A DNA stretch of 63,665 nt from Myxococcota bacterium (GTDB lineage Bacteria; Myxococcota_A; UBA796; CAJQPC01). The DNA is taken from the NCBI GenBank assembly GCA_036012755.1, contig DASCPX010000248.1, positions 1 through 63,665 on the forward strand, written 5' to 3'. A program made the translations under genes and the position numbers. Numbering within the stretch: position 1 is the first letter of the stretch; every line of letters starts with the position of its first letter. The notes under the pieces are model-generated. The model made no database searches, was not told the DNA's origin, and worked only from the letters and a program-made list of their open reading frames with translations. Shown here piece after piece: positions 1 to 63,665 of this stretch.

Positions 1-221
1 CGCCGGCGCTGCCCAGGGCGATTCGGAAGTGGTTCCTGCCAGCGGCCGTCTTCCGGCCCCGGCCGCAGCCCTCGGCGATGTTCAGGACGACGCTATCGGA
101 CGCCCGGATGGCCTGGTCCTTGAGGTGGCCTCGCCCCGACGGCCAGCGGGTCGCCGCGACCCGCTCGTTGACCGACAGGGCGAGCTTGTAGGCGTCGAGG
201 TTCTCGAAGGAGCAGGCGCAC
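1..221 (-). pseudogene. Four-helix-bundle protein (23S rRNA intervening-sequence-protein-like family); runs off the window edge; 5' end frameshifted
   Basis: Manual translation of the minus strand gives SFENLDAYKLALSVNERVAATRWPSGRGHLKDQAIRASDSVVLNIAEGCGRGRKTAAGRNHFRIALGSAG, matching the family pattern L.DQ..RA..S...NIAEG.GR...F.IA.GS. There is no in-frame start before an upstream TGA; the GTG at 221 is one base out of frame. Confidence 0.75.
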
Positions 222-258
222 GTCCGCGGCGACGAGTCCCGAGGTCGAGGCCCGCACC

Positions 259-349
259 CGAGACTCGATCATCGAGAGCGAGACTCGAACATCGAGACTC
301 GATCATCGGGCGTCGATCATCGAGAACGAGACTCGATCATCGGGCGTCG
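259..349. repeat. Cluster of ~5 short palindromic repeats (GAGACTCGATCATCGAG-like)
   Basis: Copies at ~259-276, 279-296 (variant), 294-310, 311-324 and 328-349. The core CTCGAT-C-ATCGAG is an inverted repeat. Confidence 0.8.
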
Positions 350-411
350 TTGTCGGCCTCGAGGTCGAGCCTCGACAGGCCGGGATCAACGTGCACCAGG
401 CGCCTAGCCCC

Positions 412-765
412 TCAGCGCTCCAGCGTCTCCTGGCAGCCGACACAGAAGGGGACCTCTGGCCGTGCCTCGAGTCGGCGGTAGGCGATGGACTCGCCGCAGT
501 CGCAACACCACCCGTACTCGTCGTCCGCGACACGCTCGAGTGCCGCTCCGACCTGGAGCAACCTCTGCTTCTTGAGTGCGCGCTCGGCCTTGGCCATCTC
601 CTGCTGCTGGAGGGCGTCGATGCGCGAGATGCGTCCGATGGGCAGGTCGAGGTCCACCGTCTCGACGCGGTCCTGGTCCTCCAGATCCACCCGGAGGGTG
701 TGCTGGAGGGTCTGCAGACCGGCGATCAGGCTCTGTCGCTGGCTTGCTGTGAGCTCCTCGGCCAT
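412..765 (-). CDS. TraR/DksA C4-type zinc finger protein
   Basis: ALERVADDEYGWCCDCGESIAYRRLEARPEVPFCVGCQ zinc finger, preceded by a coiled coil with RISRIDALQQQ. Confidence 0.9.
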   Translation of the reverse strand: MAEELTASQRQSLIAGLQTLQHTLRVDLEDQDRVETVDLDLPIGRISRIDALQQQEMAKAERALKKQRLLQVGAALERVADDEYGWCCDCGESIAYRRLEARPEVPFCVGCQETLER

Positions 766-800
766 GCCTCTCCCTATCCCGGGCGCGATAGGGTCGGTCG

Positions 801-2231
801 ATGCCTCTTCCGCCTCCTCTTCGCGGTGTGCGCCCCCGGGCGCTCCCTTCCCGACGACAGCTCCTCGCCGGCGGCGCCGTCGTGCTCGCCGGGTGCAGGG
901 CGGAGGTTCCGCTGGTGGCCGAGACCGGCGACGACTCGGGAGACAGCGGTGTCCTCGGCGAGAGCGCCGACACCGGCGAGACCGGTGACATTGGCGAGCC
1001 TGTCGAGACCTTCGACGTCTCGCTCTACGAAGAGGACCCGGAGCTCTTCCCGACCGCGGTCATGGCGGGCCTGCCCGAGCAGACCTCGATCCGCCTCGCG
1101 TGCGTGGTCGCTGACACCTCAGAGGTCGAGGTGGTGGTCTGGGACGCCGAGAGTCGGCTCGTGCATCGCGCCCTCGTCACCCCCTCCGAGACCGGGGCCG
1201 TGATGGTCGATGTCGAGGACCTCTCTGACGGGACCTGGTACGCCTACACCTTCGTCCGTGACTACCAGCGGAGCATCGCCGCTCGCTTCCGCACTGCCCC
1301 GGCCAACGACTGGCTCGAGCCGCTCAGCATCGCCATCACCGCCTGCAACGGCGCCTCCAACGACCCCTGGCCGATCCTCTCGGTCTCGGCCCAGCAGGAC
1401 GTGGATCTGCTGCTCCACCTCGGAGACATGGCCTACAACGACGACGCGAGCGATCTCGACGAGTTCCGGGACAACTGGCGCTGGTATCTCTCGGGCGACG
1501 GCTTCCGCGAGGCCTACGCGCGCTGTGCGCTCATCGCGACCTGGGACGACCACGAGGTCTCCAACGACTGGGACCCGGACTCCGTGAGCCCGGAGCGCGT
1601 GGCCATCGCGATGGAGGCCTACTTCGAGCACATCCCGGTCCATCGTTCGAAAGACGGAACGATCTGGCGTAGCTACCGCTGGGGAAGTGTGGCCGAGCTG
1701 TTCGTGCTCGACTGCCGGAGCGAGCGGGACCCCGGCACGCGGCTGGGGGATGACGCCATCTACATCTCTCGGGCGCAGATGGACTGGCTCAAGCAGGCGC
1801 TCATCGACAGCCCCTGCCACTACAAGCTCGTCATGAACTCGGTGCCCATCACGAACATGCCTCCGATCTGGGACCTGGCCGCGTCGGATCGCTGGGAGGG
1901 CTACGACAGCCAGCGCCACGAGCTGCTCTTCCACCTCAGCGCAGAGGGCCTCGACGACGTCTGGTTCCTCTCCGGTGACTTCCACGTCTGCTTCGCCGCG
2001 AAGGTCCAGGCGGACATGGGGGGCGCCGCCGGACGGACCTGGGAGGTGGCGTGCACCGGTGGGAACACGAACCCGCTCGGTGACTCCTTGAACGTGCTCT
2101 ACCCGGATCAGTTCGACTACGGGACCAGCGGGGCCCGCGCTGTGATCCTGACGTTCGACCCCATCGAGGAGGAGGTCACCGTCCGGTTCCTCACCGAAGA
2201 CGGAGACCTCGACCACGAGCTGGTCGTCTAG
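801..2231 (+). CDS. PhoD-family alkaline phosphatase/phosphodiesterase; probable Tat lipoprotein
   Basis: SRRQLL Tat motif plus LAGC lipobox; LHLGDMAY, WDDHEV, LDCRSER and LSGDFH motifs; TAGGGT 6 nt before the ATG. Confidence 0.88.
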   Translation: MPLPPPLRGVRPRALPSRRQLLAGGAVVLAGCRAEVPLVAETGDDSGDSGVLGESADTGETGDIGEPVETFDVSLYEEDPELFPTAVMAGLPEQTSIRLACVVADTSEVEVVVWDAESRLVHRALVTPSETGAVMVDVEDLSDGTWYAYTFVRDYQRSIAARFRTAPANDWLEPLSIAITACNGASNDPWPILSVSAQQDVDLLLHLGDMAYNDDASDLDEFRDNWRWYLSGDGFREAYARCALIATWDDHEVSNDWDPDSVSPERVAIAMEAYFEHIPVHRSKDGTIWRSYRWGSVAELFVLDCRSERDPGTRLGDDAIYISRAQMDWLKQALIDSPCHYKLVMNSVPITNMPPIWDLAASDRWEGYDSQRHELLFHLSAEGLDDVWFLSGDFHVCFAAKVQADMGGAAGRTWEVACTGGNTNPLGDSLNVLYPDQFDYGTSGARAVILTFDPIEEEVTVRFLTEDGDLDHELVV

Positions 2232-2243
2232 CCCTGGGCGGGC

Positions 2244-3596
2244 TCAGCCGCCCGCGAGTCCGAGGAGCAGCTCGTTCCCGACGGTGTCGTTTTCGCCCGT
2301 CGGCAGCTTGCCGGCGTCGTTCACGCCACCGCTGGCCACCGGGTCGTCGGGCCCGTTGACCGTGCCGTCGTTGTCGTTGTCGCCGTATGCCCAGAGGTAG
2401 ACGATGCTGTTGGCCGGCCCCGACAGGGTGAAGGGCACGCTGGTGTTTCCTGCGAGGTCGTCCCACTCGAAGGACAGGGTGTCGTAGGAGTCCGCTTCGA
2501 TCTGGGCGAGCGAGATGTCCTCAGAGGGGCGGTACTTGAGCGCAGCGACGTGGACGGCCGCGCCCTCGTCGAGCAGATCGTCGAAGATCCCGCCGTCCAG
2601 GGTCGCGACCTCTCCGGAGATCACGACGAAGGGCACGATCGCGAAGGGGCTGTCGCCGTCGTCCAGCGGGATCTGGATGTCGTGCTCGGTCAGGTCCTCG
2701 TCCTCGATGGTGATCGGGTTCCCGTCGACGTCGACCTCTGTGATGTAGGCACCCCACGTGTCGGAGGGGTCGAAGAGCCAGTTGTCGTCGTCGTCCCAGA
2801 CGCCGAGGAGGTTCATCGCGCCCTTCCAGGCCGAGGAGCCGAGGCCGTAGGCCGCCTCCGCGCCGCTTCCGTTGCTTGTGGGCTCTCCCGGGATGTGCCA
2901 GGAGTAGGGGCCGCTGCCGTCGAGCTCGAAGAGGTAGGCCGCGACCTCGCCGACGGTCCAGGAGGTCGTGACCAGGATGTCGCCGGAGATGGTGAGGCTT
3001 CCGTCCCCGCCGCCGCCGCCGCTGGACCCACCGCCGCCGCCGCCGCCGGTGGGCTCGGTGCCATGGGTGAGGATCGAGATGTCGATGTCCTCGTGGCCAG
3101 CGACCTCTGGATGCAGCTGGAGGGCGTCCGGGTAGCTCCCCATCGGCTCGTCCGGGCCGATGACGCGGTCGTTGCCCCTGTCCAGGATCGCGAAGACCCG
3201 GACCTCGCCGCAGGCCTCTGCTGGCACGCTCAGGCTGTAGGCGTCGCCCTCGATGCTCGGGTACTTGATGACCGTCTCGTCCAAGTAGACCAGCTCGCCG
3301 TCCTCGTCCTCCTCGTAGGCCGTGACCCAGATCCCGCCGAAGGGGAAGTCTCCACCGAAGGAGTCCTCGAAGCTCGTCTCCTGCCGCTCGCCGTCCTCGT
3401 CTTCGATCCAGAGGTCCACGGTCACGACGCCGCTGACACCGGTGGACCAGGCCTCCGGGTCGTCGCAGGGGTCGACCGGGGCGTCGCTGTCGTCATCGCT
3501 GTCGGCGTTGCTGTCGGCGTCGCTGTCGCCGCTGGTGTCGTCGGGGCCGGGCCAGCAGCTCGGACAACCAATCAGGAGAAGAAGGACGTTGAACAT
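2244..3596 (-). CDS. Acidic hypothetical lipoprotein
   Basis: MFNVLLLLIGC signal, Asp-rich linker and Gly linker; three similar beta-rich modules, each ending in a D.D.D-type loop; GGGGAG SD. Confidence 0.75.
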   Translation of the reverse strand: MFNVLLLLIGCPSCWPGPDDTSGDSDADSNADSDDDSDAPVDPCDDPEAWSTGVSGVVTVDLWIEDEDGERQETSFEDSFGGDFPFGGIWVTAYEEDEDGELVYLDETVIKYPSIEGDAYSLSVPAEACGEVRVFAILDRGNDRVIGPDEPMGSYPDALQLHPEVAGHEDIDISILTHGTEPTGGGGGGGSSGGGGGDGSLTISGDILVTTSWTVGEVAAYLFELDGSGPYSWHIPGEPTSNGSGAEAAYGLGSSAWKGAMNLLGVWDDDDNWLFDPSDTWGAYITEVDVDGNPITIEDEDLTEHDIQIPLDDGDSPFAIVPFVVISGEVATLDGGIFDDLLDEGAAVHVAALKYRPSEDISLAQIEADSYDTLSFEWDDLAGNTSVPFTLSGPANSIVYLWAYGDNDNDGTVNGPDDPVASGGVNDAGKLPTGENDTVGNELLLGLAGG

Positions 3597-3674
3597 GTGT
3601 ACTCCCCGGCGGGCAGGATACCGGGCGAGAGTCGGTTTTGAGTCGGTGATAGTGAAAATTGTCTTTCAAGTTGC

Positions 3675-5042
3675 TTGCATATCAGGATCAGGTCCCGGAA
3701 TCTCGATGGACTTGGCCAGCTCGGATCCCTTCGCGGCGACGTCGACGCGCTCCAGGAGGACTACTCCAAGGCCCTGTCATCGCTCGGTCTGACGGATGTC
3801 GACGGTCTCGCGGTCTTTCGCACCCAGGACCCCCGGGCCGAGCTGGGGATCGTCATCGAGGCTGCATCGGAGCTGACCCTCGAGCTGAAGGAGGAGTTCG
3901 TCCTCGACGAGGTCTTCGACGACTACTGCGTCTACAGCGGCGTCACGTCGATGCCGGTGTGGCAGGAGGGCGAGCCGCCCTTCACCAGCGATGGCGGCGG
4001 CTGGGTCTTCGAGGACGGAGCTCCGGTCCTGCAGGGCTGGGAGGACGCCAGCGTCATCGTGACCGTGCCGCGGGAGTCGGCGTCGCTGTTTCCGACCGTG
4101 GTCTTCTCGCGGACCGGAGGGGGAGGGGACCGCCCCCTGGTGGACCGAGGTCCCGTGACCGCCGCCGGCGCCGAGCCCGAGACCCCCGGGGCCGGACCAG
4201 CGCTGCACTTCGCGCGGGCCGGCTACGCGGAAGTGTCGATCGATGGCCCGCACGGAGGGCTGCGCAACGTCTCCGGGGCGGACGAGCAGTTCCTCATGTT
4301 CAACGTGCTGAACCCGGTGGCCATGCGGGACAACGTGCGGCAGTCCGCCGTGGAGCTGGCCATCGCCCCGCTCCTGGTCGACGAGCTGGTCATCGACAGC
4401 CGGGACTGCCCCGGCGCTTCAGAGGAGAGTCGGCTGGAGGCCCGCGTGCTCATGGGTCACTCGATGGGTGCCACCATCGCGCCGCTGGCTGTCGTACCCG
4501 GCGGCTACGAGGCCATGGTCCTCTCCGGCGCGGGCGGCTCCTGGACCGAGAACGTCGTCCACAAGCAGAGCCCGATCGAGGTGAGGCCAATCGCCGAGGC
4601 GATGCTCGGCGTGGAGGATCTCGACGAGTTCGACCCGGTCCTGAACCTGCTGCAGTGGGCCGGGGAGAGCGCTGATCCCCCCGTCTACGGCCGGGACATC
4701 GTCGACGCCGGCGTCCACGTGCTGATGCTCCAGGGCATCGTCGACACCTACATCCTGCCCCCGATCGCCAACGCCACCTCCCTCGGTCTGGAGCTCGATC
4801 TCGGCGGTGATCCGCTGGAGGAGGACCTCGTCTACGAGCCACTCGGATCGCTGCTTTCCTGGTCGGGGGCCGAGCACGTCGAGCTCCCATTCCGGGGCGA
4901 TCCAGTGACGCGCGTCGTCGTCCAGCACCCCGAGGACGGCATCCTCGACGGCCACGAGGTCGTGTTCCAGAGCGAGGCGCCGAAGCTGCAGCTGGAGCAC
5001 TTCCTCGAGACCCTGGCCGAGGGTGTGCCCGAGGTCCAGTGA
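3675..5042 (+). CDS. Alpha/beta hydrolase (lipase-like); start uncertain, possibly N-terminally truncated
   Basis: GHSMG nucleophile elbow, IDGPHGGLR, QGIVDTY and DGHEV motifs. Confidence 0.7.
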   Translation: MHIRIRSRNLDGLGQLGSLRGDVDALQEDYSKALSSLGLTDVDGLAVFRTQDPRAELGIVIEAASELTLELKEEFVLDEVFDDYCVYSGVTSMPVWQEGEPPFTSDGGGWVFEDGAPVLQGWEDASVIVTVPRESASLFPTVVFSRTGGGGDRPLVDRGPVTAAGAEPETPGAGPALHFARAGYAEVSIDGPHGGLRNVSGADEQFLMFNVLNPVAMRDNVRQSAVELAIAPLLVDELVIDSRDCPGASEESRLEARVLMGHSMGATIAPLAVVPGGYEAMVLSGAGGSWTENVVHKQSPIEVRPIAEAMLGVEDLDEFDPVLNLLQWAGESADPPVYGRDIVDAGVHVLMLQGIVDTYILPPIANATSLGLELDLGGDPLEEDLVYEPLGSLLSWSGAEHVELPFRGDPVTRVVVQHPEDGILDGHEVVFQSEAPKLQLEHFLETLAEGVPEVQ

Positions 5043-5346
5043 TCAATCCCAGAGGGAGTCGATGGCCTCCTCCGGACCCAGCGTGCTCTTCGCCGACCCC
5101 GAGCGCCGCCCGGCGTTCTGGTCCGGCCTGGGACTCGCGAGCACCTTCACAGCTGGGGCCCGCGCTCCACGGCTCGCCGGCTCCGGGGGTGTGGATTTCG
5201 CAGCAGGATCGGCCTTTGGCACGGCTCTGCGCCGTGGGCTCGACTCCGGAGAGATGGGCCCCGACGGCGGCCTCCCCGGCGCCTTCTACGCCCCACTGGC
5301 CCGCGCCCTGAGCGATGATGGCGGCGAAGAAGACCGAGGAGAGAAG

Positions 5347-6273
5347 GTGAGCGCGCGCGTCATGGTCCTGCTGCTCAAGGACGACAAGCCGGTCAAGGCG
5401 GTCGGCGTGGGCGAGCGCGGGCTGCACCTCGGACGCGGGCGCGACGCCGACATCTCGCTGGTGGAGCCCTCCGTCTCCACCGATCACGCTCGCATCTGGT
5501 GCGAGGGAGAGCGCGTGCTGCTGCGCGATCTGGGCAGCCGAAACGGCACCTACCTCAACGAGCAGCGCATCACGTCGACCGTCGAGGTCGCCGACGCCGA
5601 CGAGATCCGCCTCGGCGGCGACATCTGCCTGAGGATCCGCGTCCTCGGAGGCATGCCCGAGCTCAAGACCGACGTCGCGCTGGTGCAGGTCGACGCTGGA
5701 CTGCGCACTCCGCTGCACCTTGGCGAGAACCCGGTCGATGACATCGTGGTCGTCCTCGACCGCCAGGGCGGGCTGACACTCGAGGGTCCCAAGCTCTCGC
5801 GTCCCCTCACACCCGGCGAGGACTTCGAGGTCGGTGGCCTTCGCTACCGCGTGGAGACCCAGGGAGGCACCTCCGATGTCCGCACCGTCGAGCTGGAGGG
5901 TGGGCCGCCGCCGATACGAGTGGAGGCACGCCTGGACGGACCGACCGGTCCCGAGGCTCGGTTCACGGACATACGGGACAACTCGGTGTCCGTGCTGATC
6001 ACCGCTGCCACCCAGGCCGAGGTGGTCTTCGTGCTTGCCCGGACGGCGAAGTCCGACCTGAAGAGCCGCGTCGAGGATCCGGGATGGCTGAACAACGGGG
6101 AGCTTCGCCAGGCCGTGTGGGGCCGAAGCTCGGAGCGCCTTCACCGCAGTCGGCTGCCGGTGGTGCTGCACCGCATCCGCAAGGCGCTGGAGTCTGCCGG
6201 GCTGTCAGAGGCCTGCATCGACCGAAGGCGCGGCGCGACCCGTCTCTGGGTCGTCGACGTCGAGGTCGACTGA
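5347..6273 (+). CDS. FHA-domain protein with a C-terminal winged-helix-like region
   Basis: LGRGRDADI...VSTDHARI...DLGSRNGTYLN FHA core; C-terminal LRQAVWG...LHRIRKALE. Start moved to GTG 5347, after a GAGGAG SD. Confidence 0.8.
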   Translation: MSARVMVLLLKDDKPVKAVGVGERGLHLGRGRDADISLVEPSVSTDHARIWCEGERVLLRDLGSRNGTYLNEQRITSTVEVADADEIRLGGDICLRIRVLGGMPELKTDVALVQVDAGLRTPLHLGENPVDDIVVVLDRQGGLTLEGPKLSRPLTPGEDFEVGGLRYRVETQGGTSDVRTVELEGGPPPIRVEARLDGPTGPEARFTDIRDNSVSVLITAATQAEVVFVLARTAKSDLKSRVEDPGWLNNGELRQAVWGRSSERLHRSRLPVVLHRIRKALESAGLSEACIDRRRGATRLWVVDVEVD

Positions 6274-6274
6274 A

Positions 6275-7273
6275 CTAGAGCGCGACGCGCACGCCTGCGT
6301 GGCCCCCGACACCCTCGTCCAGCTGCATGTTCAGGTGGCCGTAGGCCTTCACCATGAAGACGTTGACCTGGAGCCCGACGAAGGCGCGGGGTGTCGGGAA
6401 GCTCTCCAGCGTCGCCGCCGAGCCGTAGCTGACGCTGGCCGTCCCCAGCTTGATCTTCTCCCCCCTGACCTTCGTCTCGAGGTCCCCGTCGAGGCTGATC
6501 GTGCTCGCGGCGCTGCCCTCCTGCCAGATGTCGTAGGCGCCACCGCCGAAGAGGGTGAGCGGACCGATCCGGATGTTCGTGGACAGCTCCAAGGGAACGC
6601 TCTGGGTGGCCGAGGTGATGCTGTAGACCCCGAGCGCGTCCCAGGTTGCGTCGGGTGTCCCGATCGGCATCCCCTGCGCGACCCGCATCGTGTACTGGCT
6701 GTACTCGTAGCCGGTGGTGAAGTCGACGCCGCCCCACTCTGCGGGGCCCTCCTCGCGCTTCTTGAGGAGCTTGATCTGGAGGTGGCCGCCGTAGTTGAGC
6801 AGTTCGCCTTCGAAGGGCTCGTTGTTCGTCTCCAGCATCATGCCGTTGCCGTAGACCAGGAACCGCCGCGCGGGGCTGTCGTCCTCGGCGAGGACTCCGA
6901 GGTTGAGCCCGGCGAGCGCGGAGACCTGGAAGGCGAAGCCTCCCTGAGGCAGGGTCCCGTCACCGCGTCCGAAGCGGAACCCGGCGGCGGACACGGCGGA
7001 TCCGAAGCCGCCCCCTATGACCAGGCGTTGAGGGTTCGTCGCGTAGTCGGCCCCCATGCCCTTGCTGGACAGAACGGCGGCCTGGGCCATCTGGCCGAGG
7101 TACTCGGACTGGTCCCCGAGCCTCAGCTCGTCCTCGACCGCCGCGCTGAACTCGGCCTCGAACGCGCTCGGGTCGATCCCTGCGGCGTCGGCTTTTTCCT
7201 GGTCCATCTCGACGACGACCTGCTGGGCGAGGGCGCTCGAGAGCCAGACGTGCAGCGCGAGAATCACGGCCAC
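6275..7273 (-). CDS. Secreted/outer-membrane protein (Lsa36-like; putative beta-barrel)
   Basis: Signal peptide; alternating beta-strand pattern; C-terminal GGHAGVRVAL. The family name is a tentative recollection. Confidence 0.55.
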   Translation of the reverse strand: MAVILALHVWLSSALAQQVVVEMDQEKADAAGIDPSAFEAEFSAAVEDELRLGDQSEYLGQMAQAAVLSSKGMGADYATNPQRLVIGGGFGSAVSAAGFRFGRGDGTLPQGGFAFQVSALAGLNLGVLAEDDSPARRFLVYGNGMMLETNNEPFEGELLNYGGHLQIKLLKKREEGPAEWGGVDFTTGYEYSQYTMRVAQGMPIGTPDATWDALGVYSITSATQSVPLELSTNIRIGPLTLFGGGAYDIWQEGSAASTISLDGDLETKVRGEKIKLGTASVSYGSAATLESFPTPRAFVGLQVNVFMVKAYGHLNMQLDEGVGGHAGVRVAL

Positions 7274-7295
7274 CTCCGCACGTTAGGGTAGCCCC

Positions 7296-8216
7296 GTGCG
7301 CCGCGCGCTGTCGTTGCTGGTCGGTCTCGCCGTCGCCGCGGTCCTCGCCGAGGGCCTGGCCGTCAGCTTCTGGGACGAGTCCGGATGGCTGTGGGAGCTG
7401 ACCCCCCGCCAGGTCTCCGACGTCGAGGTCCACCGCATCAGCGAGGACCCACGGCTCGTCTACGAGCTCCGCCCGAACTCGGCCGAGATGCTGGACGGCC
7501 CCTACGGTGATCGCTTCGTGCGGATCAACTCGCTGGGTTTTCGAGGGGACGAGCCTGCGGAAGGGGAGTACGGCTTTCGCGTCGCCTGCCTCGGCGGCTC
7601 GAACACCTTCGGTGCCAGCGTCAGCGATCACGAGACCTGGCCGGCTCGCCTGCAGGAGCGCTTGCGTGTGGACCACCCCGACGCAGAGGTCTTCAACCTG
7701 GGCGTAGAGGGCTGGATGACCCGCCAGAAGGCCAGCGTGGACCTCGCCGAGCTCGACGTCGGGCTGGTCCTCTTCCAGATCTACAACGAGGGCCGGCGCT
7801 TCGTCCTGGAGGGCACGCTGGAGTCTTCGTACGCTCGCTTCCCCGAGTTGTGGTCGGAGAACTTCGCCGGGCCCCGCCTGCCCTTCTCGAGCGGGCGCCT
7901 GGCGGTCCTGGGCATCAACCGCGTCTTCCAGGACCGCATCGTGCATCAGAAGACCGAGCTGGCGGCCCAGGCCGACCGAGAGGCCTTCGAGGCCTTCGTC
8001 CTGGACAGCCCGGTGGAGGTGGTGGTGGTCTTCCCACCCGTGGGGGGCTCCGACAGCGCGATCCGCGACCTCGGCTTGCAGGTCATCGACCTCGCCGAGC
8101 ACGACCAGCCCTTTGGAGACGAGGGACTCGACCTTCACCCACAAGCGAAGGTCTACGAGTGGTACGCGGACGTCATCGCCGCCGAGCTCGAAGGACGCGG
8201 GCTCCTGCCACCCTGA
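7296..8216 (+). CDS. SGNH/GDSL hydrolase-like protein
   Basis: N-terminal TM; INSLGFRG, LGGSNTFG, VFNLGVEG and DLHP motifs. Confidence 0.8.
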   Translation: MRRALSLLVGLAVAAVLAEGLAVSFWDESGWLWELTPRQVSDVEVHRISEDPRLVYELRPNSAEMLDGPYGDRFVRINSLGFRGDEPAEGEYGFRVACLGGSNTFGASVSDHETWPARLQERLRVDHPDAEVFNLGVEGWMTRQKASVDLAELDVGLVLFQIYNEGRRFVLEGTLESSYARFPELWSENFAGPRLPFSSGRLAVLGINRVFQDRIVHQKTELAAQADREAFEAFVLDSPVEVVVVFPPVGGSDSAIRDLGLQVIDLAEHDQPFGDEGLDLHPQAKVYEWYADVIAAELEGRGLLPP

Positions 8217-8270
8217 TGGCTTGCCCGCGAGACTCGATCTGAGCCCTTGAGGTCAGATCTGAGGTGTGGT

Positions 8271-8284
8271 ATTGACATGTCAAT
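8271..8284. promoter_or_regulatory. Perfect 14-bp palindrome ATTGACATGTCAAT over the parA start
   Basis: Self-complementary sequence read directly; contains TTGACA on both strands. Confidence 0.4.
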
Positions 8285-9143
8285 GCGAAACCTCCTCAAG
8301 TCGGGTCTGCGCCGCCTCTCACAGCCCAGCAAGCGCTCCTTGCGGGCAAGGGGAACAAAGCAGGCGGTGGTCATCGCGGTCGCTGCCCAGAAGGGCGGGG
8401 TCGGCAAGACGACGACCGCCGTGAGCCTCGCAGCCGCGCTCGCCCGCTTCCACGGACAGCGGGTGCTGCTGGTCGATCTCGATCCTCAGGGCCACGTGTC
8501 TCGGGCGCTGGGCGAGCAGATTCGGCTCGGCGGCGGCGCCCTGTCCGACGTCCTCGTCGGCGAGGACGGGCTGGAGGTCCTGGACGTCGTGACCGCGACG
8601 CATGTCCGCAAGCTCGACGTCACCCCCTTCGACCCGGGGCTCGGTTCGACCGAGAACGTCATGGGGGCTCGCATTGGAAAGGAGTTCCTGCTCCGCGACG
8701 CCCTCGAGGTGACGCGCACCTTCTACGACGTGATCGTCATCGACTGCCCGCCGAACCTGGGGAACCTGACGCTGTCCGGACTGGTCGCAGCCGACACGGT
8801 GTTGATCCCTTGTGACCCTTCACCCCTGGCCGTCAGCGGTGTGCACCGGATCATCGAGGCGATCACGCAGGCTTCACGGCTCAACCCGGACATCGACGTG
8901 CTCGGCGTGTTGCTCACCCGCGTCGACGGCCGCAACACCACCCTCAACAAGGCCATCGTCGCCGAGCTCGACCACGACTACGGCGAGGCCGTCCTTCCCG
9001 TTCACATCGGCATCAACAGCCAGCTGGCCAAGGCCCAGCACGCCGGTGTGGACATATTCGCGTACGCGGCCGAGTCCCGCGGCGCCCAGCACTACCGCGC
9101 CCTCGCCGAGCACGTGCTCTCCGTGCTCCGTAGCGAGGGCTGA
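8277..9143 (+). CDS. ParA/Soj family ATPase (orphan; no adjacent parB)
   Basis: QKGGVGKTTT deviant Walker A, VDLDPQG, IDCPPNLG; start at 8277 or 8283. Confidence 0.9.
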   Translation: MSMRNLLKSGLRRLSQPSKRSLRARGTKQAVVIAVAAQKGGVGKTTTAVSLAAALARFHGQRVLLVDLDPQGHVSRALGEQIRLGGGALSDVLVGEDGLEVLDVVTATHVRKLDVTPFDPGLGSTENVMGARIGKEFLLRDALEVTRTFYDVIVIDCPPNLGNLTLSGLVAADTVLIPCDPSPLAVSGVHRIIEAITQASRLNPDIDVLGVLLTRVDGRNTTLNKAIVAELDHDYGEAVLPVHIGINSQLAKAQHAGVDIFAYAAESRGAQHYRALAEHVLSVLRSEG

Positions 9144-9159
9144 GAGAGAGGAGACCATC

Positions 9160-9744
9160 ATGCTGCTGCTGCTCACCGGTTTCGCCTTCGCCGGCCGGAC
9201 CATCGACGTCGAGGTCCAGCTCCCAGCCGAGCCGACCACCGGGAACGTCTACACCTCCTCCACGGAGATCTGGCGTGTCCGCAACGGGCGCGTGCTCGGC
9301 AGCTTCGAGGCGAGCTCGGAGGATCTTCGCTGCGACGTCGACGGGCGCTGGTTCGCAGCCGAGGTGAAGATGGAAGGGGGCGAGTTCCCCACCGCCTTCC
9401 CTCACACCATGCGCTGCTGGAACGAGGACGTCACGGTGCAGGTGACCCTCGTGCAGGCGCAGGCCTGGGGCGGGAACACCCACTACGCAAACGGCACCGT
9501 GACTCTCCCCCGCCAGCGCGGAACCGTCCAGCGCGCCTCGGTCGAGGTCCCCTACGACCACCTGAGCACCGGCCGTGTCCTGGCAGACGTGCGGGGGGTC
9601 TGGTGTGACGTCGAGGTCGACTCGGCGACGAAGGTCAACGTCCGCGTGTCCCCCACTGTGTTCGCCGAGGAAGCCACCTGCGAGCTACCCACAGAGGACG
9701 GCGGCACCATGCCCCTACGGATCGAGCTCCCGAAGGACATCTGA
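9160..9744 (+). CDS. Secreted hypothetical protein
   Basis: GAGGAG SD, then MLLLLTGFAFA signal; paired cysteines. Confidence 0.7.
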   Translation: MLLLLTGFAFAGRTIDVEVQLPAEPTTGNVYTSSTEIWRVRNGRVLGSFEASSEDLRCDVDGRWFAAEVKMEGGEFPTAFPHTMRCWNEDVTVQVTLVQAQAWGGNTHYANGTVTLPRQRGTVQRASVEVPYDHLSTGRVLADVRGVWCDVEVDSATKVNVRVSPTVFAEEATCELPTEDGGTMPLRIELPKDI

Positions 9745-9804
9745 GGTCCTCGCTCGAGGCTCCCGGTCCGACAGAGGTATCTTCTCGCTGCCGAGGAGTG
9801 TTCG

Positions 9805-10314
9805 ATGAAGCGTTTGCTGATCCCCACCGTCCTGATCGCCCTCGTCGCGTGCGAGGGCGGAGACCAGGCGACCTCTGAGGCCAAGAAACAGCTCGCTCAG
9901 CCCAAGAGCGAGATGGAGAAGGTCTGCGGTCGGGCGTTCACGGGCATCGAAGGAGCGCGCTCGAAGCTCGAGCAGCGCCTCACCGAGGAGCAGAAGACCC
10001 AGCTGTCGCCGCTGCCGCCGAAGGCAGACTTCGTGGCCATCTGCAAGGACCTCGACCCCGCGACCGCCAAGTGCCTGGACCCCAACTGGTACGAGGTCGC
10101 GGCTGACGAGTGCGGACCGCTCCTGGAGAAGGCTCCCAAGGAGGTCATGGAGAAGTTCGCGACCCTCGGCGACGAGCCCGAGGCCGAACAGACCGATGGC
10201 GAAGAGACCGAGGCCGCCGAAGAGGGCGCCGAGGGCGCCGAAGGCGAGGGTGCCGAGGCTGGCGCCGACGAGAAGTCCGCTGGTGACCTCGTGCAGGAAG
10301 CCATGAAGCAGTGA
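9805..10314 (+). CDS. Hypothetical lipoprotein with 4 Cys and an acidic tail
   Basis: MKRLLIPTVLIALVAC canonical lipobox; GAGGAG SD. Confidence 0.8.
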   Translation: MKRLLIPTVLIALVACEGGDQATSEAKKQLAQPKSEMEKVCGRAFTGIEGARSKLEQRLTEEQKTQLSPLPPKADFVAICKDLDPATAKCLDPNWYEVAADECGPLLEKAPKEVMEKFATLGDEPEAEQTDGEETEAAEEGAEGAEGEGAEAGADEKSAGDLVQEAMKQ

Positions 10315-11120
10315 TCCTCGCTCTGGTCGGCCTGGTACACGCCGAAGGCGTCGCCTCGGTCGGGGGAGTCCTCGGTGACCTCTCCCAAGTGCTCACCGAC
10401 CTCGAAGCGGGCCAGATCCAGATCACCCACCTGTCCATGGGCATCGTCTTCGACGACGGCGTCGGCTACTCGGTGCCCGTCACCCTGGGCGAGGGAGAGG
10501 ACATCCGCATCGTCGGCTTCGGCGATCGGGAGCGCATCGCCAACCTCGACATCTATGTCTTCGACGAGCGCGGCGAGCTCGTGGCCCAGGACGACGCGAC
10601 GGACAACCTCCCGATAGTCCCGCTCATCGCTCCACGGGCAGGGACCTACGACGTGCGCGTGGTCATCGCCGACCCGATGCCCGAGTGGGATCTCGGCTTC
10701 TTCGCCGTGGCCATGGGCTACGAGTCCGCGATCCCGCCCGTGAGCGCCGTCGAGCCCTTCGAGGTCACCCTCGCAGCCGCGCAGGTGCTGGAGGAGAACG
10801 GCTACCAGTTCATCCACGCCCAGTGGCTGACCTTGTCCCCAGAGGAGACCGGCTTCGTCCAGACCCGCGTCGACGACTGGGTGATGTGCACGGCGTATGC
10901 GGGCTCCTCGCCATCCCGGACCAAGAAGCTCGACATCTACGCTGCGGATCCAATGGACCAGCCGCGGGGCCACGATCGCCGTCACGGCGCCCTCGGCATG
11001 GTCGACTTCGTGCCGGTGCCACCCGGCGAGTGGATGTTCGCGCTGAACGCTCGGAAGCTGCAGCGGGGCTTCACCGACACCCACGCGGTGGTCGTGGTCG
11101 GCTGCTCCGACGAGTTCTAG
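10311..11120 (+). CDS. Secreted protein with two PPC-like beta-sandwich modules
   Basis: NLDIYVFDERGELVAQD and KLDIYAADP repeats; GTGA overlap with the upstream gene. Confidence 0.65.
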   Translation: MILALVGLVHAEGVASVGGVLGDLSQVLTDLEAGQIQITHLSMGIVFDDGVGYSVPVTLGEGEDIRIVGFGDRERIANLDIYVFDERGELVAQDDATDNLPIVPLIAPRAGTYDVRVVIADPMPEWDLGFFAVAMGYESAIPPVSAVEPFEVTLAAAQVLEENGYQFIHAQWLTLSPEETGFVQTRVDDWVMCTAYAGSSPSRTKKLDIYAADPMDQPRGHDRRHGALGMVDFVPVPPGEWMFALNARKLQRGFTDTHAVVVVGCSDEF

Positions 11121-11129
11121 CCCAGCGAC

Positions 11130-11543
11130 TCAGAGCTTCAACACCTCGGTCTCGAATGGGACCGTCCGTGGGATCAGGAGTGAGCGCACCTTGGCCTCGC
11201 CCGTGACCTTGACCTCCAGGCTGCCGCGGCTCATGGCGCGGACGATGGCGCTGCCCGCGGAGGCGTCGAGGCTGCCGGGCAGCTCGACCTGGACGCTCTC
11301 GCCCTTCTTCAGGCGGACCTTCTCTGGCAGGTCTCCGGCCCCGCCGACCACCGCGCCGTCGAAGACGAGGTCGTAGTCGACGTCCTTGAGCACCATCGGT
11401 GGTCCGGACTGGCGGGTCAGCTCGACGACGGCGGTGAAGGAGGCGCCGCTGAGCCCGACCTGGACGTCGCGGACCTCGACGAGCTCGACCTCGATGGTGG
11501 GTGCGGCGACGGCGAGGGAGGAGGCGAACAAGAGCAGGGTCAC
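11130..11543 (-). CDS. LEA type 2 / WHy domain protein
   Basis: VDYDLVFDGAVVGGAG...LEVKVTGEAKV pattern; signal peptide. Confidence 0.7.
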   Translation of the reverse strand: MTLLLFASSLAVAAPTIEVELVEVRDVQVGLSGASFTAVVELTRQSGPPMVLKDVDYDLVFDGAVVGGAGDLPEKVRLKKGESVQVELPGSLDASAGSAIVRAMSRGSLEVKVTGEAKVRSLLIPRTVPFETEVLKL

Positions 11544-12361
11544 AGCGGAGCTCCGAGGCGTTGGGCCAAGAGGGTGGACAGGGCGGCGAGCGCCAGGATG
11601 ACGAGGACACCGACCAGCGCCAGGACCATCCGGCGCTCCCTGGTGGGCTTGCCCACATCGATGATCTTCGCGATCTCGACGGTGAGCTGATCTTCGAAGG
11701 GCTCCCCGATGCGGAGGACGATGGCGGTGGTGTTGTCCTCTGCCGCGCGGCGCTCCAGCACGAGGTCGATGCGATCGAGGGCGGCGTCGGGAGGGTGCAA
11801 GCTGAGGATCTCGAACAGTTCACCGTCATCTACGGAGCTGTGGACGCCGTCGCTGCAGAGGACCAGGGTGTCGCCTGCAGTGAGCGCGATCGGCGCGAGC
11901 ACTGCCGGGTCCAGCTCCTCGCCGATGCCGACCGCGCGGGTCAGGACGGAGGAGCCGGGATCCTGGACGTGATCCTCGGTGAGCCAGTGAAAGCCGGTGG
12001 AGTCGAGGAGTCCGAGGCGACTGTCGCCGGCCCACGCCACCTCGAGGAGGGTCTCGGTGACCAGCGCGGCGACGACGGTCGTGCCCATTCCGGGGGTGCC
12101 GAGGCGGGCCGCTTCGGCTCGGACAGCCTGGTGGGCAGAGCGGATCGCGGCGGAAAGTCGCTCGGGCCTCTCGGCGGCCAGCACATGGTCGCGGACGGTG
12201 TCTGCGCAGATGCGCGCCGCCCGGCCCCCGCCCTCGGCGCCCCCCATGCCGTCGCAGACCACCAGCAAGAGGGCGTCGTCGACCGGGTGGACGAGGTGAA
12301 CGTCCTGGTTGCCATCCCTCATGCGGGTGCTGGTTCTGAACCCGACCTCGAATCCCTGCAC
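11540..12361 (-). CDS. PP2C-family Ser/Thr phosphatase with a C-terminal TM helix
   Basis: VCDGMGG, MGTT, AGDSR, LTEDH, LCSDG and DNTT motifs. Confidence 0.9.
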   Translation of the reverse strand: MQGFEVGFRTSTRMRDGNQDVHLVHPVDDALLLVVCDGMGGAEGGGRAARICADTVRDHVLAAERPERLSAAIRSAHQAVRAEAARLGTPGMGTTVVAALVTETLLEVAWAGDSRLGLLDSTGFHWLTEDHVQDPGSSVLTRAVGIGEELDPAVLAPIALTAGDTLVLCSDGVHSSVDDGELFEILSLHPPDAALDRIDLVLERRAAEDNTTAIVLRIGEPFEDQLTVEIAKIIDVGKPTRERRMVLALVGVLVILALAALSTLLAQRLGAPL

Positions 12362-12422
12362 GTCAGTCCGTCTTCGGGGGGCGCCCCGGGGGGCTGGTCA
12401 TGATCGAGCTATCACACAGGGC

Positions 12423-14336
12423 ATGAGGCGGCTCCTGCCAATCCTCGTGGTCCTTGCGCCCTTGTTGCTCTTCCCGGGGGTCCTCGCCGGTCGCGTCTTG
12501 TCCGCGGATGACCACCTGAGCGTGCACCACGCCTACCAACTCGGCGCTGGTGGTCACGTCCGGCATCCGCTGTTGTCCGATCCCGCCGTGCAGTTCGCCG
12601 CCCTCCGCCACCAGGTCGTCTCACAGATCCGAGCGGGGGAGGCTCCCCTGTGGAACCCGGATCTCTACGGCGGAGCTCCGCTCTTGGCGGACGGGCAGTC
12701 GATGGTCGGCTCGCCGGTGACCTGGCTCCACCTGGTGCTCCCGAATCCAGCCGCGCAGACCGCCGGCGCTCTCTGGATCCTCGTCTGGGCGGGCATCGGG
12801 ACCTGGCTGCTGCTCCGGGAGCTCGACCTCCCGCCCCCTGCCGCCCTCGCGGGTGCCTTCGCGGTCCAGACCACGCCATTTCTCAGCGTCTGGCTGCTCC
12901 ACCCGCACGCGGCCACCTTTTGCTGGCTGCCGGGGCTGTTGTGGGCCATCGAGCGCCGCAGCATCCCGCTGGTCGCCCTCGCTGGCGCCGGGCTGGTCGG
13001 GGGCGGCCATCCCGAGACGGTCGCCCACGCCGGTCTGATAGCGCTGGGGTGGATGCTTGTTCGAGCTCGTAGCTGGCGCGTCCTCGTCGGGGGTCTGCTC
13101 GGGTTGCTGCTGTCGGCGCCCCTGTGGCTGCCCCTGGTCGACAACGCGCTGGGCAGCGCCACCGCCCAGGCCCACGGCTGGAACCGCATGCCGGTGGCCG
13201 CGCTCGCCGACCTGGTCTGGCCAAACCTCCGAGGGCACCCCGCGCTGGACGCCGAGGCGCCGGCTGGCTGGGCCGATGGAGTCCTGCACCCCGGACTGGC
13301 CGCGTTGGCCCTCGCCCTGTTGGCGATTCGCTCCCGGTGGCGTTGGCTGTGGCTGCCCTGGGCCGCCTGTGTCGGGATCGCCCTGATCGGCACGCCGCTG
13401 CTCAACAGCGCCAGGCTGGGCGAGATCGGCGCGGTCTTCCTCGCCCTCGTCGCGGCCTTCGGTGTCGCCGAGCTCCCTCGAGGCCGGTGGCTGGCTCCAG
13501 TCCTGGTCCTCGCCACGGGGGTGTGGGCGCGCTGGCACGACCAGGGCACGCTCGCCGAGCTGGAGGAGCCAGCGCCCTGGACCGAGGAGATCGCAGAGGT
13601 CGTCGGCGAGGGCCGCGTCATCGGCCTCGGCTGGGCGCTGCAGCCCAACACCGGGAGCCTGGTCGGGCTGAAGGACCTGCGTGGCTATGACCTGCCGGTC
13701 TCCGAGCGGACCGAGCTCCTCATGCGGGCGCTCGATCGGCGACTGGTCCGGCCCTGGTTCCCGATCGAGTCGGTCAACGCCCAGAACAGGAAGCTCCTGG
13801 AGTTCGCGGCGGTGCGCGTGGTGCTGGCACCAGAGGAGCACCACGGTCTGGATCCCTACGACCTGGAGGCGCCGCTGCACGCCTACCTGCTCGACCCGGT
13901 GGCTCCGCGCGCCTGGCTCGCCACTGGTGGGCGCAGGGCGACGAACTGGCAGCAGGCCCTCGACTTCGTCCGCACGGGCTACGCAGGACGGGGCAACCCG
14001 GCGGTCGAAGACCTGGGCCTCGGCTACCCGGCAGAGGGCGAGGTGCTGTCCATCGAGTGGGTCCATGACGGCGCCGGCGAGGTCGTCCTCGGTCTCCCGG
14101 ATGGTCACCCGCGCGGGGTCGTGGTGCTCGCCGATCGCTTCGATGAGGACTGGGTCGTCGAGGTCGACGGCGAGGAGGCCGAGCTGCTTCGCGTGGCTGG
14201 CTTCTTCCGCGGGGTCGAGGTCGCCGCAGGAGCCGCCGAGGTGCGGTTTCTGTACACACCCTGGTCCTGGCGGGTCGGCCTGGCGCTGATGGGCCTCGGC
14301 CTCATCGGGGTCCTGGGGAGCCTGCGTGCTCGCTGA
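12423..14336 (+). CDS. YfhO-like polytopic membrane protein (GT-C-like)
   Basis: PLWNPDLYGGAPLLAD; many TM helices; C-terminal W.VEVDG...FRGVEV.AG..EVRF.Y.P. Confidence 0.8.
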   Translation: MRRLLPILVVLAPLLLFPGVLAGRVLSADDHLSVHHAYQLGAGGHVRHPLLSDPAVQFAALRHQVVSQIRAGEAPLWNPDLYGGAPLLADGQSMVGSPVTWLHLVLPNPAAQTAGALWILVWAGIGTWLLLRELDLPPPAALAGAFAVQTTPFLSVWLLHPHAATFCWLPGLLWAIERRSIPLVALAGAGLVGGGHPETVAHAGLIALGWMLVRARSWRVLVGGLLGLLLSAPLWLPLVDNALGSATAQAHGWNRMPVAALADLVWPNLRGHPALDAEAPAGWADGVLHPGLAALALALLAIRSRWRWLWLPWAACVGIALIGTPLLNSARLGEIGAVFLALVAAFGVAELPRGRWLAPVLVLATGVWARWHDQGTLAELEEPAPWTEEIAEVVGEGRVIGLGWALQPNTGSLVGLKDLRGYDLPVSERTELLMRALDRRLVRPWFPIESVNAQNRKLLEFAAVRVVLAPEEHHGLDPYDLEAPLHAYLLDPVAPRAWLATGGRRATNWQQALDFVRTGYAGRGNPAVEDLGLGYPAEGEVLSIEWVHDGAGEVVLGLPDGHPRGVVVLADRFDEDWVVEVDGEEAELLRVAGFFRGVEVAAGAAEVRFLYTPWSWRVGLALMGLGLIGVLGSLRAR

Positions 14337-15519
14337 GCGGCAGGCAGAGGCGATCGCCTTCCTCGAACAGCGCCGAGGACGCTGGGTCAACAACGCCTTC
14401 CTCGGCGAGGAGATGCTCTGGAGGGAGGAGGCGCCCGAGCTCCACCAGAGGCTCTGCTCCTTGTCCTTCGACGAGGTCGAAGCGGGCGAGCGCGGCGAGC
14501 TGGAGCTGCCGGAGCCCTTCCCGACCTGGCGGCGACGAGCTCGGATCCGCCTGCCTCGACTGGCCACCGTCGAGCTGCCGTCACGGGGCTGGAACCGGGC
14601 CATCAAGGGTCGCAAGTGGGCCCAGGTCGAGGCCTTCGCGCGGGTGGTGCTCGGCAACCTCCCGACCGACGGCAGCCTCGTCGAGTGGTGCTCTGGCAAG
14701 GGTCACCTCGGGCGCAACCTCTGCATCTGGAGCGGTCGCCCAGCCCGCTGCATCGAGATCGATCCCGCCTTGTGTGCGGCCGGTCGGCGCAGGCTTCGCG
14801 ACGAGCCGGTCACCTTCGTCACCGCCGACGTCACGGAGCCCTCGACCGCTGAACACCTCCACCCCGGGGACTCGGTCCTGGCTCTCCACGCCTGCGGGGA
14901 GCTCCTGGCGGCCCTGCTGCCAGCCAGCGACGAGCTGGGTTTCCTCGCCGCCGCGCCTTGCTGCTACCACCGCACCGAGCAGCCCTTTCTCGGCTCCCAG
15001 ACCATGGAGCTCGACGACCAGCACGTGCGCCTCGCCACCGTCGGCGAGACCTGCGCGGGGGTCGCGACCCAGCGGGTGAGGCGACGGGAGCACGCCTGGC
15101 GGGCCGCGCTGGACCTGCTCGTTCGCGAGGCCACGGGCGAAGACCGCTACCACCCCACGCGTCCCTGCAAGCAGAGCGACATCACCCAGCGCAGCTTCGA
15201 GGAGTTCGTGCGCTGGATCGCCGATGACAGGGGGCTGCCGCTGCCCGAGTTCGACCCGGAGCGAGCCGAGCGAGCCGGCTGGGAGCGGGCGCGGGTCATC
15301 CGTGCTCTGGGTCTTGTTCGCGCGATCTACGGGCGGCGTCTCGAGCACGTCCTGTGCACGGACCGGGCGCTCTATCTCGAGGAGCGCGGCTGGAGCGTCG
15401 AGATCGGCACCTTCTGCGGGCGCGAGGTCACCCCTCGGAACCTGGCCTTCGTGGCTCGGCCCGAGAGGGCTCGTGGCCGACCTCGACCTGTAGATCGTAG
15501 GCCACCTCCAGGCGCTTGA
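14326..15519 (+). CDS. SAM-dependent methyltransferase (Methyltransf_32-like)
   Basis: EWCSGKGHLGR, ALHACGEL, APCCYH, DRALYLEE.G and TPRN motifs. Confidence 0.85.
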   Translation: MLAERQAEAIAFLEQRRGRWVNNAFLGEEMLWREEAPELHQRLCSLSFDEVEAGERGELELPEPFPTWRRRARIRLPRLATVELPSRGWNRAIKGRKWAQVEAFARVVLGNLPTDGSLVEWCSGKGHLGRNLCIWSGRPARCIEIDPALCAAGRRRLRDEPVTFVTADVTEPSTAEHLHPGDSVLALHACGELLAALLPASDELGFLAAAPCCYHRTEQPFLGSQTMELDDQHVRLATVGETCAGVATQRVRRREHAWRAALDLLVREATGEDRYHPTRPCKQSDITQRSFEEFVRWIADDRGLPLPEFDPERAERAGWERARVIRALGLVRAIYGRRLEHVLCTDRALYLEERGWSVEIGTFCGREVTPRNLAFVARPERARGRPRPVDRRPPPGA

Positions 15520-16324
15520 GCGCCCAGAGGCTCTGGCGGTTCAGCTCGTGGTCGTCCGTGAAGCCGCCTGGCTCGACTCCGGCGTCCCAGCCCCACCACG
15601 TGTGTGACGTGTCACCCACCAGCAGCACCTCCTGGTCGGGGCCGTTGACCAGGAAAGAGAGCGAGCCGGGTGTGTGTCCGGGGGTGTAGAGCGCCCAGAA
15701 GCCCCCGTCGCCCGTCAGATCCCAGCACTGGAACTCCCCGATCCGCACCGAGTCCTCCAGGTCCAGCTCGCGCACGGTCTTGCCCTGGAGGAGCCCCTTG
15801 TAGGCGTGACGAAAGGCTGCGTACTCGGGGGCGGTCTCGGTCCACTCGTCGGGGCCCGTGATGATGGGCAGCTCGTCAGGCAGCGCCCCGACGCCGAGCA
15901 CGTGGTCCGCGTGCTTGTGGGTCAGGGCGGCGCCTTTCAGGGTCACGCCCTCCAGGATGTCCTCGAGGGGCTCGACCACCTCTCCGCCGTCCCGGAAGGC
16001 GATGTTGGCGAGGCGCCCTCCGTCGATCCGGCCCTCCTCCACCAGCGAGATGCCGGTGTCGACGATCCAGTCTCCGTCGGGGTGAGCGACGTGGTGGACC
16101 GTGAGCACGATGGGCATCTTGCCCCCCTGCAGGTCCGCGGCGAGCTCGTGGTCGAAGTTGATGAGTCCCTCGCGCTTGCCCTTCCAGCGTGCGCTGGTGT
16201 GGGGTGTCCAGAGGACCTCGCCGGGACGAGCCAGGACCTCGTCCCACGTCAGCGGGGCGGTGGTCTCGAGGTGGTGGGTGGACAGGGGCGGGTGCCAGGC
16301 TGTGCAGCCCAAGAGCAGGAGCAT
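15428..16324 (-). CDS. Metallo-beta-lactamase-fold hydrolase (AHL-lactonase-like); lipoprotein
   Basis: VDTG, THKHADH, TPGHTPGS, VGD and GHE motifs; MLLLLGC start. Confidence 0.85.
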   Translation of the reverse strand: MLLLLGCTAWHPPLSTHHLETTAPLTWDEVLARPGEVLWTPHTSARWKGKREGLINFDHELAADLQGGKMPIVLTVHHVAHPDGDWIVDTGISLVEEGRIDGGRLANIAFRDGGEVVEPLEDILEGVTLKGAALTHKHADHVLGVGALPDELPIITGPDEWTETAPEYAAFRHAYKGLLQGKTVRELDLEDSVRIGEFQCWDLTGDGGFWALYTPGHTPGSLSFLVNGPDQEVLLVGDTSHTWWGWDAGVEPGGFTDDHELNRQSLWALKRLEVAYDLQVEVGHEPSRAEPRRPGSEG

Positions 16325-16333
16325 CTCCGGCGA

Positions 16334-17062
16334 CTAACCCGGATCGATTGCGAGCTCGCGGCGGACCTCGCGCCAGGCCTCGGTCCAGCTGCCGTCGGCG
16401 CTGCGGATCTGGAGGGCGCCGAGCTCGCAGTGCTCGCCGTGGCCGGCCACGCGGATGGCGATCATCGCGTCGTTGCCCTCTCTGAAGGTCACCTCGAGGC
16501 GGCCGAGGAGCTCCAGCCCCACCTCGGCGATGGCGCGCTCGGGACGGGGGTCTGCGGCGGCGTGGCAGAGCACGAAGCGACCTCTGGGGGCGAGGTGACG
16601 CGCAGCGGTGGCTGCCCAGTCGTACACGTCTCCGTTGAGCTCGAGGCGAGCTGCCGCGCGCTGGGGGTGGGGCGAGCGCGCGCCTCGGTCGACGGGCACA
16701 TAGGGCGGGTTGCCGGTGATGAGGTCGAAGCGCTGGTCGCAGTCGAAGTCGCGGAGGTCCTCGTGACGAAGCTCCACCCGGTCCTCGACGCGGTTTTGGG
16801 CGACGGTCATGCGGCAGCACTCGATGGAGACCTCCTGCAGCTCGACGGAGGTCAGGGTCGCCTCTGGGCGGTGGAACAGACCCAGCAGCCCGATGCTGCC
16901 CACGCCGCTGCCGAGATCGAGCAGGCGCTTCGCCCCTGGCGCGACCTTCAGGCCCACCCAGGCGGTGAGCAGGTCGTCGGTGGTGTGGCGGTGACCCCGC
17001 TGGAGCTGAACGATCTTCCAGTCGCCAGCGAGCCGATCGACTGTGTGCTCGTTGTCGCTCAT
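16334..17062 (-). CDS. tRNA1(Val) A37 N6-methyltransferase-like (YfiC/TrmN6 family)
   Basis: LDLGSGVGSIG and GNPPY motifs; Q...GHRHTTDDLL N-terminus; ARLE. Confidence 0.8.
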   Translation of the reverse strand: MSDNEHTVDRLAGDWKIVQLQRGHRHTTDDLLTAWVGLKVAPGAKRLLDLGSGVGSIGLLGLFHRPEATLTSVELQEVSIECCRMTVAQNRVEDRVELRHEDLRDFDCDQRFDLITGNPPYVPVDRGARSPHPQRAAARLELNGDVYDWAATAARHLAPRGRFVLCHAAADPRPERAIAEVGLELLGRLEVTFREGNDAMIAIRVAGHGEHCELGALQIRSADGSWTEAWREVRRELAIDPG

Positions 17063-17125
17063 GTGAAAGGTGGGGTAGCCCAGGAGCGTTGGAACTGCCT
17101 CCCCCCAACGGATGTCCACCGACAC

Positions 17126-17470
17126 ATGTTCCTCGCCCTGCTGATGACCGCACACGCCAAGAGCTGGTGCGCCAACGAGCTGGTCGTGCACGAGTGGGGA
17201 GTCGCCGTCTTCCCTGCCAGCGGCGATGCCCTGCCAGGTCACTTCCACACGACGGGCCCTTCGAAGGCCCGCTCGGAGACCAGCGTCCTCGACATGCCCG
17301 TAGACACCGGAGAGCGCGCCAAGCCGGTCGTCGCCTTCCACGTCGCCAGCCCCCAGTACGTGCACGAGATCCCCGTGGCGGTCTCGGTCGGCTTCACCCA
17401 GGGCCGCGCAAAGGCCTGGTATCCCCAGGTCGACCAGCTGCGGCGGAACCAGCCGTTGCCCGAGGCGTGG
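17126..17470 (+). pseudogene. Truncated secreted protein of the 'VHEWG...WYP' type
   Basis: MFLALLMTAHA signal; LVVHEWG, KPVVAF and AWYPQ motifs. The frame turns to non-coding-like sequence after ~17460 although it stays open to 17770. Confidence 0.55.
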
Positions 17471-17600
17471 CGGAGCACATGGGCAAGGGTGGGTCCGCTG
17501 GGCACGGGGGCGGGCAGCGCCCTGGCGCCCCAGGCCCACATGCGCTGGCGGCCAGCGGGACTGGTAGGCTCCTGTCGCCCCCAAACTCCAAGGAGACGCC

Positions 17601-17840
17601 ATGGACCCCCTCGACGGCATTCCTGCGGCGCTTCAAGCCGAGGTCAAGCAGCGCTGGGCCGCCGAGGTTGCTGGCGGTCGCGCACTCTACGAGGCCGACG
17701 GCTCCCGCGTCGGCATGGTTGGGCAGTGGAAGGTGAGCCGCTTGCTCAAGAACCACGGCATCAATCCTGATACCGATGGGCGGTGGGAGCGGGTGCGCGC
17801 CCACGGAAGGGACCTGTACTACGGGCGGAAGAACCCGTAG
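17601..17840 (+). CDS. Small hypothetical protein (79 aa)
   Basis: TAGGCT -10-like hexamer at 17565; strong AAGGAG SD; protein-like composition. Confidence 0.6.
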   Translation: MDPLDGIPAALQAEVKQRWAAEVAGGRALYEADGSRVGMVGQWKVSRLLKNHGINPDTDGRWERVRAHGRDLYYGRKNP

Positions 17841-18015
17841 GCGAAGCTGGGGAGCGATCGTCATCCTGCGGCTGTCAGCGCAATGGCGGCCAGGAGTCCG
17901 CCGCTGCCCGAATGGGGTCGACCCGTGCCGCGACAGCCGAGCCCGCCCGACAACCCCGCCGGGCGTGCCCCCGAAGCAGCCGGCGTCAACGCCTCAAGCC
18001 GGCCGGCCTTCAGTG

Positions 18016-18078
18016 CCCGATGGGATCACTCTGGGATCAGTCGGGTACGAAATGGACGCTGGCAGTGATCCCATCGGG
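18016..18078. repeat. 15-bp perfect inverted repeat with internal TGGGATCA direct repeats
   Basis: CCCGATGGGATCACT (18016-18030) / AGTGATCCCATCGGG (18064-18078); second TGGGATCA at 18032. Confidence 0.8.
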
Positions 18079-18167
18079 AGATCTGGCGATCTTGCGTGCC
18101 CCAGGAAAACATGCTTGATACCAACGGTATCCGCGCCTTCGGTAACGTCTCCGCGTCCCTCGCCCTT

Positions 18168-19253
18168 CTACTCCATGTACCCCAGCGCCTTCGCCCGCTC
18201 CTCGTCGACCGTCCCCGTGGGACCCGTGGGCACAGCCCACCCCGCGAGGTGGGGAGCCAGGGACTCGTCACCGAGCAGTCCCACTCCCGGGCGGTCGATC
18301 AACGAGGTCTCGCCGTAGACCACGCGGTCCTTTCCGAGCACGCCCTCCGGTGCGCAGCCGGCCGTGCAGTTGGGGTCGCAGAGGCCGCTCTCGCCGACCC
18401 AGACCTCGCGGTCGATCGTGAAGAGGTCCTCTCGGGGATCCTCCAGCCCCGCCAGGTGCAACAGCGTCGGCATCACCTCGGACAGGCCCACGCGCCGGTC
18501 CACCGCGCCGCCCGGGACGCCAGGGCCGGCGACCACCAGGGGCACGCGCAGTACGACCTCGCTGGAGCTGCGCTCGTGCTGGACGCCGCACTTCTCCTCT
18601 GCGAGGACCTCGCCGTGGTCAGAGGTCCAGAGCACCGTCGATCCCCGAGCCATCGCCTCTCGCACGAAGGGGCCAAGGAGGCGGTCTGCCTGCCGCACCT
18701 CGCCGGCGTAACGGGCCGGATCGCTGTCCTCGCCGTCCCAGCCGATCGGCTCATAGGGACCGTGGGGGTCGTAGGCGTGCAGCCAGAGGAACCAGGGGCC
18801 TCCTTGCTGATCGAGCCAGGCCCGAGCCTCCGAGAGGGTCTCGGCGGTCGGTCGCTCGCTGGCTTCGGGACCGGAGAAGTGCTCGAAGCCCTGGGCCATG
18901 CCGCCCTCCGGCCCAGCCGGGTAGGCGCTCACGAAGGCCGCGGTCGCGTAGCCGGCCTCCTGGAAGCGCTCCGCCAGCGTGACCTCGTCCCCGCCAAGGG
19001 CGTAGCCGTGGTGGTTGTTCGCCCTGAGTCCGTGCTCCGGCGGCATGTGGCCCGTGAGGATCGTTGCGTGCGCCGGTGTCGTGAGACCGATCGGAGACCA
19101 CGCGTCCCTGAAGCGAGCGCCGCGCTCGCCGAGGTCCCAGGCCTCGGGGGTCAGCTCCGGTGAGAAGTGGTCCGCCCGCCAGGTGTCGAGGGTGACCAGC
19201 AGCACTCCGGGAGCCTTCGGAGGTCGCGAGCAGCAGAGGAGCAGCCAGAGCAC
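18168..19253 (-). CDS. Sulfatase-like hydrolase (alkaline phosphatase superfamily)
   Basis: LLVTLDTWRADH, TTPAHATILTG, WLHAYDPHGPY, TSDHGE and LRVPL motifs; C-terminal ALGY. Confidence 0.88.
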   Translation of the reverse strand: MLWLLLCCSRPPKAPGVLLVTLDTWRADHFSPELTPEAWDLGERGARFRDAWSPIGLTTPAHATILTGHMPPEHGLRANNHHGYALGGDEVTLAERFQEAGYATAAFVSAYPAGPEGGMAQGFEHFSGPEASERPTAETLSEARAWLDQQGGPWFLWLHAYDPHGPYEPIGWDGEDSDPARYAGEVRQADRLLGPFVREAMARGSTVLWTSDHGEVLAEEKCGVQHERSSSEVVLRVPLVVAGPGVPGGAVDRRVGLSEVMPTLLHLAGLEDPREDLFTIDREVWVGESGLCDPNCTAGCAPEGVLGKDRVVYGETSLIDRPGVGLLGDESLAPHLAGWAVPTGPTGTVDEERAKALGYME

Positions 19254-19340
19254 GCTGCGATCGTACCGTCGTGGCTTCGGCTGACTTCGTTTCAGCGTCT
19301 CGTGATGCTCAGCTGGCATGCTAGGGCGACGGGAGAACCG

Positions 19341-20720
19341 ATGACCCTCTTCTTGATCGCCTGCACGGGTCCCCAGCTCGACGACAGCGACCCTGGCGTT
19401 GTGGACGACACCTCCGTCGACGACAGCGGCGACGACCCGGTGGACGCGGACGGCGACGGCTTCCTCGACGACATCGACTGCAACGACGATGACGACAACG
19501 TCTACCCGGGCGCCCCCGGCCTCTGCGACGGCCAGCAGAACGACTGCGAGGTCGACTGGGTCGGTGACGCCGGGCTGGCCACCTGGATGGACGAGCCCCC
19601 CGTGGACATGAGCGCGGAGCTCGCCGCCGGCGGGACCTTCACCATGGGCGACGGAACCCTGCGTCTCTGCGAGGGCACCTGGCTGCTGGAGATCCATGTC
19701 TCTGGGGATCTGACCATCGAGGGCGCAGAGGCCGACGCCGTGCTCAGCGGGGAGGGGAGCTGGACGCCGCTGCAGATCGTCGAGCAGGGCGCGTCCCTGA
19801 CGGTCTCCGAGCTGACCGTCGAGGGCGGGCTGGCCTCACTGCTGGTCCCAGATGGCTCCGAGCTCGGCGGCGGTGCCCTCTACTGCCACGGGGCGAGCGT
19901 GACCCTCGACGAGGTGGTCTTCGCCGACAACATCTCGGCTGGCATGGGTGGGGCGGCCTTTGCCCAGGACTGCGAGATCCAAATCAGCGGAGGTCGCGTT
20001 CAGCAGAACGAGGCGGTCGACGGCGGGGGCATGTTCCTGGTGGGCGGCTCGTTGGAGATGGTCGATGCCTGGTTCGAGAGCAACATCGCGACCGAGACCG
20101 GGGGCGCCCTGGTGGCCTACGACGGCGTCACGGGCGTGCTCGACGACAGCCACTTCTCGCTCAACACCGCCGAGATCGGTGGCGGCGTCGCTCTCTTCGA
20201 GGACAACGTGCTCGACTTCGTGAACGCCTACTTCGCCTCCAACGCGGCCGACTACGGCGCAGCTGTTGCCATGGGTAGCGGTGAGGTGGTCACCTTCGAC
20301 GGCGGCAAGGTGAAGAAGAACGAGGCCACCGAAGCGGGCGGGGCGGTCTACTCAGGGGGAGGAAACACCCTGACGGCGACCGGCACCGAGATCTCCGAGA
20401 ACAGCGCGATCACCGGCGGCGCCCTCTACATGGACGCGGACACTGTCACCCTCTACGACGTCGTGATGGACGAGAACAAAGCCGACAAGGGCGGGGCGGC
20501 CTACCTCGAGGGCACCGAGGCCACCCTGGAGGCCTCGCTGGTCCGCACCAACATCGCGGTCGAAGGCGGCGCCTTCTACGTGAAGAAGCTCGTGTCGCTG
20601 GAGATCGTCTCGACCGACTTCAGCGCCAACGACCCGGACGACCTCCAGTACTCGGGCGGCGACAGCTACAGCTTCGGGCTCGCCGCGGAGACGAGCTGCG
20701 ACAACTCGGGCTGCGACTGA
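19341..20720 (+). CDS. Lipoprotein with a MopE-like metal-binding motif and a right-handed beta-helix (polymorphic-OMP-type GGA repeats)
   Basis: MTLFLIAC; DADGDG..DCND...YPGA..CDG..NDC; repeated N.A..GGA. Confidence 0.8.
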   Translation: MTLFLIACTGPQLDDSDPGVVDDTSVDDSGDDPVDADGDGFLDDIDCNDDDDNVYPGAPGLCDGQQNDCEVDWVGDAGLATWMDEPPVDMSAELAAGGTFTMGDGTLRLCEGTWLLEIHVSGDLTIEGAEADAVLSGEGSWTPLQIVEQGASLTVSELTVEGGLASLLVPDGSELGGGALYCHGASVTLDEVVFADNISAGMGGAAFAQDCEIQISGGRVQQNEAVDGGGMFLVGGSLEMVDAWFESNIATETGGALVAYDGVTGVLDDSHFSLNTAEIGGGVALFEDNVLDFVNAYFASNAADYGAAVAMGSGEVVTFDGGKVKKNEATEAGGAVYSGGGNTLTATGTEISENSAITGGALYMDADTVTLYDVVMDENKADKGGAAYLEGTEATLEASLVRTNIAVEGGAFYVKKLVSLEIVSTDFSANDPDDLQYSGGDSYSFGLAAETSCDNSGCD

Positions 20721-20723
20721 GCC

Positions 20724-21686
20724 CTACCTGGACGCTTCGAAGCTGCCTTCGTAGGTGACCAGCTGGCCGAAGAGCTCGCCGGTGCCGGCGAAGGTGCTGG
20801 AGAAGTCACCGGGATCGGCGATGGTCCCGGTCCACCCCTCTGTCGTCGTGCTGCCGACCGTGAGGTCCCCGGACAGGGTCGTGCCCGTGTCGAAGTCGCC
20901 CTCCCAGGTGACGGTCTCGGCGGTCCCGAGGGCGGTCCAGGTGCAGGTGAAGACGCCGTAGACCTGCGTGGTGGCTGTCTCGTCGATGTCGACGGTGCCG
21001 GTGCCGGTGCAGTCGTCCGTGATGCCGAAGGCGGTGGCGGTGTAGGTGAAGGGGCCGCTGTAGCTGCCGAGCCAGCCCACGTCGCACTCGTTCTCCGGGG
21101 TCTCGTACCCGCTGTCGTCGTTGCAGTCGGTGTTGTCGTCGACGTAGCCGGCGGTGGGGTGGCAGGCCTCGAGGGTGACGTCCGCGTTGCCGTAGCCGTC
21201 CCCGTCCGCGTCCCTGTACCAGGTCGACATCGTGGTCTCGTCGACGCTCTCGTCCTCGTCGTCCGAGAGCCCGTCGCAGTCCTCGTCCTCGTGCCACTCG
21301 TCGCAGATCTCCTGGGCGCCGGGGTTGACGTCCGCGTTGCTGTCGTCGCAGTCCCCGCTGAGCTCGACTCGCCCCGAGATGCTCTCCGAGCAGCTCCTCA
21401 CCACGTCCGAGACGTTGCCCCACTCGTCGCCGTCTATGTCGGCGTAGAAGCTGGTCGCGTCAGTTGCGTCCTCGTCCGTCTCGTCGTCGCAGTCGTTGTC
21501 GAGGCCGTCGCAGATCTCGGTCTTGCCAGGGTTGACCTCTGCGTTTTCGTCATCACAGTCCCCGTCCGCGGGGCTGTAGCCGTCGCCGTCGAGGTCGTCG
21601 GGGCTTGCCACCGTGGAGTCGTTGGTGTCGTCGAGGTTGGCGGCGGTGATGTTCTCGCCGGTGCACGCGAAGAGGAGGATCAGCAT
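20724..21686 (-). CDS. Lipoprotein with MopE-like (putative metal-binding) repeats
   Basis: MLILLFAC; repeated DCDD...VNPG..EICD...DCD and WYRDADGDGYG. Confidence 0.85.
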   Translation of the reverse strand: MLILLFACTGENITAANLDDTNDSTVASPDDLDGDGYSPADGDCDDENAEVNPGKTEICDGLDNDCDDETDEDATDATSFYADIDGDEWGNVSDVVRSCSESISGRVELSGDCDDSNADVNPGAQEICDEWHEDEDCDGLSDDEDESVDETTMSTWYRDADGDGYGNADVTLEACHPTAGYVDDNTDCNDDSGYETPENECDVGWLGSYSGPFTYTATAFGITDDCTGTGTVDIDETATTQVYGVFTCTWTALGTAETVTWEGDFDTGTTLSGDLTVGSTTTEGWTGTIADPGDFSSTFAGTGELFGQLVTYEGSFEASR

Positions 21687-22264
21687 CTGTCCCAGCTAAC
21701 CAGGGTCTTGCGATGGGACACCCAGGCGGTGCCGGCGAGGGCCAGGCGCCATGGAGCGTCGCGGTGCTCGGGCTCCGCGTAGTCGATCCCTACCCGCGGG
21801 CCGCGGAGCATGTCTTCGGTGACCGGGCCGTCCTCGATCCGCAGCCCGCCCGGAGCGAGCAGATCATGACCGGACAAGGAGACGTCGAGGCCGAGGGCCT
21901 GGCCGACCTTGCCCGGGCCGGTCAACAGGGCTGGGCCGCTCCTGCCGCCGCGACGCTGGCGGACCACCTCGAGGCCATCGACGACCTCTGCAGAGCGCAC
22001 GAGGCAGGCGTGCCCCTGGCCGCCCACCACGTTCATCATGTGGTGGATGCCGTAGCAGAGGTAGACGTAGGCATGCCCCCCGGGCCCCCACATCGGGGCG
22101 TTGCGGGGGGTGTGGCCCTTCGCCGTGTGGGCGGCGCTGTCCGATGGGCCCCGGTAGGCCTCTACCTCTGTGATGCGCAGCGTCACGGGGCCGTGGACGA
22201 GCTTCTTGCCGAGCAGATCCGGGGCGAGCTCCAGCGCGTCCCGCTCGAACCAGCTGCGCTTCAA
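21680..22264 (-). CDS. mpg: DNA-3-methyladenine glycosylase (MPG/AAG family)
   Basis: ITEVEAY.G..DSAAH, YVYLCYGIH, GPGK and GPRVGI motifs. Confidence 0.93.
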   Translation of the reverse strand: MKRSWFERDALELAPDLLGKKLVHGPVTLRITEVEAYRGPSDSAAHTAKGHTPRNAPMWGPGGHAYVYLCYGIHHMMNVVGGQGHACLVRSAEVVDGLEVVRQRRGGRSGPALLTGPGKVGQALGLDVSLSGHDLLAPGGLRIEDGPVTEDMLRGPRVGIDYAEPEHRDAPWRLALAGTAWVSHRKTLVSWDRC

Positions 22265-23184
22265 CGCAGGAACTCGACGATGGGCGCGAAGACCTCGTCG
22301 TCAGCACGGTCCGCGATGAACAGGTCGGCGTGGGCCCAGCGGTCATCCGGACTCCCGACGTCCAGGTGGAGGGCGGGTCCGCCCCAGGCCTCCAGCGCCG
22401 GGAGGCAGGCCCGTCGCGGGGCGATCCCGTCCCCGGTGCCGGTGACGACCATGAGGTCACCCTGGACAGCCGAGAGGCCCTCGACGACGTTGACGCCCCC
22501 GACGACGAGGTCCCCGGCGCGGATCCAGGCCGCGAGCTGACGGCGGATGCGCGGAGCTGGGTCCTCGATGGTGCGAACGAGCTGCCCGGCCTGGGAGATG
22601 TCCACGTGGTCGGCGTTGAGGTAGATCGACAGCACCCTCGGGGCCAGGCGTGCGACCAGAGGGAGGACCGAGCGAGCGGCCAGGCGCGACCCGTAGATCG
22701 GGACCCGTCCAGCTACCGGGCCGATGAGGCCGAAGGCCGTGTGCCAGGGGGTCGAGACCCGCCAGGTCAGCGGTGAGCCGATGGCGACGACCCGCCGAAC
22801 CGGGGCGCTCGGGTCGTGGGCGAGGAGCGCATAGGTCAGCGTGCCCCCCAGGGAACAGCCGATGACGTCGACGCTGTCGGCGCCGGTCTCCCGCCGGATG
22901 TGTCGCAGGGCCGCGGGCAGGTCGATCAGGGCCCGCTCGGCGAGGCCGATCTGCGAGTTGGATCCTCGCTTGTTGTCGCCCTGACCGCGCATGTTCACGC
23001 CCCACACGTCGTGGCCTGCGTCCGCGAGGAAGGCCATCAGCGAGCGCCCGGTCGGGTGGAAGCCGAGGATGAAGGTGTTCATCGCGAAGCCGGGCACCAA
23101 CAGGACGGGGCGCCCGCCCCCGTCGATTCGCCGGAAGCCCAGCCACCAGCCGTCCGGGGTGGGGGCCTTCACGCGCATCTGCAT
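22261..23184 (-). CDS. Alpha/beta hydrolase (PHA-synthase/lipase-like)
   Basis: LVPGF, GCSLGG, GDGIAP and HADL motifs; TACACT 6 nt upstream of the ATG. Confidence 0.82.
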   Translation of the reverse strand: MQMRVKAPTPDGWWLGFRRIDGGGRPVLLVPGFAMNTFILGFHPTGRSLMAFLADAGHDVWGVNMRGQGDNKRGSNSQIGLAERALIDLPAALRHIRRETGADSVDVIGCSLGGTLTYALLAHDPSAPVRRVVAIGSPLTWRVSTPWHTAFGLIGPVAGRVPIYGSRLAARSVLPLVARLAPRVLSIYLNADHVDISQAGQLVRTIEDPAPRIRRQLAAWIRAGDLVVGGVNVVEGLSAVQGDLMVVTGTGDGIAPRRACLPALEAWGGPALHLDVGSPDDRWAHADLFIADRADDEVFAPIVEFLR

Positions 23185-23206
23185 CTGCGAAGTGTACCCT
23201 TCGCCT

Positions 23207-24808
23207 GTGCTGCTCCTGCTTTCCATCGCGACCTCGCAGGCGACCTCGGTCGGCCCCGCCGAGACGCTGTCCTGGCGACTCGACCAGCTGACGGGCCTCG
23301 ACGATCCTGCGGACCGCTTCCGGCACGCCCGGCTGCGCCAGGAGCCACGGCCCGATCCGGACTTCGCCACGGTCGTCGCCGTGGTCGATGTCTGGGCCCG
23401 GCCCGACGATGTCCTCGAGGCCGCCCTGGCCCTGCACCCCGGGATCGAGCTGGAGGCTCGCCACGGCCAGCTGCTCCAGCTTCGCGTCCCGGTCGAGGCC
23501 CTCGTCGACCTCTCGATGGTCGGTGGCGTCGCGAGGGTCCGTGAGCCCGACCTGCCGACCTCGAAGGCGGTCGTGACCGAGGGCAAGGCCGAGATCTTCG
23601 TGAACGACTGGCACGCCTCCGGAGTCACCGGGGGAGGCGTCCTCGTCGGTGTCCTCGATGTCGAGTTCGGCGGCTACGAGTCGATCCTCGGCACCGAGCT
23701 GCCCGATAGCGTCGCGACCACCCCCGGCACCCTGAACACCTCTGGCGGTACCCACGGGACCGCCGTCGCCGAGATCGTCCACGACATCGCCCCCGACGCC
23801 GATCTGCACCTCTACCAGTTCGCCACGGAGGTCGAGTTCTACGAGCGCTGCGACCAGATCGTGGCCGACGGCGTCGAGGTCCTGAACGCCTCGATCGGCT
23901 TCGACAACGTCTGGCACGCCGACGGAACCTCGCCCTACACCCAGACCGTCGAGCTCGTCGTCGACGAGGGGGTGACCTGGGTCGCGGCCTCGGGCAACGA
24001 GGTGGGCCGCTACTTCATCGGCGAGGTGGGCCCCGCCGACGGCGACGGCTTCGTCACGATCGACGGCGAGCTGGGCGTGCCGATGAACAACGTCATGGGC
24101 GAGGTGCCGGTCTCGCTGCGATGGTCTGAGGCTCCGGACGCAGCATCGATCGACCTCGATCTGTACCTCTATGACGAGAACCTGGAGCTCTGCGGCTACA
24201 GCGAGGAGCCCCAGGACGGCGACGACCGCCCCTACGAGTACGCCGCCTGCGATGTCGGCGGCTCCGTGATCTGGGCCTACGTCGTGGTCGCGTCCGGCAA
24301 CCCAGAGGGGCTCACCGCCTACCTCTACGCGCCCTACTTCCTCGCTGACTCGAGCTGGGAGTCGGTGGCCTCGACGCTGACACTGCCGGCCGACAGCCCG
24401 AGCGCCATCACCGTCGGCGCCTACGAGCTCGACACCCTCGAGGTCGCCAGCTTCTCGTCTCAGGGCCCCACGGACGATGGGCGCACCAAGCCGGATCTCG
24501 TGGCGCCCAGCGGTGTGTCGACCTCGACCTATGGCGGGGCCTTCGACGGGACCTCCGCCTCCGCGCCCCATGTCGCCGGTGTGGCGGCCTTGATCCGCGA
24601 GCGCACCTACGGCTCGCCCGGGGAGATCAAGCGGGTGCTGACCAACCAGGCAGAGGACCTCGGCGAGGCCGGCCTGGACAACACCTACGGCCACGGGGCG
24701 GTCCGGACGAGAGCGCTCCCGGACCCCTGGTGTGGCTGCACGTCGGCGACCGGCGCTGGTGGTGCCTGGCTCTTTGCGTTGTTGTTGGCGTGGCGGCGGC
24801 GCTCTTAG
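23207..24808 (+). CDS. S8 subtilisin-like serine protease with a MYXO-CTERM-like sorting tail
   Basis: GVLD, HGTAVA and GTSASAPHVAG catalytic triad; KPDLVAP; C-terminal CGC...WLFALLLAWRRRS. Confidence 0.9.
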   Translation: MLLLLSIATSQATSVGPAETLSWRLDQLTGLDDPADRFRHARLRQEPRPDPDFATVVAVVDVWARPDDVLEAALALHPGIELEARHGQLLQLRVPVEALVDLSMVGGVARVREPDLPTSKAVVTEGKAEIFVNDWHASGVTGGGVLVGVLDVEFGGYESILGTELPDSVATTPGTLNTSGGTHGTAVAEIVHDIAPDADLHLYQFATEVEFYERCDQIVADGVEVLNASIGFDNVWHADGTSPYTQTVELVVDEGVTWVAASGNEVGRYFIGEVGPADGDGFVTIDGELGVPMNNVMGEVPVSLRWSEAPDAASIDLDLYLYDENLELCGYSEEPQDGDDRPYEYAACDVGGSVIWAYVVVASGNPEGLTAYLYAPYFLADSSWESVASTLTLPADSPSAITVGAYELDTLEVASFSSQGPTDDGRTKPDLVAPSGVSTSTYGGAFDGTSASAPHVAGVAALIRERTYGSPGEIKRVLTNQAEDLGEAGLDNTYGHGAVRTRALPDPWCGCTSATGAGGAWLFALLLAWRRRS

Positions 24809-25881
24809 CGCTGGCCTGCGCTCCAGCGACAGAGGGCTGGCTGATCACCGCCCAGGGGCGGGTGGTCGACCTCGACGGCACGGGCGTCGCGGCGGCGGTC
24901 GCCGTCTCTGCGGAGGGGGCCCTCGTCGGCGAGGTCGATGCAGACTCAGAGGGCTACTGGAGCCTGCCCATCATCGTGGAGGAGGACCAGCAGGTCCCGC
25001 TCGTGGTCGTCGCCTGGGACGGGGACGCAGTCGGCACCACGTGGAGCACGCTGGAGGTCTTCGAGCAGCCCACGCCATCAGAGCTCTTCGTCGGCAGCGG
25101 CCAGCGCATGGAACCCGCCCCGGTCTGGATGCCAGCCGTCACGGTGGCCACCCCAGAGGACGCGACGCTCAGCGGTCAGCTCGTCGATGGTTCTACGGGC
25201 GAGCCCGCCGGCCAGGTCTCGATCGCGCTGGTCTCCGGATGGAACGCGCCAGCGGATGGCAACGTGGTCGCCCTCGCAGCCTCCGACCACGAAGGCAGCT
25301 TCAGCGCAGAGGTCCCGGCCGGCGTCTACACCGCTTATGTCAGGGACGAGGAGGGGGTCGAGGACGCGGTCTTCCCGGCCTCCACGGCTTCGCTGGCCCT
25401 GGGAGTCGTCGTCCCGCCGCTGGCCGAGGAAGAGCTCGTGATGGCCCTGTCCCATGACGGCACGCTGGAGTTGGACCTCCACACGACGGGGCCTCGGGCT
25501 GGCACCGACGGCACGGGTCAGCCCTTCGACGTCTACAGCGACCGCCAGGCTCATCCCGACCGCGGCGAGCCGGTCGCGGCGCTCATCGTCGAGGACCCCC
25601 GACTCGAGGTCGGCTGGATCTACGAGAGGCGGGTCTCCGGTGTGTACCGGGCGGTCGTCTTCGACTCCGGGGGCATGGCCGTCGTGGGCAACGAGGACCT
25701 CGGCAACAGCCGTCCGGTCGTGCAGTTCTGGTCCGCCGAGGGCCCGGCGATGGCCCAGGCCACCCCTGGCCGCGTGGGCACGCACTGGGTCGCGCTTCGC
25801 CTCGATCTCGACCGGGCGGAGATCCAGCGCCCAGAGGACTACGGGGAAGACGCGAATCCTTCGGATCCGATGACGTTTTGA
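24790..25881 (+). CDS. Hypothetical lipoprotein with carboxypeptidase-regulatory-like (transthyretin-fold) modules
   Basis: GTG start gives MAAALLALAC; GRVVD.DG and LSGQLVDGSTGEP...SD.EGSF modules. Confidence 0.6.
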   Translation: MAAALLALACAPATEGWLITAQGRVVDLDGTGVAAAVAVSAEGALVGEVDADSEGYWSLPIIVEEDQQVPLVVVAWDGDAVGTTWSTLEVFEQPTPSELFVGSGQRMEPAPVWMPAVTVATPEDATLSGQLVDGSTGEPAGQVSIALVSGWNAPADGNVVALAASDHEGSFSAEVPAGVYTAYVRDEEGVEDAVFPASTASLALGVVVPPLAEEELVMALSHDGTLELDLHTTGPRAGTDGTGQPFDVYSDRQAHPDRGEPVAALIVEDPRLEVGWIYERRVSGVYRAVVFDSGGMAVVGNEDLGNSRPVVQFWSAEGPAMAQATPGRVGTHWVALRLDLDRAEIQRPEDYGEDANPSDPMTF

Positions 25882-25885
25882 GTTA

Positions 25886-27013
25886 ATGGCGCCGGCCATG
25901 GCCGTGTTCACCAACGCCCTCGTCGAGGAGATGCAGACGCTGAAAGGCGGCTCGCACACCTTCCTCAAGCAGGTCTGCGCTGATGACTCCGGGCCCCTGC
26001 GCGATGCCCTGGACGCGGCGCTGGGCCGCATGCCGTTTTCGGTCCGAGAGCGCCTCGGCGATCGGCTCCGCAGCCTGGAGAACCGCCGCTTCTTCCAGGG
26101 CTTCGCCGAGCTGGCCTCTTGCGCTGTCCTCGCCGACGCTGGCTGGGAGATCCTCGGCGCCGTGGGGGGAGGTGACCCTCTCCAGCTGCAGCGTCCCGAC
26201 GCAGCTCCCTGCAACCTGCTCGTCGTCTCGTTCCTCCATCCCGGACGGCCGGACGTCGACTCGCGGCCTGTCGCCAAGCTGCGGGCTGCCCTCGACCGGG
26301 TGTTCAGCCGTCTGCGCTTCGCCGTCTTCGTGCGTCGCTGGCTGCCTCCCGAGTTCGACCCCGAGCCGGTCCGCCAGGCGGTCGAACTCTGGCTGCGAGA
26401 GGTCGAGGCCGGGCGCTGGGACAGCCGCTACGCCGCATACGAGGACGAGGCGGTGGCGCTGGAGTTCGGGCTCGTGGGGTCGAAGGACGAGCCGGAGAGG
26501 GTCTCACCTTCCGGCGCGCCGGTCCTGATGACCGTCGGCCCCTTCATCGCGGGCCGCGTCATGGCCACCGTCGAGCGGCGCATCGTCCAGGACCTCGACC
26601 GCTACCGGATGGGGCCCCACGGCACCGAACCCGTGCTGGTCACGATGGTCTCGGACCGCCCGTGGCACATCCCCAGCGGCACCCTGCGCGACTTCCTCTA
26701 CGGCAAGCCCTCCTGGGTGAGCAGCTCGCCGGAGCATGGCTGGGAGGCGGCGCTCTCGCACGAGCCGGAGCCATGTCTGTTCAAGGACCCGCTCTACAGC
26801 AGCGTCTGTGGCGTGGTGCAGGTCGATCGGGACGACAAGGAGGCGCTCGCGGTGGGGGGACGCGGCTGGTCGAACCCCTACGCGGACGCACCCCTTCGGG
26901 AGGGCGAGCTGCCGTTTTCGGTCCTCGCCGAGGTGCGGCGTGATGATGGCCAGCCGGTGCTCCAGCGCACGGGTCCGAAGGGGCGCCCGCTGGTCTGGAT
27001 AGGGCAGGACTGA
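25886..27013 (+). CDS. Hypothetical cytoplasmic protein
   Basis: 375-aa ORF in the operon; TGATG overlap with tdk. Confidence 0.75.
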   Translation: MAPAMAVFTNALVEEMQTLKGGSHTFLKQVCADDSGPLRDALDAALGRMPFSVRERLGDRLRSLENRRFFQGFAELASCAVLADAGWEILGAVGGGDPLQLQRPDAAPCNLLVVSFLHPGRPDVDSRPVAKLRAALDRVFSRLRFAVFVRRWLPPEFDPEPVRQAVELWLREVEAGRWDSRYAAYEDEAVALEFGLVGSKDEPERVSPSGAPVLMTVGPFIAGRVMATVERRIVQDLDRYRMGPHGTEPVLVTMVSDRPWHIPSGTLRDFLYGKPSWVSSSPEHGWEAALSHEPEPCLFKDPLYSSVCGVVQVDRDDKEALAVGGRGWSNPYADAPLREGELPFSVLAEVRRDDGQPVLQRTGPKGRPLVWIGQD

Positions 27014-27624
27014 TGCAGCCGCACTTCGTCACGGGCAAGCTCGGTTGGATCGAGGTCGTCACCGGGTGCATGTTCTCTGGCAAGACGGAGGAGCTCATCC
27101 GTCGGATCCGTCGGGCCATGTACGCACGCCAGCGGGTCGTGGTCTTCAAGCCGGGCATCGACGACCGCTACAGCGCCGACAGCGTGGGCAGCCACTCGGG
27201 CATGCACCTGCGCTCGCTGCAGATCACCAAGGCCACCCAGATCCTGGGGCTCGTTCAGGACGCCCAGGTCGTCGGCATCGACGAGGCCCAGTTCCTGGGC
27301 AACGAGCTGGTCGAGGTCTGCGAGTCCCTGGCCAACGAGGGGAGGCGAGTCATCGTCGCGGGTCTCGACCAGGACTACCGAGGCCAGCCCTTCGAACCGA
27401 TCCCCCAGCTCCTTGCGTTGGCCGAGTACATCACCAAGAACCTCGCGATCTGCACGGTCTGCGGCAACCCCGCCGACCGCAGCCAGCGCCTGGTCGAGGC
27501 CGGCTCCCGCGTGCTGGTCGGCGCGACGGACGCCTACGAAGCCCGCTGCCGCCTCCACTGGTCGGCCGAGCCCTTTCCCCGTCAGCAGGCCCTGCCGCTG
27601 GGCGAGAACATCGCAGAGTCCTGA
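27013..27624 (+). CDS. tdk: Thymidine kinase
   Basis: GCMFSGKTEELIR, IDEAQF, AGLDQDYRGQPF, C..C and YEARCR motifs. Confidence 0.97.
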   Translation: MQPHFVTGKLGWIEVVTGCMFSGKTEELIRRIRRAMYARQRVVVFKPGIDDRYSADSVGSHSGMHLRSLQITKATQILGLVQDAQVVGIDEAQFLGNELVEVCESLANEGRRVIVAGLDQDYRGQPFEPIPQLLALAEYITKNLAICTVCGNPADRSQRLVEAGSRVLVGATDAYEARCRLHWSAEPFPRQQALPLGENIAES

Positions 27625-27682
27625 CTTCGGACGGATCGCGGCGGGCTAAGGGTTTTGTCGGGAAACGACCCGGAGGGTCCGC

Positions 27683-29503
27683 ATGATCAGTCTTCTGCTC
27701 GCTCTGTCGCTGCCCGCCGACGCGGCCGTCTCGGGACGGGTCAAGGCCAGCTCCTACCTCGTCGATCCAGAGGACAAGGCGCTCCGCCACACGGCGGACC
27801 AGGCCGTCGACGGGCTCCTGAAGTCCGGATGGGGCGAGGCCGAGGACGGCTATGGCGAGGGCTCGTGGCTCGAGATCGACCTGGGCCGCACGACCACTGT
27901 CAGCGAGATCAGCATCTGGCCGGGCAACCTGGCCGAGGGCAAGAAGTCCTACCGCGAATACAGCCGCCCCAAGAAGGTGATGGTCAGCGTCGGCGGTCAA
28001 GAGCACGAGGTCGTGATGCTCGATCGCATCCAGCGCTTCGACCTCCAGCTGGAGGAGCCCGTCGAGGCCCGCAAGATCCGGCTGGAGGTGGTCGAGGTCT
28101 ACGAGGGCTTCGTCTTCTCGGACTGCTTCATCGCAGAGGTCGGCGTCGACTTCCACAGCTCGCGCGAGAAGCTCGCGCCGCTCTTGAAGTGGATGGACTC
28201 CGAGGCGGCGGACGCGGCCTGGACCGCCCACGACGAAGAGGTCCGCGCCACCTTCATCGAGATCACGGAGGCCGAGTTCGGCGACCAGGCCAAGCTCGAG
28301 TGGATCATGGACCAGGCGGGCGACGGGGCGACCTTCCTCAGGGAGCGCGCGGTCGCCCTGGTCGACGTGGGCTACCGGGCGGCGGCCATCCGGCCTGACG
28401 AGACCGCCATCGACGCCCTCGCCAAGCTCAAGGACGCCAACAGCATTCCGGCCTTGGAGATGGCCCAGCTTCGCAGCTGGGGCGCCCAGCGCGACGAGCT
28501 CGCCGAGCTGGTCGAGATCTTCTACGCCTACCAGCAGCTCATCGGCGGCCCCTCCCTGAACGTGCCCTACTGGAGCGAGACGGGCTGGACCCTCGGCCAG
28601 ATCCAGAGCTTCGGCGAGCCCGTCCCCATCGAGATCGATCCAGACGGTGACCTCTACGTGGCGGACATCGGCAACAACCGGGTCCAGCGCTTCACCTACG
28701 AGGGTCGGGCCGACAAGCAGTGGGGCGGAGCAGAGGCCGACATCGCGAACGTCTGGTTCGACGTCGGGCGCCCCTGGTACGTGAGCGGCGCCAAGCCGGG
28801 CACGAAGAACAACCAGTTCGAGACACCGCTGGACGTCGAGCTGATCCCCATGGGAGAGGGCACCGGGTTCGCGGTCCTCGACGCCACCAAGCGCGTCCAG
28901 CTCTACGACGAAGAGGGCAGGGCGCTCATCGGCTGGCCCATCAACAACAACAGCCAGCTCGATGACGGCGTGGGAGGAGAGGCCTACCTCGGCTGGGTCC
29001 CGCGGAAGCAGGCCCTCTACGTCGTGCTCGGCGACGAGCTCATCGCCTTCTCACTCCAGGCCGAGGAGCTCGGCCGCTGGGAGCTCGAGGACGGCACGCC
29101 AAACGCGCTGGAGGTCGGCAAGAACAACAAGCTGTACTTCGTCTATGGGCGCGAGGTCGTTCTCTACGACCTCGACGGCTACCGGCACGGCACGATCTGG
29201 GACCAGGACGTGCTCGGCCTGGGCTTCGAGGACATGGACATCACCATCGACGAAAACGGCCAGCTCTGGGTCGTCACCGACCAGGGCTGGGTCCACAAGA
29301 TGAAGAACCACCGCAAGGTCGAGTACTCGGTGAGGTTCTCCGAGGTGTCCCTCATCCAGCCGCGCATCGCCGTGGCAGAGGACATCCTCTACTGCGTGGA
29401 CCGCGATCGCATCATCCGGCTCGACGCGCTCCAGGCCAAGATCGACGCCGAGGAGTTGGAGAAGGAGCTGGCCGAGCAGGCGGCGCTGGAGGGTGCGCTT
29501 TGA
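27683..29503 (+). CDS. Secreted protein: discoidin/F5-8-like domain, helical linker and NHL beta-propeller
   Basis: ASSYL...AVDG...WGE...GEGSWLEIDLG; DLYVADIGNNRVQRF; QFETPLDV. Confidence 0.75.
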   Translation: MISLLLALSLPADAAVSGRVKASSYLVDPEDKALRHTADQAVDGLLKSGWGEAEDGYGEGSWLEIDLGRTTTVSEISIWPGNLAEGKKSYREYSRPKKVMVSVGGQEHEVVMLDRIQRFDLQLEEPVEARKIRLEVVEVYEGFVFSDCFIAEVGVDFHSSREKLAPLLKWMDSEAADAAWTAHDEEVRATFIEITEAEFGDQAKLEWIMDQAGDGATFLRERAVALVDVGYRAAAIRPDETAIDALAKLKDANSIPALEMAQLRSWGAQRDELAELVEIFYAYQQLIGGPSLNVPYWSETGWTLGQIQSFGEPVPIEIDPDGDLYVADIGNNRVQRFTYEGRADKQWGGAEADIANVWFDVGRPWYVSGAKPGTKNNQFETPLDVELIPMGEGTGFAVLDATKRVQLYDEEGRALIGWPINNNSQLDDGVGGEAYLGWVPRKQALYVVLGDELIAFSLQAEELGRWELEDGTPNALEVGKNNKLYFVYGREVVLYDLDGYRHGTIWDQDVLGLGFEDMDITIDENGQLWVVTDQGWVHKMKNHRKVEYSVRFSEVSLIQPRIAVAEDILYCVDRDRIIRLDALQAKIDAEELEKELAEQAALEGAL

Positions 29504-29505
29504 AC

Positions 29506-30753
29506 ATGCGCGGCGGGAGGGTCGCTGTACTCGCCGCGGTGGGCCTCGCCATCATCCTGGTGATCAAGTGGTGGGACAAGGACGAGGCTGAGCCCGTGGG
29601 CTTCCCGGAGCCAGAGGCTGGAGCAGACGCCCAGCAGCCCCGGACCCCCAGCCAGCGGGCGCGTACCCCCTTCGTGACGGTCTCCGGACCGGATCTGGAG
29701 CAGGCGGTGTCGGTGTTGACCAAGGTCGTCGACGAGCACGCCAGCGACCCAGGCAATCCCTGGGCGATCGCGCACGGTGTGCTCGCTCGGGGAGAGGCCT
29801 TCACGGTCGACGGCGAGCCGGCGGTCCCATTCCTCTACGAGAACTACGCCGAGGTACAGCAGATAGGTGATGACAAGCTCGTCGCCTTCCCTCGCAAGAA
29901 CGACGCCGGGGTCGAGATCGAGCCTCACACCGACCTGGTGCTCAAGGCCATCACAGAGGTCGGCGTCGATCCCCACACCGTCGTACACGTCAGCGGCGAG
30001 GAGTTCGAGGTCGCCGACACCTGGCGCCACTCGCTGGCGACCACCTACCTCGACAAGAGCACGGGCGACTCCTCCTACGACTCCCCCAACGACATGCCCT
30101 GGGGCGTTCAGGCCCTCGCGCTGTGGGCTCCGCCGGATCTTCGCTGGAAGTCGTTCACCGGCACCGAGATGACGATGGACGACCTCGCCAAGCTCATGGT
30201 GCACGTGCTGACCAAGGAGTCCGACTTCATGATCCGCTCGATGATGGCGGGCGAGGACTTCGAGAAGCGCAGGCAGGGGGTGCTCGCCTACACCTGCGGC
30301 GGAGCCCACCTGCTCCAGGGCTCCATCGCCGTGGTCGCCGGGGGCTTCGGTGGGACCGACGAGCGGGAGAAGATGCGGGTGCAGGGCCAGCTGTCGTTCT
30401 ACCGCTTCCCGGTCGAGATCGGCATCTACGACAAGGCGATGCAGGAGCACCCGGAGCACCGCCTGGTGCTCATGTCCCAGCAGCTGAAGTTCACGGGCCA
30501 CTGGCTCGAGAGCGTGCACAAGCTGATGGCGGCCGGCCTCTACGAGCCCAACGCGATCGAGCAGCAGACACTGAGCACGGCCATCGACGTGCTCATCTCG
30601 ACCACCAAGGAGCTCAAGGCGCTGGGAGCCTTCGACAACCTCGAGCAGATCGACACGGAGAACCACCAGCTCTACCTGGACCTGGTCGGTGACTCGGCCC
30701 ACGCGATTCGGGGTGTGGAGCTGGCGACCGGGCGCCAGGAGTTCCTCTACTGA
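29506..30753 (+). CDS. Membrane-anchored hypothetical protein
   Basis: N-terminal TM; conserved-looking NPWAIAHG, YTCGGAHL, LKFTGHWLE and GDSAHA. Confidence 0.8.
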   Translation: MRGGRVAVLAAVGLAIILVIKWWDKDEAEPVGFPEPEAGADAQQPRTPSQRARTPFVTVSGPDLEQAVSVLTKVVDEHASDPGNPWAIAHGVLARGEAFTVDGEPAVPFLYENYAEVQQIGDDKLVAFPRKNDAGVEIEPHTDLVLKAITEVGVDPHTVVHVSGEEFEVADTWRHSLATTYLDKSTGDSSYDSPNDMPWGVQALALWAPPDLRWKSFTGTEMTMDDLAKLMVHVLTKESDFMIRSMMAGEDFEKRRQGVLAYTCGGAHLLQGSIAVVAGGFGGTDEREKMRVQGQLSFYRFPVEIGIYDKAMQEHPEHRLVLMSQQLKFTGHWLESVHKLMAAGLYEPNAIEQQTLSTAIDVLISTTKELKALGAFDNLEQIDTENHQLYLDLVGDSAHAIRGVELATGRQEFLY

Positions 30754-30754
30754 G

Positions 30755-31075
30755 CTACGCCGCTCTGCGGACGGGGGTCCTGAGGCAGCAGGCGGCGAGG
30801 GCGCCGCGGACCGTCTCGAGGTCCAGGTCACGGCTCTTCGGGGAGGAGCCGTAGTAGTAGTGGCACACGACCTCGCTGGAGGAGACCTCGATGCGGACCC
30901 GGTGGGCGAAGACCGCCGTGACGCTGCCTCGCCCGCGCATCACGACCAGCTTCGGTCCATAGCGGCGCTGGAGCTCTCCCACGACGATGTCGGGGAGCAC
31001 GGCGTGGGGGGGCCGAAGGGCGTGGGCGTCTCGGCGGTGGACCACGATGTCGATGGGCACGTATGTCACGCTCAT
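30755..31075 (-). CDS. Small hypothetical protein
   Basis: 106-aa ORF filling the gap between two genes; GC3-rich codons. Confidence 0.55.
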   Translation of the reverse strand: MSVTYVPIDIVVHRRDAHALRPPHAVLPDIVVGELQRRYGPKLVVMRGRGSVTAVFAHRVRIEVSSSEVVCHYYYGSSPKSRDLDLETVRGALAACCLRTPVRRAA

Positions 31076-31101
31076 CTCATCGGAACGCCCGGGGCCCGAC
31101 C

Positions 31102-31719
<618 letters not shown>

Positions 31720-31763
31720 CTTGTCCTCCGACAGCATGTTAGACGCCTTGGCTCGGAGGCCGC

Positions 31764-33590
31764 ATGGACCTGCAGCAGAAAGGCGATCCGGCGTCGGGCC
31801 GCATCTACACACCGGAGGCTGGCGAGGTCGGGCTGACACCGCGGGCGGTGATCGCCGGCATCCTGCTCGGCAGCGTCGTCTCTGCGATGAACATCTACCT
31901 GGGTCTCCGCATCGGCTGGTCCTTCGGTGGCTCGCTCATCGCCGCGATCCTGGGCTTCGCCATTTTCGCCACGCTGGGCTCCGCTGGCCTCCTGAAGACG
32001 AAGTACACCGTGCTCGAGGCCAACATCACCCAGACCGCGGGCTCCGCGGCGGGCACGATGACCTCTGCAGCCGGGCTGCTCGCGGCGATTCCGGCCATGC
32101 GCATGCTCGGCTACGAGTTCAGCTGGGCGGAGCTCACCCTGTGGTCCTTCTCCGTCGCCTACCTGGGGGTGTTCTTCGCGGTCCCGCTGCGCAGGCAGAT
32201 GGTGCTGGTCGAGAAGCTGCGCTTCCCGACGGGCACGGCGACCGCCCAGACGATCATGGCCATGTTCGCCTCCGGCAGCGACGCCCTGGTCAAGGCGCGG
32301 GCGCTGTTGTGGCTCGGCGGTGGGGCCTTCGTGTTCACCATCGGGACCCACTTCATCCCGGTGATGGAGCACCCTCCGGTCTTCGAGCTCGTGGGACTCT
32401 CGATCATCTCCGTGTGGTCCTTCTCGCTGCTGGTCTCTCCGATGATGACCGGCGCTGGCATGCTCATGGGGCCTCGAGTCGGGACCTCGCTCTTCCTCGG
32501 GGCGGTGCTCGGCTGGGCCGTCCTGGGCCCCTTCGCCGTGTCCCAGGGCTGGACCGCGGGTCCCGTGCTCGGCGAGGACGGTGTGTGGACCGGCGGCGAC
32601 CTGATGTCGTACGGCGAGGGTGTGCGCGGTTGGATCCTGTGGCCGGGTGTCGCCATCATGGTCTCGGACTCCCTGACCTCGCTGGCGCTGTCCTGGCGGA
32701 CGATCCTCAACACCTTCAAGAAGAAGGTGGCGGCCGACGAGGTGATCGAGGATCACCCCGACCAGATCCCGAACGCCTGGTGGATGGGTGGCTTGGCGGT
32801 CGCAGCCTCTGCCACGGTGGGGGCCACGTACTTCCTCTTCGAGATCCCGATCCTCTTCAGCATCATCGCCATCATCCTCAGCTCGGTGCTGGCGATGATC
32901 GCGGTCCGCTCGACCGGGGAGACCGACATCAACCCCGTCGGCGGCATGGGCAAGGTCACCCAGCTGGTCTTTGGTGCGCTGGCCCCCGGGATGATCGCCA
33001 CGAACCTCATGTCCGCCGCGGTCACGGGCTCCGGCGCCAGCCAGGCCGGCGACATGATGCAGGATCTGAAGACCGGGCACATGCTCGGCGCATCGCCTCG
33101 CCAGCAGTTCAAGGCGCAGCTGATGGGCATCCCCTTCGGGATCGTCTGCGCCGTGCCCATCTTCATGCTCTTCGATCATGTCTACGAGATCGGGGGCGAG
33201 GAGATCCCGGCTCCTGCAGCCCACGCCTGGAGAGCCGTCGCGGAGCTGCTGGCCCAGGGGCTGGATGCCCTTCCGCCGATGGCGACCTACGCCGTCGCCG
33301 GCGGCTTCCTCCTGGGCATCATCGTCCCGGTCATCCGCAAGCTCGCCCCAGCCGGCGTCAAGCCCTACGTGCCCTCCACGCTGGCGATCGGCATCGCCTT
33401 CATCGTGCCCGCCTACTACGCGGTGGCGATGTTCATCGGCTCGATGATCCTGGTGGTCTGGGGCAAGGTGAACAAGAAGCAGGCCACCGCGCTGTCCTTC
33501 GCCGTGGCCTCTGGCCTGGTCGCGGGCGAGGGCCTCGCGGGGATCCCGAAGGCGCTGCTCGTGATGTTCGGGGTGCCTTCGCTGTTCTGA
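31764..33590 (+). CDS. OPT family oligopeptide transporter
   Basis: LTPRA, NIYLGLRIG, EANITQTAGSA, LRFPTGTATA, GETDINP, MQDLKTG and PAPAA motifs. Confidence 0.95.
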   Translation: MDLQQKGDPASGRIYTPEAGEVGLTPRAVIAGILLGSVVSAMNIYLGLRIGWSFGGSLIAAILGFAIFATLGSAGLLKTKYTVLEANITQTAGSAAGTMTSAAGLLAAIPAMRMLGYEFSWAELTLWSFSVAYLGVFFAVPLRRQMVLVEKLRFPTGTATAQTIMAMFASGSDALVKARALLWLGGGAFVFTIGTHFIPVMEHPPVFELVGLSIISVWSFSLLVSPMMTGAGMLMGPRVGTSLFLGAVLGWAVLGPFAVSQGWTAGPVLGEDGVWTGGDLMSYGEGVRGWILWPGVAIMVSDSLTSLALSWRTILNTFKKKVAADEVIEDHPDQIPNAWWMGGLAVAASATVGATYFLFEIPILFSIIAIILSSVLAMIAVRSTGETDINPVGGMGKVTQLVFGALAPGMIATNLMSAAVTGSGASQAGDMMQDLKTGHMLGASPRQQFKAQLMGIPFGIVCAVPIFMLFDHVYEIGGEEIPAPAAHAWRAVAELLAQGLDALPPMATYAVAGGFLLGIIVPVIRKLAPAGVKPYVPSTLAIGIAFIVPAYYAVAMFIGSMILVVWGKVNKKQATALSFAVASGLVAGEGLAGIPKALLVMFGVPSLF

Positions 33591-34628
33591 TCAGTCGCCG
33601 GGCGTCTCCGACATCGCCTGCTGGGCCATCCAGCCGATCTGCACCTGCAGGGTGCGCTCCACCAGCGGGATGTCGCTCGCCGCACGGCCGGTCTCCAGCG
33701 CCTTGACCAGGACGGCTGCGGTCTGGGCAAGGTCCACGTCCCCAGCGGCCCGGGCGGCGCTCGCGGCCAGGCGGGCGCGCCGGATCCACTCGGGTCGGAC
33801 ACCTTCGAGGGCACCTCCGGCAGCAGCGGAGAGCTCCTCCGCCATGTTCGGGGGGCTGTCGTCGTCGAGCTTGTTGGAGATCTTCGTGATGACCTCCTCG
33901 ATGGCAGCTGGCGCCACCGGCCAGAGCTGGAACCAGGGGTGGGTGCCGAGAACGCTGGTGCCCGTGAGGTCATCGTCGTCCCGCTCGAGGCCGCGGAGCG
34001 GATCGAGCAGGCGCGCCGAGTTCATCACGCCCTCCGGGATGTGGGTGGCGAAGTGGTCCCACTCGTGGGGGTAGCGACCGGTGAGGGCCTTCGCGACCTC
34101 GAGGGCTGGCAGCATGTGACCGACGGCCTCTGAGAAGGGCAGCTCCACGAGGCCGGGGCCGTTGGCGGCGAGGTCTTTCTTGAGGCTCCGCAGCTGGCCG
34201 CGGGACAGGTGGCCGTGGCTGAGGCCCCGGAGACCCTCCTGGCCGCCGAAGTGGCCCATCAACAGGCAGGTGCCGTCCTCGTCGGTGTAGGCCAGGAAGA
34301 ACTCGCTGTAGCCCTCTGGTGAGGGCGGCCCGACGAAGGAGGTGGGCGGCACTCGCGCGGCATCGGAGCCCAGCGTGAAGGCCGTGCGGGTCCGGGTGGG
34401 CGTCTCGACCGCCACACCCTTGCTCTTCAGGCGGTGCAGCGCCTTGCGCGCGAGCTTCCGATGTGGCCCCCCCTCCAGACCCTGGAGCAGCCCGACGAGC
34501 TCCAGTTGGACGGCTGCCTCGAGAGCGAGGGCGACATCGCCGGCCTCGATCGCTGCCGTCACGGCTGTCTGCCCGCCCTCGACCAGCCTGGCGACGCCTG
34601 CCTTGTCGATCTTCCTCTTCTTCGCCAT
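33591..34628 (-). CDS. Hypothetical protein
   Basis: 345-aa ORF; RKLARKALHRLKSKGV helical motif; divergent from rnpB. Confidence 0.75.
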   Translation of the reverse strand: MAKKRKIDKAGVARLVEGGQTAVTAAIEAGDVALALEAAVQLELVGLLQGLEGGPHRKLARKALHRLKSKGVAVETPTRTRTAFTLGSDAARVPPTSFVGPPSPEGYSEFFLAYTDEDGTCLLMGHFGGQEGLRGLSHGHLSRGQLRSLKKDLAANGPGLVELPFSEAVGHMLPALEVAKALTGRYPHEWDHFATHIPEGVMNSARLLDPLRGLERDDDDLTGTSVLGTHPWFQLWPVAPAAIEEVITKISNKLDDDSPPNMAEELSAAAGGALEGVRPEWIRRARLAASAARAAGDVDLAQTAAVLVKALETGRAASDIPLVERTLQVQIGWMAQQAMSETPGD

Positions 34629-34731
34629 GTCAGTCCCTGCGGTGCGGCCCGATGGCCTTCTTGATGTCCATCCAGCGGTCCTCGTGCCGGCAACGGAGGC
34701 TTAATTCGCCGGGAGTGATTAGGTAGAGCCC

Positions 34732-35175
34732 GGTCGGAGTGGGCCGGGTGTCCGCCGGTGGGTTCGCCCACGGGAGGAAAGTCCGGGCTCCACAGGGCAG
34801 GTTGCCGGGTAACGCCCGGTCGCGGTGACGCGAAGGCAAGTGCAACAGAAAGCAGACCGCCAGCTGAGGCTCCGGACACCGGTCGAGGCCATCCCCGCGC
34901 AAGCGAGGTCGAGCGTCGACGAGGCCCGGCGGAGGTCACTCCGGGCAAGGTCGAAACGGTGGAGTAAGAGCCCACCGGCGACCCTGGTGACAGGGTCGGC
35001 CAGGTAAACCCCAGCTGGAGCAAGGTCGAACGAGGAGCAGTGGGTTGCCCACCCCATGTCTCCCAGGTGGACTGCTCGAGGCCGTCGGTGACGGCGGCCC
35101 TAGACGAATGGACACCGCCCCGCGAAGGGAGACCGACGCGGGGAACAAGACCCGGCTTAGAGGCCCACTCCGACC
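34732..35175 (+). ncRNA. rnpB: RNase P RNA, bacterial type A
   Basis: GAGGAAAGTCCGGGCTCC, AGTGCAACAGAAA, GGTAAACCCC and AACAAGACCCGGCTTA conserved regions; P1 helix GGTCGGAGTGGGCC / GGCCCACTCCGACC. Confidence 0.97.
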
Positions 35176-35182
35176 CCTGTTT

Positions 35183-35884
35183 CTACTCTTCTGCCATTCT
35201 CAAGAAGCGTCCGCAGTGCCGGCAGTACACGACCTCTGTGTCCCGCTGCAGGGCCGAGTACCTCAACCCGTCCATCGAGCAGTGGCAGCCACCACAGGTC
35301 TGGTCCTTGACCTTGGCGAAGACAGACACCTTCTTGGTGCGGAGCATGTCGTAGCGGGAGAGCAGGTCTCGCCAGATGCCCTCGCGGGCTGCGTCTCGAC
35401 GCTCCGTGGCTTCCTCGAACTCCGGCTTCAGGATCGGCAGACGGGTGTCGTGCTTCGAGGTCGCTGACTCCAGGCGGTGAACCAGGTGGGCCTGGGCGGC
35501 CTTCGCCCGCTCCTCGGTCGTCTGGGCCTCGTCGATGCGCTCCATCAGCTCCAACAGCTCGGTCTCGACCTCGTCCGCGATCAGGGAGCACTGCTCAGCC
35601 TGCATCATGGCCGCCCGGTAGTCGCTGGCCATGCCGATCTCGATGCTCTTCTTCGCTCGCCCGGCGCGGGTCTGGTAGCTCTCCAGCTTGCGATTGAGGC
35701 GGCGCTCCTCGGCCTGGAGTCCCTCGCGAGCCTCCGCGCTGGAGGCGGTCTTGTGTTCTGCAGCCGTGAGCTCCGCCTGGAGCGTCTTGGTCGCCTGGTG
35801 CAGCGCTCTCCATTCCGACAACAGGCCGTCTCGTGCCTGCTCCTTGTCCCAGAGCGACCAGACCTTCGCGACATCAGGATGCAT
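35183..35884 (-). CDS. Coiled-coil protein with a C4-type zinc ribbon (DUF164/CT398-like)
   Basis: Long coiled coil, then CGGCH...CRHCGRFL; typical position between rpoD/tRNA and rnpB. Confidence 0.9.
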   Translation of the reverse strand: MHPDVAKVWSLWDKEQARDGLLSEWRALHQATKTLQAELTAAEHKTASSAEAREGLQAEERRLNRKLESYQTRAGRAKKSIEIGMASDYRAAMMQAEQCSLIADEVETELLELMERIDEAQTTEERAKAAQAHLVHRLESATSKHDTRLPILKPEFEEATERRDAAREGIWRDLLSRYDMLRTKKVSVFAKVKDQTCGGCHCSMDGLRYSALQRDTEVVYCRHCGRFLRMAEE

Positions 35885-35902
35885 GGGAAGACTCTATGAG
35901 GT

Positions 35903-35976
35903 TGGGCCCACCAGGACTCGAACCTGGAACCAGCCGGGTATGAGCCGGATGCTCTGACCAATTGAGCTATGGGCCC
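35903..35976 (-). tRNA. tRNA with CAT anticodon, most likely tRNA-Ile2 (lysidine)
   Basis: GGGCCCATAGCTCAATTGGTCAGAGCATCCGGCTCATACCCGGCTGGTTCCAGGTTCGAGTCCTGGTGGGCCCA; acceptor stem and position after rpoD fit Ile2; CCA not encoded. Confidence 0.9.
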
Positions 35977-35992
35977 GATAGGGCGCCGGCGA

Positions 35993-37708
<1,716 letters not shown>

Positions 37709-37766
37709 CAAGCGTCCTCGCAGGGTGGTGGGTCCCAGGACATTGGGGAGGTCAGTCGCGAGCCGT

Positions 37767-39524
37767 TCATCGGAGCGGTCCGATCAGAGTCTTCAGCTGA
37801 CGTTGGCGCTCGCAGAGCTCAGCTCGCCTCGAAACCAGTTCACGAATACTTTGCCCGTCTTGAGAGGCCTCGCAAGCAGAAAGTTCCCGACGTAGGTCAC
37901 TTAGACGTCGATCAATGCCGCGAAGCTCGAACCTGGCGAGCACTTGTCGGCACACATCGGCGGCCTGCTGTTGCTCGTAGAGCCCCTCTCGGGCGGCGGC
38001 GGCCTGGAGGACACGCTGCACGTCCGGATCGAGCCCCTCGAGGACCGCGGGCAGGTCCTCGCCGAGCATCAAGCGTGCTGCGGTTCGGCGGACGTCGGCG
38101 CGGTCGCTCACCAGCTCGGGATCGGCGTCTTCGAGCACTACCTTTACCTCTGCGGGGAAGTGGACGAGCAGCCACAAGAGGTGGTTGAGTTCGATGTTCC
38201 CGACCCAGCGGCCGCTGCGGTCGTCGCCCGCCAGCACCGCCTCGTCACGGCTGTTCGTGAGGGCCCGGCGCAGGCTGGCCTCGTCCACGCCGAGGATCCC
38301 CGCTGCGCGGTTGACGGCGAGGCTCCGGCCCTCTGGCACGACGCGGCGGAGCATCGTCAGCGCCTCTCGAACAGCCCGCCGGTCGCCGGGTCCGTGCTCC
38401 TTCACCCTGCGGTGAAGGAAGTCCTCCAAGAGCGGAATGCCCGCCGACACGCGGCCCTCGAAGGCCTCGGCGCCCTCTCGCTGGACGTACTCGTCCGGGT
38501 CCTTGGCCCCCGGCAGCGCCAGCCGTCGCGCGTCCATGCCCGCCTCGAGGAACAGCGGAAGGCTGCGGTCCGCCGCCCTGGTCCCGGCGGCGTCTTGATC
38601 GAAGAGGACCAGGACCTTGTCGGTGAGGCGACGGATCCGCTTGCAATGTTCCAGCGTCAAGGCCGTGCCGCAGGTGGCGATGGTCTCCTCGAAGCCAGCC
38701 TGTGCCAGCGTGATCACGTCGAAGTAACCCTCCACGACAATGGCCCGGTCGGAGCGTTGGATTGCGGCCCGGGCTCCGCAGAGGCCGTACAGCGTTCTCG
38801 ACTTGTCGTAGATGTCCGTCTCTGGAGAGTTGATGTACTTGGGCCCGTCGCCCTCCATCAGGCGGCCCCCGAAGGCGATGGGTCTCTCCCGTTCGTCCAG
38901 GATCGGGATCATGAGCCGATCGCGGAAGAGGTCGTAGTGTGAGCCCCGTTTCTCGTTGACCCGAGCGAGGCCCGCTCGAACGGCGAGCTGGGGATCGATG
39001 CCGTGCCCGTGCAGGTGATCGAGCAGGTTCGTCCAGCCTGGCGGTGCGTAGCCGAGCCGGAAACGAACCGCCGTGTCCCGGTCGATGCCTCGCCCTTCCA
39101 GGTAGTCCCTGGCGGCGCGACCCTCCGGGCGGGTCATCAGGCAGGCGTGGAAGTAGCCGCTGGCGACGTCGGAGGCCCCACGAACCGACGCCCGACGAGC
39201 GAGGCGCTGTCTGTCTTCCTGTGACAGCTCGCGCTCCTCGATGACGACTCCGGCGGGGCCCGCGAGCTCCTTGATGGCCTCTATGAAGGACAGCCCCTGC
39301 AGCTGCATCAGGAACTTGAAGACATCGCCACCGGCTCCACACCCGAAGCAGTGGAAGATGTTCTTGTGCGGGATGACGTGGAAGCTCGGCGTCTTCTCCT
39401 GGTGAAAGGGGCAGAGTCCCTTCATCGAGCTGCCGGAGCGCTTCAGGGTGACGAAGCGCTCGACGACGAGGACGATGTCCGTGTTCGCACGAATGGCGTC
39501 GATCGTCTCGCGCGGAACCGTCAT
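37767..39524 (-). CDS. dnaG: DNA primase
   Basis: [11 protein letters not shown] zinc-binding domain, [15 protein letters not shown] and KDPDE. Confidence 0.98.
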
Positions 39525-39550
39525 GACAACGGCCTAACCACCGTCCCTGT

Positions 39551-40861
<1,311 letters not shown>

Positions 40862-41023
40862 GCGGCGATGACTCCAAGATGGAGGTGGACGATTGCGAGT
40901 GCTCGTCCGGAGAGGGGACCAGGATAGGGCCGGGATGATCCCGGGTCAACGGTCGCCCCTGCGGCTTGCACGTCCGCCTACGGAGCAAGAGGCGTGCCAG
41001 GGTCGGCTGGGTATCATGAGGCG

Positions 41024-44000
41024 ATGCTGCCGTCCCCCCGCACGTGGAGTTGGAGGCCGTCCCAGGAAGAACTCGACGGTGCTGATCTCGTTCGGGCTCA
41101 GCTGTCGGGGATCGACCTCCGTGGACGGGATCTGTCTGGACGCGATCTCCAGGGCGCCGTCCTGAGGGGTGCGGACCTGCGGAACGTCATCCTCGACGAG
41201 GCGAACCTGGCGGGAGCGGACCTGAGCGAGGCGGACCTGGAGGGTGGCTCGCTGCGCGGTGCCGTGCTCTCCGGCGCTCGGCTTCGGCGAGCCCGGGCAG
41301 GTGGCGCGAGCTTCTTCGGGGCGAACCTCGCCGGCGCGGACTTCACGGCCGCCTTCCTGGCCGAAGCCGACCTCTCCGAGGCCGTGCTCGACGGGGCTCG
41401 GGCCGACGCCGCGCGCCTCGAGGGCTGCTCCGGTCGGGGTGCCTCGATGCGGCGACTCCTCGCGCGCGGCGCGGCTCTGGACGAGGCGGATCTCGCCGGC
41501 GCCGTGCTCGACGAAGCCGACCTCTCCTTCGCCACCATGGAACGGGCCGTGCTCAGCGGAGCGAGCCTGCTCGGCGCCCGCCTTGCGAAGGCCCGACTCG
41601 ACGGCGCGGCCTTGGACGGCGCTGACCTCCGCGGAGCCGACATCAATCGGGCGGTGTTCGCGGGCGTGCGCGTGGAGGGTGCCAGCTTCGAGGGTGCCCG
41701 TGCAGCCCGGCTGCGGCTGAGCAGGACGGCGCTCCAGGAGGACCAGCGCGCTGCCTTGCGCGCGGGTGGTCTCAGGCCCTCCCTCCTCGCACGCGCACCA
41801 GGTGTGATCGCGACCTGGGTCGCGGGCGGCGGGCCGACCCGGCTCGCCACGGGCGCCCTCGAGCGCGTCCGCCAGCTCATCCCCGAGCGGGTCGAGGAGC
41901 CGGAGATCGCGCCGCCTGTCCCGGAGGCCATCGTGCCTGCGGCGGCGCCGGTGTCGGAACCGGAGCACGGCCAGCCGAAGCGAAAGCGCCGCATCAGCCC
42001 GGAGGACATCTTCCCTGGCGCCGACCTGCGCGTTCGTGACCTCCGGGGCTTCGACCTGTCCGGTCACGACCTCTCTGGCGCGGACCTCCGAGGCGCTGAC
42101 CTGCGTGACATGGACCTGCGCGACGCCATCTTCGCCGGCGCACGCATGGAGGGGGCGCGCTTCGAGCGCGCGAACCTGGAGCGGGCCGACCTCTCCCGCG
42201 CCTCGGCGGAGCGAGCGAGCTTCGACGACGCTCGACTGGCGAACGCGGTCCTCGTGGGGCTGGCGGCAGAGGGCGCCAGCTTCCTCGGCGCGCGCTTCCG
42301 GGGTGCCGAGTTCCGGGACACCTCCCTGATCTTCGCGAACCTCGCCGAGGCCGACCTGCGCGCGTGCATCCTGGGCGGACTGGACGTGCGGGGGGCCCGC
42401 CTGGACCGGGCGGACCTGACCGGCGCCGTGTTCGATGGCCTCGTCGCCTCTCCAGAGGACCTCGCGGGCGCCATCGGGTTCACCGAGGCCGTCTTCGCCA
42501 AGCTCATCAGCGGCGGCGAGCAGCCGACTCGGTCGGTGGCCTCGGAGGCTCGTGCGGGGATCGAGGCACGGCTCTCGCGCGGCATCGTGGCGCTGCCCCG
42601 CTGGATCCGCGAGGGGGGGCCGCGGAGGACGCTCGGGCGGCTCCAGGGACTCACCGAGGGCGCCCTCGCTCGAGAAAGTGAGCGGGGCCGGCTGCGCATC
42701 GAAGCGCTCCTGGATCCCTTCGCCTCCGCCGGCCGGGTCGCGGTCCCGGCGAGTGACCTCGTCCCTGGCGGTGCGCTCGCGGGAGCTGATCTCCGCGGCC
42801 TTCCACTCGCTGGCGTGGACCTGTCCGGGAGCGACCTGCGCGGGGCCCTGCTGGACGGCGTCGAACTCACCGGGACGATGCTACGCGGCGCCGACCTGAG
42901 CCAGGCCAGCCTGGTCGGAGCCCGGCTCACGAACGTCGATCTCCGGGGGGCGTCCATGGAGCTGTGCCGGCTCGATGACGCGCGCCTCGAAGCGGTGGTG
43001 CTGGAGGATGTCGGGGGCCGGGGGCTGAGGGCCATCAACACGCGATTCTCCGCCTGCCTGTGGAGGGGGGCCGACCTCGCCTCTGCCGTGCTGTCCGGAG
43101 CGCAGCTGGCGGGGGAGGACCTCTCTGGGGTGGAACTCGCCGGGGCCAAGCTCGACCTCGTGAACCTGGCCGGGTGCGATCTCACGCAGACCGGGCTTGC
43201 AGGTGCGGATCTTCGGGGGCTGGCCTCGCTGCCCCTGGGGCCCAGGGCCTTGCGGGAGCGCGGCGTGGCGCTGCCTGGTCCCCTACGGGCGCGCCTGGCC
43301 GCCAGCCTGTCCCTGCTCGATGTCGGTCGACGCCTCGTCGCCCTGCTCTCGCGAGAGCTCACCCGCTTCGCGAGCTTCGTGCGCGAAGGCGGACTCCGCC
43401 GTCCGGCCGAGTGGCTGTTGCAAGGCGGCGCCAAGGCCGCCGTACGGGCTCAGGTCGAAGCCGTCCGGCTGCGCTACGTGCGCAGCCAGCCCGAGGCCGA
43501 GCTGCTGGTGCCCGGGTCCGTGCTCGCGGGCATGGAGCTCCGGCGCGCCCGGCTCGCGGGACTGGATCTGTCCGACTGCATCTTCGACGCGGCCGATCTG
43601 TACCGTGCAGACCTTCGTGGGGCGAAGCTCGTCGGGGCCACCTTCAAGGGGGCGCTCATGGGGGGCGTCCGGCTCGATGACGCCGACCTCACCGGAGCGG
43701 ACCTGGAGGGCGCGGCCCTGAGCCAGGCCTCGCTCCAGGGGGCCGTCCTCACTGGCGCTCGACTCCTGGGTGTCGACCTGGAGCGTGCGGACCTCGTGGA
43801 CACCGATCTCGCCGACGCGGACCTCTCTGGCGCACGCCTGGTCCTGTGCGACCTCGCCGGGGCTGGCCTCGGCGATGCCCGAGTCGAGGACGCCGACTTC
43901 GTTGGTGCCCTCGGAGTCTCGGACGCGGCCGCGCGAGAGCTGGCGCGGCGTGGGGCTCGCGTGGAGCAGCGGGCGGACGCAGTTCGGTCGATCTCGCGGC

Positions 44001-47000
44001 TGCGGGTCTGGATCGACGGGCTGCGCGAGCCGGAGGAGGCCCCCGAGGTCGGGGAGGACGCGGACTACCGGGGGCGCGACCTCCGCGAACTCCCCCTGGC
44101 GGGACGGGATCTCTGCGGAGTGGACCTGCGCGAAGCCCGCATGGAAGACATGGACCTGCGCGGCACCATTCTCCAGCGTGCTCGCCTCGAGGGCGCCCAC
44201 ATGGCGCGGGCGCGGCTCGATGGCGCTGACCTCAGCGGTGCGAGAGGCGAGGGCGCTGATCTCTCCGACTGCCACCTCCACGGCACCAATCTCAGCGGCT
44301 TCGATGGCCGGGAGGTCCGCCTCGTCGGCGCCAGCCTGCGCGGTGCCCGACTCGACGGCGCCATGTTGGCTGGGGTCGATCTCTCCGCAGCGGACCTCTC
44401 CGACACCGATCTCGCGGACGCCGATCTGTCTGGTGCGAGGTTGTCGGGAACGCTGGTCGATGGCGCCTTCATCGGGAGGGTGGTCGGGCTCGATGCGGGG
44501 GTCGTCGACGATCTCCTCGAGAGGGGCGCGCTCCTCGACATCGCCGCGCTCGTTCCGATCGAAGACGCCCCGGGCGCGCAGAAGCTGGGCATCGCAGCCC
44601 GTGTCCTCGACGTCATCCCCGGGCGCCGTCGAGCCCCGCCCGGCGACCTGAGGCTGGGGCCTGGGGTCGATCTCTCGGGGCGGGACTTGCGTCGCACGAT
44701 CCTGGCGGGTCTGGATCTCTCTGGTGCGAACCTTCGGGAGGCCCGCCTGGATGGCGCGGACCTCCAGGGAACCGACCTCTCGCAGGCCCGCATGGACGGT
44801 GCCCGTCTGAGCGGGGCCAACCTCGCCGATGCCCTGCTGGTCGGCGTCGCTGCGGCCGAGGCGAGGTTCGACGACACCGATCTCTCCGGCGCGGACCTGA
44901 GCGGGCTCCGCGCACCCGGCGGGAGCTTCGTCGGGGCTACGCTCAGCGGCGCGACGTTGTCCGACACCTCCCTCGTGGACTGCGATCTGTCGGCAGCTGA
45001 CCTCCGCGGCGTCGACCTGGCCGATGCGGACCTCTCGGGGGCCTTGCTCGAACAGACCGAGCTCGAGGGCGCCCGCGTGGAGCTGATCGCGGTCCACGGA
45101 ACGGACCTCGTCGGCGCACTCGGGCTGGTGCCGGCTCAGGTCGAGGCGCTCACGGCCCGCGGCGCCAAGGTCACGGTCTTCCGTGTTCCGGCCTGGCTCC
45201 GGATCGCACTGTCACCTCGGGCGGCGGGCCTCTTCGCGACGACGGCGGTGGTCGTCATGGGCTTCGTGCTGCTGGTGAAGAGCGGACCTCAGACCGGCGA
45301 GAGCATCGAGGATGAGGCCATCGCCGAGGTCCAGATCGGGGAGGTCGAGGCCGCCGTGAGTCGCTACGAGGAGCTGCTCGGGATGAGCGCCTCGGCCGGC
45401 GAGCGGATTCGGATCCGCTACGAGATCGCTCGCGTCTACGAGGACGCAGGAGAGATCGAGGCCGCCCAGGCCCAGTACCGGGCCGCGATCGAGGAAGCCG
45501 AGACCGGTGAAGACGCCGCGGAGGCCTCGCTGCGCCTCGCGAACGCGCTGGCCCTGGGTGGGGACGGCCCAGCAGAGCGCGCCGCATACGGCGAGGTGCT
45601 GATGCGCATCGACACGCCGTCAGCGCTTTACGCCCGAGCCCTGGTGGGCCTCGTCGACTCCCACCGCGCAGAGGGCAGCGACGACCGAGCCGATGCGGCG
45701 TTTGGCCAGTGGATGGGCACGATGGACAACAACGCGGGTCGCGCGCTGACGGTCAGCATCGAGATGGCCGAGCTGTGGGCCGCTGGAGGTGAGTACGAGC
45801 GCTCGCTCGCCAGCCTGGCGGCGTTGGATGGGGTCCGTCTCGACCGACAACAACGCGCCAGGGTGCAGCTGGCCGAGGCCAAGCTCCACGCCGATCGGGG
45901 CGACTACTCCGCCGCTGACGAGCTGTACTCGGAGCTCGTCCGGAACCCGACGGTCGACAGCGGTCGCACGCGCCTCGCTGCAGCAGAGGTCGCCTGGCAC
46001 CTCGGCGACGCGCCTCGCGCGCTCGAGCTCCTGGACCGGGCGCTGGGGGGCCGTACCCACCCCGAGACGGAGGCGCGCATCCTCTTGCTGAAGGCGCGCC
46101 TGTTGCGCTCCTCCGGCGACCGCGCCGCCGCCGTGGCGCTCTACCAACGCGTCCTCGATGTCTACTCCGACGACGAAGACGTCTACGCTGCCGCGCAGCT
46201 CGGTCTCGCGGAGTCGCTCTCCGACGAGGAGCAGCTGGCGCTGGTCGAGCAGCTGATGGAGCGAGGTGAGGCGGCCCAGGCTGGCCAGATCGTCCTGTCG
46301 CGTGCGCGGCGACTGCGCGTCACCGGCGACGCCGCCGGCGCCGAGGAGCTCTACGAACGCGTCCTCACGATGGGCTCCGCGCCCGAGTCCCAGATCGCAC
46401 GCTTCGAGCTCGCCCGGGTCGCCATCGAGGATGGCCGGGTGGACGATGGCATCAACCAGCTCCGCGCCATCCAGTCAGAGGTCGAAGGCAGCGAGCGGAT
46501 CGAGGTGGAGGCGGCCATCGCGGACGCCCTGCGGGCCGCAGGCAGACTCGAAGACGCGGAGTTTGCATACAGCGGGCTCGTCGCGGGCTACCCGGCCGGC
46601 TCCGAGGCCGCTGTCCGAGGCCTGCTCGGCATCGCATTGGTCGCCGAGGCGCGCGGCGAGGTCGAGGACGCCAGGCGCGGCTACTTCACCGTCCTGGAGC
46701 AGACGACGAGCCCAACGCTGCGGAGCGAAGCGCTGGCGGCCCTGGCCGGCAACTACATGGAGACCGGCGACTCCGATGCGGCGCTGAAGGTCTGGCGCGA
46801 CTTCCTCGAGGATCTCCCCGAGGGCCATGAGGCGGCCTTCGACGCCAGGGAGGCGATCGCCCAGATCCTCCGGGCACGCGGCGAGCGACAGGCGGCCCTG
46901 GACACCTACACGCTGTTGCTCGAGGGGACCTCCTCGGCCGAGCGGAGAGCCCGCGCGAGGGTCGCGGTGGGGGAGCTCCTGGAGGAGGATGGTCGCTTTG

Positions 47001-48418
47001 GCGACGCCGAGACGCTCTACCGCGAGCTCCTCGAGGATCCGGCGCTGCCCGAGGACGAATACGACACGGTGGTCGTCGGTCTCATCCGCACGCTGCTGTC
47101 GCTGGAGCGGCCGGAGGAGGCCCTCACCCTGGCCCGCGACAGCGAGGTCTACGAGGAGGTGACCCGCGTCACGATGCGCTCGTTGCAGGCCCAGGCGCTT
47201 CGGGCACTCGGGCGCACGGAGGAGGCGCGACGCTTCGAGGACCAGGTGGAAGCCGAGGCTCCGGAGCTCGACGACGCTTTCTCCATCGCACTCATCGAAG
47301 CAAACGAGCTCGTCAACGAGTGGGACTTCGAGGGCGCCGTCGCCGCCTACCAGCGGCTGCTCGGGGAGGCGGAGGACCGACCGACCCAGGCGATGATCGT
47401 GGGCGCCATCGCGCAGGCGAAGGGACTCGCAGGCGACCTCGACGGGGCGCGGGCTGGCTACCGTAGCCTGGCCCGTGACTTCGCCGACCTGGACGAGGCC
47501 GTGTTCAGCGCGGAGATGGGGCTCGCCTGGGTGGACCGGCAGGCCGGTGATCCCGAGGCGGCGGTCGAGCGGTACGCGGCGCTCGTCGGACCGGATCCCG
47601 GCTCCGAGGTGTGGCGACTGGAGCAGCTGGCGACAACGCTCCAGGAGGCCGGGGACGACGAGCGCAGCGAGCAGGTCTACAAGGACCTGATCCGTGCCCA
47701 CCCCGGCGACGTGCTCGCCCAGGCGACCGGGCGCTATGGCCTCGCCGAGCTGATGCGGAACCGGGGTGAGCTCTCGGCTGCGCGCGGACTCTACGAGCAG
47801 GTCGCGCGCACCTCGCCCGACCGCAACCAGCAGGTCTGGGCCGAGCTCCACGCCGCCATGATCCTCGTCGACGAGGGCCGCTTGGACGACGCCGAGGATG
47901 CCCTCGATGACCTGATCGATGACAGCGACGACGACGAGGTCCAGGTCCAGGCCGCCATCGGTCTGTCATCCATCGAGCTGGAGCGTGGTCGTCCGGGCAA
48001 GGCCCTCGACGTGCTCGAGGACATCGACGCCGAGTCTCTTGGGGGCGGCTGGGTCGCGACGCTCACACAACAACGGGCAACCTGCCTCGTGGCGATGGGC
48101 GATGCGGAAGACGCCGAGCGGGCGTGGGTCGAGGTCCTTCGTGCCTATGAGGATGTCGACGACATCGCCTCCCAGGCTCGGCTCGCCCTCGGCGATCTCG
48201 CCCTCGGTCGGGACGAGCCCAAGGACGCGATCGCCCGCTACGAGCGCGTCCTGGCCGAGACCGACGACCCCCACTACCGCGCCCGGGCGCTGCTGGGACG
48301 GGGCGACGCGCTGACGGCCCAGGGGCGCTCGAAGGATGCCAGGGCCTCCTACGAGCAGGTCCTCTCGGAGCATCCCGAGCAGGCGGAGCTCGTGGCCATC
48401 GCGCGGGCCAGGCTGTAG
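41024..48418 (+). CDS. Giant protein: six pentapeptide-repeat blocks, one TM helix and a TPR region (~2,460 aa)
   Basis: A(D/N)L.. repeats over ~41070-45130; hydrophobic AAGLFATTAVVVMGFVLLV at ~45220-45280; TPR-like A...Y..L....P helices to the end; TATCAT 6 nt before ATG 41024. Confidence 0.9.
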   Translation: MLPSPRTWSWRPSQEELDGADLVRAQLSGIDLRGRDLSGRDLQGAVLRGADLRNVILDEANLAGADLSEADLEGGSLRGAVLSGARLRRARAGGASFFGANLAGADFTAAFLAEADLSEAVLDGARADAARLEGCSGRGASMRRLLARGAALDEADLAGAVLDEADLSFATMERAVLSGASLLGARLAKARLDGAALDGADLRGADINRAVFAGVRVEGASFEGARAARLRLSRTALQEDQRAALRAGGLRPSLLARAPGVIATWVAGGGPTRLATGALERVRQLIPERVEEPEIAPPVPEAIVPAAAPVSEPEHGQPKRKRRISPEDIFPGADLRVRDLRGFDLSGHDLSGADLRGADLRDMDLRDAIFAGARMEGARFERANLERADLSRASAERASFDDARLANAVLVGLAAEGASFLGARFRGAEFRDTSLIFANLAEADLRACILGGLDVRGARLDRADLTGAVFDGLVASPEDLAGAIGFTEAVFAKLISGGEQPTRSVASEARAGIEARLSRGIVALPRWIREGGPRRTLGRLQGLTEGALARESERGRLRIEALLDPFASAGRVAVPASDLVPGGALAGADLRGLPLAGVDLSGSDLRGALLDGVELTGTMLRGADLSQASLVGARLTNVDLRGASMELCRLDDARLEAVVLEDVGGRGLRAINTRFSACLWRGADLASAVLSGAQLAGEDLSGVELAGAKLDLVNLAGCDLTQTGLAGADLRGLASLPLGPRALRERGVALPGPLRARLAASLSLLDVGRRLVALLSRELTRFASFVREGGLRRPAEWLLQGGAKAAVRAQVEAVRLRYVRSQPEAELLVPGSVLAGMELRRARLAGLDLSDCIFDAADLYRADLRGAKLVGATFKGALMGGVRLDDADLTGADLEGAALSQASLQGAVLTGARLLGVDLERADLVDTDLADADLSGARLVLCDLAGAGLGDARVEDADFVGALGVSDAAARELARRGARVEQRADAVRSISRLRVWIDGLREPEEAPEVGEDADYRGRDLRELPLAGRDLCGVDLREARMEDMDLRGTILQRARLEGAHMARARLDGADLSGARGEGADLSDCHLHGTNLSGFDGREVRLVGASLRGARLDGAMLAGVDLSAADLSDTDLADADLSGARLSGTLVDGAFIGRVVGLDAGVVDDLLERGALLDIAALVPIEDAPGAQKLGIAARVLDVIPGRRRAPPGDLRLGPGVDLSGRDLRRTILAGLDLSGANLREARLDGADLQGTDLSQARMDGARLSGANLADALLVGVAAAEARFDDTDLSGADLSGLRAPGGSFVGATLSGATLSDTSLVDCDLSAADLRGVDLADADLSGALLEQTELEGARVELIAVHGTDLVGALGLVPAQVEALTARGAKVTVFRVPAWLRIALSPRAAGLFATTAVVVMGFVLLVKSGPQTGESIEDEAIAEVQIGEVEAAVSRYEELLGMSASAGERIRIRYEIARVYEDAGEIEAAQAQYRAAIEEAETGEDAAEASLRLANALALGGDGPAERAAYGEVLMRIDTPSALYARALVGLVDSHRAEGSDDRADAAFGQWMGTMDNNAGRALTVSIEMAELWAAGGEYERSLASLAALDGVRLDRQQRARVQLAEAKLHADRGDYSAADELYSELVRNPTVDSGRTRLAAAEVAWHLGDAPRALELLDRALGGRTHPETEARILLLKARLLRSSGDRAAAVALYQRVLDVYSDDEDVYAAAQLGLAESLSDEEQLALVEQLMERGEAAQAGQIVLSRARRLRVTGDAAGAEELYERVLTMGSAPESQIARFELARVAIEDGRVDDGINQLRAIQSEVEGSERIEVEAAIADALRAAGRLEDAEFAYSGLVAGYPAGSEAAVRGLLGIALVAEARGEVEDARRGYFTVLEQTTSPTLRSEALAALAGNYMETGDSDAALKVWRDFLEDLPEGHEAAFDAREAIAQILRARGERQAALDTYTLLLEGTSSAERRARARVAVGELLEEDGRFGDAETLYRELLEDPALPEDEYDTVVVGLIRTLLSLERPEEALTLARDSEVYEEVTRVTMRSLQAQALRALGRTEEARRFEDQVEAEAPELDDAFSIALIEANELVNEWDFEGAVAAYQRLLGEAEDRPTQAMIVGAIAQAKGLAGDLDGARAGYRSLARDFADLDEAVFSAEMGLAWVDRQAGDPEAAVERYAALVGPDPGSEVWRLEQLATTLQEAGDDERSEQVYKDLIRAHPGDVLAQATGRYGLAELMRNRGELSAARGLYEQVARTSPDRNQQVWAELHAAMILVDEGRLDDAEDALDDLIDDSDDDEVQVQAAIGLSSIELERGRPGKALDVLEDIDAESLGGGWVATLTQQRATCLVAMGDAEDAERAWVEVLRAYEDVDDIASQARLALGDLALGRDEPKDAIARYERVLAETDDPHYRARALLGRGDALTAQGRSKDARASYEQVLSEHPEQAELVAIARARL

Positions 48419-48429
48419 GACGCGGCGCC

Positions 48430-50124
48430 TTAGCGCACCGGGACCTTCTGCGGAGAGAACCCGGACTTGAACGAGAAGGCGTCTCCGCCAGTGGTGGGGT
48501 CGGCCTTGATGTAGTACTCGAAGCTCTTGTCCGCGTAGCTGGCGTCCACGGGCACGGTTCCGCTGAAGCGGCCGCCGCTGCCGTAGAGGGGCTTCTGCTT
48601 GAACTGGCCGCCGCTGGGCTTGTAGTAGAGAGTGACCTTGTAGTCGGCCGAGGGCAGCCTCACCGAGAGGCTGAGGTCCTGGCCTGCGCTCGCTGAGGCC
48701 GGGGCGCTGTGGACGAGGCCCTTGACCGTGTTCTTGACCACCGGAGGGGGCGCCCGGACCTTCTCCACGGGAGGCTCGTCGACCTCGGCAATCGGGGGAT
48801 CCTCGACGTCGATGGGCTCGACCGGGGGTTGTTCGACGACGTCTTCGATGGGGTCCTCTACGACGTCTTCGATGGGGTCCTTCAGGACGTCTTCGATGGG
48901 GTCCTCCACGACCGCTTCCTCCGACTGCTGCGCGAGCCAGACGCCGCCTCCGAGCCCCACGATCGCGATGAGGCCGCCGACCAGCAGGCCGACGTTCGGG
49001 GCTTGTCGAACCGAGGGCAACGGCTCGTCGTCCGCCTCGTCGATCATGGACTGGCCCGAGTCGGGGGCGTCTGCCAAGGGCGGCGCTTGTTGTCGCTCCT
49101 CTGGAAGGGGAGGCGGCGGCCGGGAGGGTTCCTCGGCCGCGATGTCTGGGACCATCGTCGCCAGCACCGCGGGCTGGGCGTCGTCGTCGTCAGCAGGAGC
49201 GAGCGTGCCCGGAACCAGCCCGGTGCCGCCCGTGCCGCTGCCCTTGAGCAGGTCCGGGTCGATCGGCTGGAGCTCTTGTTCCGGTGCCAGCGGCGGACAA
49301 CCCTCCGGATCGGCGGGGAGGTCATCGACCAGGTCGCGCAGGGCTTGTGCCATCTGCTCGGCGGAGCCGTAGCGCTCCTCGCGGTCGTACTTGCAGGCCG
49401 TTCGGATGACCTCCGCCACCTGAGGCTGGAGGCCATCGAGGATGCGCGCGTCCATGTCGGCGACGAAGAGATCGACCGGCGTCTTGTCGGTGAGGATGGA
49501 GTAGAGCGTCGCCCCGACCGAGTAGAGATCCGCGCGCGTGTCGACGCTCTTGGCGTCCACCCGCTGCTCGGGCGGCATGAAGCCCCAGGTGCCCATGACG
49601 GCGCCGGTCTTGGTCATGCCGTCGTCCTCTTCGTCCCACTTGCACATCCGGGCGATGCCGAAGTCGGTGAGCCGGATGTTCCCGTCAGAGGACAGCAGGA
49701 TGTTGTGCGGCTTGATGTCCCTGTGAACCACGCCGCGGTCGTGGGCGACGCGGAGAGCGTCGAGCATGTCGATGGTCGCCATGACCGCCATCTTCGGGGG
49801 CAGGGCCCCGTGCTCCTTGACCCGGTCGAGCAGCGAGCCGCACTCGATGAGCTCCATGACGATGTAGACGCGATCACCGTCTGTACCGACGTCGTAGACA
49901 CGCACGATGGAGGGGTGCTCGAGCAGAGCCATGGTGCTGGCCTCCTGCTCGAAGCGGGTCCGTAGGCTGCGCTTCCGGGCCAGGGCCGGAGAGAGGATCT
50001 TGATCGCCCGCTGCACCTGCAGGCGGCAGTCGTAGCCCTTGTAGACGGTCGCCATGCCGCCGGCAGCGAGGACATCGATGAGGCGATAGCGGCCATCCGC
50101 GAGAGGTGGTGCTGCTTCCGCCAT
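48430..50124 (-). CDS. Hanks-type Ser/Thr protein kinase with a TM helix and extracytoplasmic domain
   Basis: GGMATVY, AIK, HRDIKPHN, DFGIA and GTWGFMPPEQ; TM LLVGGLIAIVGLGGGVWL. Confidence 0.95.
   Translation of the reverse strand: MAEAAPPLADGRYRLIDVLAAGGMATVYKGYDCRLQVQRAIKILSPALARKRSLRTRFEQEASTMALLEHPSIVRVYDVGTDGDRVYIVMELIECGSLLDRVKEHGALPPKMAVMATIDMLDALRVAHDRGVVHRDIKPHNILLSSDGNIRLTDFGIARMCKWDEEDDGMTKTGAVMGTWGFMPPEQRVDAKSVDTRADLYSVGATLYSILTDKTPVDLFVADMDARILDGLQPQVAEVIRTACKYDREERYGSAEQMAQALRDLVDDLPADPEGCPPLAPEQELQPIDPDLLKGSGTGGTGLVPGTLAPADDDDAQPAVLATMVPDIAAEEPSRPPPPLPEERQQAPPLADAPDSGQSMIDEADDEPLPSVRQAPNVGLLVGGLIAIVGLGGGVWLAQQSEEAVVEDPIEDVLKDPIEDVVEDPIEDVVEQPPVEPIDVEDPPIAEVDEPPVEKVRAPPPVVKNTVKGLVHSAPASASAGQDLSLSVRLPSADYKVTLYYKPSGGQFKQKPLYGSGGRFSGTVPVDASYADKSFEYYIKADPTTGGDAFSFKSGFSPQKVPVR
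48838..48904. repeat. 24-bp-period tandem repeat (x3) encoding DPIEDV in the kinase stalk
   Basis: GACGTCTTCGATGGGGTCC at 48838, 48862 and 48886. Confidence 0.85.
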
Positions 50125-50174
50125 GCCTAGCCTTCCGGCGGCGAGTCTACCCCGCTCTCCGATAGGCTGCCTCA

Positions 50175-52253
50175 GTGCTGATCCTGCTCCTTGCATGCCC
50201 GGGTGAGCTCCTCGACTCGGGGGACTGCGGCACGCTGCTCTACCGGGACGATGATCTGGACGGCTTCGGCGTCGAGAGCAGCTGGGCCGTTGCATGTCCT
50301 GCGGAGGGCTGGGCGGCCGACGCTGGCGACTGCGACGATGAGGACCCGACAGAGAGCCCCGGCGCACAGGCGCCGTGCAGCTGCCTGGGCGAGGGCACTG
50401 AGCGGAGCTGGTTCCCCGATGACGACGGAGACGGCTACGGCTCTGGGGAGCCCGTCGACCAGTGCGCCATGCCCGTAGGACACGTGATCGACTCCGGGGA
50501 CTGCGCCCCAGAGGACCCGGAGGTCCACCCGGGCGCGGAGGAGACCTGGTACGACGGCGTCGACCAGGACTGTGACGGCGCGAGCGACTTCGACGCGGAC
50601 GCCGACGGCTACGAGAGCAGCGCCCATGGCGGCGACGACTGCGACGACGAGGACGCGGAGGTCAACCCGGACGCGCTCGAGCTCTGCGATGCCCTGCGAG
50701 TCGACGAAGACTGCGACGGGTTGTCCAACGAGGACGACCCGGACGCTCGGGACTATCGTCGGTGGTACCCCGACGGCGACGGCGATGGGCACGGGATCGA
50801 CGGAGAGACCGTGATCGCCTGCTCCCCGCCAGAGGGCTACGCCGGCGACAACGACGACTGCGACGACACCGACCCGGGGATCAGCCCCTCCGCCGAGGAG
50901 ATCTGCGGCAATGGTGTCGACGAGGACTGCGACGTGTCTCTCGTCTGCGGACCCCGGGGCGTAGTGGACCTGGCCTGGGCGGAGCACAGCTGGACCAGTG
51001 AGACCAACCTCCGCACCGCCGCCGGGATCGGCGCGGGTGACGTCGACGACGACGGCGTGATCGAGATCGTCATCGGCAGTCCCTATGCGAGCAACACGGA
51101 CGGCGGCTACGACGGTGGAGTCTGGGTGGTCGACAGCGACGCGCCCGGGCTGGTAGAGGACGGCGCCTGGCTCGGCGGGCCCTTCGAAAGCTACGCCGGC
51201 ACCACCCTGGATGTCGCCGATGTCGACGGGGATGGAGTGGACGACCTCCTGGTCGGCCAGCCCGGCCTCGAGGGCTCGGCCGTGTTGCTCCTCGGCCCGG
51301 TCGCCGGTCCGCTCACGGCGTCGGCCAGCCTGCAGCTGGAGGGTCGCCTGGGCCAGAGCATCGGCTTCCCCTCCGACGTCGTGATCGTCGACGATGTCGA
51401 CGGCGACGCCCTCCGCGACCTCTGTGTCAGCGAGCAATACTCGAGCTGGACGGTCTCCTACCAGGGCGAGGTGCACCTCTTCTCCGGCGTCGAGACCGGC
51501 TCGACCGATGTGTACGACTCCTACGCATCGGTGGGCGGCCCCAACGCCAACGACCGGCTCGCCAGCTGCACCGTCGGGGACCTCGACGGCGACGGGGTGG
51601 GGGAGTGGGTGATCGGGGCCCCTTTCGCCTCCCGCGGCTCCAGCGGGTCGGGGACTGTGTACGTCCTCGAACCGGGGGCAGGCGGCACCCTGGAGTCCTC
51701 CGACGGGCTCGAGCTCCAGGGCAACTGGTACTCGGGCGCGCTGGGCTGGGCGCTGGCCATCGATGACCTCGACGACGACGGGCACGCCGAGCTCTACATC
51801 AGCGAGTACGGCTACACCGGGGCCGCCACCGAGCAGGGTCGCATCCTCGTGATCGATGCCCTTGTCGAGGAGAGCGGCTGGGCCGAGGACGCCGCCGTCG
51901 CCCGGCTGTTCGGAGACGACCGCTACGACTACACCGGCTACGCGCTGCAGTCGCCGGGTGACCTCGACGGCGACGGGGCGAGGGACCTGGCCGTCAGCGC
52001 ACCCTGGGCAGACATCGACATGTACGCCCAGGGCGTGGTCTGCCTCGCCACGGGTGGCTTCGAGGGCTCCCTGTCGCTCTCGGACATCGCCTGGGCCCAG
52101 CTGGAAGGCTCGGAGAGCAGTGATATGGCCGGAGTCCGCCTCGCCACGGTGGCCGATGTCACCGGAGACGGGCTCCCCGAGCTCCTCGTCCAGTCTCCGC
52201 AGGGCAGCGGCTTCGGGCTCGTCCAAATCGTACCGGGCGGCCCTGGCGAGTGA
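50175..52253 (+). CDS. Lipoprotein with MopE-like repeats and an FG-GAP (integrin-alpha-like) propeller
   Basis: MLILLLAC; DCDD..P...PGA repeats; GD.DGDG..DL.VGAP repeats. Confidence 0.88.
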   Translation: MLILLLACPGELLDSGDCGTLLYRDDDLDGFGVESSWAVACPAEGWAADAGDCDDEDPTESPGAQAPCSCLGEGTERSWFPDDDGDGYGSGEPVDQCAMPVGHVIDSGDCAPEDPEVHPGAEETWYDGVDQDCDGASDFDADADGYESSAHGGDDCDDEDAEVNPDALELCDALRVDEDCDGLSNEDDPDARDYRRWYPDGDGDGHGIDGETVIACSPPEGYAGDNDDCDDTDPGISPSAEEICGNGVDEDCDVSLVCGPRGVVDLAWAEHSWTSETNLRTAAGIGAGDVDDDGVIEIVIGSPYASNTDGGYDGGVWVVDSDAPGLVEDGAWLGGPFESYAGTTLDVADVDGDGVDDLLVGQPGLEGSAVLLLGPVAGPLTASASLQLEGRLGQSIGFPSDVVIVDDVDGDALRDLCVSEQYSSWTVSYQGEVHLFSGVETGSTDVYDSYASVGGPNANDRLASCTVGDLDGDGVGEWVIGAPFASRGSSGSGTVYVLEPGAGGTLESSDGLELQGNWYSGALGWALAIDDLDDDGHAELYISEYGYTGAATEQGRILVIDALVEESGWAEDAAVARLFGDDRYDYTGYALQSPGDLDGDGARDLAVSAPWADIDMYAQGVVCLATGGFEGSLSLSDIAWAQLEGSESSDMAGVRLATVADVTGDGLPELLVQSPQGSGFGLVQIVPGGPGE

Positions 52254-52262
52254 GCGGCCCCT

Positions 52263-53606
52263 TCAGTGGTGGGGGCGGCTCGCGTCCTGGGCCGGGACCT
52301 GCCGGACGAGGCGCACGGCCTCCGAGTCGCCGGTCACCTTCGCCGTCTTGGCGATGATGCGCTCGAGGTCGGGCTGGCTCAATGGGCGGTCGAGCAGGTT
52401 GACGTCGACCGCGACGCCCCAGCGAACGAAGTCGCGGTGGGTGGAGACGAGGTTGTCCGCCCCTGCCTCGTAGATCGCATCGTCGAGGGCCTTCTTCGTG
52501 CCGCGTGTCGTGGCGTGCACGACCAGGAGCACCGCCCGCCCTCCTCGGTGGTCGTCTGCGACGGAGATGCGGGTGCGGGGAGAGAACACGCAGTCGCGGA
52601 TGCTGCCGTGATCAGAGAACATCAACGACGTCGAGGCGACGCGTCGGGCGATGCGAGGCTGCGCCTCCTGCGTCGCCGCGCCGATGTGCGGGGTCGTCGC
52701 GACTCGGGGCTCGTGCGCGTAGGGGTTGTTCCAGCCCGGCCCGTTCTTCCGTGGCTCCCTGGGGTAGACGTCAACCGCCGCCCGCCGGATCACCCCCTCG
52801 GCGACCGCGTCGAGGAGATCCTCCGGGGCGTGCAAGGAGCCGCGAGAGAGGTTGATGAACAGCCGTGGGCTCTCCGCTGGCAGGTCGGCGCCGAGGTCCA
52901 TCAGGATGTCGCGGGTGATGCAGCCCTGGTTGCTGCCGCCGACGCTGTCCTCTGCGCTCAGGTGGAGGGACACGCAGTCGCTGGCCCGGAACAGCGCCTG
53001 GATTCCGGGCATGGAGGTCCAGCCCATCTCGAGCCCGACCTCCTCGGCGACCTCGCGGGTGTCGTGGAAGAGGATGCGCATCCCCAGCTGCTCGGCGAGC
53101 CGCGCGGTGGCCCGACCGATGTTGCCGAGGCCGACGATGCCGAGGGTCTTGCCGCGGACCTCGAAGCGCTCGTTGTTGTTCTTCTCCCACAGGCCGCTGT
53201 GGGTGTCGTCGTAGGTCTCGTAGAGCCTGCGTGACAGGCCGACGAGGTGGCCGAGCACCAGCTCCACCACGCTTCGGCCGTTGCTCACCGGATCGTTGAA
53301 CACGAGCACGCCGTGCTCGGCGCAGGCTCTCTTGTCGACCGAGTCGTCTCCGATGCAGCAGAGCTGGATCGCGACGAGGCTGGGGCATGCCTCGATGAGC
53401 TCTCGTGTGACCGGGACGCGGCTGCGCTTGTAGAGGACCTGACCGCCACTTCGGCGGATGGCCTCGACCAGCTCCGCCTCGCCGGGGGCATCCGGGAGCC
53501 GCTCGACGTGCTCGAAGCCCCCGTCCAGGAGTAGACCGTCGAGGACGGGGTGGGGGTTCTCCACGACGACGGCCCGCCGCAGCGGGCCGCGGACGATTCG
53601 CGCCAC
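52263..53606 (-). CDS. serA: D-3-phosphoglycerate dehydrogenase-like (D-2-hydroxyacid dehydrogenase with an ACT-like tail)
   Basis: GIVGLGNIG, INLSRG, DVYP.EP and TPHIGAATQEAQ. Confidence 0.8.
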   Translation of the reverse strand: MARIVRGPLRRAVVVENPHPVLDGLLLDGGFEHVERLPDAPGEAELVEAIRRSGGQVLYKRSRVPVTRELIEACPSLVAIQLCCIGDDSVDKRACAEHGVLVFNDPVSNGRSVVELVLGHLVGLSRRLYETYDDTHSGLWEKNNNERFEVRGKTLGIVGLGNIGRATARLAEQLGMRILFHDTREVAEEVGLEMGWTSMPGIQALFRASDCVSLHLSAEDSVGGSNQGCITRDILMDLGADLPAESPRLFINLSRGSLHAPEDLLDAVAEGVIRRAAVDVYPREPRKNGPGWNNPYAHEPRVATTPHIGAATQEAQPRIARRVASTSLMFSDHGSIRDCVFSPRTRISVADDHRGGRAVLLVVHATTRGTKKALDDAIYEAGADNLVSTHRDFVRWGVAVDVNLLDRPLSQPDLERIIAKTAKVTGDSEAVRLVRQVPAQDASRPHH

Positions 53607-53607
53607 C

Positions 53608-55248
53608 TCAGGCCTCGGGTGCCGCTTCTTCGGTCTTCTTGCGCCGAACCGTCCTGGTCGGCTTCTTGCGCGCCGGTTTGGCCGGATCCTCGGCCGCTTC
53701 GACCTTCTTGCGCGGCTTGCGGCGCGCAGGCTTCTTCTTGGGCTTCGCGGGCGCTGCCTCGGCGGTTGCCTCGGCGGTTGCTTCGGCGGCTCCGTCGATG
53801 GCCTCGGAGGCTCCGTCGACGGTCTCGGCGGCGGCTCCGTCGACGGTCTCGGCGGCTCCTGCCTCGGCTGCGGTCTCCGCCGCGGCTGGCGCTGCCTTCT
53901 TCTTTCGCGGGGCGCGCTTGCGAGCCGGCTTCTTCGGCGGGGCCGCGTCCGCAGACGCTCCCTCTGCGGGGGCGGACTCTCGCGCGGCGGTCTCCCACGC
54001 GATGAGCTCCTCGACGCTGCGCACGGTGGTCTCGTCCGCCTTGCCGTAGAGCAGCTCGGCCAGCGCCGCGGTCTGCTGGGCGAGTTCGACGCCCTCTACC
54101 TGCAGCTTGGCCAGCATGGCGCGCCGAAGCACCCGGAGCAGGCCTGCCGCGTCCTCGCTGAGCACGAAGGCTGCGAAGAAGCTGCGGATGGGCTCGCCGT
54201 CGGTGTGCCTGAACACGCCGGCTGCGTGGAGGCCATTGACCAGGCTCTTGACACGGCTCGGCGTGACCCGTTCGTCCCGAGCCTTCATCGTCTTGCTGAC
54301 GTCCTGGGTCACCCACTGCAGGTTCACCCGGCGCTTCTTCTGCTTGCGGGCCTCCACGTCGGCGACGATCGCCTCGCAGACAGCCGCGAGGAGCGCGGGG
54401 GTGAGGGGGTCGAGGTCCTCTGCCTGGAGCACGTCGTAGAGCGCGCGTGCCTTTGCGCTGAGCTCCGAGAGGGGCTCGGCGGCGGGGATCTCCGCTGCGT
54501 CGGGGCTGTCGACCTGGTAGCCGCCTGCCTTGTGATCCCTCGCCAGCGTGACGATGCCGTTCTTCTGGCAGAGCTCCATGAAGCGGCCGAAGGTGGCGAA
54601 GCCGAGGTCGGACTCGGAGAACGCCGGCTCCTTGCGCAGGATCTGCTCCTTGATGCGGCTGGCGTGGACCGGCTTCGGGTCGTTGCGCTGGATTCCGGCG
54701 AGGGCCTCCGTCACGAGCTCCATGGCTTCTTCGCGCGACAGCTCACGGACGCTGTCGGTCTTGCCGCGGCGGGTCTGTTGCGTCTTCTGCTTGCGCAGCG
54801 TGTCGTAGAAGATGAACTCGTCGCAGGCCTCGACGATCAGGCGGCTGGTGCTCCGACGCGTACCGACACCGAGCACCCTCTTGTTCAGCTCTCGCAGCTT
54901 CTGGATGAGCGGCGTGAAGTCCGAGTCGCCGGAGACGACGACGTAGGTGTCGATGTAGTCCTTCGTGAGCGCGAGCTCCATGCAGTCGACGACCATCGCC
55001 ACGTCTGCGCGGTTCTTGTCGTTCATGCCGTGGGCGGAGAGCTCGAAGAGCGTGACGCCCTCGAACAACAGCGCCTTCTTGAAGCGCGCGAAGCGACCCC
55101 AGTCTGCGTAGGATCTTGCGATGAGGACCCGTCCTTTCTCGCGGAGACGGTTCATGATGACGCCGATGTCGACCTTTCCGTGGCCTTCCTTCTCGGTGCC
55201 GGCGGCGATGTTCTCGAAGTCGATGAGAACGGCGATGCTGGGTTCCAA
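53608..55248 (-). CDS. NYN (LabA/DUF88) domain protein with an OST-HTH/LOTUS domain and a Lys/Ala-rich tail
   Basis: IDFENI, KN.AD..M.VD, SGDSDF and ACDEFIFY; P.FSESDLGF.TF; TTG start after AGGA. Confidence 0.9.
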   Translation of the reverse strand: MEPSIAVLIDFENIAAGTEKEGHGKVDIGVIMNRLREKGRVLIARSYADWGRFARFKKALLFEGVTLFELSAHGMNDKNRADVAMVVDCMELALTKDYIDTYVVVSGDSDFTPLIQKLRELNKRVLGVGTRRSTSRLIVEACDEFIFYDTLRKQKTQQTRRGKTDSVRELSREEAMELVTEALAGIQRNDPKPVHASRIKEQILRKEPAFSESDLGFATFGRFMELCQKNGIVTLARDHKAGGYQVDSPDAAEIPAAEPLSELSAKARALYDVLQAEDLDPLTPALLAAVCEAIVADVEARKQKKRRVNLQWVTQDVSKTMKARDERVTPSRVKSLVNGLHAAGVFRHTDGEPIRSFFAAFVLSEDAAGLLRVLRRAMLAKLQVEGVELAQQTAALAELLYGKADETTVRSVEELIAWETAARESAPAEGASADAAPPKKPARKRAPRKKKAAPAAAETAAEAGAAETVDGAAAETVDGASEAIDGAAEATAEATAEAAPAKPKKKPARRKPRKKVEAAEDPAKPARKKPTRTVRRKKTEEAAPEA

Positions 55249-55363
55249 ATGATCTTCCTGAATGGGCGGAAGTGATGCTCCGCCAGGGGTGGTGAGGCAA
55301 GCCATGCGTGGCTTTGCCCCCCAGAGGTGGCGCCCGCCCTATCGCGGCCCATAGGTTGCAGCC

Positions 55364-56188
55364 ATGCCATTGTCCCGCTTCTCCGGCTCCAGCCAGTACA
55401 TCGCCGACCCCGATCTGGTCGCTGCGGTGAATGCATCGATCACTCTCGAGCGGCCACTGCTGGTCAAAGGAGAGCCAGGAACCGGCAAGACGATGCTGGC
55501 CCACGCCATCGCCGATGCGCTCGACATGAGCATGGAGTCCTGGCACGTCAAGTCGACGAGCAAGTCGACAGAGGGGCTCTATGCCTACGACGTCGTCCAG
55601 CGCCTGAACGACTCCCGCTTCGGCGGCGGCGAGGTCTCGGACGTGCGCAACTACATCCGCTACGGGGCCATGGGCCGCGCTTTTCGGAGCGAGGAGCAGG
55701 TCGTGCTGCTCATCGACGAGATCGACAAGGCGGATCTCGAGTTCCCGAACGACCTGCTGCGGGAGCTCGACGAGATGGCCTTCCACGTGCACGAGCTGAA
55801 CGAGACCGTGCACGCGAAAAAACGCCCGATCACGCTGATCACCTCGAACGCCGAAAAAGAGCTGCCGGATGCATTCCTGCGCCGCTGCGTCTTTCACTAC
55901 ATCGCCTTCCCGGACCGGGAGCGCATGGCCGAGATCATCGCGGTCCACCACCCGAAGCTCGATACGGAGCTGATCAACGCTGCGATGAAGCGCTTCTATG
56001 GAGTCCGCAAGACCGAGGGGCTCCGCAAGAAGCCCTCGACCAGCGAGCTGCTCGACTGGCTCTCCGTGCTCGCGCGGGCCGGCGTCCCCATCGAGGACAT
56101 CGAGAAGTCCTTGCCCTTCCTCGGGGTCCTCCTCAAGCAGGAGAGGGACCTCGAGACGGTCCTGAGCCCCAGGAGGGCGCGCTACTGA
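55364..56188 (+). CDS. MoxR-family AAA+ ATPase (CoxD-like)
   Basis: GEPGTGKT, LLIDEIDKAD.EFPNDLL, ELPDAFLRRC and KKPSTSEL. Confidence 0.93.
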   Translation: MPLSRFSGSSQYIADPDLVAAVNASITLERPLLVKGEPGTGKTMLAHAIADALDMSMESWHVKSTSKSTEGLYAYDVVQRLNDSRFGGGEVSDVRNYIRYGAMGRAFRSEEQVVLLIDEIDKADLEFPNDLLRELDEMAFHVHELNETVHAKKRPITLITSNAEKELPDAFLRRCVFHYIAFPDRERMAEIIAVHHPKLDTELINAAMKRFYGVRKTEGLRKKPSTSELLDWLSVLARAGVPIEDIEKSLPFLGVLLKQERDLETVLSPRRARY

Positions 56189-57360
56189 TGGGCGAGCGCG
56201 CGGGCCACCTCTTCCTGCCCCTGCTCTTCAACCTGCGGGCGCAGGATCTGAAGGTCGGAACCCAGGAGTGGCTCGCCTTCATGCGCGGGCTCGGCGCGGG
56301 TCTCGCGAACGACCTCGACGGCGTCTACCGACTCGGGCGCAGCCTGCTGGTCCACGACGAGACCCACTACGACCAGTACGACCTCGCCTTCCACGCGACC
56401 TTCGCAGGCGTGGAGCTCGCCCCGCAGCTCAAGGAGGCCTTCGAGGCCTGGCTGACGAATCCCGCGCTCTTCGAGGAGGGCAGGGCAGCCGGCAAACACG
56501 ACTTCCAGTCCTTCGAGGAGCTGATGGAGGCCTTCCGCCGGACCTTGGAGGAGCAGCAGTCCCGCCACCAGGGGGGCAACCGCTGGGTCGGTACCGGCGG
56601 GACCAGCCCTTTTGGCAACAACGGACGCGCCAACATGGGCATCCGCGTCGGCGGCAGCGGGGGAGGGCGGTCGGCGGTTCGGGTCGCCGGAGAGCGCAGG
56701 TGGGCCAACTACCGCACCGACGCCTCCCTGGAGGTTCGCGACTTCAAGGTGGCACTGCGCGCCCTCCGCAAGCTCGCGCGGGAAGGGGAAGAGGTCCTCG
56801 ATCTGGACGGCACGGTCGACCGGACCTGCCAAAACGGCGGCGACATCGAGCTCTTCTTCGACAAGGACCGGACGAACAAGGTGCGGGTCGTGCTGCTCAT
56901 GGACGCAGGCGGCTCGATGGCGCCCTACCACCAGCTCGTCTCCCGCCTCTTCACGGCGGCGACGGAGCTCAAGTGCTTCAAGTCGCTCACCCACTACTAC
57001 TTCCACAACTGCGTCTACCGCTGGCTCTACCGGGACTACGAGAACTTCGACCGCCTGCTCACTCGCGACGTCCTCCGCGAGCTGACCCCACAACACCGGC
57101 TCATCTTCGTCGGCGACGCGTCGATGGCGCCCTGGGAGCTCTTCTCCAGCTACGGCGGCTTCGGCGACCCCTCGCCGCCAGGCATCGAGTGGCTCCGGCG
57201 CTTTTCGTCGGCGTGCCCGGCCAGCATCTGGCTGAACCCGGATCCGAAGACCTACTGGGAGCACCCCACCGTGCGGTCGATCGGCGAGGTCTTCCCGATG
57301 TTCCCCCTCTCTGTCAGGGGGCTGCGGGACGGAACCAGGAAGCTCCGTGTGGCTCGCTAG
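56188..57360 (+). CDS. VWA-domain CoxE-like partner protein
   Basis: MDAGGSM MIDAS-like motif, WVGTGGTSPFG, YFHNC, VGDASM and WLNP. Confidence 0.9.
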   Translation: MGERAGHLFLPLLFNLRAQDLKVGTQEWLAFMRGLGAGLANDLDGVYRLGRSLLVHDETHYDQYDLAFHATFAGVELAPQLKEAFEAWLTNPALFEEGRAAGKHDFQSFEELMEAFRRTLEEQQSRHQGGNRWVGTGGTSPFGNNGRANMGIRVGGSGGGRSAVRVAGERRWANYRTDASLEVRDFKVALRALRKLAREGEEVLDLDGTVDRTCQNGGDIELFFDKDRTNKVRVVLLMDAGGSMAPYHQLVSRLFTAATELKCFKSLTHYYFHNCVYRWLYRDYENFDRLLTRDVLRELTPQHRLIFVGDASMAPWELFSSYGGFGDPSPPGIEWLRRFSSACPASIWLNPDPKTYWEHPTVRSIGEVFPMFPLSVRGLRDGTRKLRVAR

Positions 57361-58348
57361 CCTCCTGGCCTGTGACCCTGTCGGCAGGGCCGACCGCTAC
57401 CTCGAGCAGGGCCGCTCGGCAGAGGCCGTCGTCTACTACGGGCGAGCCAACAGCCTCGATGACGCCGCCACCCAGCGCTACGCCCGCGCGCTGTTGCAAG
57501 AGGGGAGGCTCGATGAGGCGGCTGGCGTCCTCGAGGGCGTCGAGAGCCCCGATCACAACGGGCACCTCGTCGCCGGAAGCCTGCTCGCAGAGGCAGGAGA
57601 GATGGAGCTGGCCCTGCTAGCCTTCGAGGCCGGGCTGAAAGAGCGCGAGACCCCGGCGCTGGCGGTGAACGCGTGCATCGCCCGCCTTGGCCTCGACCGC
57701 GACCCCCTGCCTGCCTGCCAGGACGCGGTGAGCACGGCGCCGATGGACCCCCGCGCCTACGCCGGCCTCGCGGAGGCGAGCGCGAGGGCGGAGATGCCGG
57801 AGACTGCCAAGGAGGCGCTGTCCCGTGCCGTCAAGCACTACGACGGAGACCCGACGACCGCGCTGTGGATCGGCCAGGGCTGGGTCGCTGTCGGAGAGGT
57901 CTCAGAGGCTTGCAGGTGGTCGATCCAGCTCGCCCAGCCTCCCGTTCTGTTCGGTCGCGCCTGCCTCGCAGCGGATCAGGGCGCCCGCGCACTCGAGATC
58001 CTGGAGCCCCTCGCCGAAGAGGACGACGAGGCCGCCGCCCTGCTGCTTCGTCGGTCCGTGGATGTCGCCGAGTCCAGCGCCGAAGGGCCGGACCGGCACC
58101 AGCGCATCGAGCAGGCCCGTCGCTGGGAGCGGCGCCTCGAGGAAGTGGAGGAGGTCGGAGTGCTCACCGACAGGGGCCGCCTCGCCAGCGTCGCCGGGGA
58201 CGTGCTCGAGGCCGAGGCGCTCTGGCGGCGAGCCATGGAGCTGGATCCGAGCGAGCCAGCCCCTCGGAACAACCTCGCTGCCAGCCTCGCTTCGAGGGGT
58301 CAGGACGAGGCCCTCCGAGCCCTTGCCCTAGAGGGCGAGAGCGACTAG
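57347..58348 (+). CDS. TPR-repeat lipoprotein
   Basis: MWLASLLAC; TPR helices (WRRAMELDPSEPAPRNNLA). Confidence 0.75.
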   Translation: MWLASLLACDPVGRADRYLEQGRSAEAVVYYGRANSLDDAATQRYARALLQEGRLDEAAGVLEGVESPDHNGHLVAGSLLAEAGEMELALLAFEAGLKERETPALAVNACIARLGLDRDPLPACQDAVSTAPMDPRAYAGLAEASARAEMPETAKEALSRAVKHYDGDPTTALWIGQGWVAVGEVSEACRWSIQLAQPPVLFGRACLAADQGARALEILEPLAEEDDEAAALLLRRSVDVAESSAEGPDRHQRIEQARRWERRLEEVEEVGVLTDRGRLASVAGDVLEAEALWRRAMELDPSEPAPRNNLAASLASRGQDEALRALALEGESD

Positions 58349-58362
58349 TGAGGGCTCCCAGA

Positions 58363-58434
58363 TGGGGCGTAGGCAAGTGGTAAGCCACCAGGTTTTGGCC
58401 CTGGCATTCGCAGGTTCGAATCCTGCCGCCCCAG
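58363..58434 (+). tRNA. tRNA-Gln (TTG)
   Basis: TGGGGCGTAGGCAAGTGGTAAGCCACCAGGTTTTGGCCCTGGCATTCGCAGGTTCGAATCCTGCCGCCCCAG; usual position upstream of prs. Confidence 0.95.
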
Positions 58435-58459
58435 CTTCACGAGACCCGAGGCCTCGAGC

Positions 58460-59410
<951 letters not shown>

Positions 59411-59415
59411 ACAGA

Positions 59416-59613
59416 GATGGCCTGATGCCGGTTGCTCGTCGCGGGCTACCCCATTAAGCGCGCCGCGACTCCGCTTCGATGTCGGGTTCGAGTCGGTCCG
59501 CACTCCGGGTGCGGTGCCGCGACGAACCTCAGGGCCCAAGGCATCGGGAGCGGCCACCCGGCCATTGTTGGCCCAAGGTGGATCGAACGCTGCGGCGAGT
59601 GGGTCCCGCCATC
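59416..59613 (+). ncRNA. Candidate structured RNA / rplY leader
   Basis: Multiple nested complementary segments read by eye (see findings); no family assigned. Confidence 0.5.
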
Positions 59614-59625
59614 CAGGAATCCCTG

Positions 59626-60267
59626 ATGGACGCCACACCGCTCTCGGCAAAGCCGCGCACGGACTTCGGCAAGGGTGCCGCGCGCAAGCTGCGTGCTACC
59701 GGCCACATTCCAGCGCTGGTCTACCGCGGCGGCGATCAGCCGACGCACATCGCCATCGACCCCAAGGAGCTTCGGCTCATCTTCCAGCGCTCGCAGAACC
59801 CCAACACCATCCTGCGGATCGAGGTGGAGGGGACCAGCCGCGCCTGCCTGCTCACCGCGACCCAGAAGCACCCGGTGAGCCGGGCGCTGCTCCACGCAGA
59901 CTTCTACGAGGTCGTCGAGGGCAGCGAGGTGACGGTGAAGGTCCCGGTCGTGCCCCAGGGCAAGGCCGTGGGCGAGGTCCTCGGCGGCGTGGTCCAGTAC
60001 ATCCGGCGCTACGTGCCGGTGACCTGCCTGCCCAAGCACATCCCGACCCACATCGACATCGACGTCACGGAGATGGAGCTCAACGAGGTCATCCGTGTCT
60101 CCGACATCACGGTGCCCGAGCACTGCCGCATCCTCTTCGACAACGACTTCAACGTGCTGTCCTGCAAGGGCCGCAAGCTCGAGCTCGAGGAAGACGAGCT
60201 CGACGAAGAAGAGGGAGAAGAGGGAGAAGAGGGCGAGGAAGGCGAAGAGGTCGAGGACGAGGGATGA
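59626..60267 (+). CDS. rplY: 50S ribosomal protein L25/Ctc
   Basis: R..FGKGAARKLR..G.IPALVY, Q.HPV...LHADFY; acidic tail. Confidence 0.96.
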   Translation: MDATPLSAKPRTDFGKGAARKLRATGHIPALVYRGGDQPTHIAIDPKELRLIFQRSQNPNTILRIEVEGTSRACLLTATQKHPVSRALLHADFYEVVEGSEVTVKVPVVPQGKAVGEVLGGVVQYIRRYVPVTCLPKHIPTHIDIDVTEMELNEVIRVSDITVPEHCRILFDNDFNVLSCKGRKLELEEDELDEEEGEEGEEGEEGEEVEDEG

Positions 60268-60908
60268 AGTTCGTCGTGGGACTCGGCAACCCCGGGAAGA
60301 AGTACGAGCAGACCCGCCACAACGCGGGCTTCCTGGTCGTGCGGCGCCTCGGGGAGCGCTGGGGCATCGACTGCCAGAGGAAGCAGTTCGGTGCCCTGGT
60401 GGGCGACGGCGCCATCCGCCACGAGCGGACGGTGCTCGCCATGCCGCAGACCTACATGAACCGCTCCGGTCATCCGACCCGCAGCCTGCTCGGCTTCTAC
60501 AAGGCAGGCGTCGACGACCTCATCATCGTCCACGACGACCTGGACATCCCCTTCGGCGAGCTGAAGCTCAAGAAGGGTGGGGGGCACGGCGGACACAACG
60601 GCCTCCGGGACCTCCACAAGCACTTCGGCGGGGGCGACTACCTGCGCGTGCGCTTCGGAGTCAGCCGGCCCCCAGAGGGCTGGGACTCCGCCGACTATGT
60701 GCTCGGTAAGTGGTCCTCGACAGAGCGCGATGGCCTCGATCAGGCCGTGGACCGCGCCGCAGATGCCGTCGAGGCCCTCCTCGGAGGCGACCTCGTGGCA
60801 GCCCAGAACACATTTCACGTTCGGACGTCCCGGCCAGAGGCCAGCGACGACACCGACCGTCCAGACGAATCCTCGAACCCGACCCTCGCGGTCGGAGGAG
60901 CTTATTGA
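60264..60908 (+). CDS. pth: Peptidyl-tRNA hydrolase
   Basis: [29 protein letters not shown] and GGHNGL. Confidence 0.97.
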
Positions 60909-60910
60909 CA

Positions 60911-63022
<2,112 letters not shown>

Positions 63023-63030
63023 GAAACCAA

Positions 63031-63665
63031 ATGATCGTCACTGAATACGAGACCATCTACGTGGTCAAGCCCGAGCTCCCCGAAGACGCGCTGGTCGCTC
63101 TCAACGACAAGGTCAACACCATCGTCGAGAAGAACCAGGGCACCATGCTGACCGTGGACGACTGGGGGAAGCGCAAGCTCGCCTACCCGATCCAGAAAAA
63201 CAGCAAGGGCCACTACGTCTACATCAACTACCTGGGCCCCACGACCCTCGTCGCCGAGCTCGAGCGAAACCTGCGCATCGAGGACAACCTGCTGCGCTTC
63301 CTCACCGTGAAGCTGGACATCGACGTGGACGTCGAGTCGCGGAAGGTCAAGGCCGAGGAGGACAACGCCCGTCGCGCCGAGCTCAGGGCGGCTCGCGCCG
63401 AAGCCGAGGCAGAGGCCCAGGCCGCGGCGGAGGCAGCGGAGGCCGAAGAGGCCGCACGCGCCGCCGCTCGAGCCGAGCGTGACGCCGCCAGGCGTGCCCG
63501 CGAGGAGGCAGAGGCCGCCGCCGCCGCCACGGCCGCCGCTGCCACGGCCACCGACGATGCTGCCACGGCCACCGACGATGCTGCCACGGCCACCGACGAT
63601 GCTGCCACGGCCACCGACGATGCTGCCACGGCCACCGACGATGCTGCCACGACCACCGACGACGC
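63031..63665 (+). CDS. rpsF: 30S ribosomal protein S6 with a long C-terminal extension (3' partial)
   Basis: MIVTEYETIYVVKPEL...WGKRKLAYPIQK...GHY...ELER.LRI...LLRFLTV; not in the ORF track because there is no stop in the window. Confidence 0.95.
   Translation, partial: MIVTEYETIYVVKPELPEDALVALNDKVNTIVEKNQGTMLTVDDWGKRKLAYPIQKNSKGHYVYINYLGPTTLVAELERNLRIEDNLLRFLTVKLDIDVDVESRKVKAEEDNARRAELRAARAEAEAEAQAAAEAAEAEEAARAAARAERDAARRAREEAEAAAAATAAAATATDDAATATDDAATATDDAATATDDAATATDDAATTTDD
63538..63663. repeat. 21-bp tandem repeat GCTGCCACGGCCACCGACGAT (5 perfect copies plus 1 variant) encoding AATATDD
   Basis: Directly visible; runs to the window end. Confidence 0.95.

Follow-up and report, generated by a model that had tools for sequence, protein, structure and literature searches.

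What is encoded in the 215-nt spacer that separates prs from rplY in a Myxococcota bacterium? We addressed this question in the window, a stretch of 63,665 nt (contig DASCPX010000248.1 of assembly GCA_036012755.1), in which the coordinates of both genes and the length of the gap agree with those of the original prediction (Table 1). From rplY to rpsF, consecutive genes overlap or are separated by no more than 8 nt, and the rpsF gene of the window has no leader of its own. In the host genome (G000), rplI comes after rpsF across a contig break and rpsR resides on a separate contig, outside the operon as in many relatives. In all, 80 of 80 genomes with both genes on one contig carry rpsF 1.2–3.7 kb 3′ of rplY on the same strand, as the third or fourth gene of the operon; the two genes are split between contigs in 9 of 89 pairs, where the splits look like assembly breaks. 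None of the 89 pairs is informative in separating L25 from S6:S18 by gene order.

Table 1. Features of the prs–rplY spacer and its operon, in window coordinates.
Feature	Position	Strand	Remarks
prs (ribose-phosphate diphosphokinase), upstream gene	58460..59410	+	NF002320 above cut-off
Predicted sigma70-type promoter	59432..59460	+	−35 TTGCTC 59432–37, 17-nt spacer, −10 TAAGCG 59455–60
P1 5′ arm	59471..59483	+	MFE; covariation
P2 hairpin, base of G–C pairs	59484..59529	+	46 nt here; 12–50 nt in relatives
Bulge CAGGGCCCAA, 10 nt	59530..59539	+	G59534 and CCA 59536–38 form the GNCCRN motif, putative S18 contact
P1 3′ arm	59540..59553	+	MFE; separate from the Shine-Dalgarno, in contrast to canonical S6:S18 leaders
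P3, variable linker hairpin	59554..59581	+	
P4 hairpin (family f1), loop presents the pseudoknot strand	59594..59610	+	80.9% of cells paired; double changes at 3 of 4 pairs
Pseudoknot strand TGGGTCC	59600..59606	+	Predicted to pair with 59532–38, 7 bp, −11.4 kcal/mol as a bare helix
Shine-Dalgarno AGGA (59615–18) and rplY start codon (59626)	59615..59628	+	
rplY, two-domain L25/Ctc, 213 aa	59626..60267	+	TIGR00731 above cut-off
pth, overlaps the rplY stop	60264..60908	+	
Membrane pyrophosphatase gene (hppA-like)	60911..63022	+	Start at 60905 or 60911
rpsF (S6)	63031..63665	+	8 nt past the pyrophosphatase stop; cut by the contig end

Several further features of these loci were noted. Directly after rpsF comes rplI in families f1, f3, f7 and some f5 genomes, and rpsR is kept in f2, f4, f6 and the other f5 genomes. 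The rpsR gene of G000 (C27:218194–218355) encodes 68 aa and has no CxxC motif. The S6 protein has a long C-terminal tail, of Ala/Glu and then TATDDAA repeats, that spans the contig break (window 63330–63665 and G000 contig C91). An RNase P RNA of class A at window positions 34736–35175 carries an insertion of ~65 nt relative to the Rfam consensus. In genus g7 (L007, L011 and L015), an extra ORF of ~200–250 codons separates prs from the rplY promoter, and promoter and leader stay with rplY despite this insertion. In other orders of the class (L256–L259), a different element lies between prs and rplY: a hairpin containing GGGAGGAG, and this stretch has a complement at the end of prs as well.

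The first ~55 nt of the spacer are probably a sigma70-type promoter. The pattern TTG..N16–18..TA recurs at 89 of 91 relatives' loci, with TTGACA or TTGACG in 71 of those 89 and a 17-nt spacer in 70. Because the −10 element of relatives mostly lacks its last T and a strict consensus scan of the window gave no match, we infer a transcription start near 59467; the conserved structure described below begins near 59467–59471.

To characterize this structure we collected the rplY loci of 96 genomes of the order, which comprises 154, together with 23 loci from other orders or beyond; four order loci with too little upstream sequence were set aside. A core was parsed as P1, P2, a 9–12-nt bulge ending in GNCCRN and the P1 3′ arm, with an energy no more than 5 kcal/mol above the local minimum free energy (MFE). 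It was found at 87 of the 92 usable order loci, mostly as the local MFE itself, and at none of the 23 outside loci, most of which have gaps of 10–70 nt. Four of the five unparsed order loci carry deviant copies by eye; the fifth, in G085, has a 56-nt gap before rplY and no leader. This genome (L110, L185), the sole one of the order seen without an rplY leader, keeps a CCR leader before rpsF. The G109 leader (L120) has a hairpin inserted within the bulge, upstream of GTCCAG.

Because the parser presupposed the GNCCRN motif and the first junction pairs, we added tests blind to them. In plain MFE folds of the leaders, 27 of 30 3′-side bulges of 7–14 nt end in GNCCRN, compared with 2 of 158 such bulges in 4,530 random G000 segments. 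A strict descriptor recovers 76 of the 87 leaders; as background, the 13.5 Mb of G000 (both strands) contain 758 core sites, or about 1% per 200 nt. P1 varies freely in sequence among relatives. Over 35 cores picked for their short P2, 95.2% of cells are paired (slid partners, only 36–50%), double changes occur at 11 of 12 pairs, and the covariation score was reached by 0 of 500 shuffles. Mapped on an L25 tree, both sides of P1 pairs 2–6 change on the same branch ~8–18 times each, these being coincident and not solely compensatory changes. The core has few invariant unpaired bases (G, C, C and R), its bulge measures 10 nt in 61 of the 87 leaders, and the first P2 pair, one that the parser required, is G–C in 85.

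In a search of 151 genomes of the phylum, a model built from the rplY cores (R1) had 12 matches at E < 0.001. All of these lie upstream of rplY in the order, and two of them come from outside the training set; none of nine inspected matches beyond the order lies ahead of a recognisable ribosomal protein gene. Neither blastn/nhmmer nor R1 found a second copy in G000. In the genome-wide search R1 fails to recover even the leader of the window, whose P2 is 46 nt long, and it gives a partial match (E 0.047) when run on 5.5 kb. The covariation supports P1 and P2 as conserved structure. The proposal of a cis-regulatory ribosomal protein leader outside Rfam is supported by its order-wide, covarying distribution and lack of an Rfam match, and the element appears to be a real, order-wide cis-regulatory RNA that is apparently undescribed.

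Conservation and covariation are found in related genomes, but for a structure different from the one originally predicted. That prediction closed positions 59416–59613 into two arms and read them as a 5S-derived or 5S-mimicking regulator, or else a 6S-like RNA. Its complementary stretches are present at the positions given, but as a whole the region folds no better than chance (z = −0.93 against shuffles for 59400–59635 and −1.66 for 59416–59613). With the three outer helices imposed, the energy is −88.0 kcal/mol, 9.4 worse than the MFE of −97.4, which contains the conserved core in their place. Two of these helices use promoter DNA (59421–59444), and pairing of promoter with core in relatives yields helices of chance length (mean 7.09 bp, against 7.04 bp in shuffles, n = 79). 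The inner helices CCGCAC/GTGCGG and CCACC-GGCCA/TGGCC-GGTGG do occur in the MFE, as portions of the variable P2 and P3, and GGCCCAAGG was correctly seen twice (59533–41 and 59570–78).

Rfam returned nothing at gathering score for the window spacer, only two chance matches at E 6–10, and no match for the leaders of 16 relative loci; 5S rRNA was not matched even at E ≤ 10. Loop E scores across the 87 leaders peak at 10 of 14, within the shuffle range (5S itself scores 14), and none of the 87 has the seven-pair symmetric internal loop. The likeness to 5S loop E amounts to a short CC..GG-closed resemblance in five leaders, and we dropped this CCAAGG/GAGUGG reading because its G's pair in P1 and because it fits only those 5 of 87. 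Although the complementary stretches do exist, a free-standing 5S-derived or 6S-like RNA over 59416–59613 is thus highly improbable: it has no Rfam 5S or 6S match, its closing helix is built of promoter DNA that is unconserved as pairing, the spacer holds no terminator-like site, and G000 has a single copy.

The bulge of the core has a candidate pairing partner downstream, a strand with GG mostly 40–70 nt beyond it. This pairing beats shuffles (p ≤ 0.05) in 34 of 87 leaders, distributed over the families as 14 of 22 (f1), 4 of 8 (f2), 3 of 26 (f3), 1 of 1 (f4), 8 of 11 (f5), 3 of 7 (f6) and 1 of 12 (f7), or 31 of the 61 leaders outside f3; the window's own pseudoknot taken alone is not above shuffles (p = 0.15). 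In the same 61 leaders, pairs 7 and 8 are formed in 77% and 80% compared with 51% and 41% expected, figures inflated by the choice of the partner as the best helix. We aligned 17 of the 22 f1 leaders with MAFFT, setting aside five near-duplicates. In this alignment the helix reaches 95% pairing, 2 of its 7 pairs show double changes, and P4 forms a 4-bp hairpin with the pseudoknot strand in its loop. Comparison of the window (GGGCCCA/TGGGTCC) with its closest relative (GAGTCCA/TGGACTC) reveals two compensatory pairs and one wobble. These comparisons indicate an H-type pseudoknot between bulge and downstream strand, with good support in five of the seven families; in f1 it takes the form of a loop–bulge kiss. 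In f3 the partner is mostly lost and the bulge motif is retained, so pairing alone fails to explain the motif. The intervening P3 hairpin, which is common to the genus only, repeats GGCCCAAGG and folds into a miniature stem–hairpin–CAA bulge.

What else could hold the bulge motif constant? Three papers describe a CCR bulge between the stem and hairpin of the S6:S18 leader (PMC3854524, PMC3895269, PMC4647458), and the cytosines and both stems are reported there as required for S6:S18 binding and repression (PMC3895269, PMC4647458). CCA 59536–38 of the window falls in just such a bulge of the MFE. We parsed canonical leaders at 26 of 52 rpsF loci examined, 25 of them in the order and one of these mis-parsed. 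The rpsF leaders and rplY cores have in common C–G and G–C junction pairs and a first bulge base C; bulges of both types end in GTCCA, GTCCG, GCCCA or GACCG, with the same spectrum over the last six bases. G occupies bulge position −6 in 26 of 26 rpsF leaders, although this parse did not demand it, and the first hairpin pair next to the bulge is G–C in 24 of 24. The two types differ in the second P1 junction pair, G–U in 22 of 24 rpsF leaders versus Y–R in all 87 rplY cores, and also in bulge length.

Cross-searches between the two were weak: a model of rpsF leaders dominated by their fixed Shine-Dalgarno stem (R2) scored the rplY cores at a best E of 2.8, and R1 gave two weak matches to rpsF leaders (E 0.076 and 0.9). 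Rfam gave no match to six canonical rpsF leaders either, so its silence says little on S6:S18 membership. On the protein side, S18 of G000 retains IKRAR, which we take to match K60/R63 of Escherichia coli, and 16S fragments of two relatives (G003 and G004) keep CCG at the S18 target junction; a search for such a fragment in G000 located none. The conserved nucleotides of the rplY leader point to S6:S18. Both leaders occur together in 20 genomes, where the rplY copy is unneeded for S6 feedback; in 15 others, G000 among them, the rplY leader is present and the gap preceding rpsF is ≤40 nt.

We therefore favour, at a probability of roughly 60%, a predicted S6:S18-sensing leader that heads rplY–pth–hppA–rpsF–rplI and whose pseudoknot competes with protein binding. 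Surplus S6:S18 would bind the open CCR bulge as on 16S rRNA. The pseudoknot would bury the CCR bases and make the protein-bound and pseudoknotted states mutually exclusive; it pairs both cytosines, so that S18 binding should be excluded, judging from the S6:S18 papers. Transcription reaches the core 40–70 nt ahead of the partner strand, a delay that would give free S6:S18 time to capture the core. Given S6:S18 as ligand, the odds are about even that the leader acts as a strand-release switch, in which the pseudoknot may be the ON state and protein binding may free the strand, letting the 3′ part refold over the rplY ribosome-binding site. Through translational coupling or polarity, repression would extend to pth, hppA, rpsF and rplI.

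Folding calculations bear on this output. In the window, the site costs 3.3 kcal/mol less to open once the partner is masked, the strongest effect among 11 masking windows tried, yet both states are predicted to contain the Shine-Dalgarno/AUG hairpin. Over a set of 86 leaders, masking opens the site by >1 kcal/mol in 42 and closes it in 7, with a mean effect of 1.5 versus 0.5 kcal/mol for control windows. The partner is the top-ranked window in 15 leaders versus 6.6 expected; distance and kinship confound this trend. A test over 36 genera revealed no covariation of the freed strand with its own ribosome-binding site (Wilcoxon p = 0.44). A universal anti-Shine-Dalgarno switch across leaders was not borne out by the folding and covariation tests, one of which covered about 60 of the 87 leaders, and an intrinsic terminator in the leader was rejected, U-tracts being present in just 2 of 87.

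Many riboswitches contain H-type pseudoknots whose linkers vary, and the leader may respond to a different input: L9 or another operon product, ppGpp or PRPP, temperature, or a pseudoknot that merely stabilises the mRNA or tunes translation. The presence of pth and the pyrophosphatase gene in the operon would fit such an input, as would the lack of a consistent output domain among the leaders. We judge it quite unlikely, however, given that the few invariant unpaired bases are all common to rpsF leaders and that no Rfam riboswitch match appears at E ≤ 5–10.

The main rival is autoregulation by L25, in which free L25 would bind either the pseudoknot in its folded state or the place where P1 meets it, repressing rplY, and the likeness to S6:S18 leaders would reflect duplication ancestry or convergence. 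L25 is a possible ligand: the leader lies directly before rplY and accompanies it in genus g7 despite the inserted gene, a separate rpsF leader coexists in the 20 genomes, and the pseudoknot would conceal the CCR from S18. Moreover, PMC4408793 presents E. coli L25 as a proven autorepressor that acts through a hairpin unlike loop E. Against L25, our leaders lack a loop E-like internal loop, a shortened four-pair version fits only five of 87 leaders, all in f1, and the conserved bases are S18 determinants. The known L25 operator is reported with one-domain L25 only (PMC10931766), and PMC7247131 indicates that the nearest gene is a poor guide to ligand. We consider L25 autoregulation unlikely on this evidence.

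Returning to the S6:S18-sensing leader, a fuller version is tentative: a duplicated S6:S18 leader may have turned riboswitch-like, with CCR-bound protein and pseudoknot competing co-transcriptionally and the freed strand controlling a distant ribosome-binding site. A 30S protein pair would thereby set the levels of L25, Pth and membrane pyrophosphatase, and L25 may bind the pseudoknotted state to give a two-input sensor of subunit balance.

How does the element compare with known leaders? In the literature searched, with most subscription papers outside it, we found no ribosomal protein leader before rplY beyond the Gammaproteobacteria, nor any S6:S18 leader that lies upstream of rplY or contains a pseudoknot; the supplementary alignment of PMC3895269 might contain deltaproteobacterial examples. 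The gammaproteobacterial L25 leader likewise occupies the rplY 5′ UTR, downstream of a sigma70-type promoter whose spacer measures 17 nt and whose discriminator is G+C-rich. It takes the form of an irregular hairpin that carries a weak GAGA Shine-Dalgarno and is confined to four families whose L25 has one domain (PMC4408793), whereas the element here has another fold, a normal AGGA Shine-Dalgarno and a two-domain L25. Two-domain L25 genes have no described regulator in the literature searched, and the element is a candidate for that role.

The likeness to the S6:S18 leader is closer: a stem, a variable hairpin and a 3′ bulge whose invariant CC(R) abuts the 3′ arm of the stem, in an operon that encodes S6. 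S6:S18 RNA is reported to precede rpsF invariably (PMC3895269), and published leaders hold the Shine-Dalgarno within their own stem (PMC3854524, PMC3895269, PMC4647458). In contrast, the element precedes rplY, and its Shine-Dalgarno (59615–18) lies outside the P1 3′ arm (59540–53), an arm that in rplY-type leaders is free in sequence and 70–200 nt from the start codon. The rplY-type bulge also has a downstream pairing partner and a tighter length, and rpsR is often outside the operon. With two defining features of S6:S18 leaders absent, we regard the element as a variant that probably works like such a leader rather than as a member of the class; its likeliest identity is a leader of S6:S18 type that has gained a pseudoknot. 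Such an element would be a clear instance of a ribosomal protein leader that was duplicated inside its operon and acquired a new output, by which the proteins of one ribosomal subunit may control those of the other, and the twenty genomes with two leaders offer a built-in paired control. Compared with the canonical S6:S18 leader, the rplY leader keeps the binding determinants, drops the Shine-Dalgarno-containing stem and adjacency to rpsF, and gains a predicted competing pseudoknot.
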